Below, piece by piece: positions 1 through 64,000 of a stretch of 64,000 bases of DNA. This stretch comes from Nitrospirota bacterium (GTDB lineage: Bacteria > Nitrospirota > UBA9217), in contig CAVVOB010000023.1 of NCBI GenBank assembly GCA_963749655.1, positions 1-64,000 of the forward strand, read 5' to 3'. Within the stretch, counting starts at the first letter, position 1. Every line of letters begins with the position of its first letter. Both the position numbers and the translations under genes were made by a program. A model generated the notes under the pieces. The model was given only the letters and a program-made list of their open reading frames with translations, ran no database searches and was not told where the DNA came from.

Positions 1-189
1 GAGGAGCGCATATCCGGCCCTCTCGCAGAAAGACGGTATAGAGTGTTTTACGCTGCTGTCGTTTGCAGTCACCTTGAGTGTCCCGCCCTTTCCCATTTTT
101 TTCAGTGCGGTCATGGTCATCACCATGGGCCTCGGGCAGACAAGTCCCTTTACATCCAGTTCTTCGTCGAGTCTGACTTCTGTGTTCAT
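1..189 (-). CDS. tusA: TusA/SirA-family sulfur carrier protein (3' end runs off the window)
   Basis: Manual translation from ATG at 189: MNTEVRLDEELDVKGLVCPRPMVMTMTALKKM...; LDxxGLxCPxP motif; RBS AAGGAGG upstream; directly downstream of YeeE. Confidence 0.85.
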   Translation of the reverse strand, partial: MNTEVRLDEELDVKGLVCPRPMVMTMTALKKMGKGGTLKVTANDSSVKHSIPSFCERAGYALL

Positions 190-199
190 GTTGCCTCCT

Positions 200-1603
200 T
201 TATCCATCCATGTATTTCTTGAACATCCTTCCGCTGAACCAGGTCATCAGGAGAGCCCACGCGGCTATGAAGCCTACCATAAGCATCACCGCGGCGGGAT
301 AGCCGAGCAGATCCGGCAGATAAACGTCCCTGATGTTCTGTGAGCCGTAAGGCGCGAAGATCGTTTTGAACCAGTGCTCTTCTCTCATAGGGAAAATCCA
401 GGCGGAGACGCATATGAGCGTCACCAGTCCGACCCATATTTTTACCTGTCCCTCCGCCGTCCTCCAGAGACTGTCGCTGACGCACGCGCCGTTCAGCGCC
501 ATGCCGATCCCGAAGAGCATCGAACCGAGCAGAACTCCTATCCCCGCCGGGCTTATCGCGAATATCTCGGCGTAGGCCAGGTCGGGATTCATGGAGCCGA
601 TCAGTTTCATGGGAAGAAAACCGAGGACGAGCAGAATGTACACCAGCGCCATCGCCCTGGACATATCGGCAAAACCGGAAAGGAAAGGCTCTCGAAAGGC
701 ATGGGCAAAACACATACCCCCGCGCTGCATGGCAAAACCGGTGAGCGCCGCAGCGGCAAAGGATAGAGAGAGCGCCGGGTAACCGATGCTCGAAAAATTG
801 AAGAGGACTGCACCCGCCAGTATCATGAGAACAAGGGCAAGGTAGGGCTGGTATCTGATCCCCGCCGGCTCTCCGCCGTCTGCGTGCTCGGGCAATACGG
901 GCCATATCGTCCTGGTTTTCTCAAAGAGCATGAGAGGACGGTATCCTGCACCGTCCGCTGCAAAGGCAAGGGAAGCAACCCGCCGCTTTTCAAACCAGAC
1001 GATCAGCTTTGCCCCGTAATACGAGCCTATGGTCATTCCGATCACCATTAACAATGACTGCACTCCCATCGCTCCTACGTTTGTCGTGCTGACCAGCGGA
1101 CAGCCGAACATGAATACCGCGCCGATGCCCATCATCACTCCCCCGGACACGGCCAGGCCGTATTCGGATTTATCGAGAGGCACCTTGAGGGCAAACTCTT
1201 TAGCCAGTAATGCCGCGATCAGGCCTCCATAAAGAATGCCGAGCATAGTTCCCGCTGTCGGCTCCAGGAAGGGATTGGGATACTGTCTGAAAAAGTTGAT
1301 CGTTACACCGTCGGGCCAGGTGTACCCTGAAAAGGGGTAATGGGGGAGCCCGATGTAGCTCAGGCCGTTGTTTATTATTCCTCCCAACTCCTTTAATCCC
1401 AGGAAGGTGCCGAGGGGTTTTGCCTGATCATAGGGATTCTGTCCGGCAACAGTCCTGGCCAGGGACCATACGGCGACCCCGTATGCCATTACTCCGGAGA
1501 TCGCCATGAATATCCCGGCCAGCCACAGCGGCCATTTCTCCCTGAAGAACTTCTTGTTCCAGGCTTTCCACCAGCCTCTTACCCCGAACTCGAAATCTTC
1601 CAT
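200..1603 (-). CDS. YeeE/YedE-family sulfur (thiosulfate) transporter
   Basis: 467 aa with many TM helices; Cys motifs FGCP, GFAMQRGGMCF and GMALNGAC; adjacent to TusA. Confidence 0.85.
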   Translation of the reverse strand: MEDFEFGVRGWWKAWNKKFFREKWPLWLAGIFMAISGVMAYGVAVWSLARTVAGQNPYDQAKPLGTFLGLKELGGIINNGLSYIGLPHYPFSGYTWPDGVTINFFRQYPNPFLEPTAGTMLGILYGGLIAALLAKEFALKVPLDKSEYGLAVSGGVMMGIGAVFMFGCPLVSTTNVGAMGVQSLLMVIGMTIGSYYGAKLIVWFEKRRVASLAFAADGAGYRPLMLFEKTRTIWPVLPEHADGGEPAGIRYQPYLALVLMILAGAVLFNFSSIGYPALSLSFAAAALTGFAMQRGGMCFAHAFREPFLSGFADMSRAMALVYILLVLGFLPMKLIGSMNPDLAYAEIFAISPAGIGVLLGSMLFGIGMALNGACVSDSLWRTAEGQVKIWVGLVTLICVSAWIFPMREEHWFKTIFAPYGSQNIRDVYLPDLLGYPAAVMLMVGFIAAWALLMTWFSGRMFKKYMDG

Positions 1604-1630
1604 TCTATGAAGTTCCTCCTTAATTGATTT

Positions 1631-2134
1631 TCAATCCCGCGGGGCTCCACTCGAGCCGGGGACAAACCGCCTACACCGGCGGGCAAAAGCATGAAGGGAA
1701 TTGACCCCTTTTCCGATTTCTTTTCCTGTAGCCGCATCAACTGCGATGATCGGCATGTCGAATTTGCCGAGGGGCATTCCCGGGGGGACGGTGAAAAGCA
1801 CCTTGGAGGAGGCGAGTCCGCCCTGTACCTCAACCTCGCCGGACTCCACTTTAATTCCCATGTTGACAAACTTTTTCGGAATTCCGAATTTCACTTTTGC
1901 GGCAGTGCCGCCTGGAACAGTGAATTCAAACTTCAAAGCAGCCCCCCTTCCCAGCGCTATCTGCGCCCTCGTGATATTGGGCCTGTTTGCGTGCCATGCA
2001 AAGGCGGGAGTTTCTGCGGCGCCTGCCGGGCTGATTCCTAAAACGTTGCCGTCCATAAGACCGGTCTCTCCTCGCCCCATGAAAACAGCGACCAATAAAG
2101 CCAATCCGAAAATCATGCGTTTCTTTAAAAGCAT
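1631..2134 (-). CDS. Exported hypothetical protein, paralog of 2164-2658; probable frameshift near 1705
   Basis: RBS AAGGAGG before ATG 2134; signal-peptide-like N-terminus; shares KVKFGI...F(T/N)(V/I)PxGMPLG with the neighbour; an alternative frame after ~1705 restores GSIPFMLLPAG, matching the paralog's GILPFILLPSG. Confidence 0.6.
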   Translation of the reverse strand: MLLKKRMIFGLALLVAVFMGRGETGLMDGNVLGISPAGAAETPAFAWHANRPNITRAQIALGRGAALKFEFTVPGGTAAKVKFGIPKKFVNMGIKVESGEVEVQGGLASSKVLFTVPPGMPLGKFDMPIIAVDAATGKEIGKGVNSLHAFARRCRRFVPGSSGAPRD

Positions 2135-2163
2135 CGTTTTATTCCTCCTTAGCAGTGTTCTCA

Positions 2164-2658
2164 TCAGCACATACATTCCAGACCTGAAGGCAAAAGAATA
2201 AAGGGCAAAATCCCCGTTCCGATCAGCCGGTCCGTGCCGATTTCTATGACGCGGATCGCGAGATTGTGCCTGCCCAGCGGCATCCCCCGGGGAATATTAA
2301 ACTCCGCAAACGAACCTGCAATTCCCTCATGCACAGCAACTTCTTCCGGTGAGATAGTGATGCCGATGGAGCGGTCCTTTCGGGAGATTCCGAATTTGAT
2401 TCGGGAGACATTTTCTCCGGTCCTGATCCGGAAAGATATCCTCTCCGGTTTTCCGTTTACGACCTTTACGACATGTCCCGGCACTTCAGACTCCCATTCC
2501 AGCCTCAGGTTACTCCCCGAATAGGACTCACCGGCTGCAGCCTCTTGCGGAACAGAGGGGACTCCGAAGGAGAGTCCGAAAAAAAGCACGAGGGGAAAAA
2601 TACGCCTGATCCGGGCTTTTATCCGTGTGCTGTTCAGATCACTGAAAGACAATTTCAC
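2164..2658 (-). CDS. Exported hypothetical protein, beta-rich, C-terminal CMC
   Basis: Hydrophobic N-terminal segment followed by an AAA cleavage-like site; ends LECMC; paralogous to 1631-2134. Confidence 0.65.
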   Translation of the reverse strand: MKLSFSDLNSTRIKARIRRIFPLVLFFGLSFGVPSVPQEAAAGESYSGSNLRLEWESEVPGHVVKVVNGKPERISFRIRTGENVSRIKFGISRKDRSIGITISPEEVAVHEGIAGSFAEFNIPRGMPLGRHNLAIRVIEIGTDRLIGTGILPFILLPSGLECMC

Positions 2659-2827
2659 CCGCCTTATCGTCGGAACTCCCGGCCGGTTCCAAATTCATCT
2701 TTATTTTTCCCAGCTCAACCATGGGCTTATTAAGCGGCGGGAGCATGAAAGCCAGCGAGAAAAAAGCTATCAGGACCGCCACCCACAGCCATGGCAGCGT
2801 AAGGCCGCCTTTTACACCTTGAGACAT
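2639..2827 (-). CDS. Small single-TM membrane protein (62 aa)
   Basis: Strong RBS AAAGGAGGAG before ATG; one hydrophobic helix; overlaps the next gene as in an operon. Confidence 0.55.
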   Translation of the reverse strand: MSQGVKGGLTLPWLWVAVLIAFFSLAFMLPPLNKPMVELGKIKMNLEPAGSSDDKAGEIVFQ

Positions 2828-2907
2828 TTTCTCCTCCTTTCCGGTTCTGTTGTTGTCAAGATTTAACGGGCACGTCTCTTACTAGAATCAAAGACAAATC
2901 GATCTCC

Positions 2908-2987
2908 CGCCAAGACGCCAAGGCGCAAAGGAAACAAGACCGGAATCATGCATTTTGCCTTCTTCGCGACTTTGCGGCTTTGCGCAA
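2908..2987. repeat. Intergenic inverted ~9-mer repeat hairpin
   Basis: GCCAAGACGCCAAGGCGCAAAG ... CTTCGCGACTTTGCGGCTTTGCGC; same family at 50860-50958. Confidence 0.6.
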
Positions 2988-3048
2988 CATTGGTTTTGCT
3001 TTGCGTTCGAACTTGACTCAAATTTTAGATTGACGCAGTAAAGTATCT

Positions 3049-3624
3049 TTAACCATTCAGCTTTTCGGCACACCTGCCGCAAAATTGCTTCTGCTTGTAA
3101 TCGGTATCCGCTACATTGAAAGAAAAAAACATAGCGCATTTCTGGTCTTTGCAGTGTGAAAGCCCGTATAAATGGCCCAACTCGTGTACGACTGTCTTCA
3201 AGGTCCTTTCAAATGCACGGCGATCCGATCGTGTGACTTTTTTCTTTCCAAGGAAACGATGCAGGGAGACTACTGAGACGCCGTTTTCGGGGTCCGAGAG
3301 GCCGAATACAAAATTCAGACCGGGGAAGGAAAGGTCGGGATCGGCAATGGCCGCTACCAGGGTTTTCTCTGCCGCGAAGCTCTGCAGATACTGAAGAAAT
3401 TCCCGCGCCGGGTATTGCCGGTCCGGTGATGCCGATGCGTGGGGGAAAGGGACTTTGAGCACCGTCGTTTCCGCGCGGAACACCTGCCCTATGAGCAACT
3501 TCATTTCATCAGCAAGTGGATCAGGCAGATCGCAGGTATTTACGAGCAGGATTTTTGTATCTCGTTTTCTTCGCTTGACGAGGCGTAGTTTCCTCTGAAG
3601 AAAAGGAAGCGGACAGCTGCTCAT
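3049..3624 (-). CDS. Archaemetzincin-like Zn metalloprotease (peptidase M54)
   Basis: HELGHLYGLSHC zinc motif followed by CAM and FCGRC Cys cluster, plus NFVFG motif. Confidence 0.85.
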   Translation of the reverse strand: MSSCPLPFLQRKLRLVKRRKRDTKILLVNTCDLPDPLADEMKLLIGQVFRAETTVLKVPFPHASASPDRQYPAREFLQYLQSFAAEKTLVAAIADPDLSFPGLNFVFGLSDPENGVSVVSLHRFLGKKKVTRSDRRAFERTLKTVVHELGHLYGLSHCKDQKCAMFFSFNVADTDYKQKQFCGRCAEKLNG

Positions 3625-3670
3625 GAGCCGATGACGAAACGATCATTGCTCCCCCTTGGTTGCAGGATAT

Positions 3671-3687
3671 TGCAAGAGCAATGCCGG
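3671..3687 (-). promoter_or_regulatory. Sigma54 -24/-12 promoter
   Basis: Minus strand CCGGCATTGCTCTTGCA: GG-N10-GC spacing, ~45 nt upstream of the ATG at 3624; sigma54 activator gene immediately upstream. Confidence 0.7.
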
Positions 3688-3825
3688 ACAACACAGGAGA
3701 GGGTTACAGGTTCAGATTAAGGGCAGGGGTTTCAGGTTTTTTTCTTTAATCACAAAGTCTTACAGGATGGCCAGGCTCAAACAGAAAAAAGCCTTTTGAG
3801 AGAAAGGGAAACGGAGAGGATCATC

Positions 3826-3869
3826 ATTTCATTTCAGAATGAAAGGACCATTTCACCTTGAAATGAAAT
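3826..3869. promoter_or_regulatory. Candidate enhancer (UAS) pair for the NtrC-type regulator
   Basis: TTTCATTTCAGAATGAAA and TTTCACCTTGAAATGAAA are near-inverted copies, ~140-180 bp upstream of the sigma54 site and overlapping the regulator's 3' end. Confidence 0.5.
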
Positions 3870-5222
3870 CATCTGCATTTTCAGCTTTTTCAGTTTTCTC
3901 CAAAGGGTCGGCGTGCTGATGCCCAGTGCTTCTGCGGCCCTTGCCTTGTGCCCCCCGAAAGTTTTCAGTGCACTTATTATTGCCGATATCTCCATACGCT
4001 CAAGATCGAGTGCTCCGTTCCCGGCGGGGGAAGCTTGCGGCCGCTTTGCCCTCGTGTCCTCGGGGAGGCAATCCGGTGTGATCTCCTGTTCCGGCGAGGC
4101 CATTATTACTGCATGTTCGATCGCATTTTCGAGCTCCCTTACATTTCCGGGCCAATAGTAATCCGTAAGGGCTTTCAATGTCTCCTGATGAAGACCGGTT
4201 ATCTTTTTTGCGCAGCGGCGTGAGTATTTATCGAGAAAGTGACGGGCCAGCAGCGGAATATCATCCGGCCGTTCCCTGAGCGGCGGTATGTCGATAGCCA
4301 TTACATTGAGCCGGTAAAAGAGGTCCGGTCTGAACCTGCCCTTTTCGGCCTCCGACTTGAGATCGGTATTCGATGCGGCGATCACCCGCACATCCACTCG
4401 TAAGGGCTCGACCCCGCCGACCCGCAGGATCGTCCCGTCCTGCAAAACCCGCAGCAGTTTTATCTGGACCGCCTCGGATGCGTTGTTTATCTCATCCAGA
4501 AAGAGTGTCCCGCCTCCGGCTGTCTCGAAGAGGCCTGCCTTCTGCCGTACCGCTCCGGTAAAAGCGCCTTTCTCATAGCCGAAGAGCTCTGCCTCCAGCA
4601 GGGTCTCCGCGAGCGCTCCGCAATTGACCGGCAGGAATCTCGCGGCCGCCCTGCTGCTCAGCCGGTGAACGAGTCTCGCAACCATCTCCTTCCCGGTGCC
4701 GGTTTCTCCCTGTACAAGGACGGTGGAATCGAAAGGGGCGACCTTCCTTGCAAGCTCTTTCACCTTGAGGATCTGTTTTGAACTTCCGACGATCTCGTCA
4801 TCCGAGCAGTTCTCCAGAGCTGCTGAGAGCCGGAGATTCTCATCGACCAGGGCCCGGAACTCGGTCGCCCTCTTTACGATGAGCATCAGCTCCTCGGGCT
4901 CGAAGGGCTTCTGTATATAATCGTATGCGCCTATCTTGATCGCCTGCACGGCGGATCTGACCGAAGCATACCCGGTCATGATGATCACCGGGATCTGCCT
5001 GTCCTTTTCATGCACACGGCCAAGAAGATCCATCCCGTCCCCGTCCGGCATCCTCAGATCGGTCAGCACCGCATCGAAGGAATGGGCAGCGAGCTGCGAT
5101 ACTGCCTCGCTGAGCCCGCCTGCTACAGAGACCGAATATCCGTCCTTCTCCAGATATTCTTTGATCAATGCCCTCATCCTGGGGTCGTCCTCTACTACCA
5201 GTATCCTCGGCATCTCTTTCAC
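3834..5222 (-). CDS. Sigma54-dependent response regulator (REC-AAA+-HTH, NtrC/AtoC family)
   Basis: REC domain, GETGTGKE Walker A, GAFTGA, WPGNVRELEN, Fis-type HTH. Confidence 0.95.
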   Translation of the reverse strand: MKEMPRILVVEDDPRMRALIKEYLEKDGYSVSVAGGLSEAVSQLAAHSFDAVLTDLRMPDGDGMDLLGRVHEKDRQIPVIIMTGYASVRSAVQAIKIGAYDYIQKPFEPEELMLIVKRATEFRALVDENLRLSAALENCSDDEIVGSSKQILKVKELARKVAPFDSTVLVQGETGTGKEMVARLVHRLSSRAAARFLPVNCGALAETLLEAELFGYEKGAFTGAVRQKAGLFETAGGGTLFLDEINNASEAVQIKLLRVLQDGTILRVGGVEPLRVDVRVIAASNTDLKSEAEKGRFRPDLFYRLNVMAIDIPPLRERPDDIPLLARHFLDKYSRRCAKKITGLHQETLKALTDYYWPGNVRELENAIEHAVIMASPEQEITPDCLPEDTRAKRPQASPAGNGALDLERMEISAIISALKTFGGHKARAAEALGISTPTLWRKLKKLKMQMISFQGEMVLSF

Positions 5223-6517
5223 CTTTCCCGGACAGGGACACTGAAGAAGATCCTGGTCCCCCTGCCCGGCTCGCTTTCCACTCCTATCGACCCGTCATGC
5301 GCATTGATGATCCCGGCGCATATTGAAAGGCCGAGACCGACACCCTTGCCGACGGGCTTGGTGGTGAAAAACGGATCGAAGATCTTCTGCACCACGGAAT
5401 CCGGAATGCCTGAGCCGTTGTCCGTCACGCTGATTTCTATCTCTTTACCTTTCAAGCCGGTTTCTATTATCAGCAGAGGGTCGCTTATGCCCTCCATTGC
5501 GTGTATCGCGTTCCGTATCAGATTGTCGATCACCTGGCCTATCCGCACGGGATCGGCCTTTGTGGCGGGGAGATCCCCTGACTTCACATCGACACGGACG
5601 CCTCTCGCCTGGAGGAGCATGGAATTCGCGTTTACCGCTTTTGCTATTACCTCGGTCAGATCCACCGGTTCAAAAGCAGGACTCGACTGTCGTGAGAACT
5701 CCAGGAGCCCCTTGATTATCTCGCTTCCCTTTCGGGCCTGTTCCGCTATTATTTCGAGCCTTTCTTTCTGCTTCTCCGTCAGGTCGCCTTCCATAAGGAG
5801 CATCTTGGAATAACCGAGTATGTTGCCGAGCGGGTTGTTTATCTCATGGGCAAGCCCCGCGCCGAGGAGACCGACTGCTGCGAGTTTCTCCGCCTGCCTC
5901 CTCCCCTCCTCCGCTTTCTTCTTTTCAGTCACATCGACCGAGACCTCGATTATCGCGGTGAGCCGGCCGTCTGCGTCCTTCAGCGGAGAGGTCACTATCT
6001 GAAAATACCTCCCCTTCTTTTTTATCTCACGTATGAAGACCGACCGCCCCGTCTCTATGGTCTCGATGGCAGGGCACGCCAGGGCCGGAGAATCATTCCC
6101 GCAGTAGACCTCGTAACAGTACCTGCCTCTCAGATCCCCTTTGTTCTCGGAGGCCAGCAGTTCTCTCTGTTTTTCATTGCAGTTTATCACCCTGAGCTCC
6201 GGGTCGATTATTGAAATGCAGACCCCGGCCGTATCGAAGACGGCCTGGAGCTGGTCCTTCGCAACGCGCAGTTTCTTATTGGTGTCCCTCAGGTGATCAA
6301 GGACCTGCTCGAAGGAACAGGCGATCGTGCCTATCGGATCGAGATCCAGAAGGCTCTTTTCGTCGAGCATCTCCGTATCGAGCGGCTTGGTACCCATGAC
6401 GACGAGCAGCTGGTTTATCTTCTCGCGTATATAGGACTCAAACCTCCCGCCTGCAGCCTGGCCGGCCACGGCGCCGCCGTACCCGTTTTCCCGGTCTGTC
6501 TTTTTTCTATTCGCCAT
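5219..6517 (-). CDS. Cytoplasmic PAS sensor histidine kinase
   Basis: AHEINNPL H-box, N/G/F boxes (DPFFTTK, GLGLS); PAS with CYEVYC...ACP; no TM segment. Confidence 0.92.
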   Translation of the reverse strand: MANRKKTDRENGYGGAVAGQAAGGRFESYIREKINQLLVVMGTKPLDTEMLDEKSLLDLDPIGTIACSFEQVLDHLRDTNKKLRVAKDQLQAVFDTAGVCISIIDPELRVINCNEKQRELLASENKGDLRGRYCYEVYCGNDSPALACPAIETIETGRSVFIREIKKKGRYFQIVTSPLKDADGRLTAIIEVSVDVTEKKKAEEGRRQAEKLAAVGLLGAGLAHEINNPLGNILGYSKMLLMEGDLTEKQKERLEIIAEQARKGSEIIKGLLEFSRQSSPAFEPVDLTEVIAKAVNANSMLLQARGVRVDVKSGDLPATKADPVRIGQVIDNLIRNAIHAMEGISDPLLIIETGLKGKEIEISVTDNGSGIPDSVVQKIFDPFFTTKPVGKGVGLGLSICAGIINAHDGSIGVESEPGRGTRIFFSVPVRER

Positions 6518-6752
6518 CCCTGTACTCCATGCGTATCTCGTAGTAGTTCTTCACCTTCGAGACATTGACGTGATACCCCATCGCAGATACAGCGTCGGGG
6601 ATGGTCCTTGTCGCGTCCCGGTGGTCGGTCCTGACCAGGAGCATCGCCTCCCTTGACCTGAGCAATTCCTTCCTGCTGTAAATTTCCTTCAGGGTTACGA
6701 GCAGGCATGCCGGACATATCTGTCCCCGTATGTCGAGTACCAGTTCCCGCAT
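6507..6752 (-). CDS. TusA-family sulfur carrier protein
   Basis: MRELVLDIRGQICPAC...RTDH...TIP; RBS AAGGAG; lies between YeeE and the kinase. Confidence 0.8.
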   Translation of the reverse strand: MRELVLDIRGQICPACLLVTLKEIYSRKELLRSREAMLLVRTDHRDATRTIPDAVSAMGYHVNVSKVKNYYEIRMEYRDGE

Positions 6753-6784
6753 GGGATTTACTCCTTTCCGGTTTTTATCGTGCA

Positions 6785-7883
6785 TCAGCGGATCACCTTC
6801 TTCAGTGCAAGCGTTCCAAGATATGCGCCGGGCAAAAGCCCCGCGAGAAAGAGCAGGCTTTGCAGGGCAAAGACCGGAAGCCCTCCGAGGAGATGCCAGA
6901 GATTGCACCCCGAAGAAGCAAATGCGCCCACTGCCATGAGGACCCCGCCTGAAAAGGCGGATACGATCTGTCTGAAGGGGGGCAGAACGCCTATCCTGAA
7001 TTCCCTGAGCTGTACGGCGGAAATGAATCCCCCGAATATGATTCCCGCGATCAGGAGAAGCTGAGTCATCGTGATGGAATCCAGGCCGGGGCCCATTCTT
7101 TCGGCGAACGTGGTGTTTCCCACAAGACGGTACGAAACCTGACTGAAGAAAAGGAGGCTTTCAGTATGGCCCGGGACAAAAAACGATTCCAGAAAGGCCG
7201 TGATCTTGCCGAAACCGATTGTGACGGAGAGAGGACGATCGACAATCGCGTACGAACACGGAAATGAGAATGGACATAAGAACAGCGGCCTTCCATGGGT
7301 CGATATAGCCCTCGGCATATGCCTTCTGCGACCACCCTTTTCTCCGGTGCCATTTCCAGGCAAGAACCATGAAAGTAAGGATGAGGATGAGAACAGGCAG
7401 CCACGAGTTGCCGGTAATGTGTTCAAGCGCCGTCCTGTCCGGAGTCAATGTGGTCCTGCGAATCAGAGGCAATACAACGGGGTGAACCTCTGCATACAGA
7501 GCGCTTCCGCAGAGAATGCCGATGAGAGAGAAGAAACTGACTGTCTTTCCCGCTCCCACTTTGTACAGCGTACCGATGAAACATCCGCCGGCGAGGACCA
7601 TCCCGGTACCGAAGAGGAGCCCGCCGGCAACGTTTATAAGAGAGGGGAGTCCGAAGAAGGAGGGCGGATACGAGGAAATGATCCCCGCCTCACGGATCAG
7701 GAAAAGGAACAGTGAAGAGAGTACGATCAGGAGGAAGAGAGCTCTCATCCTCAGGAAATCATGGAAAAGAAAGATGTCGCGGAAAATGCCCGAGATGCAG
7801 AAGTCCGACCGGTGCATTATAATGCCAAGGATCGTGCCCGTGACAAAGAAATCTGCGGCAATAATCAGATCGGAAGCGTCCGT
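6785..7883 (-). CDS. YeeE/YedE-family transporter (frameshift ~7255; apparent ACG start)
   Basis: ORFs 7161-7817 (HRSDFC, GMVLAGGC) and 6785-7426 (GGVLMAVGAFASSGC) join into one YeeE; the frame extends to ACG at 7883 behind AAGGAGG. Confidence 0.8.
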
Positions 7884-8188
7884 TTGTTACCTCCTTCAAG
7901 AAGGTACTCTTTTTGAGTTTTTTTATCAACACTCTGTCTGTCAAACGAGCTTCGAAATGAAAATTATTTATGCTACAGATCGCGATCCATCCCAGTGCCG
8001 GCACAACGCATCTGACATTATAAAACAATTTATTGCAAAATCAAGAGGAACGTCAATGTCTTTATATTTCATACGCTTATCTATTTCTTTTTTGTTGTCA
8101 GTTGCTGATCGTGCTCGATTTTCTGAAATTCCAGAGGCTTTGCGCAAGAGAGATCATTGCCTCTGCTTTCGTCATATTGGTTAACCGA

Positions 8189-9355
8189 TCACGACGTCCG
8201 GAGCGCCTCGACGATGTTCATGCGCGACGCCCGAAATGCGGGAAGCACGCCGCCGATGAAACCCATGGCGAGCGCGAAGAGGATGGATGATAAGGCGATG
8301 CCTTTTGTGAGGGTAAAAGAAAAGGCCAGCTCCGAAAAGGTCTGCCAGTTCATGGTCGAGATCGTGATGAGTTGCATGAAGGACGCCAGGAAAACGCCCG
8401 CGCACCCGCCGCCGAGACCCAGCAGCATGGATTCCATCAGGAAAGCGGCGAGGATGCTCCTCCTGCTGAAGCCCAGGGCACGGAGCGTGCCGATCTCGGC
8501 CGTCCGGTTCGCCACAGCAGCATACATCGTGATCATGGCCCCGATCATGGCGCCGAGTGAGAAGATTATCGTGAGGGTGATGCCCATGATGCGCAGGAAG
8601 GTAGCCATCATCTCCGACTGGTCGAGGTAATACCGGTTCTCCCTTTTTGCTTCGACCGTCAGCCTCGGGTCGGACTCGATCCGGGTCTTGACAGCAGGAA
8701 ACTCCGCAGGGTCGCGCATCCTGAACAGGACCGAGGAATACACGGGCCTGCGGAAGGCCTGCATGAGCTGGTCCACGTCCCCCCAGATCTCGGAGCTGAA
8801 GCCCGTGGTGCCGGCGCTGAAGATCCCCACCACCCTCCAGTCGCGCATGCCGAACCGGACCGTCTCGCCCATCCCGCCGCCCTTGAACCGCTTGGCAACG
8901 CTTTCTCCGGCAATGATCTCCGACGAGCCCGGTCGCGGCATCCTGCCCTCGACGAGCCGGACCTGGGGACGCAGTTCGAGGGACGCGCGCCCGATCCCCC
9001 GGATCACGACATTCGATGGCTGGTCCGTGCCCCGTTTCATGAGGCTGATCAGGACGACGAGCTCCTTGGAAAAAAGCGGTGTCCCGACCCGGTCCACGGC
9101 TATAGACGAGTCCGTCTCAACCACCGACGCCTGATCGCGGCTGACGCCGCTCTGGACTTCCGTTTCCGCCCCTTTCCGGATCACGATCACATTGTCGGAG
9201 GACCCGGTAGCCACGAGCGTCTGCCTGAGCCCTTCAGCAAGCATGAGCGTGGCGGCAAAGACGAAAACCACAAGCGCCATGCCCGAAGCGGTCAGGATCG
9301 TGGTGAGCCTGCGGGTGCCGAGGTTTCGGAAGCTGTATGAAAAGGGAATCGCCAT
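8189..9355 (-). CDS. ABC transporter permease (MacB/FtsX-like)
   Basis: N-terminal TM, large periplasmic domain, RTAEIGTLRALGF FtsX motif, three C-terminal TMs. Confidence 0.92.
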   Translation of the reverse strand: MAIPFSYSFRNLGTRRLTTILTASGMALVVFVFAATLMLAEGLRQTLVATGSSDNVIVIRKGAETEVQSGVSRDQASVVETDSSIAVDRVGTPLFSKELVVLISLMKRGTDQPSNVVIRGIGRASLELRPQVRLVEGRMPRPGSSEIIAGESVAKRFKGGGMGETVRFGMRDWRVVGIFSAGTTGFSSEIWGDVDQLMQAFRRPVYSSVLFRMRDPAEFPAVKTRIESDPRLTVEAKRENRYYLDQSEMMATFLRIMGITLTIIFSLGAMIGAMITMYAAVANRTAEIGTLRALGFSRRSILAAFLMESMLLGLGGGCAGVFLASFMQLITISTMNWQTFSELAFSFTLTKGIALSSILFALAMGFIGGVLPAFRASRMNIVEALRTS

Positions 9356-9364
9356 TGTTAATAC

Positions 9365-9460
9365 CGTGAGGAGTGAGATGTGAGGAGTAAGGTGTTACAC
9401 CTGCCTCCTGTCTCCTGTCTTACTTTTTTTCCGCATTCCGCACTCCGCATTCCGCATTCG
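9365..9460. repeat. Intergenic heptamer tandem repeats
   Basis: (A/T)GTGAGG-type, CCTGTCT-type and TTCCGCA x4 units. Confidence 0.7.
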
Positions 9461-9462
9461 CT

Positions 9463-10620
9463 TCATCCGATTCTCCTCAGCCCTTCCGCAATATTGATCG
9501 TCATCCCGCGCCAGGTCGGGAAACAGGCTGGCGACAACGCCGATCACGCCGGCTGCAAGGAGATCGAGATAGACCGTCATCGCGGATATATGAAACACGG
9601 GAAAGAACTGCTTCAGCTCGCTGCCGATCCATCCGCCTGCGGGGAACGAAAGCGCGACCCCGAGGAGGCCTCCCAGAAGGGCGATGGCGATGGACTCGCC
9701 GAAGACCGCGCCGCCGATGTGCCAGGCCCCGAACCCCAGCGTCTTCATGGTGGCGTACTCGGACAAACGTTCGCGGGCCGTCATGGCCATGGTGTTTGCG
9801 GCCACGACCATGATGATCACGATCACCACATAGGACACGATCTGGATCGCTACGACGATGGCCTGGGTCATGGACACGAAGCTCATCTGGAAGGATCGCT
9901 CGGTCTCGGTGAGCGTTTCGGCAAGGGAGTTCTTGAACATCCGGTCTATGGCCAGAGAAACCTCGGCCGCCCGGTCCGGATCAGCCAGCGTCTCTACGAA
10001 GATGCCGACCATGTCTGCGCGGCCGGGCGAGTCTTTCGCATGGTCTCGTTCAAATAGTCCCAGTGAAAGAAGAACTGCGTCTCGTCGGTGCTCTTCTCCG
10101 CCCCGCGGTAGATGCCGCGCACCACGAAGTCCCACTGGCCCGGGAAGATGGTCCCCTTGAGCGTGACGCCGTCGCCGATCTTCCAGCCGAAGCGTTCGGC
10201 CAGGCTCCGGCCGATAACGCATCCTTTGCGGTCCACGATGAAGGCCTTCTTCTGTTCCGGCGAGAGGACGAACTCGGGGTAGAGGTCGAGATAGGTCCTG
10301 GCGTCCACGGCGAAGTTGGGGAAGAAGTTCTTCTCGCTGATGTAGATGCCGCCGAACCAGTTGGCATAGGAAACGGCCTTGACGCCCGGTTCGGACCGGA
10401 TCTTTTCCTCGTAGGAAATCGGCAGGGTGAAGACGAGGGAAACGGCGTTTCGCGTCACGAGCCGCGACGCCGACGAGGACTCGACGCCTGCGTACCAGGC
10501 GCCCACGAGGGTCCGGAGCAGTCCGAAGGCCATAATCGCGATGGCCACGCCGATGATCGTCAGGATCGTCCTGAGCTTGTGGCGGAAGGCATTGCGTATG
10601 ACGAGCTTAAGAATGAACAT
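9463..10620 (-). CDS. ABC transporter permease (MacB/FtsX-like), frameshifts near 10020 and 9515
   Basis: ORF 9994-10620 gives the N-terminus; ORF 9395-10222 gives [15 protein letters not shown]; terminal IAEGLRRIG* is in another frame. Confidence 0.85.
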
Positions 10621-11308
10621 TGCTGTTGCTCAGCACGCCTTTTTCCAGGTGCCGCTGGAGGTGCGCATGCTCCGCGGCCCGCGGGTCGTGGGTGACCATG
10701 ATGATGGTCTTGCCGAACTCGCGGTTGAGCCGCTCCATGAGCCCCAGCACGTCCTGGGCCGAAACGCGGTCCAGGTCGCCGGTGGGCTCGTCGGCAACGA
10801 GGATCGTCGGGTCGGTCACGATCGCCCGGGCGATGGCCACGCGCTGCTGCTGCCCGCCGGAAAGCTGGGACGGATAGTGGTCGAGGCGGTCTGTCAGGTT
10901 CACGACGGCCAGGGCCGTTTCCACGTGGGACCGACGCTCTTTCCGCGAAAGGTTCGTGAGCAACAGCGGCATTTCGACATTCTCGTAGGCTGTGAGCACG
11001 GGAAGGAGGTTGTAGAACTGGAAGATGAATCCCACGTTCAACGAGCGCCAGCGGGCGATGTCGGCCTCGGAGAGCGTCGAGATGTCGATCCCGCCGATCG
11101 TGACGGTGCCGCTGTCCGCCTTGTCGATGCCAGCGATAATGTTGAGAAGCGTGCTCTTGCCCGAGCCCGACGGCCCCATGAGGGCGAGAAACTCCCCTTC
11201 GCAGATATCGAAGGTGATGTCCTCGAGCACGGGCACGGTCTGGGCGCCCCGGCGGTAGGTCTTTACCAGGTTCCTGACTTCAACGATGGTTTTGGCGCAC
11301 TCATTCAT
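10607..11308 (-). CDS. ABC transporter ATP-binding protein (LolD/MacB-like)
   Basis: [27 protein letters not shown]. Confidence 0.95.
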
Positions 11309-12519
11309 CAGCGTACGTTCACGGTGATCCGCGCGCCGTTCTTGAGCTTGGGCGGGGGATTCACCACCACTTTGTCTCCGGCTTTGACGCCTTCGCGGAC
11401 CTCGACCAAGTCTCCCATGGGTTCTCCGAGAACAACGTGCGTCAGGACAACAGAATCATCCCTGACCGCGAAGACGACCTTTTTCCCGTCCCGCTCAACG
11501 ATAGCGGCAGGGCTCACTGCAGTTTTCGGCGCTTCCTCGTTCTTTGCCACAGCATGTTCGAGGAAGGCGACGCGGCTGCTCATCTCGGGCAGGATGCGGG
11601 GGTCCCTGTCGAGGAAGCGGACCTTGACCATGACCGACGCCTTGGACCGGTCGGCCGTCGGCACGATCATGTGCACCTCTCCCCGGAACCTGGTATCCGG
11701 AAGCGCGTCGAGCTGGATTTCGCAGGGCTGATTTTTTTTCACTTTTTCCAGGTTCGATTCCGACACATCGGCTTCGACCTGGAGCGACGTCATGTCGGCA
11801 ACGGTCACCACGTCCGCTTTCGCGTTCATCGCCGCGCCGAAGGGCGTCACGATGTCCCCCACGTCGGCGTCCTTGGTCAGGACCACGGCGTCGAAGGGCG
11901 CCCGGATGCGCGTATATTCGACGGCCACCTCGGCGGAACGAAGCGCGGCCTGCGCCGCATTGATCGCCGATTTCGCCCCCGAGACGCCGGCCTCGGCTCG
12001 CTTGTACCGGGCATCGGCTGTATCGAAATCCATCCGCGAGATAAAGCTCTTTGCCAGAAGGTCCTTGGACCGCGTATAATTCACCGACGCGTCGTCGAAC
12101 TCCGCTTGCGCCTGCGTCAGAGCCGACCGCGAATTCTCAAGGTTCGCCGCGGCCTGCTCCTGGGACGCGACCACGTCGCGGTCTTCGAGCCGGGCGATGA
12201 CCTCGCCCCGTTTTACCTTGCTTCCCTCCTCCACGCCCAACCATTCGAGCCGTCCTGTGGCCTTTGACGAAACCGCCGCCTTCCGCTGGGCCACCACATA
12301 TCCGCTCGCGTTCAGGAGGGTAAAGGTCTGCGACGGATAGACGCGGGAAACAATGATCGTGTCCACGGCCACGGAGCGGTTCCGGGAGAACAGGACGACG
12401 ATCAGCAGAACGATCACGCCCGCGACGGCAGCAAGAACCGCTTTCGGGATTTTCTGCTTGCGCTGGAAGGTCCCGGCTGATTTGTCGATCTTGAGCTTTG
12501 TCAGGTCTTCGTTGGACAT
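11308..12519 (-). CDS. Efflux periplasmic adaptor (MFP, MacA-like)
   Basis: N-terminal anchor, lipoyl halves (VEEGSKVKRG, IRAPFDAVV), coiled-coil hairpin. Confidence 0.92.
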   Translation of the reverse strand: MSNEDLTKLKIDKSAGTFQRKQKIPKAVLAAVAGVIVLLIVVLFSRNRSVAVDTIIVSRVYPSQTFTLLNASGYVVAQRKAAVSSKATGRLEWLGVEEGSKVKRGEVIARLEDRDVVASQEQAAANLENSRSALTQAQAEFDDASVNYTRSKDLLAKSFISRMDFDTADARYKRAEAGVSGAKSAINAAQAALRSAEVAVEYTRIRAPFDAVVLTKDADVGDIVTPFGAAMNAKADVVTVADMTSLQVEADVSESNLEKVKKNQPCEIQLDALPDTRFRGEVHMIVPTADRSKASVMVKVRFLDRDPRILPEMSSRVAFLEHAVAKNEEAPKTAVSPAAIVERDGKKVVFAVRDDSVVLTHVVLGEPMGDLVEVREGVKAGDKVVVNPPPKLKNGARITVNVR

Positions 12520-12544
12520 TGGCTTCTCCGGGAAGAATATGTTG

Positions 12545-12668
12545 AGGAGGGTTGAAAAGATCAATTACGCAGGCTAAAGCCTGCGGCTACGGGATTCAGA
12601 CAGATTTTTTATCGTAGCTGCACCCTTCAGGGTGCGCTTTCTGTTATAAGGATCTTTTTCAACCGCCT
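12545..12668. mobile_element. MITE-like element enclosing two GTAG-type REP palindromes
   Basis: Outer IR AGGAGGGTTGAAAAGATC / GATCTTTTTCAACCGCCT; inner CGCAGGCTAAAGCCTGCGGCTAC (12568-12590) and GTAGCTGCACCCTTCAGGGTGCG (12614-12636). Confidence 0.6.
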
Positions 12669-12798
12669 TGTATTAAGAGTATCAGAGGAAGGGGCCTCTG
12701 GCAAGAGATGGAGAAGAGCAAGCGCGCCGGAGAGAGCCGGGTGAATCAGCTAATCATTATACACAGACTCCCGTTTCATTGGAATGATGTTCCTTGTT

Positions 12799-14169
12799 TC
12801 AGAACAGCCTCTCCATCGCCTCGTCCACGGTCCGAACGCCGATGATCTCCATCTTCTTGAGGGCCGCAGTCTTTTCCATCTTCTCGACGTTGAGCATCGG
12901 CAGCACGCAGCGCGTGAAGCCCAGCTTGGCCGCGTCCTTGAGCCGCGACTCGGCCTGGCTTATAGCGCGCACTTCGCCGGCCAGGCCCACCTCGCCCATG
13001 ACCACGGTCTGGGCATGGATGGCCTTTTCGCGGAAGCTCGACGCCACGGCCGCGATCACGCCGAGGTCGATGGCAGGTTCGTCGATCTTGAGGCCTCCCA
13101 CGATGTTCACGAACACGTCCATGCCCATGAGGTGCATTCCCACGCGCTTTTCGAGCACGGCGAGGAGCAGCGAGACGCGGTTGAAGTCCACGCCGATCGT
13201 GGTGCGGCGCGGCATGGTGAGCTTGGACGGGGCCACGAGCGCCTGCAGCTCCGCAAGGATCGGCCGCGAACCTTCGAGGGAAGATACCACGACCGAGCCG
13301 GTCGCGTCGGCAGGACGCTCGGCAAGGAACAACTCCGAGGGATTGGCCACCTCGGCAAGGCCAGACTCCTTCATCTCGAACACGCCGATCTCGTTCGTAC
13401 TGCCGAAGCGGTTCTTGACGGCTCGGAGCACGCGGAAGGAATGCCCCTTGTCGCCCTCGAAGTAGAGCACCGTGTCCACGATGTGCTCGAGCACACGCGG
13501 ACCGGCGATCGCGCCGTCCTTGGTCACATGGCCGATCAGGAACGTGGGCACGCCCGTGCGCTTGGCATGGACCATCAGCCTGCCCGAAACCTCGCGCACC
13601 TGGCCGACGCTGCCGGGAGCCGAGGGAAGCTCGGAGGTGAACACGGTCTGGACGGAATCAATGACCAGGACCTGGGGTTCGAGACCGTCGGACGCGCGGA
13701 TGATCTCATCGAGCTGCGTCTCGGCGAGCACGTAAAGGTTCTCGGTCTTGACGCCGAGCCGCATCGCCCGCATCTTGATCTGCGACGGCGATTCCTCGCC
13801 CGAGACATAGAGCGCCTTGCCCCGAAGCTCCGACACCTGTTTGAGCATCTGGAGAACGAGGGTCGACTTGCCAATGCCCGGGTCGCCGCCGATCAGCACG
13901 ACCGATCCCGCGACGATCCCGCCGCCGAGCACGCGGTCGAGCTCGCCGATCTTCGTGACGAACCGGTCCTCGTCCTTGGCCTGGATCTCGCCCAGGAGAA
14001 GCGGCTCGGCGCCGCCGGAGCGTTTGGCGGCCCCGATGTCCCTGGGCTTCTCCATGCGCTCCTCGACCATGGTGTTCCAGGCACCGCAGTCGGGGCACTT
14101 GCCCATCCACCGGGGAGACTGGCTGCCGCAGGCCTGACAGACATAGACGGTTTTGGATTTGGGTTTCAT
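12799..14169 (-). CDS. radA: DNA repair protein RadA/Sms
   Basis: N-terminal C4 zinc finger, GDPGIGKS, KNRFG motif, Lon-like C-terminus. Confidence 0.97.
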   Translation of the reverse strand: MKPKSKTVYVCQACGSQSPRWMGKCPDCGAWNTMVEERMEKPRDIGAAKRSGGAEPLLLGEIQAKDEDRFVTKIGELDRVLGGGIVAGSVVLIGGDPGIGKSTLVLQMLKQVSELRGKALYVSGEESPSQIKMRAMRLGVKTENLYVLAETQLDEIIRASDGLEPQVLVIDSVQTVFTSELPSAPGSVGQVREVSGRLMVHAKRTGVPTFLIGHVTKDGAIAGPRVLEHIVDTVLYFEGDKGHSFRVLRAVKNRFGSTNEIGVFEMKESGLAEVANPSELFLAERPADATGSVVVSSLEGSRPILAELQALVAPSKLTMPRRTTIGVDFNRVSLLLAVLEKRVGMHLMGMDVFVNIVGGLKIDEPAIDLGVIAAVASSFREKAIHAQTVVMGEVGLAGEVRAISQAESRLKDAAKLGFTRCVLPMLNVEKMEKTAALKKMEIIGVRTVDEAMERLF

Positions 14170-14190
14170 AGAAAATGTACCTGCATATTA

Positions 14191-14318
14191 ACCACGGATG
14201 GAAATGAACACGGGCAAAAGCATAAAGAATAACCGGCAAAATACTTAATATCTGACGCTTCTATTCAAGACTTACGCCTTTTGATTTCATCTGCGTTCAT
14301 CTGTGTCCATCTGTGGTT
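14191..14318. repeat. Intergenic inverted repeat hairpin
   Basis: AACCACGGATGG...ACACGG vs ATCTGCGTTCATCTGTGTCCATCTGTGGTT. Confidence 0.55.
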
Positions 14319-14444
14319 CCAGGAACTGCTTGATTGCTTCTTCCGTGGTTCCCAGAAAACCATGCGCCCCGGCGAAGCCGGGACCCGTGGTTACCAGTTT
14401 TTAAAATAGTATAAATCCGGGGAAAGTGCAAGACGAAAAGGACG

Positions 14445-15815
14445 TCAGCCCACGACGTTGAATTCACGGACCCGGAGCTTCACCCCGAGTTCGTCGGCGA
14501 TCCTGCGGCAGGCCTCGACGTCCACGCCCGGAGCGGTCACGATTGTCGCGGTCACGTCGGGAATATACTTCTTCGCCTCGGCAAGGAACGTCTTCACCGC
14601 ATCATAGGCCTCAATACCGAACTTGGGCTGCGAGAGCTTGTTGTACAGCTCCGCATTCTGAGCATTCAGGCTCACGCTTACGGCGTCCACGAGCCCTGCA
14701 AGTTCGGGCAATACGTTGCGTTTGTGGATGAGGTTCGCATGGCCGTTGGTGTCGATGCGGACCTTGCCCCCGCGCCGCTTGACCTCGGCGGCTACCGTTT
14801 TGACCACATCGAGTCGCAGGAGCGGCTCACCGTAGCCGCAGAACACCACCTCCGCGTACCGCGTAGGGTCGCCGATCTCCTTGATCAGGGCTTCGGCAGC
14901 AGGTTCCTCCGCGAGACGAAGGTTATGGCCCTTCACGAAGTCGGTATGATAGCGAACGCAGAAGGTGCAGGCAGAGGTGCAGCGATTGGTGATATTGAGA
15001 TACAGGGAGTTCCTGATCGGATAGGTGATCTTTCCCTGCTTCGGGATGATCCCGATGCCGAAGAGCTGCATGGCGTTGAAGCTCGTGATGCGCGCCACGT
15101 CGTCGAAGGTCAGGCCCTTGACCTGGGCGACCATCTCAGCGGTATGGCGCACGAACGCGGGCTCGTTCCGCTTGCCTCGCATGGGCTGGGGAGCAAGATA
15201 GGGCGAATCGGTCTCGACCAGAAGGTGTTCGATCGGGATCTGCTTCACGACTTCCCGCAGTGCCTCGGCCTTGGGATAGGTCACCGGACCGGCGATAGAG
15301 AGCAGGAACCCCATCTCGATCAGTTTCTTCGCCATTGCCGCGTCGCCGGAGAAACAGTGCATGATCCCGCCCAGGTCCGCTGACCATTCCTCGGACAGGA
15401 TTTGGAGCGTGTCCTCGTGGGCGTCCCGGTCGTGGATGATCACGGGCAGGTCGAGTTCCCGCGCCTCGCGCAGCATGTCGCGGAACTTCCGCTTCTGGTC
15501 GCTCCGCGGCGAGTGCTCGTAGAAGTAATCGAGCCCGATCTCTCCGTAGGCCACGACCTTCTTGTGCTGGGCAAAGTGCCGGATGATCTCGTAGGAAGGA
15601 TGGAGGATGTCCTTGACCTCGTGCGGATGGATGCCGATCGCCGCGTAGATGAAATCGTACTTGTCGGCGAGCATCACCGCATCGCGGCTGGACTCGATCG
15701 TCGTGCCGATGGTGACGATATATTCGACGCCCGCCTCCCGGGCGCGTTTTATCACGTCCTCGCGGTCGTCGTTGAACTCGCGCATCTCAAGGTGCGCGTG
15801 GGTGTCGATAAGCAT
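14445..15815 (-). CDS. tatD: TatD-family DNase fused to a TatD-associated radical SAM domain
   Basis: MLIDTHAHL, GIHPH, GEIGLD, ETDSPYL, then YLNITNRCTSACTFC (CxxxCxxC) and FCGYGEP. Confidence 0.92.
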   Translation of the reverse strand: MLIDTHAHLEMREFNDDREDVIKRAREAGVEYIVTIGTTIESSRDAVMLADKYDFIYAAIGIHPHEVKDILHPSYEIIRHFAQHKKVVAYGEIGLDYFYEHSPRSDQKRKFRDMLREARELDLPVIIHDRDAHEDTLQILSEEWSADLGGIMHCFSGDAAMAKKLIEMGFLLSIAGPVTYPKAEALREVVKQIPIEHLLVETDSPYLAPQPMRGKRNEPAFVRHTAEMVAQVKGLTFDDVARITSFNAMQLFGIGIIPKQGKITYPIRNSLYLNITNRCTSACTFCVRYHTDFVKGHNLRLAEEPAAEALIKEIGDPTRYAEVVFCGYGEPLLRLDVVKTVAAEVKRRGGKVRIDTNGHANLIHKRNVLPELAGLVDAVSVSLNAQNAELYNKLSQPKFGIEAYDAVKTFLAEAKKYIPDVTATIVTAPGVDVEACRRIADELGVKLRVREFNVVG

Positions 15816-15827
15816 GTCTACACCGGG

Positions 15828-15909
15828 AAGGAGTGAGGAGTCAGGTGTAAGGGGATTGACCCTTGCACTATTGCCCTTCCCCTTACTCCTCACCCCTTAC
15901 TCCTTACGG
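15828..15909. repeat. Inverted heptamer arrays
   Basis: AGTGAGG/AGTCAGG/TGTAAGG then CCTTACT/CCTCACC/CCTTACT. Confidence 0.7.
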
Positions 15910-15914
15910 GTCCT

Positions 15915-17928
15915 TTATTTGACTCTCGACCCCGGCTTCGTCTCCCGGTCAAAGGTGGCCACCGCGAGCAGGTCTCCGCTGCTCCCTGCCAGGAGCATGC
16001 CCTGGGACTCGATGCCCATCAGTTTCGCGGGCTTCAGGTTCGCCACGATCACGATGGACTTGCCCATGAGCTCTTCGGGCGCGTAGCTTTTGCCGATCCC
16101 CGCCACGACCTGCCGCGTCTCGTAGCCGATGTCGACCTGCAGCTTGATGAGCTTTTCGGACTTCTGCACCCGCTCGGCCGCCGTGATCCTGCCGATGCGC
16201 AGGTCCACTTTCATGAAGTCCTCGATGCCGATGAGTTCCATCGCAGGCCGCTGCTGCCGGCGGCGTTTCCGATTTCACTGCTGTCTGTTTCTTCAATTTC
16301 CTTTCTCCTTCTTTTTTCCTTTGCCGTGTTCATCGGCTGTGTTGATCCGTTTCCGGATTCTGTCTTCTTTTCTATCCTGCGGGAAGAGCTGTGCACCGGG
16401 CCGGATCGCTGTTCCCGACGCCAGTCTCCCCCACGACTGTTCCTCGTCCATGCGGCAGGCGCACAGCTGTTTATCCATGCCAAGAGCGCTCCATATCTTC
16501 TGGGACGTCGAGGGCATCACGGGATAAAGGTAGAGGCCGATCAGTCGGAGCGACTCCGAGAGATTGTAGAGCACGCTGCCGAGCCGGTCGAAATCCCTGT
16601 TCTTCGCAAGGCGTCCAGGGCGCGTTCTCCTCCACGTAGCGGTTCGCCCGCGTCACAAGCGCCCATATGTCCTGCAGATATTTCGTGAACGCAAGCGATG
16701 CAAGATCTCCGGCGATCTTCGCCGGTATATCCCGCGCGATGTCGCGAAGGTCCCGGTCGCCCTGCTGTTCCGCGCCCGCAGGCGGGACCTTTCCGTCAAA
16801 ATATTTTCCGATCATGGTGAGAACCCGGGAGAGAAGGTTCCCGAGGTCGTTTGCCAGTTCCGTGTTGAACCGCGTGGTGAAGGTCTCGATCGAAAAATCG
16901 CCGTCCAGGCCGAAGGGCACCTCGCGCAGCACGAAATACCGGAAGGAATCCACACCGTAGTCGTCGGCCACCTTGTTCGGGTCGATCACGTTCCCGAGCG
17001 ACTTGGACATCTTCTTGCCGTCCTGCGTCCACCAGCCGTGGGCGAAGATGTTTCCCGGCAAAGGAAGGTCCAGCGCCATGAGCATGGTGGACCAGTACAC
17101 GCTGTGGGTGGTCAGGATGTCCTTGCCCACGAGATGGTGCTCAGACGGCCACCAGAAGGCCTGACGCTTTAAAGGGGCCGGGGAACCGTTCGCGGGCGGG
17201 CTCAGGTAGCGGGTGGCGGAAAAATAGTTTACCAGCGCGTCGAACCAGACGTAGGTGACGAAGTCCCGGTCAAAAGGGAGTTCGATGCCCCAGGAGAGCC
17301 TCGCTTTGGGGCGGGAGATGCAGAGGTCGCCGAGTTTCTGCGATTTCAGGAAGCCGAGCACCTCGTTCCGCCTGCTCTCGGGCCTGATGTAGTTCGGGTT
17401 CTTCTCGATCTGTCCGATCAGCCGGTCCTGGTATCTGCTCATCAGGAAGAAATAATTGTCCTCGGTGATGCGTTCAACGGGCCTTCCGCAGTCCGGGCAC
17501 TTGCCCTCCACGATCTCCTTCTCCGTCCAGAACCGCTCGTCGGGCGTGCAGTACCAGCCTTCGTAGGTCCTGCGCTCGATCTCGCCCTTGTCATGGAGCT
17601 TCTGCAGGAGCTCCTGCACCACGGCGATGTGCTCCCGGTCCGTGGTGCGGATGAAGGCGTCGTTCGAGATCTCGAGCTTCTTCCAGAGCCGCTGGAAATT
17701 TACCGTCATCAGGTCCGCATGGGCCTTGGGCGTGAGCCCCCGCTCCACAGCGGCCTTTTCGACCTTCTGGCCGTGCTCGTCCGTGCCGGTCAGAAAGAAT
17801 ACGGCGTCGCCGAGAAGCCGGTGGTACCGGGCGAGCGTATCTGCTGCGATGGTAGTGTAGGCGTGGCCGATGTGCGGCACGTCGTTCACATAATAGATCG
17901 GTGTCGTGATATAGAATTTATTGGACAT
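15915..17928 (-). CDS. metG: Methionine--tRNA ligase with C-terminal tRNA-binding domain (several frameshifts between ~16240 and 16620)
   Basis: YYVNDVPHIGH, KMSKS; anticodon-binding domain in ORF 16293-16574; Trbp111-like OB domain in ORF 15915-16241. Confidence 0.93.
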
Positions 17929-18000
17929 TGATGTAAGTATATCGGGAGCGGTTACCGCGACGATTTCATGGCAGCTGAAACAGGTCTACTGTTCTCAGGT

Positions 18001-18080
18001 TTCCAATTCCGCATTCCGAATTTCAACAGTTCCGCATTCCGTATTTGTTCTGCACCCTGGCCCCCGGCTACTGGACCCTG
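18001..18080. repeat. Heptamer repeats (TTCCGCA and ACCCTGG families)
   Basis: TTCCGCA TTCCGAA ... ACCCTGG CCCCCGG CTACTGG ACCCTG. Confidence 0.65.
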
Positions 18081-18087
18081 CCTTGCA

Positions 18088-19368
18088 TTACTCAGCAGCC
18101 GGTCCCGGTCCCTGGGGTTTATTTTCACCCGGCTGGCCGCCGCCCTTTTTCTTCTTTCGCCAGAACCGGCGCTTTTTTCGCCTGCCCGTCTTTTCACCGG
18201 CCTGCTGTGCCGGCTGTCCTTGCTGCTCCGGCTGTCCCTGCTGCTCCTGCTGTGCCTGTTGGACCTGCTGTGCCTGTTCCTGCGGCTGGGCGGCATTCTC
18301 TTTCTGCGCCTGTTCCTGCGGCTGCTGTCGTTCCGGCCTTGGCTTCTGCTTCGGCTGCTGCTGGCGTTCCCGGCCCTGCTCCGGCCTGGGCTGGCCCTGG
18401 CCCTTCTTCTCCTGCCGGTCCTTCTTCTCCTGCCTGCCCCCGCCCTTCTGGCCGCCTTCCCGCTGTTTGTCTTTGCGCGCCTGCTGCTGCTTGCGGTCTT
18501 CCTGGCGCCTCTTCTCTTCCTCGAGCCGGCGTTCCTCGGTTTCCTTCCGCTCCTCGGCAAGACGGACCTCTTCTTCAGCCCTCTTCTCCTGCACAGCGGC
18601 TTCCCGCATGCCCGCGAGGTCCTTCTTGATCTCATCGTACATGCCGTATTCGTAGGACAGACAGCAGAGCAGGCGTCCGCAGACACCGGAGATCTTCGCC
18701 GGGTTCAGCACCATATCCTGCTTCTTGGCCATGCGGATCGAAACAGGTTCGAAATTTTTCAGGAACGCGGCGCAGCAGAGCTCCCTGCCGCAGGGCCCGA
18801 ATCCCCCGATCATCCGCGCCACGTCGCGGACGCCGACCTGGCGCATCTCGATCCGGCTCTTCAGTTTGTACGCAAGGTCCTTGACGAGCTCCCGGAAATC
18901 GACACGGGTCTCGGAAAAAAAGAAAAAGGTGGCGCGCGTGGCATCGAAGGAATATTCCACCCGGATCAGCTTCATGGGCAGCTCCCGCTCGGTGATCATG
19001 TCCTGCGCGACCGTGAAGGCCTCGGCTTCGCGCTCCACGTTCTTTTCCTCGCGCTGAAGATCGTCCTCGCCGGCCTTGCGGATCACCTTCCGAAGCGCTT
19101 TCGGGGCCTGAACCGCGGTTTCGGCGGGCGCGCTGCCGTCTTCCTCTTCAACTTGCAGCCCCTGCACCATCTCCATCGGGGCGGGTTCTGGAGCGGGCGG
19201 CCCCTGCTGTTTCTTCAGGCGCACGACAACGGCAAAACCCTGGCCCCGTTCCGAATCGACGATTACCTTGTCTCCGACGGCGACGTCGATGTCCGTGGCG
19301 TCGAAATCATAGACCTTCCAGTTCTCCCGGAAGCGCACACCGGCTATTCTTCTCGTTATATCGGTCAT
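18088..19368 (-). CDS. ricT: PSP1/YaaT (RicT) family protein with a long charged, Gln-rich C-terminal tail
   Basis: RVDFRELVKDL, GPCGRELCC, KISGVCGRLLCCLSYE; canonical position between holB and metG. Confidence 0.9.
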   Translation of the reverse strand: MTDITRRIAGVRFRENWKVYDFDATDIDVAVGDKVIVDSERGQGFAVVVRLKKQQGPPAPEPAPMEMVQGLQVEEEDGSAPAETAVQAPKALRKVIRKAGEDDLQREEKNVEREAEAFTVAQDMITERELPMKLIRVEYSFDATRATFFFFSETRVDFRELVKDLAYKLKSRIEMRQVGVRDVARMIGGFGPCGRELCCAAFLKNFEPVSIRMAKKQDMVLNPAKISGVCGRLLCCLSYEYGMYDEIKKDLAGMREAAVQEKRAEEEVRLAEERKETEERRLEEEKRRQEDRKQQQARKDKQREGGQKGGGRQEKKDRQEKKGQGQPRPEQGRERQQQPKQKPRPERQQPQEQAQKENAAQPQEQAQQVQQAQQEQQGQPEQQGQPAQQAGEKTGRRKKRRFWRKKKKGGGQPGENKPQGPGPAAE

Positions 19369-19384
19369 GATTTTATCATCTCAC

Positions 19385-19510
19385 AATTCGGCATTCGGAA
19401 ATGCGCCCTTCTCAATCCGCATTCCGACTTCCGCATTCCGCATTTATTTTACCCTGGCCCCTTGCTACCGGCTACTGGACCCTGGTCTTACTGATTCCGC
19501 ATTCCGCATT
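19385..19510. repeat. Heptamer repeats (ATTCCGC and ACCCTGG families)
   Basis: Same composite structure as 18001-18080. Confidence 0.65.
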
Positions 19511-19515
19511 TTGTC

Positions 19516-20499
19516 TTATCCTCTTCCCAGTTTAAAAAGCAGGTTCTCTGCCACCAGCTGCGCGCTCGCACGCCGGTCGAGCATGGTCCTGCTCAGGGTA
19601 AACAGCTCAAGGTCCGCGAGCATTCCGGCCAGGGAAACCTGTTCTCCCCATTGCCGGTACCGCTCTCCGGCTCCCCGTTGCACGAGGAGCTGTTCATCGC
19701 CCGTCTCCCGGAAAACCATGGCGTCGCGGAGACACTCGACGCCGATATCGAGCAGGCGGTCGAAGCGTTCCCGGTCCTTGGAAAGGCCTTCGGCCAGGGC
19801 AAGGACCTCGTCATCGCCCATCCCGGGCAGGCTTGACCACAAGTCGAGTACGCCGTCCCGCTCTTTCTGCTCCTGTTCCGCGTCCATCTCGAGACCGCGG
19901 CCCATGCTCCCTTGCGCGAGCGCCGCGATGAACCAGGCGTCCTGCTCCGGCAGTCCGCGCTTGTTCATCAGCGCCTGCGCAAGCGTATGGCGGGGGAGCG
20001 GCTGAAACCGGATCTCCTGGCACCGCGAGCGGATCGTCGGCAGCAGGCTCTGCGGCATCGAGGTCACCAGGATGATCAGCGCGTCGCCGGGCGGCTCCTC
20101 CAGCGTCTTCAGGAAGGCATTGGAAGCGGCCGGGTTCATGCTTTCAGCGCCGTCTACGATCAGCGTCTTCTTGGCCCCTTCAAAGGGCCTGAGCGCCAGG
20201 TCCGCCTGGACCTGCCTGATCTGGTCGATCTTGATCTCGTCGCCGTCGGCAACGAGGACGTGAACATCGGGGTGCCCGCCGGCGGCAACCTTGCGGCAGG
20301 AAGGGCATTCGCCGCACCCGCCCTCCGGGCCCCGCTGCGGGCAGTTCACGGCCGCCGCCAGAGTCAGGGCCGTCAGCTTTTTTCCGATGCCCCGATCCCC
20401 TGAAAAGAGATAGGCATGGGCCATGGTTTCATTTGCCAGCGCTCTCTTCAGGATCGAGATCGGCCGTTCATGGCCCTGGATTTCGTTGAAAACCATCAT
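19516..20499 (-). CDS. holB: DNA polymerase III subunit delta'
   Basis: HAYLFSG, CGECPSC, HPDV, NAFLKTLEEPP, TIRSRC. Confidence 0.95.
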   Translation of the reverse strand: MMVFNEIQGHERPISILKRALANETMAHAYLFSGDRGIGKKLTALTLAAAVNCPQRGPEGGCGECPSCRKVAAGGHPDVHVLVADGDEIKIDQIRQVQADLALRPFEGAKKTLIVDGAESMNPAASNAFLKTLEEPPGDALIILVTSMPQSLLPTIRSRCQEIRFQPLPRHTLAQALMNKRGLPEQDAWFIAALAQGSMGRGLEMDAEQEQKERDGVLDLWSSLPGMGDDEVLALAEGLSKDRERFDRLLDIGVECLRDAMVFRETGDEQLLVQRGAGERYRQWGEQVSLAGMLADLELFTLSRTMLDRRASAQLVAENLLFKLGRG

Positions 20500-20567
20500 A
20501 TAAAAATTATACCGCGGTGTTCCCTCGGGGGACAAGCACCCGCAACTCAAAACTCAAGACTCATAAC

Positions 20568-21215
20568 TCACAACTGAGGCTTCAGCATTCCATCGACGAT
20601 CTTGCGAATGCGGCCCTGAATCTCTTCTTCCGTGGGCGAGGCATCGATGATGCGGAACCTTCCGGGGTCCCCTTTTGCCAGCTCCAGATAGCCCCGGCGC
20701 ACGCGTTCGTGAAAGAAGAGCTCCTCGTTTTCGAAGCGCGCCTCCGCTTCCAGGCCGCTTCTGCGGTTCCGGCCCCGTGCGCGCTCGAGCCCGCTCGCGG
20801 CATCGATGTCGAGCAGGACAGTGAGGTCGGGACGCATTCCGGTGGTCACGATCCTGTCGAGCTCGCCTATCAGGTCCAGGCTGAGCCCTCTCCCGAATCC
20901 CTGGTATGCCAGGGTGGCGTCGGAGAACCGGTCACAGAGCACGATCCTGCCTGCCGCGAGTGCGGGCGCGATCAGCTCCGCAAGATGCTGCGCCCGTGCT
21001 GCGGCGTAGAGAAGCAACTCTGACTTGGGGTCGAGTGCCGCGTTCGCCGGATCGAGCAGGATCTTGCGCACCTGGTCTCCGATGGGAGTGCCGCCGGGTT
21101 CACGCGTGAGCGTCACGGCCCTGCCGTGCGCAGTGAGATGGTTCGCCAGTCGAACGATCTGGGTGGACTTGCCGGTGCCCTCGATCCCCTCGAAGGTAAT
21201 GAACGTTCCCTTCAT
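20568..21215 (-). CDS. tmk: Thymidylate kinase
   Basis: FITFEGIEGTGKST, TREPGG, DRFSDATLAYQG. Confidence 0.97.
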   Translation of the reverse strand: MKGTFITFEGIEGTGKSTQIVRLANHLTAHGRAVTLTREPGGTPIGDQVRKILLDPANAALDPKSELLLYAAARAQHLAELIAPALAAGRIVLCDRFSDATLAYQGFGRGLSLDLIGELDRIVTTGMRPDLTVLLDIDAASGLERARGRNRRSGLEAEARFENEELFFHERVRRGYLELAKGDPGRFRIIDASPTEEEIQGRIRKIVDGMLKPQL

Positions 21216-23108
21216 TTACTTGAGTTCCGAAGCCGCGTCGGTCGCCGCCCTGAGCGCAGGGTTCGAGGTGAGAAGCACCACCTGGGTCTTTAAGCCGAGG
21301 GCCCGGAGGATCTGGCATGCGGCCTGCTGCCGGGCCGCATCGAACCCCGAAAGCGCATCGTCGAGAATGAACGGCAGCCTCCGCTTTCCGGCAATCGCTT
21401 CGATGAGGCCGGCCCGGAGGCAGAAGTAGATCAGCTCTTTTGTTCCGTGGCTCAACTCGCGGGAGTTCACCCGCGCGTCATCCTTGGTGTGTACAACGGG
21501 ATCGTTCCCCTGTCCCACTTCGATCCGTACGTACCTGCCGCCCGTGGCCGCGGACAGGTTCCGCTGGGCCGCGGCCTCCACGGCGGGAATGAGCGTTTCC
21601 ATTTCGATGCCGCCGATCCTGCTCGCAATACCGAGCTCGGCCGAAAAGCCCCCCTGGCCCGCAACCGGAGCGGCAGGCAGAAAATCCGCGGCAAACCCGC
21701 CCTCCTCGTCGCCCCAGGACGGCTCGGCAGGAGACGATTCCCCTTCCAGCCGCTCGATGTCCTGGCGGATGCTGTAGGTGTCCACGGCGTACTGGACGAC
21801 CGCTTTCGCCGCCTGCTCCAGGGCGAGGACCTCGGCATATTGCTTATCGAACTGTTCCTGCAGCATCTCCATGGTGACGTCGCCTGCTACGCGCTTTCGC
21901 GTTTCTTCGGCGTCGTTGCGGAGGGACAGGAAGTACCGGTAATTCTCGGCCTTCTCCTTCAGCTCCCCCACGCTGCCGACTCCCACCAGCCGCATGTAGC
22001 CCGCGATCGTAGCGCCCTCATGAACGAATTTCCGCTCCACGTCGATGCGCTCCTGCTCCAGGTCTTCGACATCCCTCTGGATCGCCCTGCGATGTGCGTT
22101 CTTGCGCGATCCGTTGTACCAGGCAACGGCCATCAGGATCAGGGAGAGGATGACACCGATGGGAAAATAGGGCCGGTACTCCTCGGTCAGCAGGAACATG
22201 CCGACTACGATCGACAGGACGAGCAGAATGGCGCCGAAAAGGAACAGCTTGTCGGTGAACAGGTTGACCGACGGCAGGCCGTCGTACTGCATTTTCAGCG
22301 CCTCAAGCTCGTTGTTCAGTTTCTCCGTTTCAATATGCTTCTGGCTCTCGCGCCGCTCGCGCTCCTCGATCAGCTCCGAAAGGTTCTCGGGAAGCGCCTC
22401 GCACCCCTTGAGCTCGGCCAGGGTCGCATCGATCTCGGCCGTCTTCTGGCCGGTCTCCTCGATAGACTGCATTTTTTTTCTGATCTCATCGAGCGCCAGC
22501 TTTGCGGACTGGTGCCGGTAATCGGCGTCCGCCGCCTCTTCAGCCTTCTTCAACGCCTCCCGCAGTTCGGCAAGCCGGGTCCCGTTGGCCGCTGTTGAGC
22601 CTGCGGCAGGCACGGCGGAGAGTTTCTCCTGCCGAACGAGCGGGGCCGCCGCGGAGAACGAGGCTGACGAACGGTCCGCATAATGCTCGCGCCGCAGCAG
22701 AAAGATCCGCGCAAAATCCTCTTCAGCGACACCCGAGGTCAACTGCGACATGAACTGGGCCGTATTGTCCCAGTCCTTGTACACCAGACTGAACTCCTTG
22801 GATGCGGCATTGTACTTGGAAAGGTTCACGGCGCGCTTTGAAAAGTCCTGGATCACCCGGTAGTACGCCCCATCATCGGAGCATACCACAAGCGCCCCGC
22901 GCGACGCATCGGGAGTGGACCTCGAAACGAACGAGGTGAATGCGTTCGCCTGCCCGGTCGGAAAAAGCAGCCGCTGCATGCTGTCCGCAGCCGTGGTCTT
23001 GCCCGCTTCGTTGCCCGCGGCGACGAAGTTGAAACCACTCTGGAACCGCAGACGCGCCGGTCCGCGGATGCCGCGCACGCCCTGCATCACTAGCTCCACG
23101 AGGAACAT
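21216..23108 (-). CDS. SMC/Rad50-like (YhaN-type) ATPase with two central TM helices
   Basis: AGNEAGKTT Walker A, coiled coils, LSHGTKE signature, FILDDALSGFD Walker B; ATG at 23108. Confidence 0.8.
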   Translation of the reverse strand: MFLVELVMQGVRGIRGPARLRFQSGFNFVAAGNEAGKTTAADSMQRLLFPTGQANAFTSFVSRSTPDASRGALVVCSDDGAYYRVIQDFSKRAVNLSKYNAASKEFSLVYKDWDNTAQFMSQLTSGVAEEDFARIFLLRREHYADRSSASFSAAAPLVRQEKLSAVPAAGSTAANGTRLAELREALKKAEEAADADYRHQSAKLALDEIRKKMQSIEETGQKTAEIDATLAELKGCEALPENLSELIEERERRESQKHIETEKLNNELEALKMQYDGLPSVNLFTDKLFLFGAILLVLSIVVGMFLLTEEYRPYFPIGVILSLILMAVAWYNGSRKNAHRRAIQRDVEDLEQERIDVERKFVHEGATIAGYMRLVGVGSVGELKEKAENYRYFLSLRNDAEETRKRVAGDVTMEMLQEQFDKQYAEVLALEQAAKAVVQYAVDTYSIRQDIERLEGESSPAEPSWGDEEGGFAADFLPAAPVAGQGGFSAELGIASRIGGIEMETLIPAVEAAAQRNLSAATGGRYVRIEVGQGNDPVVHTKDDARVNSRELSHGTKELIYFCLRAGLIEAIAGKRRLPFILDDALSGFDAARQQAACQILRALGLKTQVVLLTSNPALRAATDAASELK

Positions 23109-23188
23109 AGACCGAGCTCCTTTCTCCGACACATAATTTGTTACTATAACGCAAGTAGGCCGAAGTTGCAACGGGAAAATAGCCGATA

Positions 23189-24721
23189 TTACAGCATTTC
23201 CAGCGCTTTCGCGAGCGCTTCGGCCTTCTGGAGCGTTTCGGAATACTCCCGTGAAGGATCGGAGTCCGCGACGATGCCGGCCCCTACCTGGATGTGGGCA
23301 ACGCCGTCTTTCACGACAAAGGTCCTGATGATGATGTTCAGGTCCATGTCCCCGGCGTTCGAGAAATACCCGATCGATCCGGTATAGGGCCCCCGAGCCA
23401 CGGGCTCGAGCTCGTCGATGATCTCCATGCACCGCACCTTGGGAACGCCCGTGATCGTCCCGCCGGGGAATACGGCCCGCACCAGGTCGAAGGCGTCCCG
23501 CCCCGGCGCCAGCGTGCCGCGGACGTTTGACACGATATGGATCACATGGGAGTAGTCCTCGACCACCATCATCTCGTCCACGGCTACGGATCCGTATTCG
23601 CACACCTTACCGAGGTCGTTTCGTTCGAGATCGAGGAGCATGATGTGCTCGGCCCTCTCCTTCTCATTCGTCAGCAGCTCCGCTGACAGCTCGCGCATTT
23701 CCGTTGCGTCCGCCCCGCGGCGGCGGGTGCCTGCGATCGGCCTCGTATCGGAGACACCCTCCGTCAGGCGAATGAGCCGCTCGGGCGAAGAGCTCACCAG
23801 CTGCAGGTCCTTGAAGTCGAGGTACGCGGCAAAGGGCGAAGGGTTGACAGAACGAAGGATCCGGTACAGCCGGAGCGGATCCGCAGCGCCGATGGCCGCG
23901 GAAAGCCGCTGGGACAGATTGGCCTGGTAGATGTCTCCTGCTGCGATGTATTCCTTGCATTTCCGGACCATGCCCTCGAAGGTTTCACGGGAAAGGTAAG
24001 GCGTGACGACGATGCCCTGAGCGCTCCGACCAGTCGCCGGAGAAGTGTCAGGTGCCGGAGTCGCTGTCTTCAGACGTTCAATCGCGTCCCGTAACCGTCC
24101 GGAGGCCTGGTCATAGAGTCCGTTCCACTGTCCAGCCTCGGGCTTGCGGAACCCCAGCTCCTGCTCGCGCGCGCCGGGGTTCACGATCACCCACGCCCGC
24201 CCCAGAAGATGGTCAAAGGCCACGACGAGATCGACGAAGATGAAATACGCTTCAGGAATATCCAGGTCCGCTGCAGCGAGCCTGGGAAGGTTTTCGAACT
24301 GGTGAACGAAATCATAGGAGAAAAAGCCGACAGCTCCTCCGGTAAAGGGGGGAAGGCCCGGGAGCCGCTCCGTTCGATAATTGCCGAGCAGCTCCCGAAG
24401 CTTCAGGAGCGGTTTCCTTTTCGTCGCGGCCCGTCTGCCGTATTTTCCTGCCGGCGTCTCGGGCAGGATAAGCTCCACGGTCTCTCCGCGTGACTTGAAG
24501 ATCAGGTAGGGGTCTGCAGTAACAAAGGAATACCGGCCGGTCTTGTCGTTCACGCGGGCGCTTTCGAGCAGGACGGGGTAACCCGCCGGCCTCAGCGCGT
24601 CGAGCGCCGCAAGGGGTGTCAATCCCGGCATGTCGAGCTCAACCACGAGAGGCGTAATCCTTCCGTCTGCTATTCGCTCGAGAAATTCTTTTTTTGAAGG
24701 GCTGACGATATTCATGTGCAA
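23189..24721 (-). CDS. Aminodeoxychorismate/anthranilate synthase component I
   Basis: LLES, GDIYQANLSQR, SSPERL, TRPIAGT, KERAEHIML, FPGGTITGVPK; the PIAGT motif and context do not separate pabB from trpE. Confidence 0.9.
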   Translation of the reverse strand: MHMNIVSPSKKEFLERIADGRITPLVVELDMPGLTPLAALDALRPAGYPVLLESARVNDKTGRYSFVTADPYLIFKSRGETVELILPETPAGKYGRRAATKRKPLLKLRELLGNYRTERLPGLPPFTGGAVGFFSYDFVHQFENLPRLAAADLDIPEAYFIFVDLVVAFDHLLGRAWVIVNPGAREQELGFRKPEAGQWNGLYDQASGRLRDAIERLKTATPAPDTSPATGRSAQGIVVTPYLSRETFEGMVRKCKEYIAAGDIYQANLSQRLSAAIGAADPLRLYRILRSVNPSPFAAYLDFKDLQLVSSSPERLIRLTEGVSDTRPIAGTRRRGADATEMRELSAELLTNEKERAEHIMLLDLERNDLGKVCEYGSVAVDEMMVVEDYSHVIHIVSNVRGTLAPGRDAFDLVRAVFPGGTITGVPKVRCMEIIDELEPVARGPYTGSIGYFSNAGDMDLNIIIRTFVVKDGVAHIQVGAGIVADSDPSREYSETLQKAEALAKALEML

Positions 24722-24927
24722 GGTGGTGAAATTGTAAGGATAAATGACGGAGTGGTCAAGACAATTCTGTTTCCCCGAAAAAAAATCGCTTCCGTCCCGG
24801 AAAATTCAGAGGACCGATCCGGTGAGCACCAAAACCCGTTCTTCGCGACAGATCAACCTCACCGCCGCTGGATCCAGTCAGGGATAAAAAAGATGTTTTA
24901 CCTGCTCTTTGCCGATTAAATATCTTA

Positions 24928-24955
24928 TGGACAGGATGCCGAAATGTGGTATAGT
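24928..24955 (+). promoter_or_regulatory. Sigma70-type promoter with extended -10
   Basis: TGGACA-N16-TATAGT with TG at the extended -10 position; no ORF follows for ~500 nt. Confidence 0.6.
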
Positions 24956-24965
24956 TTAATCAGAA

Positions 24966-25003
24966 GGGTTTCAGCGAAAAGATTTTGAAACTCGTTCTTT
25001 GAC
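24966..25003 (+). promoter_or_regulatory. boxB-like hairpin plus boxA-like antitermination element
   Basis: GGGTTTCA-N12-TGAAACTC hairpin followed directly by GTTCTTTGACA, resembling rrn boxA (GCTCTTTAACA). Confidence 0.45.
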
Positions 25004-25020
25004 AGGAAGAAAAGTTCGTC

Positions 25021-25327
25021 GGGCGTTGCCGAACCAGCACCGATAGGTGTCCAGATGATGACCCGTTATAAAGGGGATCAGGCACCGCTTTGATGGAGAG
25101 CCGAAGCCGGCAAGAGGGCTGCAAGTTGAGCGGCCCGTCTCCCGGTCTTCTCTACAGGCAACCATCAAAACGGAAGAGCCGAAACCCCTAAGCCGCGGCG
25201 TTACCAGGGAAGAGTCATACACACAACGCTTCACAGGGTCTGCTAGTCAGAGCCGCAGAAGCAGGTTGGACTTCCCCAGGAAAACACGGCTCAGCGGAAT
25301 ATCAAGACCGGTTCGCAGGCAACGCCT
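25021..25327 (+). ncRNA. Large structured non-coding RNA candidate (~310 nt), family unassigned
   Basis: Ends pair (GGGCGTTGCC-GAACC with GGTTC-GCA-GGCAACGCCT); several nested helices; own promoter; U-rich tract after the closing stem; no credible ORF. Confidence 0.7.
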
Positions 25328-25484
25328 CTTTTTGTTCCTTTTCCGTCCTTTCACCTGCAAGATAATCCGCTTGCTTCCGCACCGAAAATCAGGATCGCTC
25401 ACCGGCCCGAATCCGTTCATCTTCTCCTCGACAAAATACTCAAAATATTCTACACTGCTGTAGCAGCCCGACAGGAGATGATTG

Positions 25485-25877
25485 ATGAACCATGCCATGG
25501 ACGTGAAGATCTACTACGAAGACACCGACTGCGGCGGGGTGGTGTACTACGCCAACTACCTGCGGTACATGGAGCGGGCGCGGACCGAGTATCTTGCCTC
25601 GCGAGGGCTTTCGGTGAAGACCCTCATGGATGAAGGCACGATCTTCATGGTGCTTCGCGTCGAGGTCGACTACAAGTCCCCGGCCCGGTACGGCGACGTC
25701 ATCGAGATCGAGACCTGGGTGCGGGACGTGACCCGGGCGACGATGATGTTCGAGCACATCATGCGCGACAAGGCGACCGGGAGGACCTTCGTGGAATGTC
25801 GCGCACGGATGGTCTTTGTCGACGGGAACGCCAAGCCCCGGCGCATTCCCGCGGAGACCGTGGAAAAGGTAAAATGA
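25485..25877 (+). CDS. ybgC: YbgC/FadM-family acyl-CoA thioesterase
   Basis: KIYYEDTDCGGVVYYANYLRYMERAR hot-dog motif; RBS AGGAG. Confidence 0.9.
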   Translation: MNHAMDVKIYYEDTDCGGVVYYANYLRYMERARTEYLASRGLSVKTLMDEGTIFMVLRVEVDYKSPARYGDVIEIETWVRDVTRATMMFEHIMRDKATGRTFVECRARMVFVDGNAKPRRIPAETVEKVK

Positions 25878-26605
25878 CCGTCGTGACCCTCGACAGCATC
25901 TCGCTCCGGGGCGCGGGTACAATACGAATCGCGCAGCCGAAAAAGGGGGTCCGCTTCACCCTCGACAGCCTGCTCCTTGCCGACTTCTGCCGTCTGCGGC
26001 CGCGCGACCGGGTCCTCGAGCTCGGCGCGGGAACAGGGATCATTTCCCTTCTGCTGGCGAAAAAATACCCCCGTGCTCTTGTCACGTCGATCGAGCTCGA
26101 GCCTCTTGCCTACGGGTTGCTCTGCCGAAATATCGAAGACAACGGCTGCACAAGCCGTGTGGTCCCGCTGAACCGCGATATCGGGAATTTGGGCCGGACG
26201 GTTGCGCCCCATTCACCGGACGCCATCGTCGTCAACCCGCCGTACACGCGGACGGGCGCGGGCAAGGCAAGCCCCACCGGGGAGCGGCACACGGCGCGAC
26301 ATGACCAGGCAGCCGCTCTTCCCCTCTGGCTCGACTGCTGCAACCTCCTGAAGAACAAGGGCAGGTTCTTTCTCGTCTTTCCCGCCGCCCGCCTGGGCGA
26401 GCTGACGACGCTCCTGCGGGACCGGCGCCTGGAACCCAAACGCCTCCGCTTTGTCCACCCCTATGAACAGAAACCCGCCGCGCTCGTATTGATCGAAGCC
26501 GTAAAAAATGTGAATGCAGGCCTCGAGGTCCTTCCTCCCCTCGTGGTGCATGGGCCCGGCGGCGCATATACCGACGAGGCCCGCGGCATCTACGGCCTTT
26601 CCTGA
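25874..26605 (+). CDS. tRNA1(Val) A37 N6-methyltransferase-like (TrmN6/YfiC/YabB)
   Basis: RFTLDSLLLADF, LELGAGTG, NPPY, EPKRLRFVH. Confidence 0.85.
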   Translation: MTVVTLDSISLRGAGTIRIAQPKKGVRFTLDSLLLADFCRLRPRDRVLELGAGTGIISLLLAKKYPRALVTSIELEPLAYGLLCRNIEDNGCTSRVVPLNRDIGNLGRTVAPHSPDAIVVNPPYTRTGAGKASPTGERHTARHDQAAALPLWLDCCNLLKNKGRFFLVFPAARLGELTTLLRDRRLEPKRLRFVHPYEQKPAALVLIEAVKNVNAGLEVLPPLVVHGPGGAYTDEARGIYGLS

Positions 26606-26767
26606 TTTTTTTACATCTGCTCGCCCCTGACCTCGATCATCTCTCCGGATAACTGTGATATAGTTATTAAAGAATGGTCTGCTGACCAAAGGGAATCCTG
26701 CTCAAGTATTATTTTCTACGGCAGCGCAACTTTCAGCATGGGATGTTTTCATCAAAGGAGGCGGTTC

Positions 26768-27973
26768 ATGGGAGACCTTTCGTACCCTTATGTGATCGTG
26801 GGTGGCGGCTTGGCCGGAGCATCGGCAGTAGAAGGCATCAGGGAGCTGGATCGTGAGGGAGACATCCTGCTCATCAGCAGCGAGAGCCACCTGCCCTATG
26901 ACCGGCCGCCGCTTTCGAAAAAACTCTGGTTCGGAAAGAAGAAGGTCGAGGACATTTTTCTTCACGACCAGAACTTTTACGACGCAAAAGGAGTGACCAT
27001 CCTGTCCGGCGAAACGGTGCTCTCGCTCGACCCGAAAGGGAAGACGGTTTCCACGTCCGGAGGAAAGCAGTACCGCTTTCGGAAGCTCCTTCTCGCCATT
27101 GGCGGCGCGCCGCGGACCCTGCCCATTCCGGGCGGGGACCTCGAAGGCATTTCTTACTACCGCACCCTGGACGATTACCTGAGGCTCAGGAAGGAATCCG
27201 GGGAGGGTAAATCGGCGGTCGTGATCGGCGGAGGATTCATCGGATCGGAAATGGCGGCGGCCCTTGCCGCAAACAAGGTCAAGGTCACCATGATCTTTCC
27301 CGAGGCTTATCTCGTAAACCGCGTGCTCCCTGAATCCCTGGGCCGGGCGATCCAGGACCAGTACCGGGCGAAGGGGATCACTATTCTTAATAATGAACGG
27401 CCGGTCTCCTTCACGAAGAAAGCAGGCCGGTTCGTGACCAGGACCGAGAGCGGCAAAGAAATAGAATCCGACATCCTTGTCGTCGGCATCGGCATCGCGC
27501 CCGCCCTCGAGCTTCCCCGCAGGGCGGGACTCCAGACGGCCGACGGGATCATCGTAGACGAATTCCTCCAGGCTTCCCTTCCGGACATCTACGCTGCCGG
27601 AGACATCGCCTTTTTCCCCTACCAGGCGCTGGGAAAGCAGACCCGGGTCGAGCACTGGGACAATGCCGTCAACCAGGGCAAATGGGCGGGCCGCAACATG
27701 GCCGGCGCGCGCAGTTCTTATACGTACATGCCTTATTTTTTCTCCGACCTCTTCGAGTTCGGATACGAGGCAGTCGGAGAGGTGGATGCCCGGCTCGATA
27801 CCTTTGCCGACTGGCAAAAGGAGAACGACACCGGCGTCATCTACTACCTGCGGGACGGAAAAGTGCGGGGAGCCATGATGTGCAACCTGTGGGATAAAGT
27901 GGAGGCCGCGCGCGTCCTGATCAGAAAAGGTGAGCAGATAACGAAGGAAGGACTTCGCGGTTTGATCCGCTGA
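26768..27973 (+). CDS. FAD/NAD(P)-dependent oxidoreductase (ferredoxin reductase/MDHAR-like)
   Basis: GGGLAG, PYDRPPLSK, GGGFIGSE, IYAAGD, RVEHWDNA. Confidence 0.9.
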   Translation: MGDLSYPYVIVGGGLAGASAVEGIRELDREGDILLISSESHLPYDRPPLSKKLWFGKKKVEDIFLHDQNFYDAKGVTILSGETVLSLDPKGKTVSTSGGKQYRFRKLLLAIGGAPRTLPIPGGDLEGISYYRTLDDYLRLRKESGEGKSAVVIGGGFIGSEMAAALAANKVKVTMIFPEAYLVNRVLPESLGRAIQDQYRAKGITILNNERPVSFTKKAGRFVTRTESGKEIESDILVVGIGIAPALELPRRAGLQTADGIIVDEFLQASLPDIYAAGDIAFFPYQALGKQTRVEHWDNAVNQGKWAGRNMAGARSSYTYMPYFFSDLFEFGYEAVGEVDARLDTFADWQKENDTGVIYYLRDGKVRGAMMCNLWDKVEAARVLIRKGEQITKEGLRGLIR

Positions 27974-28107
27974 AAAGACGACTTAAAACGCAGAGGCGCC
28001 CGGAGCACTTTACGGGATCCGGCAAGAACCGCTTCGTTCTACCGACGAGAGGCGGTTGCTTCGATGCAACGGCTCCTGTCCCGGGCGCGTAAGAAGTGGA
28101 GGCTATT

Positions 28108-28431
28108 ATGACAAGCACCGAACTGGCAGCACAACCAATACCGAACGAGATTCGACCCCTTGTGCGGAAAGAGGTCGACGAGCTCATGCACGATATACCG
28201 CAGTGGACGCGGGGAGTGAACGCCATCGTGCGGGAATTCCGATTCAAGAGCTTCCCCGAGGCCATGGAATTCGTAAGCAGGGTGGCCACGCTCGCCCACG
28301 AGCAGGACCATCATCCCGACATCTTCATCTCCTATAACAGGGTGCAGCTGACCCTGTCTACGCACAAGCTGAAAAGCCTGACCATGAACGATTTTATCCT
28401 GGCCGCGAAGATCGACCGTTTGATGCCGTGA
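28108..28431 (+). CDS. Pterin-4a-carbinolamine dehydratase
   Basis: FKSFPEAMEF, DHHPDI, LSTH, NDFILAAKID. Confidence 0.9.
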   Translation: MTSTELAAQPIPNEIRPLVRKEVDELMHDIPQWTRGVNAIVREFRFKSFPEAMEFVSRVATLAHEQDHHPDIFISYNRVQLTLSTHKLKSLTMNDFILAAKIDRLMP

Positions 28432-28450
28432 AGATATCGGGAGCGCACAG

Positions 28451-29242
28451 ATGACAGGACATACGGGTGGACAGAACGCGGTCCGTCGGACCCTGAAGGG
28501 GAGGACTGCGCTTATCACCGGCGCGAGCAAACGCATCGGCCGGGCCCTTGCCATCGCACTGGCGGAAGAGGGAGTGCATATCATTGCCCACGACCGCAAG
28601 GCCCGCGAAACCGAGACCGTGAAGGTGTGCGGAGAGGTCGAGGACTGCGGGGCGAAATCCTGGAAGGTCCTCGCCGACCTCGAGCAGCCCGCGGACTACG
28701 AGTCGCTGATCGCCCAGGCGCTCCAGACGGCCGGCTCCCTCGACATCCTGGTGAACAACGCATCGATCTTCTCCCCGGCCACGCTCAGGGACGTCGGGTG
28801 GAGCGACCTGACACGCAACCTGCAGGTGAACGCGTGGGCGCCCTTTGTGTTGAGCCGTGAATTCGCCCGTCTCGTACCGAGGGGCGGCATCATCAACCTT
28901 CTCGATACGAAGATCGAGGGCGGCGACCGCAGCCATGTGGCCTACATCCTGAGCAAGCAGGCCCTGGCGTCGCTGACCAGGATGTGCGCGCTCGAATTCG
29001 CCCCCGCGATCACGGTGAACGCCGTGGCCCCCGGCCTCATTCTCCCTCCTACGGGAAAAGACGAGGAATACCTGAACCAGCTGGCGAAGACCCTGCCGCT
29101 CAAGCGGCACGGCGGCCCTGGTGATATTGCGGATGCGGCGATCTACCTGCTGAAAAGCGAATTTGTGACCGGCCAGATCATTTATGTGGACGGCGGGCGG
29201 CACCTTCTGGAGGGCGGCAATGGACCGGATCGTAATCTCTGA
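28451..29242 (+). CDS. Pteridine reductase-like SDR (FolM/PTR1 family)
   Basis: TGASKRIG, NNASIF, YxxSK, VNAVAPG, VDGGRHL; directly upstream of folB. Confidence 0.85.
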   Translation: MTGHTGGQNAVRRTLKGRTALITGASKRIGRALAIALAEEGVHIIAHDRKARETETVKVCGEVEDCGAKSWKVLADLEQPADYESLIAQALQTAGSLDILVNNASIFSPATLRDVGWSDLTRNLQVNAWAPFVLSREFARLVPRGGIINLLDTKIEGGDRSHVAYILSKQALASLTRMCALEFAPAITVNAVAPGLILPPTGKDEEYLNQLAKTLPLKRHGGPGDIADAAIYLLKSEFVTGQIIYVDGGRHLLEGGNGPDRNL

Positions 29243-29585
29243 TCTCCTGGTGCGGTGCATCATCGGCGTGAACGACGATGAGCGCAGGAACAAGCAGGAC
29301 GTTCTGATCAATATAGCGCTGTCCGCGGACCTGTCCGCAGCAGGCCGAAGCGACCGGATCGGAGATTCGGTGGACTACCGCGCCTTGAACAAACAGATCG
29401 TGGCCATGGCGGAGAATTCTCAGTTCTATCTCGTCGAGGCGCTGGCAGAGGCGACAGCCGCCATCTGTCTTGCGCACCCGTCGGTCCGCGAAGCGACCGT
29501 CCGCGTGGAAAAACCCGGGGCGCTCCGCTTCGCCCGAACCGTGGGCGTGGAGATCACGAGAAAGCAGACAAAGAGCAGGCCATGA
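29220..29585 (+). CDS. folB: Dihydroneopterin aldolase/epimerase (FolB/FolX family)
   Basis: IIGVNDDER..KQ, SVDY, LVEALAE, VEKPGALRFA. Confidence 0.88.
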   Translation: MDRIVISDLLVRCIIGVNDDERRNKQDVLINIALSADLSAAGRSDRIGDSVDYRALNKQIVAMAENSQFYLVEALAEATAAICLAHPSVREATVRVEKPGALRFARTVGVEITRKQTKSRP

Positions 29586-30115
29586 CGCGGGCCTACGTGA
29601 GCATGGGCTCGAACATCGACCCCGAGACAAACATCCGGCTCGCGGTGCACCGCTTCAGACAGGAGCAGGACCTGTCGCTCCGATCGATATCGACCGTGTA
29701 CCGGACCGAGCCCCTCGGTCGGGCGGGGCAGCCGCCATACTATAATTGCGTGGTCGAAATCGAAACAGCAATCCCGCCCCTTGATCTGAAGTTCAGGGTG
29801 CTGCGGGGGATCGAGGCCGCTCTCGGCAGGGTCCGGACCGATGACAAATATGCCGCGCGCACCATCGATCTCGATCTCATAGTGTATGACGATCTCGCGA
29901 TTGCCGCAGAAGGCCTTACCCTGCCTGACCCCGACATACTCCTGCGGCCGTTCCTCGCGATCCCGCTCCAGGAACTGGCGCCGGATTTGATCCTGCCGGG
30001 ATCCAAGATCAGCATAAACGAGGCGGCGGCAGCAATGCCCCGTGATTCAATGACGCCGCTCGACGGCTTTACCGACCTCCTTCGAAAGGACATCGCGCAT
30101 GGACGAACAGAATGA
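29582..30115 (+). CDS. folK: 2-amino-4-hydroxy-6-hydroxymethyldihydropteridine diphosphokinase
   Basis: MGSN, YYNCV, RTIDLDL, LPDP...RPF. Confidence 0.92.
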
Positions 30116-30674
30116 AACGATCGAACATCTCGTGAGAAAGCTGCTGATCGAGCTCGGCGAGGACCCGAGGCGGGAAGGCCTGGTGGACACGCCCAAACGC
30201 GTCGCAGCCGCCCTGAAATATCTCACTTCGGGCTACCGCGCCGACGTCGATACGCTCATCAACCAGGCCATCTTCGCCCAGGAGACGACCAGCATGGTCG
30301 TGGTCAAGGACATCGAGGTCTACAGCCTCTGCGAGCACCACCTGCTGCCGTTCTACGGCCGGTGCCACATCGGCTACATTCCCCGCGGCAAGGTCTTCGG
30401 CATCAGCAAGCTCGCCCGGCTCGTGGACATGTACGCACGGCGGCTCCAGATCCAGGAGCGGCTGACGGAGCAGATCGCCTACGCGATCAAGGACTCGATC
30501 AACGCCGACGGCGTGGGCGTCATGATCGAGGCGCGCCACCTCTGCATGATGATGCGCGGCGTGGAAAAGCAGAACTCCAGCTTCGTGACCTCATCGGTGC
30601 TCGGCGTGTTCCGCTCGAACCCGGCGACGCGCGAGGAATTCCTGTCGATCCTGAGCAGGCCGGGGCCGTCTTGA
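30099..30674 (+). CDS. folE: GTP cyclohydrolase I
   Basis: [35 protein letters not shown]. Confidence 0.97.
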
Positions 30675-30755
30675 AAAGTCCGATTACCGTTTTTAGTTTT
30701 TAGTTTTGAGTTGTGAACGCATCGCAAAGGCTTAGAGAATAGTGCAAATGTCTAT

Positions 30756-31280
30756 ATGCGATCGATCTTTACCATCGGCCATTCCACTCATGCCATCGAC
30801 GATTTTTTGGAAATGCTCAAAGCCCACGGCATCAAGCAGGTTGTCGATGTGCGTACCATTCCGAAGTCCCGCCACAACCCGCAGTACAACAGCGACACGT
30901 TGAAGGAAACGCTGAAGCGCTCCGGCATCGGGTATGTCCACCTGCCGAAACTGGGCGGACTGCGCCATGCGAGGAAGGACTCGGTAAACACGGCCTGGGA
31001 GAATGCGTCCTTCCGGGGATTTGCCGATTACATGCAGACGGGGGAATTCGAAGAAGGCTTGCGGGAACTGCTTGAAACTGCAGACGGACGGAAGACCGCG
31101 ATCATGTGCGCCGAAGCCCTGCCCTGGCGCTGCCACCGCTCGCTCATCGGGGACGCCCTCCTCGTGCGCGGGATCGAGGTGCTGGATATCATGAGCCGGG
31201 CCTCAGTGAAACCTCACGTAATGACGCCATGGGCCGAGATTAAAGGTACGAGGGTTATCTATCCGAAGAAACAAACTTGA
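30756..31280 (+). CDS. DUF488 family protein
   Basis: TIGHS, VDVR..P.SR, LGG, MCAE..WRCHRSLI. Confidence 0.88.
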   Translation: MRSIFTIGHSTHAIDDFLEMLKAHGIKQVVDVRTIPKSRHNPQYNSDTLKETLKRSGIGYVHLPKLGGLRHARKDSVNTAWENASFRGFADYMQTGEFEEGLRELLETADGRKTAIMCAEALPWRCHRSLIGDALLVRGIEVLDIMSRASVKPHVMTPWAEIKGTRVIYPKKQT

Positions 31281-31566
31281 CGCACCAAACGCGTGGACCA
31301 TGACCACTATGTCTTTGGCAGAATTGCGGAACGAAGAAATTCCTGAGATGCGTTCTGGGAAATTTAGCCTACAAATGCAGGTTCTTCCTGCCGTTGCGGG
31401 ACAACGGCGACAAAGAGCATGATACTTGGACGATCAGGACGGCCATTCATCTTTTCTATGACAGCGGTAATTGCACTCCTGTTATTCAACCATCGATGAA
31501 AAGCATTGAGCACTCCCCGCCCTACGTAGCCGACCTTCTTTCCGTTTTCACAGCAACACTCGCCTT

Positions 31567-31977
31567 TTATCCGAATGGATTGATGACCTCAAGACCCGGA
31601 TAGTCGAAGTCCCGGGCATTCCTCGTCACCAGCGCCAGATCGTGATGCAGCGCCGTCGCCGCAAGAAGACTGCCGATCGTGGGGACCGAGCGGCCGACCT
31701 CGGCGAGCAGCCTGCCCCACCGGTCCGCAACAGCAAGGTCCACGGGAAGCACCCGCCCTTCGAACCAGCGCGGAAGCTCGTGATCGAGCCAGAGCCGGAG
31801 CTTCTCGCGTCTTTTCCTGTCCGCGAGCGCCTCGATGCCCTTGCGGATTTCCCCGACCGTCAGCACGCTCACAAAAAGAGACTCTGCGGGGAGCAGCTCG
31901 AGCCAGGCAAGCGCCGTCTTATTGGGGGCGCGCCGGATGGTTTCGGACACAACGTTTGTATCGAGCAGATAGCTCAT
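31567..31977 (-). CDS. VapC/PIN-domain toxin
   Basis: YLLDTNVVSE, LVTRNARDF; overlaps the antitoxin gene. Confidence 0.92.
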   Translation of the reverse strand: MSYLLDTNVVSETIRRAPNKTALAWLELLPAESLFVSVLTVGEIRKGIEALADRKRREKLRLWLDHELPRWFEGRVLPVDLAVADRWGRLLAEVGRSVPTIGSLLAATALHHDLALVTRNARDFDYPGLEVINPFG

Positions 31978-32225
31978 GCGATATCGGCTTCGCGCGTAAG
32001 AGTCTGCTCGCGTCCGAGCTTGAGCTCCATGCCGAACAGCGGCGACCGCCGCATGAATTCGACAAAGTTCCCCTTCGGCTTCTTCAGCCGCTCATACTCC
32101 CCGCTCGAAAGGACCACAACGCTCGGCTGCCCGTGGACCGTGATGCTCTGCGGCCCTTCCTTCTTCGCTTTCTTGATGACCTCGCTCAAGCGGGCCTTTG
32201 CTTCCTGGAGCTGCCACGTATTCAT
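31974..32225 (-). CDS. Phd/YefM-family antitoxin
   Basis: WQLQEAKARLSEVI...GPQSITVHG; promoter TTGCAA-N17-TATATT and TGACCA direct repeats upstream. Confidence 0.92.
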   Translation of the reverse strand: MNTWQLQEAKARLSEVIKKAKKEGPQSITVHGQPSVVVLSSGEYERLKKPKGNFVEFMRRSPLFGMELKLGREQTLTREADIA

Positions 32226-32412
32226 AGCGGCCTCCTTATTTGGTCAGTCTGGTCAGAATAATATAGCATAATTCTTGCCGGATTGCAAAGCCTCGAAATC
32301 GGCTGTTTCAAGACCTGTCCACAATCACCATCGATGTGCCCTGCACATAGGTTTCTCCTGTGATCCCTGCGGGACAACGGCGCATACCTGCAGAAACAAC
32401 GCGAGTTGAGCG

Positions 32413-32573
32413 GTAGGCATGGTAGATCCAGTTATAGCGAGTGGACGTGTGGGAGGGTGTTCAGGAAGCTGATCCGGTCCTGGTCGCTCTTGCAGACGGG
32501 CTTTTGCTCGTTGCCCCGAGAGGTTACATGATATACCGCACCGGCATATTCGATCCGCAAGGGACGGGGTCAT
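32413..32573 (-). pseudogene. REP-associated tyrosine (Y1/RAYT, IS200-like) transposase N-terminal remnant
   Basis: Correcting small indels gives MTRPLRIEYAGAVYHVTSRGNEQK...DRISFL...YNWIYHAY; truncated before the HUH motif. Confidence 0.7.
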
Positions 32574-32633
32574 GAGTGAAGAGAATCAGTAGAAAAAAGG
32601 AAAGTCAAGCATTCAATACCAGACCCTGAGATT

Positions 32634-33020
32634 CTAAGATGTTGGCGTGGAATGTTTTCGGAACCATGCCGCGGCATCCTGAACATCGCTCTTCTTGAGA
32701 GCCATACGCAGGGTAAAGGTTTCAAGTTCCTTCTGCGATGCGTTAAGCTCATGTCCGTTCAGCATCAGGAAAAGCCCTGCAGCGGAGATAGCGGTACGCT
32801 TGTTCCCGTCGAGGAACGGATGATTGCCGATGAGCGACTCCGTTAACGCCGCTGCCTTGTGGAACAGATCACGGTACAGGTCCTTTCCCCCAAAGGTTGC
32901 CCGCGGCCGCTCGGCGGCTGAACTCAGCAGCCCGACGTCCCGTACGCCGTGCATGCCGCCGGTCTCGGTAATGAGCCGTGCATGGATAAAGAGCACTTGT
33001 TCCGCCGTCAGGTACCTCAC
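32634..33020 (-). CDS. Doc/Fic-family toxin
   Basis: GVRDVGLL, HPFLDGNKRT Fic motif. Confidence 0.92.
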   Translation of the reverse strand: MRYLTAEQVLFIHARLITETGGMHGVRDVGLLSSAAERPRATFGGKDLYRDLFHKAAALTESLIGNHPFLDGNKRTAISAAGLFLMLNGHELNASQKELETFTLRMALKKSDVQDAAAWFRKHSTPTS

Positions 33021-33265
33021 TTTTTCGCGAGCTCCTTCAGCGCGGGGCGGTACTTCTCAATGAACTCGTTCACCTGACCGGCGAACGCCTTGTCGATTCC
33101 CGGCACCTTACGCTTCTTTCTGACCGGGGCGATCACGATCCTTTCCTGTTCTTCATCAAGCTCGACATTCACGTCTGAGCCGGCGGCAAGATCGAGCTTG
33201 TTCAGGATCTCGACCGGGATCGACACACCTTTGCTGTTCCCTATGGCAACGACCTTTCTGTGCAT
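33017..33265 (-). CDS. AbrB/MazE-family antitoxin
   Basis: RKVVAIGNSKGVSIP; C-terminal KYRPALKELAK typical of Doc partners; TGTTAT...ATAACA operator upstream. Confidence 0.9.
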   Translation of the reverse strand: MHRKVVAIGNSKGVSIPVEILNKLDLAAGSDVNVELDEEQERIVIAPVRKKRKVPGIDKAFAGQVNEFIEKYRPALKELAKK

Positions 33266-33522
33266 TGTCGCCTCCTTCAGTGTTATTACAAGATTATAAC
33301 ATCGCCCGGAGCGTTGTAAAGTGAATTATTGCGGGCTGGAGATCAGCATCCCGATTGGCGGTGATCCCGGCGTCAAGGGATTCTATACGTGGAGGCTAGG
33401 ATATGAAGGGTTTAGCGGAGATTTAAGCAATAGTCCAACAGTATAGACCTGACCCCAGGATGTTTCTTAGCATAATGCAAAGCACTTTGGGAACCAACGT
33501 CCCTGAGTCATCCTGCGCACCA

Positions 33523-36271
33523 TTAAGGCAATTCACTCGCCTTCGTTACAACCCTATACGGCACCCCAAGGGCGCCGATGAAATGCTTTTCGCCGCACTT
33601 GATCTTTCGGGCTTCATCGGTATGCAGCTTACTCATATCAGTTGTGCTCTTCGTTTCCCGGACAAGATAGAGCAGCTCTTCTCCGGTCGGCTGGCCGTGC
33701 GCGTCGCGCGGCTCCATGACTATCGCCCAGTCGGGATTGTACTCCCCTACCGGCGTCGGGACCGTGAACCAGCTCGGCAGTTTGAGATAGAGCTTCACGT
33801 CGTCGCGGTGTTCGAGGTCCTTCACGAACTCACGTTCAGGTCCCGATTCATAAATCACGTGGTCATACACTGATCGCTCAGCAGGGACGAGATAGTCAGC
33901 CCAGCTCGGAATATCTACAAACTGCTCCATCTTATACCATTCATTGATCTTCTCATACTGGATGCCGTTCACGAGCTGATCGAGAATCTTGTCCTTGATG
34001 ATCCGGACTGCCACGCTCGCAAATTCGTGCGGATTTTCGACAGCGGCTTTCTTGCTGTTGGAGCGCTTGTAAACTTCAAGCAGCGTTCCCCGCGTGAGCC
34101 GCACCGGCGGGGTCGTATGCTCCATGAGATTCGCCATGATCTCAAGAAGGTTCGGCAGCGGGTGCCTCTTGTCCAGGTACAGAACCGGCCGGTCCGCGCT
34201 CACCTGGATCGCGTCGAAGGTGTCCGCGGTATTGACCGCAAGTTGCGCCTTGGTCACGGTTACGCGCGGTGGCTTGATCTCGGCCTTGTCGAGTTCAGGC
34301 ATGACATCTGCCAGAAGTTTCTCGGTGTCGATCTTGACCGCGTACCGGGTCTTGTGCTTGATCCTCGACCAGAGCTCCTTGAATTCCGGCCTGAGCGTGT
34401 ATTCCTTGCGGAGCTGCACAGTAACGCGTTTGCGGGCATCCGCCGGCCTGGGCGGCAGGCCTTCCTTGCCGTACTCGTCCTCGATCTCAGACTGCAGCCG
34501 CTCACAGTATTGCTGATAGCTCTCATTCGCAACCACCGTCAGTACGTTGACCTTTTCATCCCGTACCCGGTCGCCCGACTGATCCACGGCAAGCCGGACG
34601 CCTCGCCCGACTTCCTGTCGTTTCTTGACCTCTGAGGTCGTCTGGTTCAGGGTGCAGATCTGAAACACGTTCGGGTTGTCCCAGCCTTCGCGCAAGGCTG
34701 AATGCGAGAAGATAAATGACACTGGCTCTTCAAAGGAAAGCAGACGCTCCTTGTCTTTCATAATGAGGTCGTAGGCTGCCTCGTCTTCCTTGGTCTTGCC
34801 CGAAACCGAGTCCAGTACTTCGACAATTCCGCCTTTGCGCTTCTTCTGCGCGAAATATGACGCTTGGACGGTCGTAGGATCAACGTTTTTCCAATCCGGG
34901 AACTTCGTCTTTGTATCATTGAATGCCTTGATAAACAGCTGCCGGATGATCCCGGTTTCCAGCGCGTAGTTGTCCACCTTGTCGATGAAGAAGAGCGACA
35001 GGACCTTGATGCCTGATTCCTTGAGCTTGGCCTGCTTTCGAAAGTGCTCTTCGATGGCGTAGCGAATCTGCGCTTCAAAGATGGCGTCCTTGTCCGCTCC
35101 GCGCGACTCGCCGGTTTTAAGTTCAACATTGTTGGCGAACCGGACAAAGCCGCCGCCGGGGTTGATCTCGTCAACCTCGAATCCGAGCGTATTCCTTGCG
35201 CTCCGATTTCTTTTCGAGCGAATCGCCCGGCTGGATCGTGACGACCTGTTCCTTGACCGTGCCGTCTTTCATGAGCTTATGAAGCGCAAGTCGGGCAGTA
35301 ATGGTCTTCTTCTCGGTCTTGATGCTGTCCAGGCGCAGGAAGACCTGATTCGCGTCGTTTTCCTTCACGACTGAAGCAACTTCTATGCGTTTGACGAGCC
35401 CCTGCCGGTACGCTTCAAAAGGCGTTAGCCGATAAATGACGTTGTAGGGGTTGCGATGGGTGGCGCTGTAGCGAAGGGCAAAGAGCGGGTCGAGGGCTGA
35501 AAGCGCCTTGACGCGAAGCTCGCTTTCCATGTTCTGCGGCTCGTCGAGAATCAGGACAGGCCGGGCAGCCTGGACAAGATGGATCGGCGTTTCGCCCTGC
35601 AGCCGGTCCGTGGTCTGGCGGATCACGTTCGAGGCCTTGTTAAAGGAATCGATGGTCATGACCATCATTTCCACGCCGTCGGCATTGGCGAAACTCCGCA
35701 CCTGGGAAAGGTTGTCGGAATCGTAGACGTAATAGCGATACGGCGCGTTGCCGTACAGCTCGTTCAAGTGTTTCTCCGTTACCTGCAGGGTCTTGAGAAC
35801 GCCTTCCCGGATCGCAACGGATGGGACGACGATAATGAACTTCCGCAAGCCGTACCGCCGGTAAAGCTCAAGCGCCGTGCGCAGGTAGACGTACGTCTTG
35901 CCGGTGCCGGTCTCCATTTCGATGGAGAAGTTCGGAAATCGCACCTTCTTCTGTCCCGCTGCCGTCTCGATCGTCTCTTCGATCAGCGCAAGGCTCGGAT
36001 CCAGTTGGATGCCGTTTGCGCGCTGAACGTTGTTGAGGTTGAACAGAAGGTCGTCTTCGGTAAGGTTCAGGGTATTGGCGATTGTGCCGGGGAGGATTTC
36101 GGACAGCACGTATTGGCCGCGCTGCTCGGGCGGGAGAAGCGAAGTCTGGCCGTCGCCCATGCCGATGAACACCGACGCGCCGGAAATGCGCTGCTGGCCT
36201 TCAAGCAGGTTGACCGCAGCTTCAACGGCCTTGATTTGGTATTCCTGATTTGCGTCGAATTTGAATTGCAT
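33523..36271 (-). CDS. res: Type III restriction endonuclease Res subunit (frameshift near 35185)
   Basis: METGTGKTYVY, ILDEPQ, YSATH in ORF 35171-36271; SHSALREGWDNPNVFQICT, QEVGRGVRL, YNPDWA...ETK in ORF 33523-34977. Confidence 0.9.
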
Positions 36272-36296
36272 CGTTTATTCTGCCGTTTTTTTAATT

Positions 36297-36370
36297 TGTC
36301 ATTCTGAGCGCCAGCGAAGAATCTCGCTCTTGCCTGAAGTAACGAGACCCTTCGCTTCGCTCAGGGTGAC
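36297..36370. repeat. Inverted pair of GTCA-tagged palindromic repeats
   Basis: TGTCATTCTGAGCGCCAGCGAAGAATCTCG and CGAGACCCTTCGCTTCGCTCAGGGTGAC. Confidence 0.8.
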
Positions 36371-36396
36371 GGAAAAGTAGTTTGCACGCAGCAGGC

Positions 36397-36702
36397 TCAA
36401 TTACTCGAAGAATCGCTTTCCGCGTACCAATCCGCACTCAAATCATTCCACGTAGGATTCATTGTTTCAATCAGAGCAATCTTCTTCGCCCTGAGCCAAC
36501 CCTTGATCTGTTTTTCACGAGTGATTGCCGCCTTGACATCAGGCGTTTCTTCAAAATAGACCAATCTCGAAATGTTGTATTGAGCGGTAAAGCCGGGCGC
36601 CACCTTGTGTTTATGCTCAAAGACACGCTTTACGAGATTGTTTGTCACACCGGTATACAGCGTCTTTGACTTATTGGTCATGATGTAGACGTAGTAGCTC
36701 AT
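36397..36702 (-). CDS. Stand-alone GIY-YIG nuclease
   Basis: YYVYIM...LYTGVTNNLVKRVFEHK...AITREKQIKGW.R.KK..LI...NP.W.DL. Confidence 0.92.
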   Translation of the reverse strand: MSYYVYIMTNKSKTLYTGVTNNLVKRVFEHKHKVAPGFTAQYNISRLVYFEETPDVKAAITREKQIKGWLRAKKIALIETMNPTWNDLSADWYAESDSSSN

Positions 36703-36714
36703 AGTTCAGCGAAA

Positions 36715-36890
36715 GAGATTCTTCGCGGAGTTTATCCTGAGCGAGATTCTTCAGTCGCTTCGCTCCTTCAGAATGACAGTGCTTTGTCACCCTGAACGAA
36801 GTGAAGGGTCTCGGTTCTCGACACATGCAAGCTTCTTCGCGGAGGTCAATCTGAGCAAACCGAGATTCTTCGCTTCGCTCAGAATGACAG
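36715..36890. repeat. Cluster of GTCA-tagged palindromic repeats bounded by a 13-bp direct repeat
   Basis: GAGATTCTTC...CAGAATGACA twice and TGTCACCCTGAACGAAGTGAAGGGTCTCG; AGCTCATAGTTCA at 36696-36708 and 36889-36901. Confidence 0.8.
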
Positions 36891-36898
36891 CTCATAGT

Positions 36899-37207
36899 TC
36901 ATCGGGTTGCATAAAGAACATGCTTTGTCTTCCGTAGATAATCTTTCCGGAACGGATTGCGGACCGCGCTTTCTTCCACAAGATGGACATCATGGCCGAA
37001 TATAATTTTCAGCTCATCGATCATTTCGACCCATTCATAAAGACTCTATCCTGAATTTATTTCGAGATGCACGGCTATATCGATTTTGTCTTCTTCGTTC
37101 AGTTCGCCCTGGACAGCGGAGCCAAACAGTGCAAATTCAGCAACCTTCCACCGGCGACAGAATTCTCTGATTTTGTCCATATGAACATCAATCTTCGTCT
37201 GCACCAT
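36899..37207 (-). pseudogene. Minimal nucleotidyltransferase (MNT) with internal TAG
   Basis: IREFCRRWKVAEFALFGS...NSG*SLYEWVEMIDELKIIFGHDVHLV...RNPFR; the frame continues through the TAG at 37046; DxD motif degraded to KID. Confidence 0.8.
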
Positions 37208-37246
37208 AGATTCTCCTATCAGGCTGTTGATAAAATAAATCTCAAA

Positions 37247-37376
37247 TGTCACTCTGAGCGCAGCGAAGAATCTCGGTTTTCCAATTTCACCAGATCCTTC
37301 ACGCAGCCTGTCCTGAGTCAACGGCGAGACCCTTCGCTTCGCTCAGGGTGACGGACGAAGGGGTTCAGGATGACAG
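37247..37376. repeat. GTCA-tagged palindromic repeat cluster
   Basis: TGTCACTCTGAGCGCAGCGAAGAATCTCGG ... CGAGACCCTTCGCTTCGCTCAGGGTGAC ... TTCAGGATGACA. Confidence 0.8.
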
Positions 37377-37401
37377 CTTAAAATACTTTTTCGACTACTT
37401 T

Positions 37402-39267
37402 CTATATCGTCTTTAACCTGCACTGAAGAGCGAGGTTCGCAACCAGTTCGTCGGTCATTGCCTTATCGCGGCAAATGAACAGGTCGTTCTTTCCCAAAGC
37501 CAGCGCCCGGATCGACGCGGGCTTCAGTTCTTCATCAAGGCAAATGCGGAAGCTCTGCTCCTTGTCCGGGTCCGTAACGTGATACACGGCGTTTTCTGTG
37601 ATGCCAGTCATGCGGATGATTTCGGAATTGAGCCCGTATCCTTCCTTGATAGCAACTTCCCAAACCACGTTCTCGGGCTTCCAGCCGGGAACAAAAGGAT
37701 CGGCAAACGCCGCCATCTGCGCTGCGTATGCCTCGGGGTCTTTATTCTCCGGCCCGGTCCATGGCTTGTAATTGGACTCGGCGAGCTTGAAAACCTTGAA
37801 CCCCAGGTCCTCGGTCTTTTCGCCGTCCTTAAGATCAAGCTTGCCGTCCTTTTCTTTCTTCATTTTGGCAATGACACGGCGGATGCGCTCTTTGCCAATT
37901 TCGGCAATTGTCGCGTACTCTTTGTTCTGAAGCGGCTCGGGTAACTGCACTACAATGAACCTTCGCTGTCCTGCATCTTCCCGATTCTGCTCAATAACAG
38001 CTTGCGCCGTTGCGCAAGAACCTGCAAAAAAATCTAAAACTATATCTTCACCTTTGGACGTTGCTAATTTTAACATGTGCCTTATTAGCCGTGGCGGCTT
38101 CGGTGTATCGAAAACGCTATCGTTAGCGTCAAAAGGGACTAATTCCAGCAGCGCTTTCTTTGCTTCTTGTGTATGTCCAACATCCTGGTATTTCCATAGA
38201 GTTTGAGGCACGATGCCAGCTTTGACATCCGACAGGAATCGTTTCAGCCGAGGCATATTGTTTCCATCATCACCCCACCAAATACGCTTATCCTTGTCCA
38301 GTTCATTAAATTTCTGCTTTGATACACGCCAGTATGTGCCTGTAGGAGGTCCCTCAATAACTCTCCCTGAAGGACATTTCACCGAGTATTTCCCTTCGCT
38401 GTAGTAATTTCTTGCACAGAGATCGGATGATGCCCACGCCCCCCTCGCATCTCCGTCAGGATTACCATAGCGCGACTCCATCTCCTCTGTCCGTGGCAGT
38501 AGTTCGGGAATCCATTTCATAGCATCGCGAGCGTAAACCATGATGTAATCATGATCTTCAGAGAAGTGTTTGGCTGTATTTTTCGGCGAAAATATCTTTT
38601 GCCATACAACAGTAGCCAAGAAATTCTCTTCACCGAATATTTCATTCATAACCATTCGGAGATTGTGCATTTCATTATCGTCAATGCTGACAAAAATAAC
38701 GCCATCGTCCCGAAGCAACTGCCTCGCTACAAACAACCTCGGATACATCATCGAAAGCCACGCCGAATGGTAGCGCCCTGATGTCTCAGGATTATTGGTT
38801 AGCATGTTTCCTTCAGCAGTCTTCTGGCCGGTGAGCTTCAGATAAGTATCGAGCGGATCGGCGAAGTTGTCAGGGTAGACAAAATCGTTGCCCGTGTTAT
38901 ACGGCGGGTCGATGTAGATCATCTTCACCCTGCCGAAATAAGACTTGTACAGGAGTTTCAGGACTTCGAGGTTGTCCCCTTCTATGAAGATATTATTCGT
39001 CTCGTCGAAATTGATGGAATCCTTTTTCGCCGGCACGAGCGTCGCCCTGCTCGGTGTCTGCAAGAGCCGGATCGCATCGCGCTTCCCCGCCCAGGAAAAC
39101 GAGTACCGCTCGGGCCGTGAATCTACCTCTTCGCCCAGCGATTCCCTGAGTTTGTCGAAATCGATCTTCCCTTCGGTAAACGCCTGAGGGAACAGGTCCC
39201 GCAGCTGCTCCATTTGTTCAGGAACAATGGCGGCGGTTTCTTTCTGTACAGGTTCTTTGTTGATCAT
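37402..39267 (-). CDS. mod: Type III R-M DNA methyltransferase Mod subunit
   Basis: IEGDNLEVLKLL, IYIDPPYNTG, FDTPKP, VLDFFAGS; upstream of res. Confidence 0.95.
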   Translation of the reverse strand: MINKEPVQKETAAIVPEQMEQLRDLFPQAFTEGKIDFDKLRESLGEEVDSRPERYSFSWAGKRDAIRLLQTPSRATLVPAKKDSINFDETNNIFIEGDNLEVLKLLYKSYFGRVKMIYIDPPYNTGNDFVYPDNFADPLDTYLKLTGQKTAEGNMLTNNPETSGRYHSAWLSMMYPRLFVARQLLRDDGVIFVSIDDNEMHNLRMVMNEIFGEENFLATVVWQKIFSPKNTAKHFSEDHDYIMVYARDAMKWIPELLPRTEEMESRYGNPDGDARGAWASSDLCARNYYSEGKYSVKCPSGRVIEGPPTGTYWRVSKQKFNELDKDKRIWWGDDGNNMPRLKRFLSDVKAGIVPQTLWKYQDVGHTQEAKKALLELVPFDANDSVFDTPKPPRLIRHMLKLATSKGEDIVLDFFAGSCATAQAVIEQNREDAGQRRFIVVQLPEPLQNKEYATIAEIGKERIRRVIAKMKKEKDGKLDLKDGEKTEDLGFKVFKLAESNYKPWTGPENKDPEAYAAQMAAFADPFVPGWKPENVVWEVAIKEGYGLNSEIIRMTGITENAVYHVTDPDKEQSFRICLDEELKPASIRALALGKNDLFICRDKAMTDELVANLALQCRLKTI

Positions 39268-39277
39268 TCGTCCATCC

Positions 39278-39435
39278 TTAATGACATGGCCTGTAAGAGG
39301 TATATTTCTTAGCCGATCCCTTGGCCTTTTCAGCGGGATACTTCATTTCATTCTGCGCGATCTTCTTCTCGACTTCCGCAAGCAGGTCGATTTTATATTC
39401 CTCACAAAGATAGGTGAGGAAGATAAGCCCGAAGG
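39278..39435 (-). pseudogene. MazG-like nucleotide pyrophosphohydrolase C-terminal remnant
   Basis: LIFLTYLCEEYKIDLLAEVEKKIAQNEMKYPAEKAKGSAKKYT resembles the C-terminus of dCTP pyrophosphatase-like proteins; the N-terminus is missing. Confidence 0.65.
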
Positions 39436-39491
39436 GGACGTTGTTGCGCCCGTTGCTTCGGTGTTTTCCCCTGCTACCGGAGAACTGCGGC

Positions 39492-39875
39492 TCATGGGAC
39501 GAACTTTCGTACTTCCAGACCCGGTATTTTCTTAAAGTGTTTATGATTCGCGGTGACAAGCACGTCGTCTTCCCGCAGCGCTGTTGCCGCCACAAGCGCA
39601 TCGATCGTCCTCAGTCCGTCCGCCGATGCATGCCCTTCGAGCAGCGCGATCGCCTTTTCAGAAATGTGTTCATCGGGAGGAACGACCGCCGCGATGTTCT
39701 CGCGAATGAAATCTTTTACCTCACGCAGCTCCTGCCGGTCCCGGCAGCCCTGCACCAGCTCCATAATGCAAAGGGAGCTCACCTGCCGGTCCCTGTAGGC
39801 GATGCCGGCGATGAGCCCCCTTGCTTTTTGGTTGCCCCGGAAATACCAGATCAACACGTCGGTGTCGAAGATCAT
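39492..39875 (-). CDS. VapC/PIN-domain toxin
   Basis: MIFDTDVLIW, DALVAATA, VTANHKHF. Confidence 0.92.
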   Translation of the reverse strand: MIFDTDVLIWYFRGNQKARGLIAGIAYRDRQVSSLCIMELVQGCRDRQELREVKDFIRENIAAVVPPDEHISEKAIALLEGHASADGLRTIDALVAATALREDDVLVTANHKHFKKIPGLEVRKFVP

Positions 39876-40111
39876 CGCGGATACCGCTCTTTTCTCCGCT
39901 CCTTGAGCCACTTCGCCACATCCGTCATTTCCTTCCGGCCTTTCCATATGCCGAATCCGACAGGACTGAACGGTTTGTTAATGTCGCTCACGGGTCTCAT
40001 AACGGCGATGGATTTCCCCCGCATCGTGATGACCACCTCGTCGCCTTTCCTGACGCGCTCAAGAATTGCCGACGCATTAGTGCGAAGCTCTTTTGCCGTT
40101 GCCGTCTTCAT
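39872..40111 (-). CDS. Phd/YefM-family antitoxin
   Basis: MKTATAKELR...ILERVRKGDEVVITMRGK. Confidence 0.9.
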   Translation of the reverse strand: MKTATAKELRTNASAILERVRKGDEVVITMRGKSIAVMRPVSDINKPFSPVGFGIWKGRKEMTDVAKWLKERRKERYPR

Positions 40112-40133
40112 GACAGCCTCCTTAATATACACT

Positions 40134-40166
40134 TTGAAGTATATACTTCAAGGCGTCCTTGGTCAA
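40134..40166 (-). promoter_or_regulatory. TA promoter with perfect palindromic operator
   Basis: TTGACC-N17-TATACT overlapped by the 18-bp palindrome TTGAAGTATATACTTCAA (40134-40151). Confidence 0.75.
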
Positions 40167-40416
40167 GGCTTTTTAATCATTGAGATTCTACTCCTTCTCT
40201 CCATTCCTCTTGTCGCAGGGACCCCGAGTCCACCAGGGTCTTTCCTTTTGACATTCACCGCTTCCTGTTGGTTCGCAGCAAACGCTTATGCGCCGATCTC
40301 GTCAACCCTCAAGGATCGGCGTCCTTCGAATACCGTCAGCATTTCCACATTTTTTTGTTTACCCGGCAGAGCAGCATCTCGCTCCAGCTGCGGACGCGTC
40401 AGGCAGCACGAAAACT

Positions 40417-40890
40417 TCACTTCGCCGGTCTTTTTTTGCTTACCACATCCTTCTCCAGCAGGCTCCTGAGCGCTTCCCTGATCTCCTCATTGTCTATGGA
40501 CTGCACTGCGCGCTCTATCTTTTCCTTCTCGTCCGCAGCAAGGTGGTATCGCACAGGTTTTCCCTCCGGTTCCGGACCATCGGGCGCGACAACCTCGCCC
40601 AGCTTGAGGGTAATGTCCCGGACCGCGTGCCCGCCCTGGATAGCGTGCAGCTTCCCGATGATCTCGGGCTTCATGAGCGACAGCTGCTGCATCCATGCCG
40701 GACTGTCCACGATAACCTGCAGCTTGCCGCTGCGGAGCCCCGCCGGCCGCGCATGGCGGGCGATGGCCGGCCCCACGGTCCGGTCCCAACGGGTAAAAAG
40801 GCGGTATTCGTGCAGCCTGGCCTGCATGCCGCAGGCTTTCAGGATCCTGTCAAGGGTCGCGGAAAATCGGTCTATCTTCTTCTTTGCCAT
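40417..40890 (-). CDS. dciA: DUF721/DciA-family protein
   Basis: WDRTVGPAIARHARP...LQVIVDSPAWMQQLSLMKPEII. Confidence 0.82.
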   Translation of the reverse strand: MAKKKIDRFSATLDRILKACGMQARLHEYRLFTRWDRTVGPAIARHARPAGLRSGKLQVIVDSPAWMQQLSLMKPEIIGKLHAIQGGHAVRDITLKLGEVVAPDGPEPEGKPVRYHLAADEKEKIERAVQSIDNEEIREALRSLLEKDVVSKKRPAK

Positions 40891-41006
40891 GAGTGTCAAT
40901 CATAGCACGGCAAGAGTTCTTTTGACAACAGAGAACGGTGCGGATATAATAGAAAAATCCGCTCTGTTTTGACACGGTCGTACCGAGGGATGAAGGAGAG
41001 CATTAT

Positions 41007-42002
41007 ATGCCGGAACTGCGAAAAGACCCGATCACCGGCAGGTGGGTGATCATTTCGTCGGAGCGGGGCAAACGCCCCAGTGAGTTTCAGGACCAGCGCG
41101 ACAAGAAGAGATCGGGTTTCTGCCCTTTCTGCGCGGGCAACGAAAGGACGACACCGGCCGAGATCCTCGCCTACCGCGAGGGCGGCCAGCCGAACGGCCC
41201 CGGGTGGCGTCTCCGCACCGTGCCGAACAAGTTTCCCGCGCTCCAGATCGAGGGGGACCTGAACAAGGCGGGCGAAGGCATCTTCGACAAGATGAACGGC
41301 ATCGGCGCCCACGAAGTGATCATCGAAAGCCCCGATCACAACGCGACGCTCGCGACCCTCCCCCTCAAAGCGATGGAGGAGGTGCTCTGGGCGTACCGGG
41401 ACCGCATGGAGGACCTGAAAAAGGACACCCGTTTTCAGTACACCCTCATCTTCAAGAACGAAGGCCTGACCGCGGGCGCGACCCTGGAGCATACGCACTC
41501 GCAGCTCATCGCGCTGCCGATCGTGCCCATCCAGGTCCAGGAGGAGATCGACGGGGCCAAGCGCCATTACGAGCTCAAGGAGCGCTGCATCTTCTGCGAC
41601 ATCATCCACCAGGAGATGCGCACCGCGACGCGCGTCGTGCTCGAAACGCCGCTTTTCATCGCCCTCTCTCCCTACGCCCCGCGCTTCCCCTTTGAGACCT
41701 GGATCATGCCCAAAAAGCACGTCTCCTGCTTTGCCTGCTCGTCGAACGACGAGTTCCGGGACCTTGCCGGCCTCATGCAGAACGTTCTCCGCAGGCTCGA
41801 CCGGGCGCTTTCTAACCCGCCCTACAACTACGTGATCCACACCTCCCCTTTCCGGGACGAGCGCAACGAGTACTACCACTGGCATATCGAGCTGATGCCC
41901 AAGCTCACCAATGTCGCCGGCTTCGAGTGGGGTTCGGGGTTCTACATCAACCCCACGCCGCCCGAAGACGCGGCCAAGTTCCTGCGGGAAATAAAGCTAT
42001 AG
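41007..42002 (+). CDS. galT: Galactose-1-phosphate uridylyltransferase family (GalT/HIT)
   Basis: ELRKDP, CPFC.GNE, NKFPAL, HEVIIE, HTHSQ (HxHxQ), AGFEWGSG. Confidence 0.92.
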   Translation: MPELRKDPITGRWVIISSERGKRPSEFQDQRDKKRSGFCPFCAGNERTTPAEILAYREGGQPNGPGWRLRTVPNKFPALQIEGDLNKAGEGIFDKMNGIGAHEVIIESPDHNATLATLPLKAMEEVLWAYRDRMEDLKKDTRFQYTLIFKNEGLTAGATLEHTHSQLIALPIVPIQVQEEIDGAKRHYELKERCIFCDIIHQEMRTATRVVLETPLFIALSPYAPRFPFETWIMPKKHVSCFACSSNDEFRDLAGLMQNVLRRLDRALSNPPYNYVIHTSPFRDERNEYYHWHIELMPKLTNVAGFEWGSGFYINPTPPEDAAKFLREIKL

Positions 42003-42192
42003 CCGCGGGGAGCGGAGCGAGCGCAGCGAAGACTGAAGGGGTACTGAGCTTGCCGATTCTTCCGCATGTTCTCATCTTCAGCAGGCCTCTGCGCCCCTGC
42101 CCCGTGCCGGCTGCGTGAAAGGTACTTTAAAGTCCTTTCGGGCCGACAACTTGAATTTTGAGTCAATTTTTTAAATCCGAGGAATCAGAACC

Positions 42193-42257
42193 CTGGACAG
42201 GATTACAGGATAAGAATCGGATAAAAAAGTCAATCCTGTTGATCCTGTTATTCTGTC
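42193..42257. repeat. Intergenic inverted ~9-mer repeat hairpin
   Basis: GACAGGATTACAGGAT ... ATCCTGTTGATCCTGTTATTCTGTC. Confidence 0.6.
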
Positions 42258-42294
42258 GAGGAATTTGATTGTTTGTGAATCTCGCGATCATTTT

Positions 42295-43741
42295 ATGAAA
42301 ATCCTTTTCGCCGCATCTGAAGCAGCTCCCTTCGCGAAAACAGGCGGCCTTGCCGATGTCGCCGGGAGCCTGCCGCCCGCCCTGGCCTCCCTCGGGCACG
42401 AGGTGAGCCTGGTGATGCCCCGCTACCGGGCCGTCGACATCAGGAAATTCAACCTCAAGCGCGTCGCCGGTTTTTCCGTGCCCCTGGGGACCTGGCAGGA
42501 GCGCTGCGACGTGTTCGCCGGCAAGACGGCGGGCAATGTTACGGTCTATTTCATCGACAAGGACATCTATTATGACCGGCCCGGGCTCTACCGGAGCGAG
42601 CGGGCCGACTATCCGGACAACGCGGAGCGCTTCATTTTTTTTTCGCGCGCCGTTGTAGAGCTGGCGAGCGCCCTCGACCTCCGGCCCGACATCGTGCACT
42701 GCAATGACTGGCAGACGGGCCTTGTCCCGCTTTATCTGAAACAGGGCCCGGGGATGCACGAGTCGCTCCGCAAAACGCATACGGTCTTCACGGTGCACAA
42801 CCTGGGATACCAGGGTCTGTTCTGGCACTGGGACATGCGGCTGACAGGCCTCGGATGGAACGTGTTCACGCCCGAGGGGATCGAATTCTGGGGCAAGATC
42901 AACCTGCTCAAGGCGGGACTGATCTATTCGGACATCATCACGACCGTGAGCAGGACCTACAGCCGCGAGATTCAAACGCCTGAGTACGGCTGCGGCCTCG
43001 ACGGCGTTCTGAGGAAACGCTCCGCCGACCTCTATGGGATCGTGAACGGTATCGACACCGCGGAATGGAACCCGGCGCGGGACCCCCTCGTCTCGCGAAC
43101 CTACAGCCTTTCGCGGCCCGCGGGCAAGGCAGCCTGCAAAAAGGCCCTGCTGAAGCAGCTTGGACTCCCGGACCGCGGCGCCCCTCTCATCGGCATGGTC
43201 ACCCGCCTGGTGGACCAGAAGGGCCTCGATATCCTGGTTGACGGCCTGGACGAGATCATGTCCCTCGGGGTTCAACTTGTCATTCTCGGGACTGGAGATG
43301 TAAAATATCATCAGATACTGAGCGAGGCTGCCGGCCGCTATCCGGAAGGCTTGTGCGTTCTGCTCGAGTATAACGATGCCGTCGCGCGGAACATTTACGC
43401 AGGCAGCGACCTGTTCCTGATGCCCTCGCGCTATGAGCCCTGCGGTCTCGGACAGCTGCATGCCCTGCGGTACGGGTCCGTGCCCGTTGTGCGAAAGACC
43501 GGCGGATTGACGGATACGGTAGCGAACTACAACAGGAAAACAGGACAGGGTACGGGTTTCGTTTTCAAGGAATATTCGGCATGCCGCCCTCGTCGAGGCG
43601 CTCGAGCGCGCGGTCGCAACATATAACGAACCCAGGCGGTGGAAGCTCCTGATGCAGAACGGGATGGGGCAGGATTTTTCCTGGGAACGGTCGGCGCAGG
43701 AGTATGTGAGCATATACCGGAAGGCAATGAGGAAAAGATAG
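42295..43741 (+). CDS. glgA: Glycogen synthase (frameshift near 43580)
   Basis: KTGGLADV, HCNDWQTG, PSRYEPCGL; the terminus QDFSWERSAQEY...KR* lies in another frame. Confidence 0.93.
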
Positions 43742-43907
43742 GGTCCGGGGTCCGGGGACAAGGGGCCGGGGTCATGGGGCAAGGGTCCAGGGTCATGGGG
43801 CAAGGGTCCAGGGTCATGGGGCAAGGGTCCAGGGTCATGGGGCAAGGGTCCAGGGTCCGAAAGCTTGAAGGTTTTACTGACTACTGGACCCTGGCCACTG
43901 GACCCTG
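43741..43907. repeat. Long heptamer array with 21-bp super-period plus a short inverted arm
   Basis: (GGGTCAT GGGGCAA GGGTCCA)x4 flanked by GGGTCCG units; CTACTGG ACCCTGG CCACTGG ACCCTG on the other arm. Confidence 0.85.
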
Positions 43908-43908
43908 A

Positions 43909-46311
43909 ATGAAAACCATGGAAGCACTCGAAAAAAAAGAACTCGGCATCCTGAGCGAGATCAGCCGGATATCGAACTCGGCCATCGACCTCAGCGAGAA
44001 GCTCCGGCGGACCGTCGAGGTCGTTGCCCAGGGCATGGGCAGAGAAGGCGCTTCGGTCTTCCTCATCGATCCGTCGGGGAAAACCGTGACCCTCGCTGCG
44101 GCCGTCGGGCTGAACCAGGAGTCGATCGGCAGGCTGACCTTTCCGCTCGGCATGGGGATCGCCGGTTGGGTGGCGGAGCAGAAGGTGCCGCTTGCGCTCG
44201 AAGACCCCTACTCCGACCCCCGGTTCGCCTATGTTCCGGAATCGGGCATCGAGCGCTTCAAGTCCCTCATTGCCGCTCCGATCATGGATGAGGACCGCTG
44301 CCTCGGAGTGATTTTCGTTCTTTCCCTGTCCGTCTGGCAGGCCGCGTCCTCCGACCTCACGCTCCTGACCACGACAGCCAACCAGATCAGCGGGGTGATA
44401 AAGAGTTCGCGCCTGTTCCAGAGCATTCAGGACCGCCTGGCGGAGCTGGCCACGATCTACGAAATCGGGATAGCGCTGACCACCACGCTGGACCTGGAAC
44501 AGCTCCTGGCGCTCATCGCCAAGAACAGCGCCCAGTCGCTCCGCGCGCAGGGCTGCACCATCCGCCTCGTCAACCTGCCGGAAACGTCGTACCACAAGAA
44601 CTTCGCGGCCTACAGCGAGGCCGGTGACGGCGTCGCCAGACTGGATGCCGGGCTCGGTCCCAAGGTGGCGGAGCGCATCATGCAGGAGCGGCAGCCCCTC
44701 CTGATCGCGAACGTCCGAAACGATCCGGCGCTGGCACCGCATGCCGACGGGCAGGAATGCTCCATCATCAGCATCCCCCTGGTCTTTCGCCAGAAAGTGA
44801 TCGGCGTCATAACGCTCTACAGCAAGCAGGACGCCAGGCCGTTCAACGAGAACGACCTCCATTTTCTCACCACCGTGGCCAGCGCCGCGGCCGTGGCCGT
44901 CGAGAACGCCGCGATGTACGAACGCATGGAAGATCTTGCCATCGAGGCCAGGACCCGCGCCCAGGAGCTCGCCATCCTCTATGACATCGGCACGGCCATG
45001 AGCACGACGCTCAACCTCGACCGGCTTCTCAGGATCATCCTGAGCGCCGCGACCATGGGCGGCAGCGGCCTCGGTTTCAACCGCGCGCTCCTCCTTCTGA
45101 CGAACGAACGGACCAACATGCTCCAGGGAATGATGGGCGTAGGTCCTACGAACTGGGAGGAGGCGGGCAGGGCCTGGGGCGAGGTATCAAGCAGGCACAA
45201 GAGCCTCACGGAATGGATACAAACGGGTGAACTCTTCGAGCATCGGGATTCGGCCCTCAACAATCTTGCCCGGGGGATCAGGATCTCGCTCGATCCGGCC
45301 GAGGGCGTCCTTGCCCTGACGGTGCTGAACAAGCGCCCCTACAACATTGCGAACACCGCTGCGGACCCCATCGTTCCGAAGGAGCTCCGGGAGATCCTGA
45401 AGGTGAACAGCTTCGCCACGGTCCCCCTTGTGGCCAAGGACCGGGTCATCGGCGTCATCCTCGTGGACAACATGTTCAATCAGCGGCCCATCACCGACGG
45501 CGACATCCGCTTCTTGACCATGTTCGCGCACCAGTCCGCGCTGGCGATCGAAAACGCCATTATTCACACCAATCTCGAGACCATGCACAAGGACATTCGG
45601 TCCCTGCACGAGCAGCTCGTGCAGTCGGAAAAAATGGCGGCCCTCGGAGCCATGATGGCGGAGATCACCCACGAGATCAGGAATCCCCTCGTGTCCATCG
45701 GCGGTTTCACCCGCAGGCTCGCGAAGAAGCTGACCAACACCGAAGAAAAAAAATACATCGACATCATCCTGAGCGAAGTGAGCCGGCTCGAGGGCATCAT
45801 CCACGACAACCTCTCGTACATCAAGGAAATGGCCCCCCAGATCGCCGACACGGACATGAATGCCCTGCTCCAGGATATCCTGACGCTCTACGAGGACGAA
45901 TTGTCCCAACGCCATATAACCGTGGAGCGGGACCTTTTCCCCCGCCTTCCGCTGCTCAAGGTAGACGCCCAGCAGATAAAACAGGCCGTTATCAACATCC
46001 TGAAGAATGCGATGGAAGCCATGGAAAACGGAGGGAAGCTTACCGTCAGGACCAGCGTCATGGACGGAGGGCAGGAGGCTGCAGTCGAGCTGGGGGACAC
46101 GGGCCCCGGCATAACGGCGAAGGCCATGCACAATATCTTCAATCCCTATTACACCACCAAGCCGCGCGGCACGGGACTGGGGCTGCCGATCTCGAACAGG
46201 ATCATCAAGGCGCACCGCGGCAGGATCGAGCTGCGCAACAAGGAGACCGGGGGTGCCGTCTTCACGATCAGGCTTCCCCTGGTGGAAGCGGCCAAAACCA
46301 AGCAAGCGTGA
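43909..46311 (+). CDS. Cytoplasmic multi-GAF sensor histidine kinase
   Basis: Three GAF-like repeats each ending A.A.EN; THEIRNPL; NPYYTTK..GTGLGL. Confidence 0.92.
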   Translation: MKTMEALEKKELGILSEISRISNSAIDLSEKLRRTVEVVAQGMGREGASVFLIDPSGKTVTLAAAVGLNQESIGRLTFPLGMGIAGWVAEQKVPLALEDPYSDPRFAYVPESGIERFKSLIAAPIMDEDRCLGVIFVLSLSVWQAASSDLTLLTTTANQISGVIKSSRLFQSIQDRLAELATIYEIGIALTTTLDLEQLLALIAKNSAQSLRAQGCTIRLVNLPETSYHKNFAAYSEAGDGVARLDAGLGPKVAERIMQERQPLLIANVRNDPALAPHADGQECSIISIPLVFRQKVIGVITLYSKQDARPFNENDLHFLTTVASAAAVAVENAAMYERMEDLAIEARTRAQELAILYDIGTAMSTTLNLDRLLRIILSAATMGGSGLGFNRALLLLTNERTNMLQGMMGVGPTNWEEAGRAWGEVSSRHKSLTEWIQTGELFEHRDSALNNLARGIRISLDPAEGVLALTVLNKRPYNIANTAADPIVPKELREILKVNSFATVPLVAKDRVIGVILVDNMFNQRPITDGDIRFLTMFAHQSALAIENAIIHTNLETMHKDIRSLHEQLVQSEKMAALGAMMAEITHEIRNPLVSIGGFTRRLAKKLTNTEEKKYIDIILSEVSRLEGIIHDNLSYIKEMAPQIADTDMNALLQDILTLYEDELSQRHITVERDLFPRLPLLKVDAQQIKQAVINILKNAMEAMENGGKLTVRTSVMDGGQEAAVELGDTGPGITAKAMHNIFNPYYTTKPRGTGLGLPISNRIIKAHRGRIELRNKETGGAVFTIRLPLVEAAKTKQA

Positions 46312-46432
46312 AACCACAGAGGGCACGGAAAAATGCATGGAAAAAATCGAAGCGCGAGGCGGCATATTTTAACAGAACGCACGGCATAGCCGTTCCATTC
46401 CGTTCAAGATGTTCTCTGCGGACTTTGTGGTT
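46312..46432. repeat. Intergenic inverted repeat hairpin
   Basis: AACCACAGAGGGCACGG ... CTCTGCGGACTTTGTGGTT. Confidence 0.5.
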
Positions 46433-46471
46433 GAATTTTGACACTAAGCAATGACGATACAGGAGGCACGA

Positions 46472-46822
46472 ATGAAAAAAATTCTGGTTGTTGACGATGA
46501 ACAGAACATCCGCGAGCTCTACAAGGAAGAGTTCGAGGAAATGGGGTACGACGTGACCCTGGTTTCGGACGGCCTGCAGGCCCTCTCGATGATGGACAAG
46601 GCCAAGTTCGACCTCGTCACCCTGGACATGCGCATGCCCGACATCGACGGGATCGAGACCCTGCGCAAGATGAAGGAAAAGGACAGCACGCTGCCCGTCG
46701 TCATCTGCACGGCTTACGAGGAGTACAAACACGACTTCGGCAGCTGGTGCTCCGACGCCTACGTCGTAAAGTCGGCGGACACCGCGCTCCTGCGCGATAC
46801 CGTAAAGAAGATCCTCGGATGA
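46472..46822 (+). CDS. Single-domain response regulator
   Basis: KILVVDDE, LDMRMP, CTAY, VVKS. Confidence 0.93.
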   Translation: MKKILVVDDEQNIRELYKEEFEEMGYDVTLVSDGLQALSMMDKAKFDLVTLDMRMPDIDGIETLRKMKEKDSTLPVVICTAYEEYKHDFGSWCSDAYVVKSADTALLRDTVKKILG

Positions 46823-48108
46823 AGGAGAAGGCCGAAGTTTTCGTCGAGAAGCTTGTCCACGGCGGCAGCGGCCTGGCGCGCCTGGGCACCGGCCAGGCGG
46901 TCTTCGTTTCCGGCGTGCTGCCCGGCGAGCGGGCAGTGGTCATGCTCCGGCGCAAACGCAAGGGGTTCCTGGAGGCGGACCTTCTCGAAGTGATCAGCCC
47001 TTCACCCGACCGCATCGCCCCTCCCTGCGGCGGCGAGCTCCAGTGCACCGGTGCGACGTGGCCGCACATCGCCTACCCCGCCCAGCTCAGGTACAAACAG
47101 GAGATCCTCCTGGACACCCTTTCCCGGATCGGCGGCATCACCCCGCGCCGCCCCCTCGCGATACTGCCTTCTCCGCGGACCGATCATTACCGCCTGAGGA
47201 CGCAATTCAACGTGAGAGCGTCGGGCGCCAGGCAGCGGATCGGCTTTTTCCGGCAGGGTTCCTACGACCTCATCGAGGTGGACGACGCTTTTCTCATCGA
47301 CCCGATCATCAACAGGACGCTTAAGGCCGTGAGGCAGCTGGAACCGCAGATGCCCCGGGCAACAGAGATCCATATCAACGCCACGCCTGCAGGGGACGTG
47401 CACCTGCTTTTCTTCGGCGAACAGGATGCTCTGCCGCCGATGAACAGCTACTTCGCCGAACTCCAGAAAGCCGCGCCGCAGGTCATCGGCATGACAGGGT
47501 TTGCCGGCAGGAAGAAAGCCTTCACCCTCGGCCGCAACCAGCTGGCCCTCGACCTGGACGGACTGAAGCTTCATGCCACGGAGGGGAACTTCTACCAGGT
47601 CAACTGGGACCAGAACAGGAACATGGTCGGGACGGTCCTTGACTTCGCCGGCCTCAAAGGCTCCGAGACCGTGCTCGACCTGTACTGCGGCATCGGTAAT
47701 TTTTCCCTGCCCCTTGCAAAGCAGGCAAGGCAGGTGATCGGCATCGAGTCCGGTTTTGCCGCCATCGAAGACGCAAAAGCCAACGCAGCACTGAACAAGA
47801 TCGCGAACACGGAGTTCATAGCCGACGACCTGCAGAAAGGGCTCAAGACGCTGATCGAGCGGAAGATGCGCTCGGAAGTGATCGTGCTCGATCCGCCAAG
47901 GGCCGGAGCGACGCTTAAAACGCTCGAACGGGTGCTGGCCTTCGTGCCGCAGAAGATCGTATACGTGTCTTGCAATCCCTCGACCCTTGCCCGGGACCTG
48001 AAGTTCTTCCACCTCTTCGGCTTCCGCCTCGACCGGCTGCAGCCCGTCGACATGTTCCCCTGGACCTATCATATCGAGTGTGTGGCGGAGATGAAGCGGG
48101 AGGAGTAG
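46819..48108 (+). CDS. rlmD: 23S rRNA (uracil-5)-methyltransferase RlmD/TrmA family
   Basis: TRAM domain, FYQVN, DLYCGIGNF, DPPRAG, YVSCNPSTLARD, DMFP.T.H.E. Confidence 0.92.
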   Translation: MKEKAEVFVEKLVHGGSGLARLGTGQAVFVSGVLPGERAVVMLRRKRKGFLEADLLEVISPSPDRIAPPCGGELQCTGATWPHIAYPAQLRYKQEILLDTLSRIGGITPRRPLAILPSPRTDHYRLRTQFNVRASGARQRIGFFRQGSYDLIEVDDAFLIDPIINRTLKAVRQLEPQMPRATEIHINATPAGDVHLLFFGEQDALPPMNSYFAELQKAAPQVIGMTGFAGRKKAFTLGRNQLALDLDGLKLHATEGNFYQVNWDQNRNMVGTVLDFAGLKGSETVLDLYCGIGNFSLPLAKQARQVIGIESGFAAIEDAKANAALNKIANTEFIADDLQKGLKTLIERKMRSEVIVLDPPRAGATLKTLERVLAFVPQKIVYVSCNPSTLARDLKFFHLFGFRLDRLQPVDMFPWTYHIECVAEMKREE

Positions 48109-48440
48109 CAGCTCTCGGCTATCACCTGGCCGAGCTTCCCAAGCTTACTCGCCAGCAATCGAACGGCTATTCGGAATTACTAGTCATCGATCAACTAAAA
48201 CCTCCCGCAAGAAAAGGCCGGAGGATTTTTTTCTCCGGCCTGTGATTCAATAGTGATGGTTTCGTAAAAAGTCATCATTCCCGCTGTCGGGAATCATGTT
48301 GCCAGATAACGCCCTGATAAGATACGATCCCGGACCCCGACTAGTCGGGGCAGGCCGGCAGTGCCCCGCATCAACATTTTTCACAATGAGTGGGGAATGA
48401 CTGTCGACGGGGGAAAGACATCAGAAAGCAAACATGGATA

Positions 48441-48866
48441 TTATTTCAGGCCGATGAACGCGCCGAACCTCTTGAGAAATTGTCGGATATCATTCAGATG
48501 AGAGTGAATCAGGCGGTACAGCTCTTCGTTGTCGATCTCCCAGTAAATATGAACAAGCCGGTTTCTGAAGCGGGCCATCTGGACCAGCGTCCGGGTGAAC
48601 GCCTCGTCAAAAGCGCCCCGCTCTGCGAGGACCTTGAACGTGTCAGCGTAATCTTCCGGTGTTCTAAAGCCGTTCTTCGCTATGATATGGTTCGAGAGAT
48701 CAATGGTCCCCTCTATGGCAACGAGCAGCGAGTATTTCGCGCTGCCGATTTTGTGAGGGTCCGCGAGGAATGCCGCCTGAGGCAGGCCTTTCAACTCTTC
48801 AAGCCGTTCGAGCGCGCCCTGGATCTCCGAAACGATCTTCCTGACTTTATCGGGATTAAGCTCCAA
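48441..48866 (-). CDS. HEPN (DUF86/HepT-like) ribonuclease toxin
   Basis: FRNRLVHIY RX4HXY motif; TTG start overlapping the MNT gene. Confidence 0.88.
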   Translation of the reverse strand: MELNPDKVRKIVSEIQGALERLEELKGLPQAAFLADPHKIGSAKYSLLVAIEGTIDLSNHIIAKNGFRTPEDYADTFKVLAERGAFDEAFTRTLVQMARFRNRLVHIYWEIDNEELYRLIHSHLNDIRQFLKRFGAFIGLK

Positions 48867-49287
48867 GGCCCAGGGCCTCCTTGAGATAGAGCGCGCGGTA
48901 GGGTGCGAAGTCAAAATAATCCGCCATCGTAGCTTCCTGAAACCCGGCCCTCCTGTCGTCGTCCCGCACGATCAACAGTGCACCCTCCTTGATTACGCGG
49001 TATCTGAAGGACAGGGGCGCCGCATTGAGCACCCTCACGTCGACGGGATATTTTCTTATCATATCGCCGCATTCGGTTTCAAGCGACGTTTCGTATTTCA
49101 GGACCGAACCGGGGACTTTCGAGAGATAGAGCGCAACATCGATGTCGTTAAAATCCTCTCCTTGAGCAAAAGACCCATGCACATAGGCAAATAGGACGTC
49201 AGGGCGTTTTTCAAGCGCTCCACGCAGCGCTCCCAGCACGGATTCCCTCTCGATGACCGGTATTTTCTTGAATTTTTTTAACGCCAT
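48856..49287 (-). CDS. MNT (MntA-like) adenylyltransferase antitoxin
   Basis: YVHGSFAQGEDFNDIDVA, VDVRVLN.AP. Confidence 0.88.
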   Translation of the reverse strand: MALKKFKKIPVIERESVLGALRGALEKRPDVLFAYVHGSFAQGEDFNDIDVALYLSKVPGSVLKYETSLETECGDMIRKYPVDVRVLNAAPLSFRYRVIKEGALLIVRDDDRRAGFQEATMADYFDFAPYRALYLKEALGLGA

Positions 49288-49361
49288 GCCAGGATATTAG
49301 CAGAATGGATAAGAAAAAACAAGGACCGCTGATCATGATTTGTTCCTGATCGGCAAAGATT

Positions 49362-50792
49362 TCAGTCAGCCGTGACCGTCTTTTTTTTCTTCTTCTTCGC
49401 GGCCTTTTTCTTCTTTGCCGGCGCACTGTCCGAGACCTTCTGATCAGTGGTTGCTGCAGGACGGGACAGGGCAGACTGCGCGGCCGCAGCCGGAGCGTCC
49501 GAGGCGGGTTTGGAAGTTTTCGTCCGTTTTCCTGCCGGCTCTGACCGCGTGGGTTCAGTCTTCACCGGCGGCGCAATGGAAACCGTCGTTGCTGATGCCG
49601 GGGGCGTTTCCGAGGGCAGTGACCGCGCGGTCCCTGATGATTGGCTGACAGACTCCTGTCGGGTTGCATTGGTCATAGACTGCTTTGAATCAACGGTTGT
49701 TTGAGGCTTCGATACCGGGACGGGGATCACCGCCGGAATCGATGGCATGACGGAAGGCTCCTGTCGTGCCGGCCAAGGAACCAGGTTCCAATAGTAATTC
49801 GCCGCGACACCCGCTGCGAGCAGAAGCGCCAGGGCGGCAGCCGCATATGCTCCCTTGCGGCGGCCGGAGCCGGCCGGTTTTGCGGGCACGATGACGGTTT
49901 CCTGCTCCGGCGCTGCTTCGAACACGTTCCGCGACACGAGATAATCCGCGATCCGGTGCAGCGAAGCCGCCTTCGTTGTCCTCCCCGCCAGATGCCTGCC
50001 GAGCTTCCGCTCCACTTCAAGCATAGTGTCGTAGCGGCGCTGCGGCTTTTTCCTGAGGCATTTCTTGATGAGCCAGTGGAGGCGCCAGGGGATGGCCCCG
50101 TTCACGCGCCGGGGAGGCAGAACACGGTCCTTCATGATCCGCGCAGTGACCGACCGGGTGTCGTCGTCGCTGAAGGGCTTTATGCCGGTAAACATTTCGT
50201 ACAGCACGATGCCGAAGGAAAAGATGTCGGACCGCACGTCGAGCGGCTGGCCCAGGATCTGCTCGGGCGACATATAGGCCGGGGTCCCGATGAGCATGCC
50301 GGGGACGGTCAGCGCCTCGAGGTTCCGCGTATGGGCGATGCCGAAATCCATAAGCTTGACCTCGCCGTTCCGCTTGATCATGATGTTGCCGGGCTTGATG
50401 TCGCGGTGGATCAAGCCGCGCATATGGGCGTAGTCGAGGGCGCTGCCCACCTGGATGGCGATCATGGCCCCTACGTCGATGGGCAGCGCGCCGGTCTTCG
50501 CGATCACGTCGGCCAGGGTCGTGCCGTCCACATACTCCATCACGATGGCGTAGTTGGGCTTCTTCCAGTAATCGTAGATGTGGACGATGTTCTCGTGCTG
50601 GAGCGACGCGGCCACCCTGCTCTCGCGTTCGAACCGCTTCACGATCTGCTCGTCGGCGTGGTAGGACTTCTTCAGCTCCTTGATCGCCACGGGACGGTCG
50701 AGGGACTTCTGAACGGCCTTGTACACCGTGGCCATACCTCCGGCCCCGATCTCCGCCAGAATCTCGTATTCCTCTTTCATCTGTTTTTGCAT
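49362..50792 (-). CDS. Membrane Hanks-type Ser/Thr protein kinase
   Basis: GAGGMATVY, VAIK, HRDIKPGN, DFG, MSPEQ; TM helix, then a Pro/Ser/Thr-rich and Lys-rich tail. Confidence 0.95.
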   Translation of the reverse strand: MQKQMKEEYEILAEIGAGGMATVYKAVQKSLDRPVAIKELKKSYHADEQIVKRFERESRVAASLQHENIVHIYDYWKKPNYAIVMEYVDGTTLADVIAKTGALPIDVGAMIAIQVGSALDYAHMRGLIHRDIKPGNIMIKRNGEVKLMDFGIAHTRNLEALTVPGMLIGTPAYMSPEQILGQPLDVRSDIFSFGIVLYEMFTGIKPFSDDDTRSVTARIMKDRVLPPRRVNGAIPWRLHWLIKKCLRKKPQRRYDTMLEVERKLGRHLAGRTTKAASLHRIADYLVSRNVFEAAPEQETVIVPAKPAGSGRRKGAYAAAALALLLAAGVAANYYWNLVPWPARQEPSVMPSIPAVIPVPVSKPQTTVDSKQSMTNATRQESVSQSSGTARSLPSETPPASATTVSIAPPVKTEPTRSEPAGKRTKTSKPASDAPAAAAQSALSRPAATTDQKVSDSAPAKKKKAAKKKKKKTVTAD

Positions 50793-50859
50793 AATCGTTA
50801 TTCAGAAAGCCTCAAGCATACCGGATGGAAACGACTCGAATTCAACACCTAAGCAGATC

Positions 50860-50958
50860 TCGCGCAAAGCCACAAAGACGCACAAGGGATCTTTAAAGCG
50901 CTTTGATGTATAGTTTCGACGTTTCCGCTTGTCTTGGCGACTTTGCGTCTTTGCGCGA
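50860..50958. repeat. Intergenic inverted ~9-mer repeat hairpin
   Basis: CGCGCAAAGCCACAAAGACGCACAAG ... CTTGGCGACTTTGCGTCTTTGCGCG. Confidence 0.65.
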
Positions 50959-50979
50959 AACTTTCTTTTCCCGATGACT

Positions 50980-51738
50980 TCAGACTTCCAGCACCTGCAC
51001 GACGACCGTCGTAATATTGTCAACCCCGCCGGCGGCGTTCGCCGCGGCAACAAGCGCTTTGGCCGCCTCTCCGGGACCCGACTTCCCCAGGATCGAGGCG
51101 ATCTCGCGGTCGTCCACCATGTCCGTCAGACCGTCGCTGCACAAAAGGAAAACGTCTCCCTGCTGGAGCTGCAGCGCCGAGATGTCGGGCCGGACGTCCT
51201 CATCGATCCCGAGCGCGCGGGTGATCACATGGCGGTAGGGGCTTGCTTTCGCCTGCTCCGGTGTAATGAGGCCGGCCCGCACCTGATCGGCGATCAGGGA
51301 ATGATCGTTCGACACCTGCTTCAGGGCGTTTGCCCGGAGAAGGTATGCCCGGCTGTCTCCGACATGGGCCAGGTGCGCGGTCCTGTCCCGGAAAAAAAGG
51401 ACCGTGAGCGTCGTTCCCATGCCGACGAGCTTCGGGTTCGCTACGCTTTCCAGGCGGATGTTGCGGTGTGCGAGGATCACTGCGGCGGACAGCGCGGCGC
51501 GCTCCGGCGCAGCGCCGATGCCCACGGCCGGGGTGCGGTCAGCCTGTCCGAGCAGGTCGGGGACGACTTTTCCGAGCGTTTCAACGGCGATGCGGCTCGC
51601 GACCTCGCCGCCTTCATTTCCGCCGACGCCGTCCGCTACCGCATAGAGACGCAGAACGTCATCGACGAGGTAGGCGTCCTCGTTGTTGCTTCGCCGTTTT
51701 CCGGTGTCCGTCGATCCGGCAGCAAGAACCTTCATCAT
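50980..51738 (-). CDS. PP2C-family (Stp1/PrpC) Ser/Thr phosphatase
   Basis: NED, ADGVGG, MGTT, HVGDSRAY, CSDGL, GGVDN. Confidence 0.95.
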   Translation of the reverse strand: MMKVLAAGSTDTGKRRSNNEDAYLVDDVLRLYAVADGVGGNEGGEVASRIAVETLGKVVPDLLGQADRTPAVGIGAAPERAALSAAVILAHRNIRLESVANPKLVGMGTTLTVLFFRDRTAHLAHVGDSRAYLLRANALKQVSNDHSLIADQVRAGLITPEQAKASPYRHVITRALGIDEDVRPDISALQLQQGDVFLLCSDGLTDMVDDREIASILGKSGPGEAAKALVAAANAAGGVDNITTVVVQVLEV

Positions 51739-52139
51739 TATCCGATCTCGTAGGTCCGGCTCCTGCCGCTGTCCTCGAGGATGAACTGAATCTCGGTGTC
51801 GCCGACGCGGAACTTGTCCCCGTGGCGCAGAACGACTTCCTTGATGGAAGCCCCGTTCATCACCGTGCCGTTCGTGCTTTCCAGGTCCGCGAGCAGGAAC
51901 GATCCGTCTCGGAAAAGAACGGTTGCGTGACGCCGCGAGACCAGGGGGTCCTTGAGCGGGATGTCGGCTTCCCGGTCCCTGCCGATGACCGCGGAAGTCT
52001 TTTCGAGCTGATACTCCATGCCTTCCGCGTATCCCTTGATGATGACAAGGGAAGCCTGATAGCGCGCAGGTATCGCCTTCGCGGGGCTTGCAGGCTGCTG
52101 TATCCGGGTGTGATTTTCAGATGCGTTCGAGTCCGCCAT
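51738..52139 (-). CDS. Stand-alone FHA domain protein (GarA/OdhI-like layout)
   Basis: IGR...VSRRHA...STNGT; N-terminal NHT segment could be a phospho-Thr site. Confidence 0.88.
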   Translation of the reverse strand: MADSNASENHTRIQQPASPAKAIPARYQASLVIIKGYAEGMEYQLEKTSAVIGRDREADIPLKDPLVSRRHATVLFRDGSFLLADLESTNGTVMNGASIKEVVLRHGDKFRVGDTEIQFILEDSGRSRTYEIG

Positions 52140-52324
52140 GGGTCTCCTCCCTCTGCCGCGATGGATAGAAATCATGATAGGATAGTCCTCCTGAAAGGTC
52201 AAGGTCAAAAGTCGCGGTTCCCGTCCGGCTTTCGCTTCGATGCCGAATCGACTAGCCGGCAGGTTCCGCCGACCTCGCTGGATTTTCGATTCCCTCTTTT
52301 CCGGCGCTATGCTACAATAACCGC

Positions 52325-53671
<1,347 letters not shown>

Positions 53672-53692
53672 TGAATTCGGAAAAGTCCGATT

Positions 53693-53772
53693 TTACCGCA
53701 GAGCCGCTGAAGGCGCAGAGAACGCCTTTCCTCTTTAAGGTCTTTTCTCCGCGTCTCTGAGTCTCAGCGGTA
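53693..53772. repeat. Inverted repeat hairpin between convergent genes
   Basis: ACCGCAGAGCCGCTGAAGGCGCAGAG ... CTCCGCGTCTCTGAGTCTCAGCGGT; may act as a terminator. Confidence 0.55.
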
Positions 53773-53825
53773 GATTTTGCCTTCCCTTCACTCTTCGCCA
53801 AGCTTGATGCCTATCGGCCGATCTC

Positions 53826-55025
53826 TCACTCCATCAGTTTCAAAACAGCCAGAAGCGCAATTGCAACAACACCGATCGTGAGCGCCGTGATCACCATCCA
53901 CGGCCGGGACTTTTTGAACACGAGCTGCGGTCGGACGACTCCTGCGACTGTCTTGACCGTGATCTGCGGCCGGTACTCCCTGCCCGGAGCGAGCAGGCGG
54001 CCTTCCACTCTGAACAGAAGACGAACTTCGTCGGGGCCGAAGGACGCGGGCTTCGGCTTGATCCACCGGTCATCGCTCGACAGCGTTCCCGTCGTTCCGC
54101 TGCACCCCAGGGACATGACCGGCACACTGACCCACGACGGCCTGCTCCTCCAGGGAAGCGTGATCGTCTTCCCGGGCACTGCACGGATGACCTTCCCCTT
54201 GCCTTTGGCCGTCGCCGCCAGATCGAGCAGCACCGTCTGGATCGCAGCCTTCATTTCGAAGGCGCTCTGGAACCGTTTCTCCCGGTCGAACTCGACGGCC
54301 TTGCTGATGATCGCGGCAACCGCCTTGCCGAGCTTCGGGTTCAGACTGCGCGGATCGGGAAAACCAAGAGGGCTTTCAGGCGGCTTCCTGCCGGTGAGAC
54401 AGTGGAAGAGGGTGGCGCCGAGGGAAAAGAGGTCGGAACGCACGTCGGTCTGGCCGGTGCCGTACTGTTCCGGCGCGGCATATCCGGGCGTGCCGTACAC
54501 ATAGGTGTCCTCTTCCTTGTCTTCCCGGAAAAAACGCGCGATGCCGAAATCGATGAGCTTTACCCTGCCGAGATGGTCGATCATGATGTTCGCGGGCTTC
54601 AGGTCCCGGAACACGATCGGCCTCGGCTTCTGCACGCTCAAAAAATGCATGGCCCGGCAGATCTGGAGCGCCCAGGAAAGGGCGAGCCTCTCGCTCACCG
54701 GCCTCCCTCCGCGCGCTGCAAGCAATTGCTCCAGCGTCCTGCCGCGAATGTACTCCATGACGATGTAGTGCGCGCCCTGGTGCGAAAAGTAATCGTGGAC
54801 CCTCGGCAGGTTCGGATGCTTCAGCCTCATCAGGATCCTGGCCTCGGTCCGGAACAGGGTGAGCGCTTCCTCTGCCTTGGGCGAGGCGGCCTTCGCGGGC
54901 TTCAGTTCTTTTGCAGCGAAGACCTTGTACCCGCTGCTGCGGTCAGCGACCTTGTATACGCAGCCCATCCCCCCCTGGCCGAGGACGCCGATGATTTCAT
55001 ATTTGTTCTTCAGGAGCTTGGACAT
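53826..55025 (-). CDS. Hanks-type Ser/Thr protein kinase with C-terminal membrane anchor
   Basis: GQGGMGCVY, FRDLKPAN, DFGIAR, GTPGYAAPEQ; short beta domain, then terminal TM. Confidence 0.93.
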   Translation of the reverse strand: MSKLLKNKYEIIGVLGQGGMGCVYKVADRSSGYKVFAAKELKPAKAASPKAEEALTLFRTEARILMRLKHPNLPRVHDYFSHQGAHYIVMEYIRGRTLEQLLAARGGRPVSERLALSWALQICRAMHFLSVQKPRPIVFRDLKPANIMIDHLGRVKLIDFGIARFFREDKEEDTYVYGTPGYAAPEQYGTGQTDVRSDLFSLGATLFHCLTGRKPPESPLGFPDPRSLNPKLGKAVAAIISKAVEFDREKRFQSAFEMKAAIQTVLLDLAATAKGKGKVIRAVPGKTITLPWRSRPSWVSVPVMSLGCSGTTGTLSSDDRWIKPKPASFGPDEVRLLFRVEGRLLAPGREYRPQITVKTVAGVVRPQLVFKKSRPWMVITALTIGVVAIALLAVLKLME

Positions 55026-55221
55026 GGTCCTCGTTTTCCCGCTGCAGCGGTCGCAGAGCGCGCAGAGAAACAGACCGGGAGTACAGTGCTCCAATTGACC
55101 CGCCGGTCTCGCGCCGAAATCCGCGTTCGCAATGACTAAGTTCATGGTTTATCCTATAAACGGCAGTTTAATCGTGGTTCCCTGCTCTTTTCAGACTCAT
55201 TCGCCCTTGGTGAAAATACCA

Positions 55222-57466
55222 TTACGCCGCCTTGGCCCCGCACTGGGGGCAGAACTTCGACTCCTGCCGCAAGCCCCTGCCGCAGGCTGCGCACAGGTGC
55301 GATGTATTTTCACTGAACACGATCGTGGCCTGCCCGACCTTGATAACGTCGCCGTCCTCGAGCATCTGCCTTCCCGTGACCTTTTTGTTGTTCACGAAGG
55401 TCCCGGTAAGAGAACCCTTGTCCTCGATGACATACCTCCCGTTGTCCTGAATGACCTCGGCATGATGGGGATCGACATTCTCGTCCCGGGGCAGCCCCAG
55501 GCCGCTCCGCGCGTCCCTGCCGATGGCCACACCGTCGTGGATATCGATGTCGCTCCTCGTCCCCCGGCCGCGCACGAGGCTCAGGTGGCCCGTTGCATAT
55601 TTCCGGTCAAGAGTGCGCAGAGAAAGGAGGGCCAGGCCCACGACGCTTGCCAGAGAAACCGCAAAAGCCCATCCCGGCGCCTCGCCGCCCTTTCCGAAGA
55701 GCGACGACTCCGGCTGGAAATACGTGCGTTCAGCCTCCTGGCCCGTTGAGAGCGCAATCGACACCTTTCTGAGGTAGTCGGCCCGCTTCTCCGTCGTATA
55801 CGTCAGGATATACTCCCCCCGGATCCGTCTGCTGATGGTGTCGTAGATCTCCGAGAGGCCGGCTGCCGAAGGCGTAAAGAAGTAAAAACCGCCGGTATCC
55901 TCGGCAATCCGCTCGAGCCGCGCCTTGCGCACGTCCCGGCCGAGGCCGATGACGTAGACCGGAACATTCTCCCGGACCGCCTCGGCGATTGCCTGATTCA
56001 TGTCGAACGCTCCGCGGTTCGCGATCCCGTCGGTGAGCACCACCACGGACCGGCGGCCGGACTGTGCCTTGACCGATTCCACACCCTTGGCTATGGCGTC
56101 AAAGAGCGCCGTGTGTCCCGCTGCCGTAATGGCCTCTGTCGCGCGCTGCAGCCTGTCCCGGTCTCCGGTCAGCGGCTCCGCCAGGTCCACGTTGTCGCTG
56201 AAGGAGATGAGGGACGTCCTGTCCCCGGGCTCCATGAGCGACAGGAAGCGGAGGACCGACTCCTTTGCCCGCGCTATTTTTTCTCCTGCCATGGACTCGC
56301 TCCTGTCCAGGACGATGCTGAAGCTTACGGGCTCGGGCAATCCGTCCACGCCCGCCATTTTCATGCCTTCGATCGCAACAGGATGTCCGTTCTCCGTAAG
56401 CGAGACAGCGTTCTTGGTCAGGCCGCTTGCCGGCCTTCCCGCTGCGTCAAGTACGGATACGTAGGTCTTGACCACGGGGAAGCCGCTCAGGTCGAACTGG
56501 CTGATCCGAGCAGCAACCGGTTCGGCCGCCGACGCCGGCAGCGCGCCGGGCAGGGAGAGAACGACGGCGATCAGGGCCGCAGCTGCGGCTTTTTTCACGG
56601 CTGAAAACATGAGCAGGATGCTGCCGACCCGGATGACATCTCCGTCGGAGAGCCTGCTGCTCCTGGTCAGTTTCTGGTTCACGTACACGCCCGTGCCCTC
56701 CTTTTCAGCCTCGATTGCGTAGCGGCCGTCCTTTTTTGTGATGTAGGCATGCCGTATCCCCACGCCCTCCGCGCCGGAAAGGCACACGTCGGACCGGTCG
56801 TCCCTGCCTACGACGTTCATTTCCTTCAGGAGCGGGAATTCCCTGCCGATGTGCCTGCCCTTGACGACCTTCACCTTCGCCGATACAAAAGTCTCTTCAA
56901 CGAGGCTGATGAAGGCGCCGATCGACAGTCCCAGAAGGGAGAGCCCGGCAAGAACGGACCAGATCGAGGTCGACGACAACTCGTTGAACATGAGGCCGCC
57001 GAACAGGCCGCCGAGCGCTCCGCCGGTCAGTCCGTACAGTGCCCGCTCGCGCGAGCGGATCATCACGCCGCCGCTCAGGCCCACGCTCGCGCCGAGGATC
57101 GACCATCCCAGGGCCACGGCGGCGGCCACGCCCAGGGACGCTTTGAACCCTCCCGGAATCGGCCACAAATGCGCCGAGCGTGGAAAAAACCGTGCTTCCT
57201 AAACCCGCTCCTGCAGCGCCTCCGAGAAAGCCGCCCACCGCGCCCATTGCGGCCCGTTTCAGCGCGGCTTTGAACTGCCGGCCGGCCAGCGGCTCATGGC
57301 TCCAGAGGAACCCGCCGATGAACATGCCGGCAATGCCGCCGAGCAGCATCTCTCCTGAAAGGCCGCTCGCCGGCGATCCGGACAGATAGAGGATGAACGC
57401 CCATGCAGCGGACCCGCCGAGGGCGCCTGTCGCGGCGAACATCAGTATGGTTATAAAGGTGGGCAT
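55222..57466 (-). CDS. Multi-TM / FHA / vWA / FHA / zinc-ribbon membrane protein (frameshift near 57155)
   Basis: Gly-rich TM bundle (ORFs 56897-57553 and 55222-57168), FHA (VGRDD..RHA), vWA (DRSESM, LTDG), TM, FHA (IGRD..HHA..TGT), CAAC...CPQCG. Confidence 0.82.
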
Positions 57467-57482
57467 AAAAACCTCCCTTCGC

Positions 57483-57554
57483 ATTTCGAATTGCGAATTG
57501 CGGATTGCGAATTGTGACATGGAATCCGCAATCAGAAATACGATATTTCGCAAT
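57483..57554. repeat. Inverted heptamer arrays
   Basis: ATTTCGA ATTGCGA ATTGCGG ATTGCGA ... AATCCGC AATCAGA ... TTTCGCAAT. Confidence 0.65.
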
Positions 57555-57558
57555 TGTC

Positions 57559-57993
57559 TTACGCTGCCTTCACTGACAGCGCCAGTTTTCCGAACCTGAC
57601 CTCATCGCCGGGCTTGATCTCCTGCGGCGCATGGGGCTGGATTTTCTTCCTGTTGAGATACGTCCCGTTTGTAGACCCCATATCCTCGACCGTATAGGCC
57701 GAACCCGCACGCCGGATAACCGCATGCTTCCGGGAGACCCCGTTCTCCAGGCCTCCAAAGGGCGACAGGTCCACGTCGGGGAAAACATCGCTGATGGGAT
57801 CTTCCCTGCCGATCACCACGTCGTCTTTGGCCGGGAGCTCCAGCCTGTTCCCGTCTGCCGAGGCAAGAACGAGCTGCGCTGCCTCCTGCGCCGAAGCCGT
57901 TTCAATCCGCTGTCCTTCTTCAAGCTGGGAGCCGCATTCCTCGCAAAAAAGCGCACCGTCAATATTCTCCGTCTGACATTGTTTGCAAATCAT
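57559..57993 (-). CDS. Zinc-ribbon + FHA domain protein
   Basis: CKQC...FCEECG, IGRED, GVSRKHA, GSTNGT. Confidence 0.9.
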   Translation of the reverse strand: MICKQCQTENIDGALFCEECGSQLEEGQRIETASAQEAAQLVLASADGNRLELPAKDDVVIGREDPISDVFPDVDLSPFGGLENGVSRKHAVIRRAGSAYTVEDMGSTNGTYLNRKKIQPHAPQEIKPGDEVRFGKLALSVKAA

Positions 57994-58071
57994 GGCTAAG
58001 TCCTCCTTTAGATAGATTCTGCATAGTGCAGAGGGCATGGCGCATAGGGTGAAGTCTCTCTGCTCTCTGCC

Positions 58072-59321
58072 CTACTTCATCGCTTGTGTCGTAAGCTTCC
58101 TCGTTCCGTATTCGAGTTTTTTGGTTCCTGCGGCGCTCAACGTTCCGGTCTTCTTCAACATGGTGATCTCCCGGTCTACGGCATCGGCCAGCTCGTCCTC
58201 ACCGAGGTTCAGAAGCACCGTGGCCGCTGACTGAAGCTTCTGCGTGGCAGCGGCAATATTGCCTGCCTCGGCTTCGGTAAGCGCCCGGGTCTGCAGCTTG
58301 AATGCACTCAGCTTTTCCACCAGATTCATGACTTCCGCGTTCACCTTCGTGGTCGCACCGTCGGTCGTAAACGTAACAAACAGGTCTTCCCTGATCTTCT
58401 GCGCTTTGACGCCCTGTGCCGGCATGTCATAGGTCAACTCGATCTGGCCCAGGCGAAACCTTCCGCTCTGCTGCCTGGACAGGCGCGTCTCGATCACCAG
58501 CACCTGGCCTTTTCTGCCGTCAAGCGATCCGAGCTCGGCTGCAATCGAGCTTCCCTGGACTGCACGGGAGCTGATATCGGCAATCATCGGGACGTAGTAT
58601 GCACCTTGATGGGCCGGACACCCTCGCTCATACGGACAGTAAGCACGAGGTTTGCCGCCGCCACGGACTGCATGCCTTCCACTTCCTCGCGGAAGGCGTC
58701 GAGAACCGCAATGGGGTTCTGGATCCAGTGGGAATTGCCGCGAGAGCGATCGGCGATTTCGAGCAGCAGCTTTTCGTTCCAGTCGTCGCCGATCCCGATG
58801 CTGGTGACGGCAATGCCGCGGTTTGCTGCTTCATCGGCCAGCTTGAGGCAGCGTTCCTCGTCGTCCCAGGTCCGTCCGTCGGTCAGTAAAAGGACCCGGT
58901 TCACCCGGTCCCGCGCGAACCCTTTTTTTACTTCCTCGAGGCCGGCCTGCAGTCCGTCGGCGATCTGGGTGCCGCCGCGCGCGATCAGTCCCTCCAGTTT
59001 CGCCTTGATCTCATCGCGCGTTCCCGCGGGCCGGCTCGGGACAAGCGTCTCCACCTGGTCGTCAAAAATAGTGACGGACACCAAGTCGTTGTCCCGAAGA
59101 TTATCGACCACGTACCCAACGGCCTCTTTCATGTTCTCCAGCTTTTCTCCGTCCATGGACCCGCTCCGGTCCAGGACCAGCGCAAAATTTGCAGGCATCG
59201 AGCCGAAAACCGTTCCGCTTCCCGCCTTGATGTCCACCAATGCATAGACTGCCTGTTCCGTTTCTGTCACGGGCAGCACGTCCTTGCTCATTACGCATCT
59301 GAGGTTCAGTTCCTTTTTCAT
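58072..59321 (-). CDS. vWA domain protein (YfbK-like; frameshift near 58590)
   Basis: MIDAS DRSGSM, GGT, LLTDG in ORF 58584-59321; helical C-terminus ending TKKLEYGTRKLT in ORF 58072-58587. Confidence 0.85.
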
Positions 59322-59383
59322 AACACGTCCTCCTCTCGTTTCCTTTTTCTGCCTGTTACCTGTCCGGCAGTGCGAGGTCTGCT

Positions 59384-60307
59384 CTATTCTATCTTTATGG
59401 CTACAGCCGTTATATTGTCTCTGCCGCCGCTCGCTTTAGCCCTCGTCACAAGACGGGTGCAGGCCGCGGCAGCCTCCCGCTCTCCGGCGAAGACCCGGTG
59501 AATGTCCTCGTCCGGCACTTCTCCCCAGAGCCCGTCAGTGCACAACAAGAGTGCCCCTCCTTTTTTCAGCTGCACGCGAAAGGTGTCGACTTTGACGCTT
59601 TCGTCGCTCCCGATCGTGCGGTAGAGCAAGTTGGCCCGCGGGTGATTGCGCGCTTCTTCTTTTGACACCTTGCCGGCCTCCACGAGCTTCGCCACCAGCG
59701 AATGATCGACCGTGATCTGGCTGATCGAGCCGTTCTCGATCCAGTACACCCTGCTGTCTCCGACGTTCGCTACGTAAGCCTGATCGTCGACGATAAGCGC
59801 AATACTGACCGTCGTACCCATGTCGGAACCCCGCCGTGCGCCTTCGTTCCGCACCGCCCTGTTCGCTTCCTGGACGGCGCGCTCCACGAGCAGCAGCTCG
59901 TCGCCGATGCCTCTGCTTTCCTGCCGGACAACGCTGCACACGCTGTCCAAGGCGATTCGGCTCGCTACTTCTCCCGCATCGTGCCCGCCCATGCCGTCGG
60001 CGGCTGCGAGAAGCTTTCTGTCTCCCAGATCGAGCAGCAGGAAATAATCTTCATTCTGTTCCCTCACCAGTCCCCGGTCGGTGACCCCGTGCCAGTTCAC
60101 TGACCGCGGTGCGGCGGCAGGGCACGCCTTTGAAGCAGGTTCCCCGTCCTCTGGGTCCGGCTTCAGCCGAAGGGTGTGTGCAGGCTGGAACACCTGTGTC
60201 ATCGTGCTCGACTTCATGAATGACGCGAGCAGGCCGTCGGTCCTTCCCGGCTGCCGGTCGTTCCGTCCGGCGATTTTTTTCAGGCATCCCATCCATCCAT
60301 GTCCCAT
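59384..60307 (-). CDS. PP2C-family Ser/Thr phosphatase with N-terminal extension
   Basis: QNED, ADGMGG, MGTT, NVGDSRVY, CTDGL, GGRDN; exact start uncertain. Confidence 0.92.
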   Translation of the reverse strand: MGHGWMGCLKKIAGRNDRQPGRTDGLLASFMKSSTMTQVFQPAHTLRLKPDPEDGEPASKACPAAAPRSVNWHGVTDRGLVREQNEDYFLLLDLGDRKLLAAADGMGGHDAGEVASRIALDSVCSVVRQESRGIGDELLLVERAVQEANRAVRNEGARRGSDMGTTVSIALIVDDQAYVANVGDSRVYWIENGSISQITVDHSLVAKLVEAGKVSKEEARNHPRANLLYRTIGSDESVKVDTFRVQLKKGGALLLCTDGLWGEVPDEDIHRVFAGEREAAAACTRLVTRAKASGGRDNITAVAIKIE

Positions 60308-60364
60308 GGTTTTCCCCCCGGTTCAGCAGGAGCTGAGATTTCGATGCAGTGATGCACTGGTATT

Positions 60365-60381
60365 TGCAGTTGATGTGCCAA
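60365..60381 (-). promoter_or_regulatory. Sigma54 -24/-12 promoter
   Basis: Minus strand TTGGCACATCAACTGCA (TGGCAC-N5-CTGCA, GG-N10-GC), ~58 nt upstream of the PP2C ORF. Confidence 0.8.
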
Positions 60382-60506
60382 AACGAGGAGGGACTTCATT
60401 CCAGACGGGAATTCTGGAAAAACCGATACTTGCGGGGCGCACAGAAGAAATGTTCTTCGAAGAGGGTGTCAGGTCACCATGAAAGGCATCTGATTATCGG
60501 AGACCA

Positions 60507-60525
60507 GTATTCGATTTTCGAATAC
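60507..60525. promoter_or_regulatory. Candidate enhancer (UAS) palindrome
   Basis: GTATTCGA-TTT-TCGAATAC, perfect 8-bp arms ~125 bp upstream of the sigma54 site. Confidence 0.55.
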
Positions 60526-60588
60526 AGACGGACGTGGGGCGCATGATGATTAGCGCAGGCACAAGGGGCGAATACTTTCAGCGGGCTG

Positions 60589-61617
60589 CTAGGAAATTCT
60601 GAGGACTTTGGCTCCCCGGATCTTCCGTTCCTTCAGTTCGAGAAGTGCCGCGTTCGCGTCCGGGAGACCGTATTCCTGGACCTCGGGCCTGAGAGAAACC
60701 CGGGAAGCAAGCAGGAAAAAATCTTCGATGTCCTTGCGCGTGACATTGGCGACGCTCTTGATCTCTTTTTCCAGCCAGAGATCGCGGGAATAATCAAATC
60801 CCCGGAGCGCATCCCGGTCGGGATCTTCCTTCCGTATGGCGTTTATGACGAGACGGCCGCCTTTTTCCAGATTCTTCAGAGCGGCGATGACCGGCTTCCA
60901 GGCCGGCGTCGTGTCGATGATGGTCTGTAGTTTTTCGGGCGAGTTCTCTTCCATGCCGCCTGCCCAGACCGCACCGAGCTCTTCGGCGAACGACCGTTCC
61001 TGCTCCGTGCGGGAAAATACGTATATCTTCGAGCGGGGGAAAAGGTGCCTGGCCATCTTCAGGACAAGATGCCCGGACGCGCCGAATCCGGTCAACCCGA
61101 TCGCATCGCCGTTCTTGATGTTCGTGAGCCTGAGCGAACGGTAACCGACGGCTCCCGCGCACAAAAGCGGCGCGGCTTCGGCATCGGAATAACCTTCCGG
61201 GATGCGATAAGCATAGGTTTCCCGGACCGTGGTATATTCCGCATACCCGCCGTCGACATCCCGCCCGGTCGCCCTGAAATTATCGCAGAGATTTTCCTGC
61301 CCCGTCCTGCAGTACCTGCACGTCCCGCAGGAGCCGTGGATCCATGCGATGCCGACCCGGTCGCCGATGCGGAATCTGCCTGCCCGGGGGCCGATTTTTT
61401 CCACCCGTCCGACAATTTGATGTCCCGGTATGACAGGCAGCTTCGCGGGAGGCGTCCTGCCTTCGATTTCGTCCAGTTCGGTGTGACAGACGCCGCAAAC
61501 GGATATCTTTATAAGGACCTCGAAGTCCTGCGGATCGGGAACGGGCAGGTCGGCAGGCTCCAGGGGAGAAGGGTTCTCGCTGATGTTCGTGATGCGGTTC
61601 AGGACCATTGCTCTCAT
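60589..61617 (-). CDS. Zinc-dependent alcohol dehydrogenase family protein
   Basis: CGVCHTE, PGHQIVG, CGTCRYC...LC, LCAG, GFGASG. Confidence 0.92.
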   Translation of the reverse strand: MRAMVLNRITNISENPSPLEPADLPVPDPQDFEVLIKISVCGVCHTELDEIEGRTPPAKLPVIPGHQIVGRVEKIGPRAGRFRIGDRVGIAWIHGSCGTCRYCRTGQENLCDNFRATGRDVDGGYAEYTTVRETYAYRIPEGYSDAEAAPLLCAGAVGYRSLRLTNIKNGDAIGLTGFGASGHLVLKMARHLFPRSKIYVFSRTEQERSFAEELGAVWAGGMEENSPEKLQTIIDTTPAWKPVIAALKNLEKGGRLVINAIRKEDPDRDALRGFDYSRDLWLEKEIKSVANVTRKDIEDFFLLASRVSLRPEVQEYGLPDANAALLELKERKIRGAKVLRIS

Positions 61618-61800
61618 GATGCACCCTTTGATATGACCATCGTTCGGGAAAGGCCAGATCCGTGGTTTTCTCAGGAAAGCCGGGAAGTCATGGAATTCCG
61701 GGCAAATCACTGCAGATAATGTGTTTGTCAGCGGAACAAACTTGTCTAATTATAGCAAAGGAGATAGGGAGGGGGAGAAAATTTTCTGTCAGAGAAAACG

Positions 61801-62304
61801 CTAGACTTCCTTGAGCAGGACCTGCGATATGTCCTTGCGAGCAGAGGAGTGGTTTTTTGATGCCGGATGTCCCAGTGCCACAACGGCCATCAATTCCATG
61901 TTCGCGTCCAGGCCCAGCAGGGTACGCACCGCATCGGCATTCTTCAGGATCTCGCCGAGCCAGACCGCGCCGAGGCCCAGGGCATGGGCAGCGAGCAGCA
62001 TGTTCTGGAGACAGGCGCCCATCGCCTGGTGATCCTTGACATCGTTGTACATGACGCTCCGGTCCACGAAGACCGCTATGCAGGCGGGAGCGCGCTCGAT
62101 GATGAAGTGGTACTTCGTCTGCTTCGCAAGGTCATTGCGGACCGCAGCGCCTGTTACGATCACGAAACGCCAGGGCTGGTTGTTAAGCCCCGAAGGCGCC
62201 CAGGTGCCTGCCTTGACGATTTCCCGGAGCTGCTCGCGCGACACCGCCTTGTCCGTGAATTGCCGGATGCTCCGGCGGGTATAAATGCCTTCGAACAGGT
62301 CCAT
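61801..62304 (-). CDS. Nitroreductase family protein
   Basis: RRSIRQF, APSGLNNQPWRF, QNMLLAAHALGLGAVW. Confidence 0.93.
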   Translation of the reverse strand: MDLFEGIYTRRSIRQFTDKAVSREQLREIVKAGTWAPSGLNNQPWRFVIVTGAAVRNDLAKQTKYHFIIERAPACIAVFVDRSVMYNDVKDHQAMGACLQNMLLAAHALGLGAVWLGEILKNADAVRTLLGLDANMELMAVVALGHPASKNHSSARKDISQVLLKEV

Positions 62305-62536
62305 GAAGAATGTTCCTCTTTTTCAGTATGTTTGTTTCCCAAAAGTCGACCAAAAAATTTCGCTTGATTTCCCGGCGTTGCAAAAGGTTGCATAGGGGCA
62401 ACCAGAAAAATGTTGCATATCTAAAATTTTAAGTTATACTATTAATTATTGCGTGACAATGCTTCCAGCGAGCATCCGGCAAAGGCATCACCAGCGTGAA
62501 GCACGATGATACTTAACAATTGGTGAGGTTCGTGCT

Positions 62537-62941
62537 ATGACAAAAATTAAAGAGATTATTGAGAGTGACGGGCAGCACCTTCCCCTGGTGAACTGCTGCT
62601 CCCTGGGAGTCATTACCTTCACGCGACGCGAATGGTCCGACCATACGGTCCGCATCACCGATTTGAGCGAGAACGGGGTGTGGATCGAATCCTCCCATCC
62701 TATCGAGCCCGGATTCGTATGGTTCCATGACCGGGTACGGGGCCACAAAGGCGGTCTCCTGATCTGGTGCAGAGAGCAGGGCGAAAAATATCGGGGTGTC
62801 ATTCAGTTCGTGCCGCTCACCCGCGATGAGGAGCGCACCGTGCAGGAACGGACACTCCGGACGAGCGGACACCGGCCGAATCGGAGTCCTGAGGAGATCA
62901 TCGCAGTGCTCGTGGAATCTATGGAAAGAAAGCTGCACTAA
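62537..62941 (+). CDS. Hypothetical protein with PilZ-like barrel
   Basis: ITDLSENGVWIES (DxSxxG); RBS GAGGT; promoter-like TTGCAT...TATACT upstream. Confidence 0.6.
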   Translation: MTKIKEIIESDGQHLPLVNCCSLGVITFTRREWSDHTVRITDLSENGVWIESSHPIEPGFVWFHDRVRGHKGGLLIWCREQGEKYRGVIQFVPLTRDEERTVQERTLRTSGHRPNRSPEEIIAVLVESMERKLH

Positions 62942-63020
62942 CATCCGCGGCTGATTGCCGATCTGCATCAGCGGTGCGGGCGACAGCTTTCGTACAATTT
63001 TCGCTTCCCTTCGATTTTTT

Positions 63021-63848
63021 CTATTTCGTCAATTCCCCATACTCGCCGGGCCTGCGATGCCTGAGGAACCCCCAGGTCTCGCCGGCGGCTGCGCGTTCGT
63101 CAAGGTCGATGTCGGCGATCACGATTGCGTCCTTGCTGCCCGCCAGTTCGGAAGCCATCTCGCCCCAGGGATCGGCGCAGAAACTCCGTCCGTAGAACGT
63201 TATGCCCTCCTCCTTGCCCACGCGGTTCACGCGGAAAATAAAAATATTGTTCGCAAAGGCGTTGGACGTGATGGACCGCTCCCACAGGGTGTGTGTGTTG
63301 AGCGATGCCGCCGTGGGAGCGAAGATGATCTCGGCGCCCTTGAGCGCCAGGATGCGCGAGCCTTCCGGAAACAGGTTGTCCCAGCAGATCTGAACGCCGA
63401 TCGTGCCGCAGGATGTTTTAAAGACGGGGAACCCCCCGTCGCCGGGGGAAAAATAGAACTGTTCGCGATAGAGCGGGAGGTTCGGCACATGCATCTTGCG
63501 ATAGAAGCCGAGGACCGTTCCGCAATCGATGACCGCTGCGCTGTTGTAGTAATGTCCTCCCGACGACTCGAAGAACGGGACTATAAGCACCGTGCTCGTG
63601 CTTCGCGACAGGGCCTGTAGCCGCTGGAGAGGCGGGCCGGCGGGATCCTGTGCCCAGGAGAAGATGGATTGTTCCTCCCGTCGCGGAAACCAGGGCGTGA
63701 GAAAGAGTTCGGGATAGCAGACGATCGCTGCGCCTTTTTCTGCCGCCAGCTCTGTCATCTCGACGGCGCGCTCGATGTTCCGGTCGAGTTCCGGCCTGGC
63801 ACTTGCCTGTATCCCGGCGATTCGTATTCTTCGTTCACCTGATGTCAT
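63021..63848 (-). CDS. Carbon-nitrogen hydrolase (N-carbamoylputrescine amidase/beta-ureidopropionase-like)
   Basis: Catalytic E-K-C triad: YPELF, YRKMHVP, QICWD. Confidence 0.92.
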   Translation of the reverse strand: MTSGERRIRIAGIQASARPELDRNIERAVEMTELAAEKGAAIVCYPELFLTPWFPRREEQSIFSWAQDPAGPPLQRLQALSRSTSTVLIVPFFESSGGHYYNSAAVIDCGTVLGFYRKMHVPNLPLYREQFYFSPGDGGFPVFKTSCGTIGVQICWDNLFPEGSRILALKGAEIIFAPTAASLNTHTLWERSITSNAFANNIFIFRVNRVGKEEGITFYGRSFCADPWGEMASELAGSKDAIVIADIDLDERAAAGETWGFLRHRRPGEYGELTK

Positions 63849-64000
63849 ATTTACCGAGCCATTATAGCTAATTTAAAAAAAATGTAAAAACTTTTTTTAC
63901 GAATCTTTTCCGGATACACGAACCAGCCTCTTGAGATTACCGCGGAAGGAAGCCACTGATCACCTGCTTTACCTTTGTCGTGGTTTTTCGAACCGTGACC

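Follow-up and report, generated by a model that had tools for sequence, protein, structure and literature searches.

The window, the whole 64,000-nucleotide stretch of a Nitrospirota genome (G000) that was analysed, contains an intergenic gap (24722-25481) between a minus-strand gene of the TrpE/PabB family and a plus-strand gene for a YbgC-family thioesterase. In this gap lies a single-copy, stand-alone gene for a structured RNA of ~305 nucleotides (Table 1). An earlier note on the same DNA had proposed an unassigned, abundant, stand-alone RNA here, and had listed the gap, a promoter, a hairpin, several helices and a U-rich tail; each of these features was found where the note had placed it. 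The TrpE/PabB-family neighbour scored 478 bits against the NCBIfam model trpE_most, below the cut-off of 517.7.

Table 1 Features of the RNA gene and its neighbours. Positions are those of the window.
Feature	Position	Strand	Details and basis
TrpE/PabB-family chorismate-binding enzyme gene	23189-24721	-	Pfam Chorismate_bind (4.4e-91) and Anth_synt_I_N
Promoter-like site	24928-24955	+	TGGACA-16-(TG)TATAGT, extended -10; 10/12 matches, TG present
Purine-rich leader, ~60 nt	24962-25021	+	hairpin 24966-24993 specific to the window
boxA-type element GTTCTTTGACA	24994-25004	+	28 nt before the RNA body
RNA body, 305 nt	25022-25326	+	stalk P1-P3-P4, side hairpin P2, two long arms; homology from 25021/22 to 25326
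P1, 5' strand (GGCGTTGCC and GAACC)	25022-25035	+	25022-25030 pairs with 25318-25326, 25031-25035 with 25310-25314
P2 hairpin, CACC-GATA-GGTG	25038-25049	+	fold; alignment; cofold
P3, 5' strand TGATG	25056-25060	+	pairs with TATCA 25300-25304; cofold; covaries by subgroup
P4, 5' strand CCGTT	25063-25067	+	pairs with AGCGG 25293-25297; 96.6% paired, U-A/U-G/C-G
Arm I	25073-25188	+	P5 GGG/CCC, P6 GGC/GCC, P7 CCG/CGG, variable extension, CCGG/CCGG, AGA/TCT, apical stem; helices 87-98% paired
Arm II	25191-25291	+	P9 AGCCG/CGGCT, P10 GGG/CCC, P11 GCTTC/GAAGC, P12 GG.TCTG/CAGA.CC; helices 82-97% paired
P1, 3' strand (GGTTC, bulge GCA, GGCAACGCC)	25310-25326	+	alignment and cofold
T-run TCTTTTTG	25327-25334	+	immediately 3' of P1; putative U-tract of an intrinsic terminator whose stem would be P1
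YbgC-family thioesterase gene	25482-25877	+	own promoter-like site 25428-25456; context only

The gap had been described as free of any credible open reading frame, and comparison with relatives agreed. No frame was kept open among 50 homologs, where the longest stop-free run was 40-105 codons, and the lengths of the element fell into all three classes modulo 3.

The RNA could not be assigned to a described family. None of the 4227 models of Rfam 15 matched anywhere in the window at gathering scores. At E values up to 10, the region 24700-25500 gave only chance matches, namely flpD (16.9 bits vs 40), sR28 (16 vs 39) and DUF3800-VI (15.2 vs 35). ARAGORN found neither tRNA nor tmRNA in 24500-25800. 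The earlier note had seen no hallmarks of RNase P RNA, tmRNA or SRP RNA. Four identities were rejected: RNase P RNA was found at G000:C30:221904-222274 (272.8 bits; the element itself gave no RF00010 match), 6S RNA on C22 (100.6 bits), and tmRNA (194.7 bits) and SRP RNA (72.3 bits) both on C28. A search of the full-text literature on structured or candidate RNAs of Nitrospirota or Nitrospirae listed no paper that names the taxon; the supplements of motif papers, which could hold an equivalent, lay outside its scope. Covariance models do lose very divergent lineages, and the RNA might be a far-diverged member of a described family that Rfam misses, or belong to a published family absent from Rfam 15. 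The lack of matches at E values up to 10 other than the three short chance ones, the four housekeeping RNAs accounted for elsewhere and the absence of the taxon from the papers listed speak against this, and we regard it as very unlikely.

Within the class to which G000 belongs, 61/64 genomes carried a homolog, including 32/32 of the high-quality ones, and 19/19 genera were represented. Both BLAST and the covariance model found a single copy in G000, and relatives carry one to five copies. Beyond the class, the P1/P2 pattern occurred in 0 of 337 genomes from 43 other families of the phylum, with one match in the reversed control. Among 123 genomes from 21 other families, the covariance model R1 gave only three marginal matches (E ~0.001-0.003), covering 52-64 bases. 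A single strict exact pattern, the one search that also covered other phyla, returned 46 loci, of which 45 bore Nitrospirota-type labels and one (L062) was non-homologous.

The copies fall into two types. Type A, as in the window, has a boxA leader and a T-run after the closing helix. Type B copies are divergent paralogs, which occur sporadically and in variable contexts as a conserved cassette. The extended -10 recurs in them as TGTGGTATAnT, its last base 7-9 nt upstream of the first G. They start at this G, and they have neither a boxA nor a clean T-run past P1. A separate GC-rich hairpin followed by U6 serves as terminator 15-30 nt downstream in 13/16 copies. In type B, P2 reads CACT-GAGA-AGTG, its closing pair having changed from C-G to U-A, and P4 has 7 bp. 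Type B copies had no match in Rfam 15.

A MITE-like repeat, which the earlier note had considered, would show many dispersed copies; G000 holds one and no dispersed copies. Some relatives do carry two to five, and the contexts of type B vary around its cassette, as a repeat or the remnant of a mobile element might. Of the 50 type A loci listed, 43 have the same TrpE/PabB-like gene upstream in divergent orientation, and a functionless chance structure would not account for compensatory changes, for a conserved promoter and boxA, or for presence in every high-quality genome. Synteny and covariation refute such an origin for type A, and overall it is scarcely credible.

The orphan status of this ornate RNA and its extra, sporadic type B paralogs in variable contexts also bring to mind RNA-only multimers or cages like ROOL, GOLLD and OLE (for cryo-EM work on ornate RNAs, see PMC12286853). 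The flanks of 15 type B loci held 85 open reading frames from 72 Pfam families, the commonest being Radical_SAM with three members, and no phage or integrase families were among the 25 commonest. No viral contig carried a pattern that recovers 6/16 of the type B copies, a weak test, as exact patterns miss divergent copies. The RNA matched none of the Rfam models of these families and, with 305 nt, has half the size of ROOL, GOLLD and OLE or less. A cage or multimer is an improbable reading of these data.

The earlier description of the RNA as highly structured was borne out. The plus strand of the element had a minimum free energy z-score of -4.7, and the G-U pairs (U-A/U-G and the series G-U/G-C/A-U) fit the plus strand only. 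Across 69 distinct sequences, the 47 pairs of the core structure were 91.8% paired, compared with 26-46% when partners were slid. Changes on both sides were seen in 42/47 of these pairs, and the covariation score was 0.305 vs 0.167 for shuffled (0/500 shuffles reached it) and 0.03-0.08 for slid partners, all counted on an alignment that had been fitted to the structure of the model, a procedure biased towards this structure. The covariance models R1 and R2 cover the core (25062-25299), and P1-P3 are supported by MAFFT/RNAalifold and by per-sequence cofolds.

P1 comprises 14 pairs and was recovered by cofolding. Its inner pairs covary (AU/GC/UA), and its outer 9 bp, rich in GC, are invariant in types A and B. 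P3 differs between subgroups (UGAUR/UAUCA, UGGUA/UACCA and UUUUAAAC/GUUUAAAA, with CGUAUCUU/AAGAUACG in type B). Arm I forms one long irregular hairpin in most of the per-sequence folds shown; all of its core helices (2-6) had changes on both sides, and its apical loop AAGTTGA and the junction GGAAGAGCCGAAA-CCCC are conserved. In Arm II, the pair 25195/25287 illustrates the covariation, with 25 GC, 10 CG, 8 AU and 6 UA. Unpaired purines at the junctions are nearly invariant, for example A 25174 and GAAGAG/GAAA within 25172-25184.

Several of the helices drawn in the earlier note were retained, among them the closing helix, CCG/CGG (25085-25087/25171-25173) with a variable extension, CCGG/CCGG and the apical stem (25117-25122/25130-25135). 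Homologs also keep the first 3 bp of the GGGAAG/CTTCCC helix. Three other pairings gave way. GGTGTC/GGCACC (25046-25051/25081-25086) is not conserved and loses to the local hairpin CACC/GGTG. GAGCCG/CGGCTC was 72% paired, compared with 88%, with covariation, for AGCCG/CGGCT (25191-25195/25287-25291). The GCGTT/AACGC pseudoknot was 51% paired and is not conserved. A pseudoknot scan over all pairs of alignment columns returned only complementarity between conserved stretches, and no extra helix with real covariation.

The same fold bears on the note's comparison with Ms1. A role as global regulator through binding to a sigma factor or to RNA polymerase, like that of 6S RNA or Ms1, would fit a stand-alone RNA that appears in RNA libraries and is conserved throughout the class. 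However, the element is a stalk with two arms and not a rod with a central bubble, and the likeness to Ms1 was not borne out. No 6S-clan match appeared at E values up to 10, and a canonical 6S RNA is encoded elsewhere in the genome. We give a polymerase-binding role little probability.

The RNA is represented in RNA libraries. Contigs from four libraries of four studies lie on 24982-25327, although they cannot give ends, strand or level. A 286-nt contig lies on 25027-25311 with one difference, and another covers 24982-25067 with no differences (X4 record 17). The loose end of an RNA-library contig shows the boxA leader of a relative in RNA. Four runs gave no cover on the flanks (24700-24978 and 25351-25600), save for a depth of at most 2 at 25506-25598 (X2), a pattern that is not evidential. 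The same holds for the shares of 0.15-0.23 in 16 further runs. These contigs, together with the variable and often convergent downstream genes, fit the earlier picture of an abundant stand-alone RNA.

One RNA contig joins 25327 to 25015, at a depth of 19. Such a joint could arise by ligation or circularisation, but it may be an artefact of assembly or reverse transcription at paired ends. It is one of the points that could favour a ribozyme with an active site built from the conserved junctions and the two-armed fold, whether for self-cleavage, for ligation or for processing another RNA. The size of the RNA, its many covarying helices and the nearly invariant unpaired purines at its junctions likewise follow a pattern common to RNAs long suspected of catalysis. 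On the other hand, it matched no known ribozyme family, and neither a conserved pseudoknot nor a candidate cleavage site was found. Catalysis is an unlikely explanation.

The earlier note had given the RNA a promoter of its own and an rRNA-style boxA leader, and both recur among the homologs. An extended -10 (TGNTANNNT) occurs in 49/50 type A loci, at a distance of 52-103 nt before the RNA body, and the promoter-like site of the window implies a predicted transcription start at ~24962. Leaders in type A loci are 50-100 nt long. The leader hairpin of the window (-7.8 kcal/mol, z -2.7) was considered as a boxB; it is not conserved, and z fell below -1 in only ~9/49 loci. In rrn operons, boxB is described as dispensable (PMC8632103).

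The motif [GA]NTCTTT was found at -24 to -50 in 49/50 type A loci, compared with 2.4 expected from shuffles, and NNTCTTTGA in 40/50, compared with 0.4. One type A copy (L025) is without a boxA. The gamma-proteobacterial boxA consensus is GYTCTTTAANA (PMC5725501). For the lineage's own rRNA boxA, three relatives (G002, G073 and G024) were used; G000 has no assembled 16S. The motif is present in the 16S leader of all three (ATGGTCTTTGAAAAC) and in the 16S-23S spacer of two (GTTCTTTGACAAC). The 11-mer GTTCTTTGACA in the window's leader matches the 16S-23S spacer motif of two relatives exactly, as GGTCTTTGAAA, found at other loci, matches the 16S leader motif. The element thus equals the boxA of the lineage's rRNA operons, and it holds a conserved position in an untranslated leader, 3' of a predicted promoter. 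Genome-wide, the 11-mer had 24 matches, of which only three, the leader boxA included, lie outside long open reading frames. At the site where boxC would be expected, ~20 nt after boxA, lies the 5' strand of P1.

Other non-coding RNAs were inspected for a similar leader. GTTCTTTGAAT lies 13 nt before the RNase P RNA of G000; a boxA of this type preceded RNase P RNA in 0/5 relatives, with a near match in one. None was found upstream of 6S RNA, tmRNA or SRP RNA in G000. To our knowledge, it is unusual for a stand-alone non-coding RNA to carry the rRNA boxA of its organism. A survey of boxA elements left non-coding RNAs out, as its authors state (PMC5725501).

At the 3' end, at least five of the six bases past P1 are T in 50/50 type A sequences. 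This arrangement suggests that P1 doubles as the stem of a putative intrinsic terminator. A simple terminator scan made no call at P1 and the T-run, because the stem spans ~290 nt and is not a local hairpin.

Closure of P1 followed by a T-run also resembles the expression platform of many riboswitches, and in the window's genus the YbgC-family gene lies on the same strand, 155 nt past the RNA. On these grounds the RNA could act in cis, as a giant riboswitch or as an attenuator that binds a protein, with P1 and the T-run governing read-through into the downstream gene. The gene contexts largely refute this. Downstream clusters of open reading frames vary by genus, and at 18 or more of the 50 type A loci they are convergent with the RNA, which speaks against action in cis; the constant, same-strand class of downstream gene typical of riboswitches and cis-leaders was absent from the 50 loci. 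In addition, a promoter-like site of its own precedes ybgC, type B copies are closed by a strong terminator, separate from P1, within unrelated contexts, and no alternative anti-terminator pairing with covariation was seen. The probability left to a cis-acting role is very slight. The TrpE/PabB-like gene on the other side is context, and might point to a functional link with the RNA.

We consider it probable that the gene encodes a stable, trans-acting RNA of ~305 nt that is made with Nus factors at a boxA and terminated at P1, and that represents a new RNA family, restricted to one Nitrospirota class as far as searched. NusB/NusE and other Nus factors would load at boxA. The complex would shield the untranslated transcript from Rho and would tether the 5' leader at the RNA exit of the polymerase. 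By tethering, the 5' strand of P1 may reach its partner, which is transcribed ~290 nt later; the 16S leader-trailer helix has been proposed to close in this way. Closure of P1 before the U-tract would then end transcription, so that only correctly closed molecules would be released. The tether idea is favoured because type B copies, which have no boxA, also have no clean T-run and use a separate terminator. The known effect of boxA complexes is to counteract Rho and not to favour intrinsic termination, and for this reason the coupling of P1 closure to termination is something we infer.

As for function, the RNA may work by itself or as the RNA core of a ribonucleoprotein, in a housekeeping process that has a link to ribosome synthesis or shares its regulation. 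Its recognition surface could consist of P1, which is nearly invariant, and the junction GGAAGAGCCGAAAGCCCC. A fuller picture, possible but doubtful, would be a class-wide housekeeping RNA from the rRNA machinery, in which Nus-chaperoned closure of P1 is itself the terminator, and which would be a new ribozyme or the core of a new ribonucleoprotein connected with ribosome synthesis or with translation.

Bacterial RNAs that are large, highly structured and still without a family are few, and each one found to date has either opened new biochemistry or stays a puzzle. That a Nus tether can carry a 5' strand over to a 3' partner far away has mostly been argued for 16S rRNA. The two types of the present RNA constitute a natural experiment on this point, type A having a boxA and a T-run after the closing helix, and type B having neither and a separate terminator instead. 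This contrast makes such delivery by a Nus tether directly testable in vitro. The RNA is universal in a class of uncultured, anaerobic, sulphur- and nitrogen-cycling Nitrospirota, which we infer to be UBA9217 (PMC11033732).

The RNA shares traits with several known systems. Like RNase P RNA of type A, it is structured, falls within 300-400 nt and has a long-range P1 as its closing helix. With 6S RNA and Ms1 (180-300 nt), it has in common that it stands alone, is apparently abundant and has its two ends paired; its fold is branched and not a rod with a central bubble. OLE, the raiA motif, ROOL, GOLLD and HEARO are also lineage-restricted stand-alone genes with their own promoter and terminator and many covarying helices. 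Unlike them, the present RNA matches no Rfam model, belongs to another phylum and has a boxA leader. OLE, ROOL and GOLLD are also larger than 305 nt.

The leader, finally, is laid out like that of rrn operons, with the same boxA motif in an untranslated leader shortly 3' of the promoter. About 20 nt past boxA comes a 5' strand whose partner in a long-range helix lies beyond the 3' end of the structured RNA, as in the 16S leader-trailer helix (PMC8632103). The rrn system combines boxA with an antitermination and chaperone complex of NusA, NusB, NusE, NusG and SuhB, and the motif suggests Nus binding here too. It differs in that the product here is a 305-nt RNA, that no boxB-like hairpin is conserved, and that the long-range helix, with a T-run after it, is part of what looks like the mature RNA. 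In the account given for rrn, elongation complexes fix the 5' nut-like element at the exit and so bring boxC to its complement beyond 16S (PMC8632103).

The 760-bp gap between the divergent TrpE/PabB-family and YbgC-family genes holds the gene of a structured RNA that stands alone and is conserved; it has a promoter, an rRNA-type boxA and a T-run, and is represented in RNA libraries. All elements listed in the earlier note (promoter, hairpin, GTTCTTTGACA, end-paired unit, T-run) were found in the sequence. The fold of the plus strand of 25015-25335 has an energy of -129.8 kcal/mol (z -4.7 relative to shuffled sequences), and no reading frame was conserved across homologs of the RNA.

Features of the RNA locus and its flanking genes.
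Feature	Position	Strand	Remark
AAA_23/SMC_N-type protein gene	21216-23603	minus	795 aa; no NCBIfam match; adjoins the TrpE/PabB-like gene, a conserved arrangement
Chorismate-binding enzyme gene, TrpE/PabB family	23189-24721	minus	
Intergenic gap	24722-25481		760 bp
Promoter-like TGGACA-16-(TG)TATAGT	24928-24955	plus	
Leader hairpin	24966-24993	plus	
boxA-type GTTCTTTGACA	24994-25004	plus	
RNA body	25022-25326	plus	305 nt
Paired ends of the RNA unit	25022-25035 with 25310-25326	plus	T-run next
Arm I	25073-25188	plus	conserved terminal loop AAGTTGA
Arm II	25191-25291	plus	P9-P12
YbgC-family thioesterase gene	25482-25877	plus	
Methyltransferase ORF	25796-26605	plus	MTS domain; weak TrmN/PrmC likeness; listed start overlaps the ybgC-like gene end by ~80 bases, true start probably further downstream

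BLAST found a single copy in the window's own assembly (G000), which disposes of the many dispersed copies that the earlier note had named as a refuting case. It also matched 23/24 genomes of the window's family. Homology started exactly at 25021/22 and stopped at ~25336. Scanning 185,579 species genomes with an exact pattern gave 46 loci, 45 of them labelled Nitrospirota, Nitrospirae, Nitrospiria or Nitrospiraceae; the remaining one (L062) was rejected as non-homologous. The core covariance model R1 matched 61/64 genomes of the class, including 32/32 of high quality and 19/19 genera, the class being one single family in the genome collection used. In a phylum sample, R1 matched all 27 genomes of the window's family; outside it (123 genomes, 21 families) there were three marginal matches only, on spans of 52-64 bases. 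A pattern of helices P1 and P2 was present in 57/63 genomes within the family and in 0/337 genomes of 43 others; its reversed version gave one match overall. UBA9217 is described as a GTDB class of anaerobic Nitrospirota in PMC11033732.

The structural frame was obtained with RNAalifold from 26, later 50, sequences and refined manually. In the modelled fold, two long arms sit on a stalk made of P1, P3 and P4, with P2 as a side hairpin. The 47-pair core model R2 was evaluated on an alignment of 80 matches (69 distinct) of both the boxA-led form, including the window copy (type A), and divergent paralogs (type B). Paired cells made up 91.8%, versus 26-46% with partners slid by 1-3 columns, and the covariation score was 0.305, versus 0.167 shuffled (reached in 0/500 shuffles) and 0.03-0.08 slid; of these controls the slid ones compare more fairly, because an alignment fitted to the model is biased toward the modelled structure. 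Changes on both sides in 42/47 pairs bear out the earlier description as highly structured. The inner part of P1, outside the R2 core, showed AU/GC/UA exchanges. P3 was exchanged wholesale between subgroups (UGAUR/UAUCA, UGGUA/UACCA, UUUUAAAC/GUUUAAAA; CGUAUCUU/AAGAUACG in type B). The series U-A/U-G and G-U/G-C/A-U are compatible with the plus strand only. Arm I was one long irregular hairpin in most per-sequence folds among those listed, and the best-conserved unpaired stretch was the junction GGAAGAGCCGAAA-CCCC. Three pairings proposed earlier fell away: homologs keep neither GGTGTC/GGCACC nor the GCGTT/AACGC pseudoknot (51% paired), and GAGCCG/CGGCTC is 72% paired versus 88% for P9. A search for further pseudoknots yielded none.

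Rfam 15 gave zero matches at gathering scores over the whole window and three short chance matches only at E up to 10 on 24700-25500, so the RNA stays unassigned, as first noted; type B copies matched no Rfam family either. ARAGORN found nothing at the locus. RNase P, 6S, tmRNA and SRP RNAs of G000 each lie on another contig, above their own cut-offs, and the RNA of 25022-25326 is thus an additional one. Literature searching in the main text of papers, for Nitrospirota/Nitrospirae with structured-RNA terms, listed none that contains the phylum name.

Of the 50 type A loci listed, 43 have a TrpE/PabB-family ORF as their divergent neighbour on the upstream side. In another four, a long opposite-strand ORF occupies this position, which we tentatively read as an antisense shadow of the TrpE/PabB ORF. 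Beyond it are found the AAA_23/SMC_N protein, thymidylate kinase, DNA polymerase III delta' and a PSP1-domain protein; in relatives, tmk, holB and the PSP1-domain gene come after the AAA_23/SMC_N-type gene. The downstream side varies by genus and is convergent in at least 18/50 loci, which rules out a cis-regulator of a fixed gene.

An extended -10 (TGNTANNNT) 52-103 nt upstream of the RNA in 49/50 type A loci agrees with the predicted own promoter. The boxA core [GA]NTCTTT occurred at -24 to -50 in 49/50 (2.4 expected in shuffles), and the longer NNTCTTTGA in 40/50 (0.4 expected). The leader hairpin is present in the window, and its conservation among homologs is absent. In all 50 sequences, five or six of the six bases following P1 were T. 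The assembled part of G000 has no 16S gene. In three related genomes ATGGTCTTTGAAAACTAAAT lies ~120 nt before 16S, and two of these (G002, G073) have GTTCTTTGACAACTGAAT in the 16S-23S spacer. The spacer motif matches the window 11-mer exactly, and the leader motif is the same as the commoner GGTCTTTGAAA, in line with the rRNA-style boxA of the earlier note. The gamma-proteobacterial consensus is given as GYTCTTTAANA (PMC5725501). Genome-wide, G.TCTTTGA[AC]A had 24 matches in G000, three outside long ORFs, the RNA leader among them. The other two are C18:97575 (+) and C28:323216 (-), the latter just past, and on the other strand from, the SRP RNA gene (C28:323069-323168). GTTCTTTGAAT immediately precedes RNase P RNA in G000 (C30, 13 nt before 221904; L074) and in 0/5 relatives, one having the near match GTTCTTTCACA. 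The family's rRNA operons (boxA at L130:1374 and 3505, L131:1378 and 3469, L132 reverse complement 1375) have GGTCTTTGAAAAC ~120 nt before 16S, GTTCTTTGACAAC in the 16S-23S spacer of G002 and G073, and two TTGACA-type promoters upstream.

In 14 class genomes R1 also had full-length matches of lower score (25-57 bits) at further sites. Type B, sampled as 16 copies at 15 loci (L115-L129, e.g. L115:3973-4274, minus; also G010:C198:12239-12541), has RNAs of 289-312 nt. It shares P1-P4 with type A, with P1 sequence unchanged, P3 longer, P4 of 7 bp and GAGA as P2 loop in most copies. The two types differ in start and end: in type B the promoter TGTGGTATAnT stops 7-9 nt short of the first G, boxA and a clean T-run are absent, and, whereas type A would terminate at P1 plus T-run, a separate GCCGGCAGGGG...CCCUGCCGGC-U6 hairpin terminator follows 15-30 nt downstream in 13/16 copies. 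Neighbours are ordinary genes, different at every locus. Promoter, RNA, GCCGGCAGGGG hairpin and then CGTTCCCTCATCAG form a conserved cassette in unrelated gene contexts, as if moving as a unit. The assembled 86.6% of G000 holds no type B copy. Some relatives have extra copies in tandem or close by: G015 has three copies inside 1.2 kb (C90:11695-11996, 12090-12397, 12571-12883) and G016 two (C67:84598-84913, 87525-87832), the second of which (L025) lacks boxA and has a close promoter. A more divergent third form (G006:C51:10207-10511), detected by the P1/P2 pattern only, keeps the GGCGTTGCC start and GCARCGCC end. Near type B copies lie a c-di-GMP-I-GGC riboswitch (67 bits; L125:3085-3164, -) and a group II intron domain (40 bits; L126:7935-8015, -).

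Of 24 runs listed, 20 contain part of the stretch, 10 of those recorded as RNA. Contigs of four RNA runs (four studies: three soil, one mine drainage) fall on 24982-25327, and record sequence presence in libraries rather than RNA ends, strand or level. Examples are contigs on 25027-25311 (286 nt, 1 difference), 25038-25311, 25101-25297, 25021-25090 (zero differences) and 24982-25067 (zero differences, depth 5.4, including part of the leader). The loose end of one carries a relative's leader with GGTCTTTGA. One contig (run X1, depth 19) joins 25327 to 25015, 7 nt before the RNA 5' end; a circular or tandem RNA might explain this, as might an artefact of RT or assembly where the ends pair. We are highly confident that the gene at 25022-25326 is real and encodes a structured RNA that is expressed.

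As to function we favour, with low confidence, a housekeeping role linked to ribosome synthesis, in which the RNA would be the core of a ribonucleoprotein or would be functional by itself; the main alternatives are a ribozyme, an RNA that binds polymerase and an assembly made of RNA only, each of low probability. Its synthesis may be outlined from the leader and fold, in a scheme that we regard as an even call. boxA would load Nus factors, which would shield the untranslated transcript from Rho and hold the leader at the polymerase RNA exit. rrn complexes are described as holding their leader in this way and so bringing boxC to the strand past 16S with which it pairs (PMC8632103); here, the boxC position is taken by the P1 5' strand. 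As the P1 partner strand would emerge ~290 nt later, right before the T-run, P1 closure would end transcription. The differences between types A and B in boxA, T-run and putative terminator fit this scheme. The RNA fits no catalogued family, and we place it with the structured bacterial orphan RNAs as a new family that makes unusual use of the rRNA boxA.
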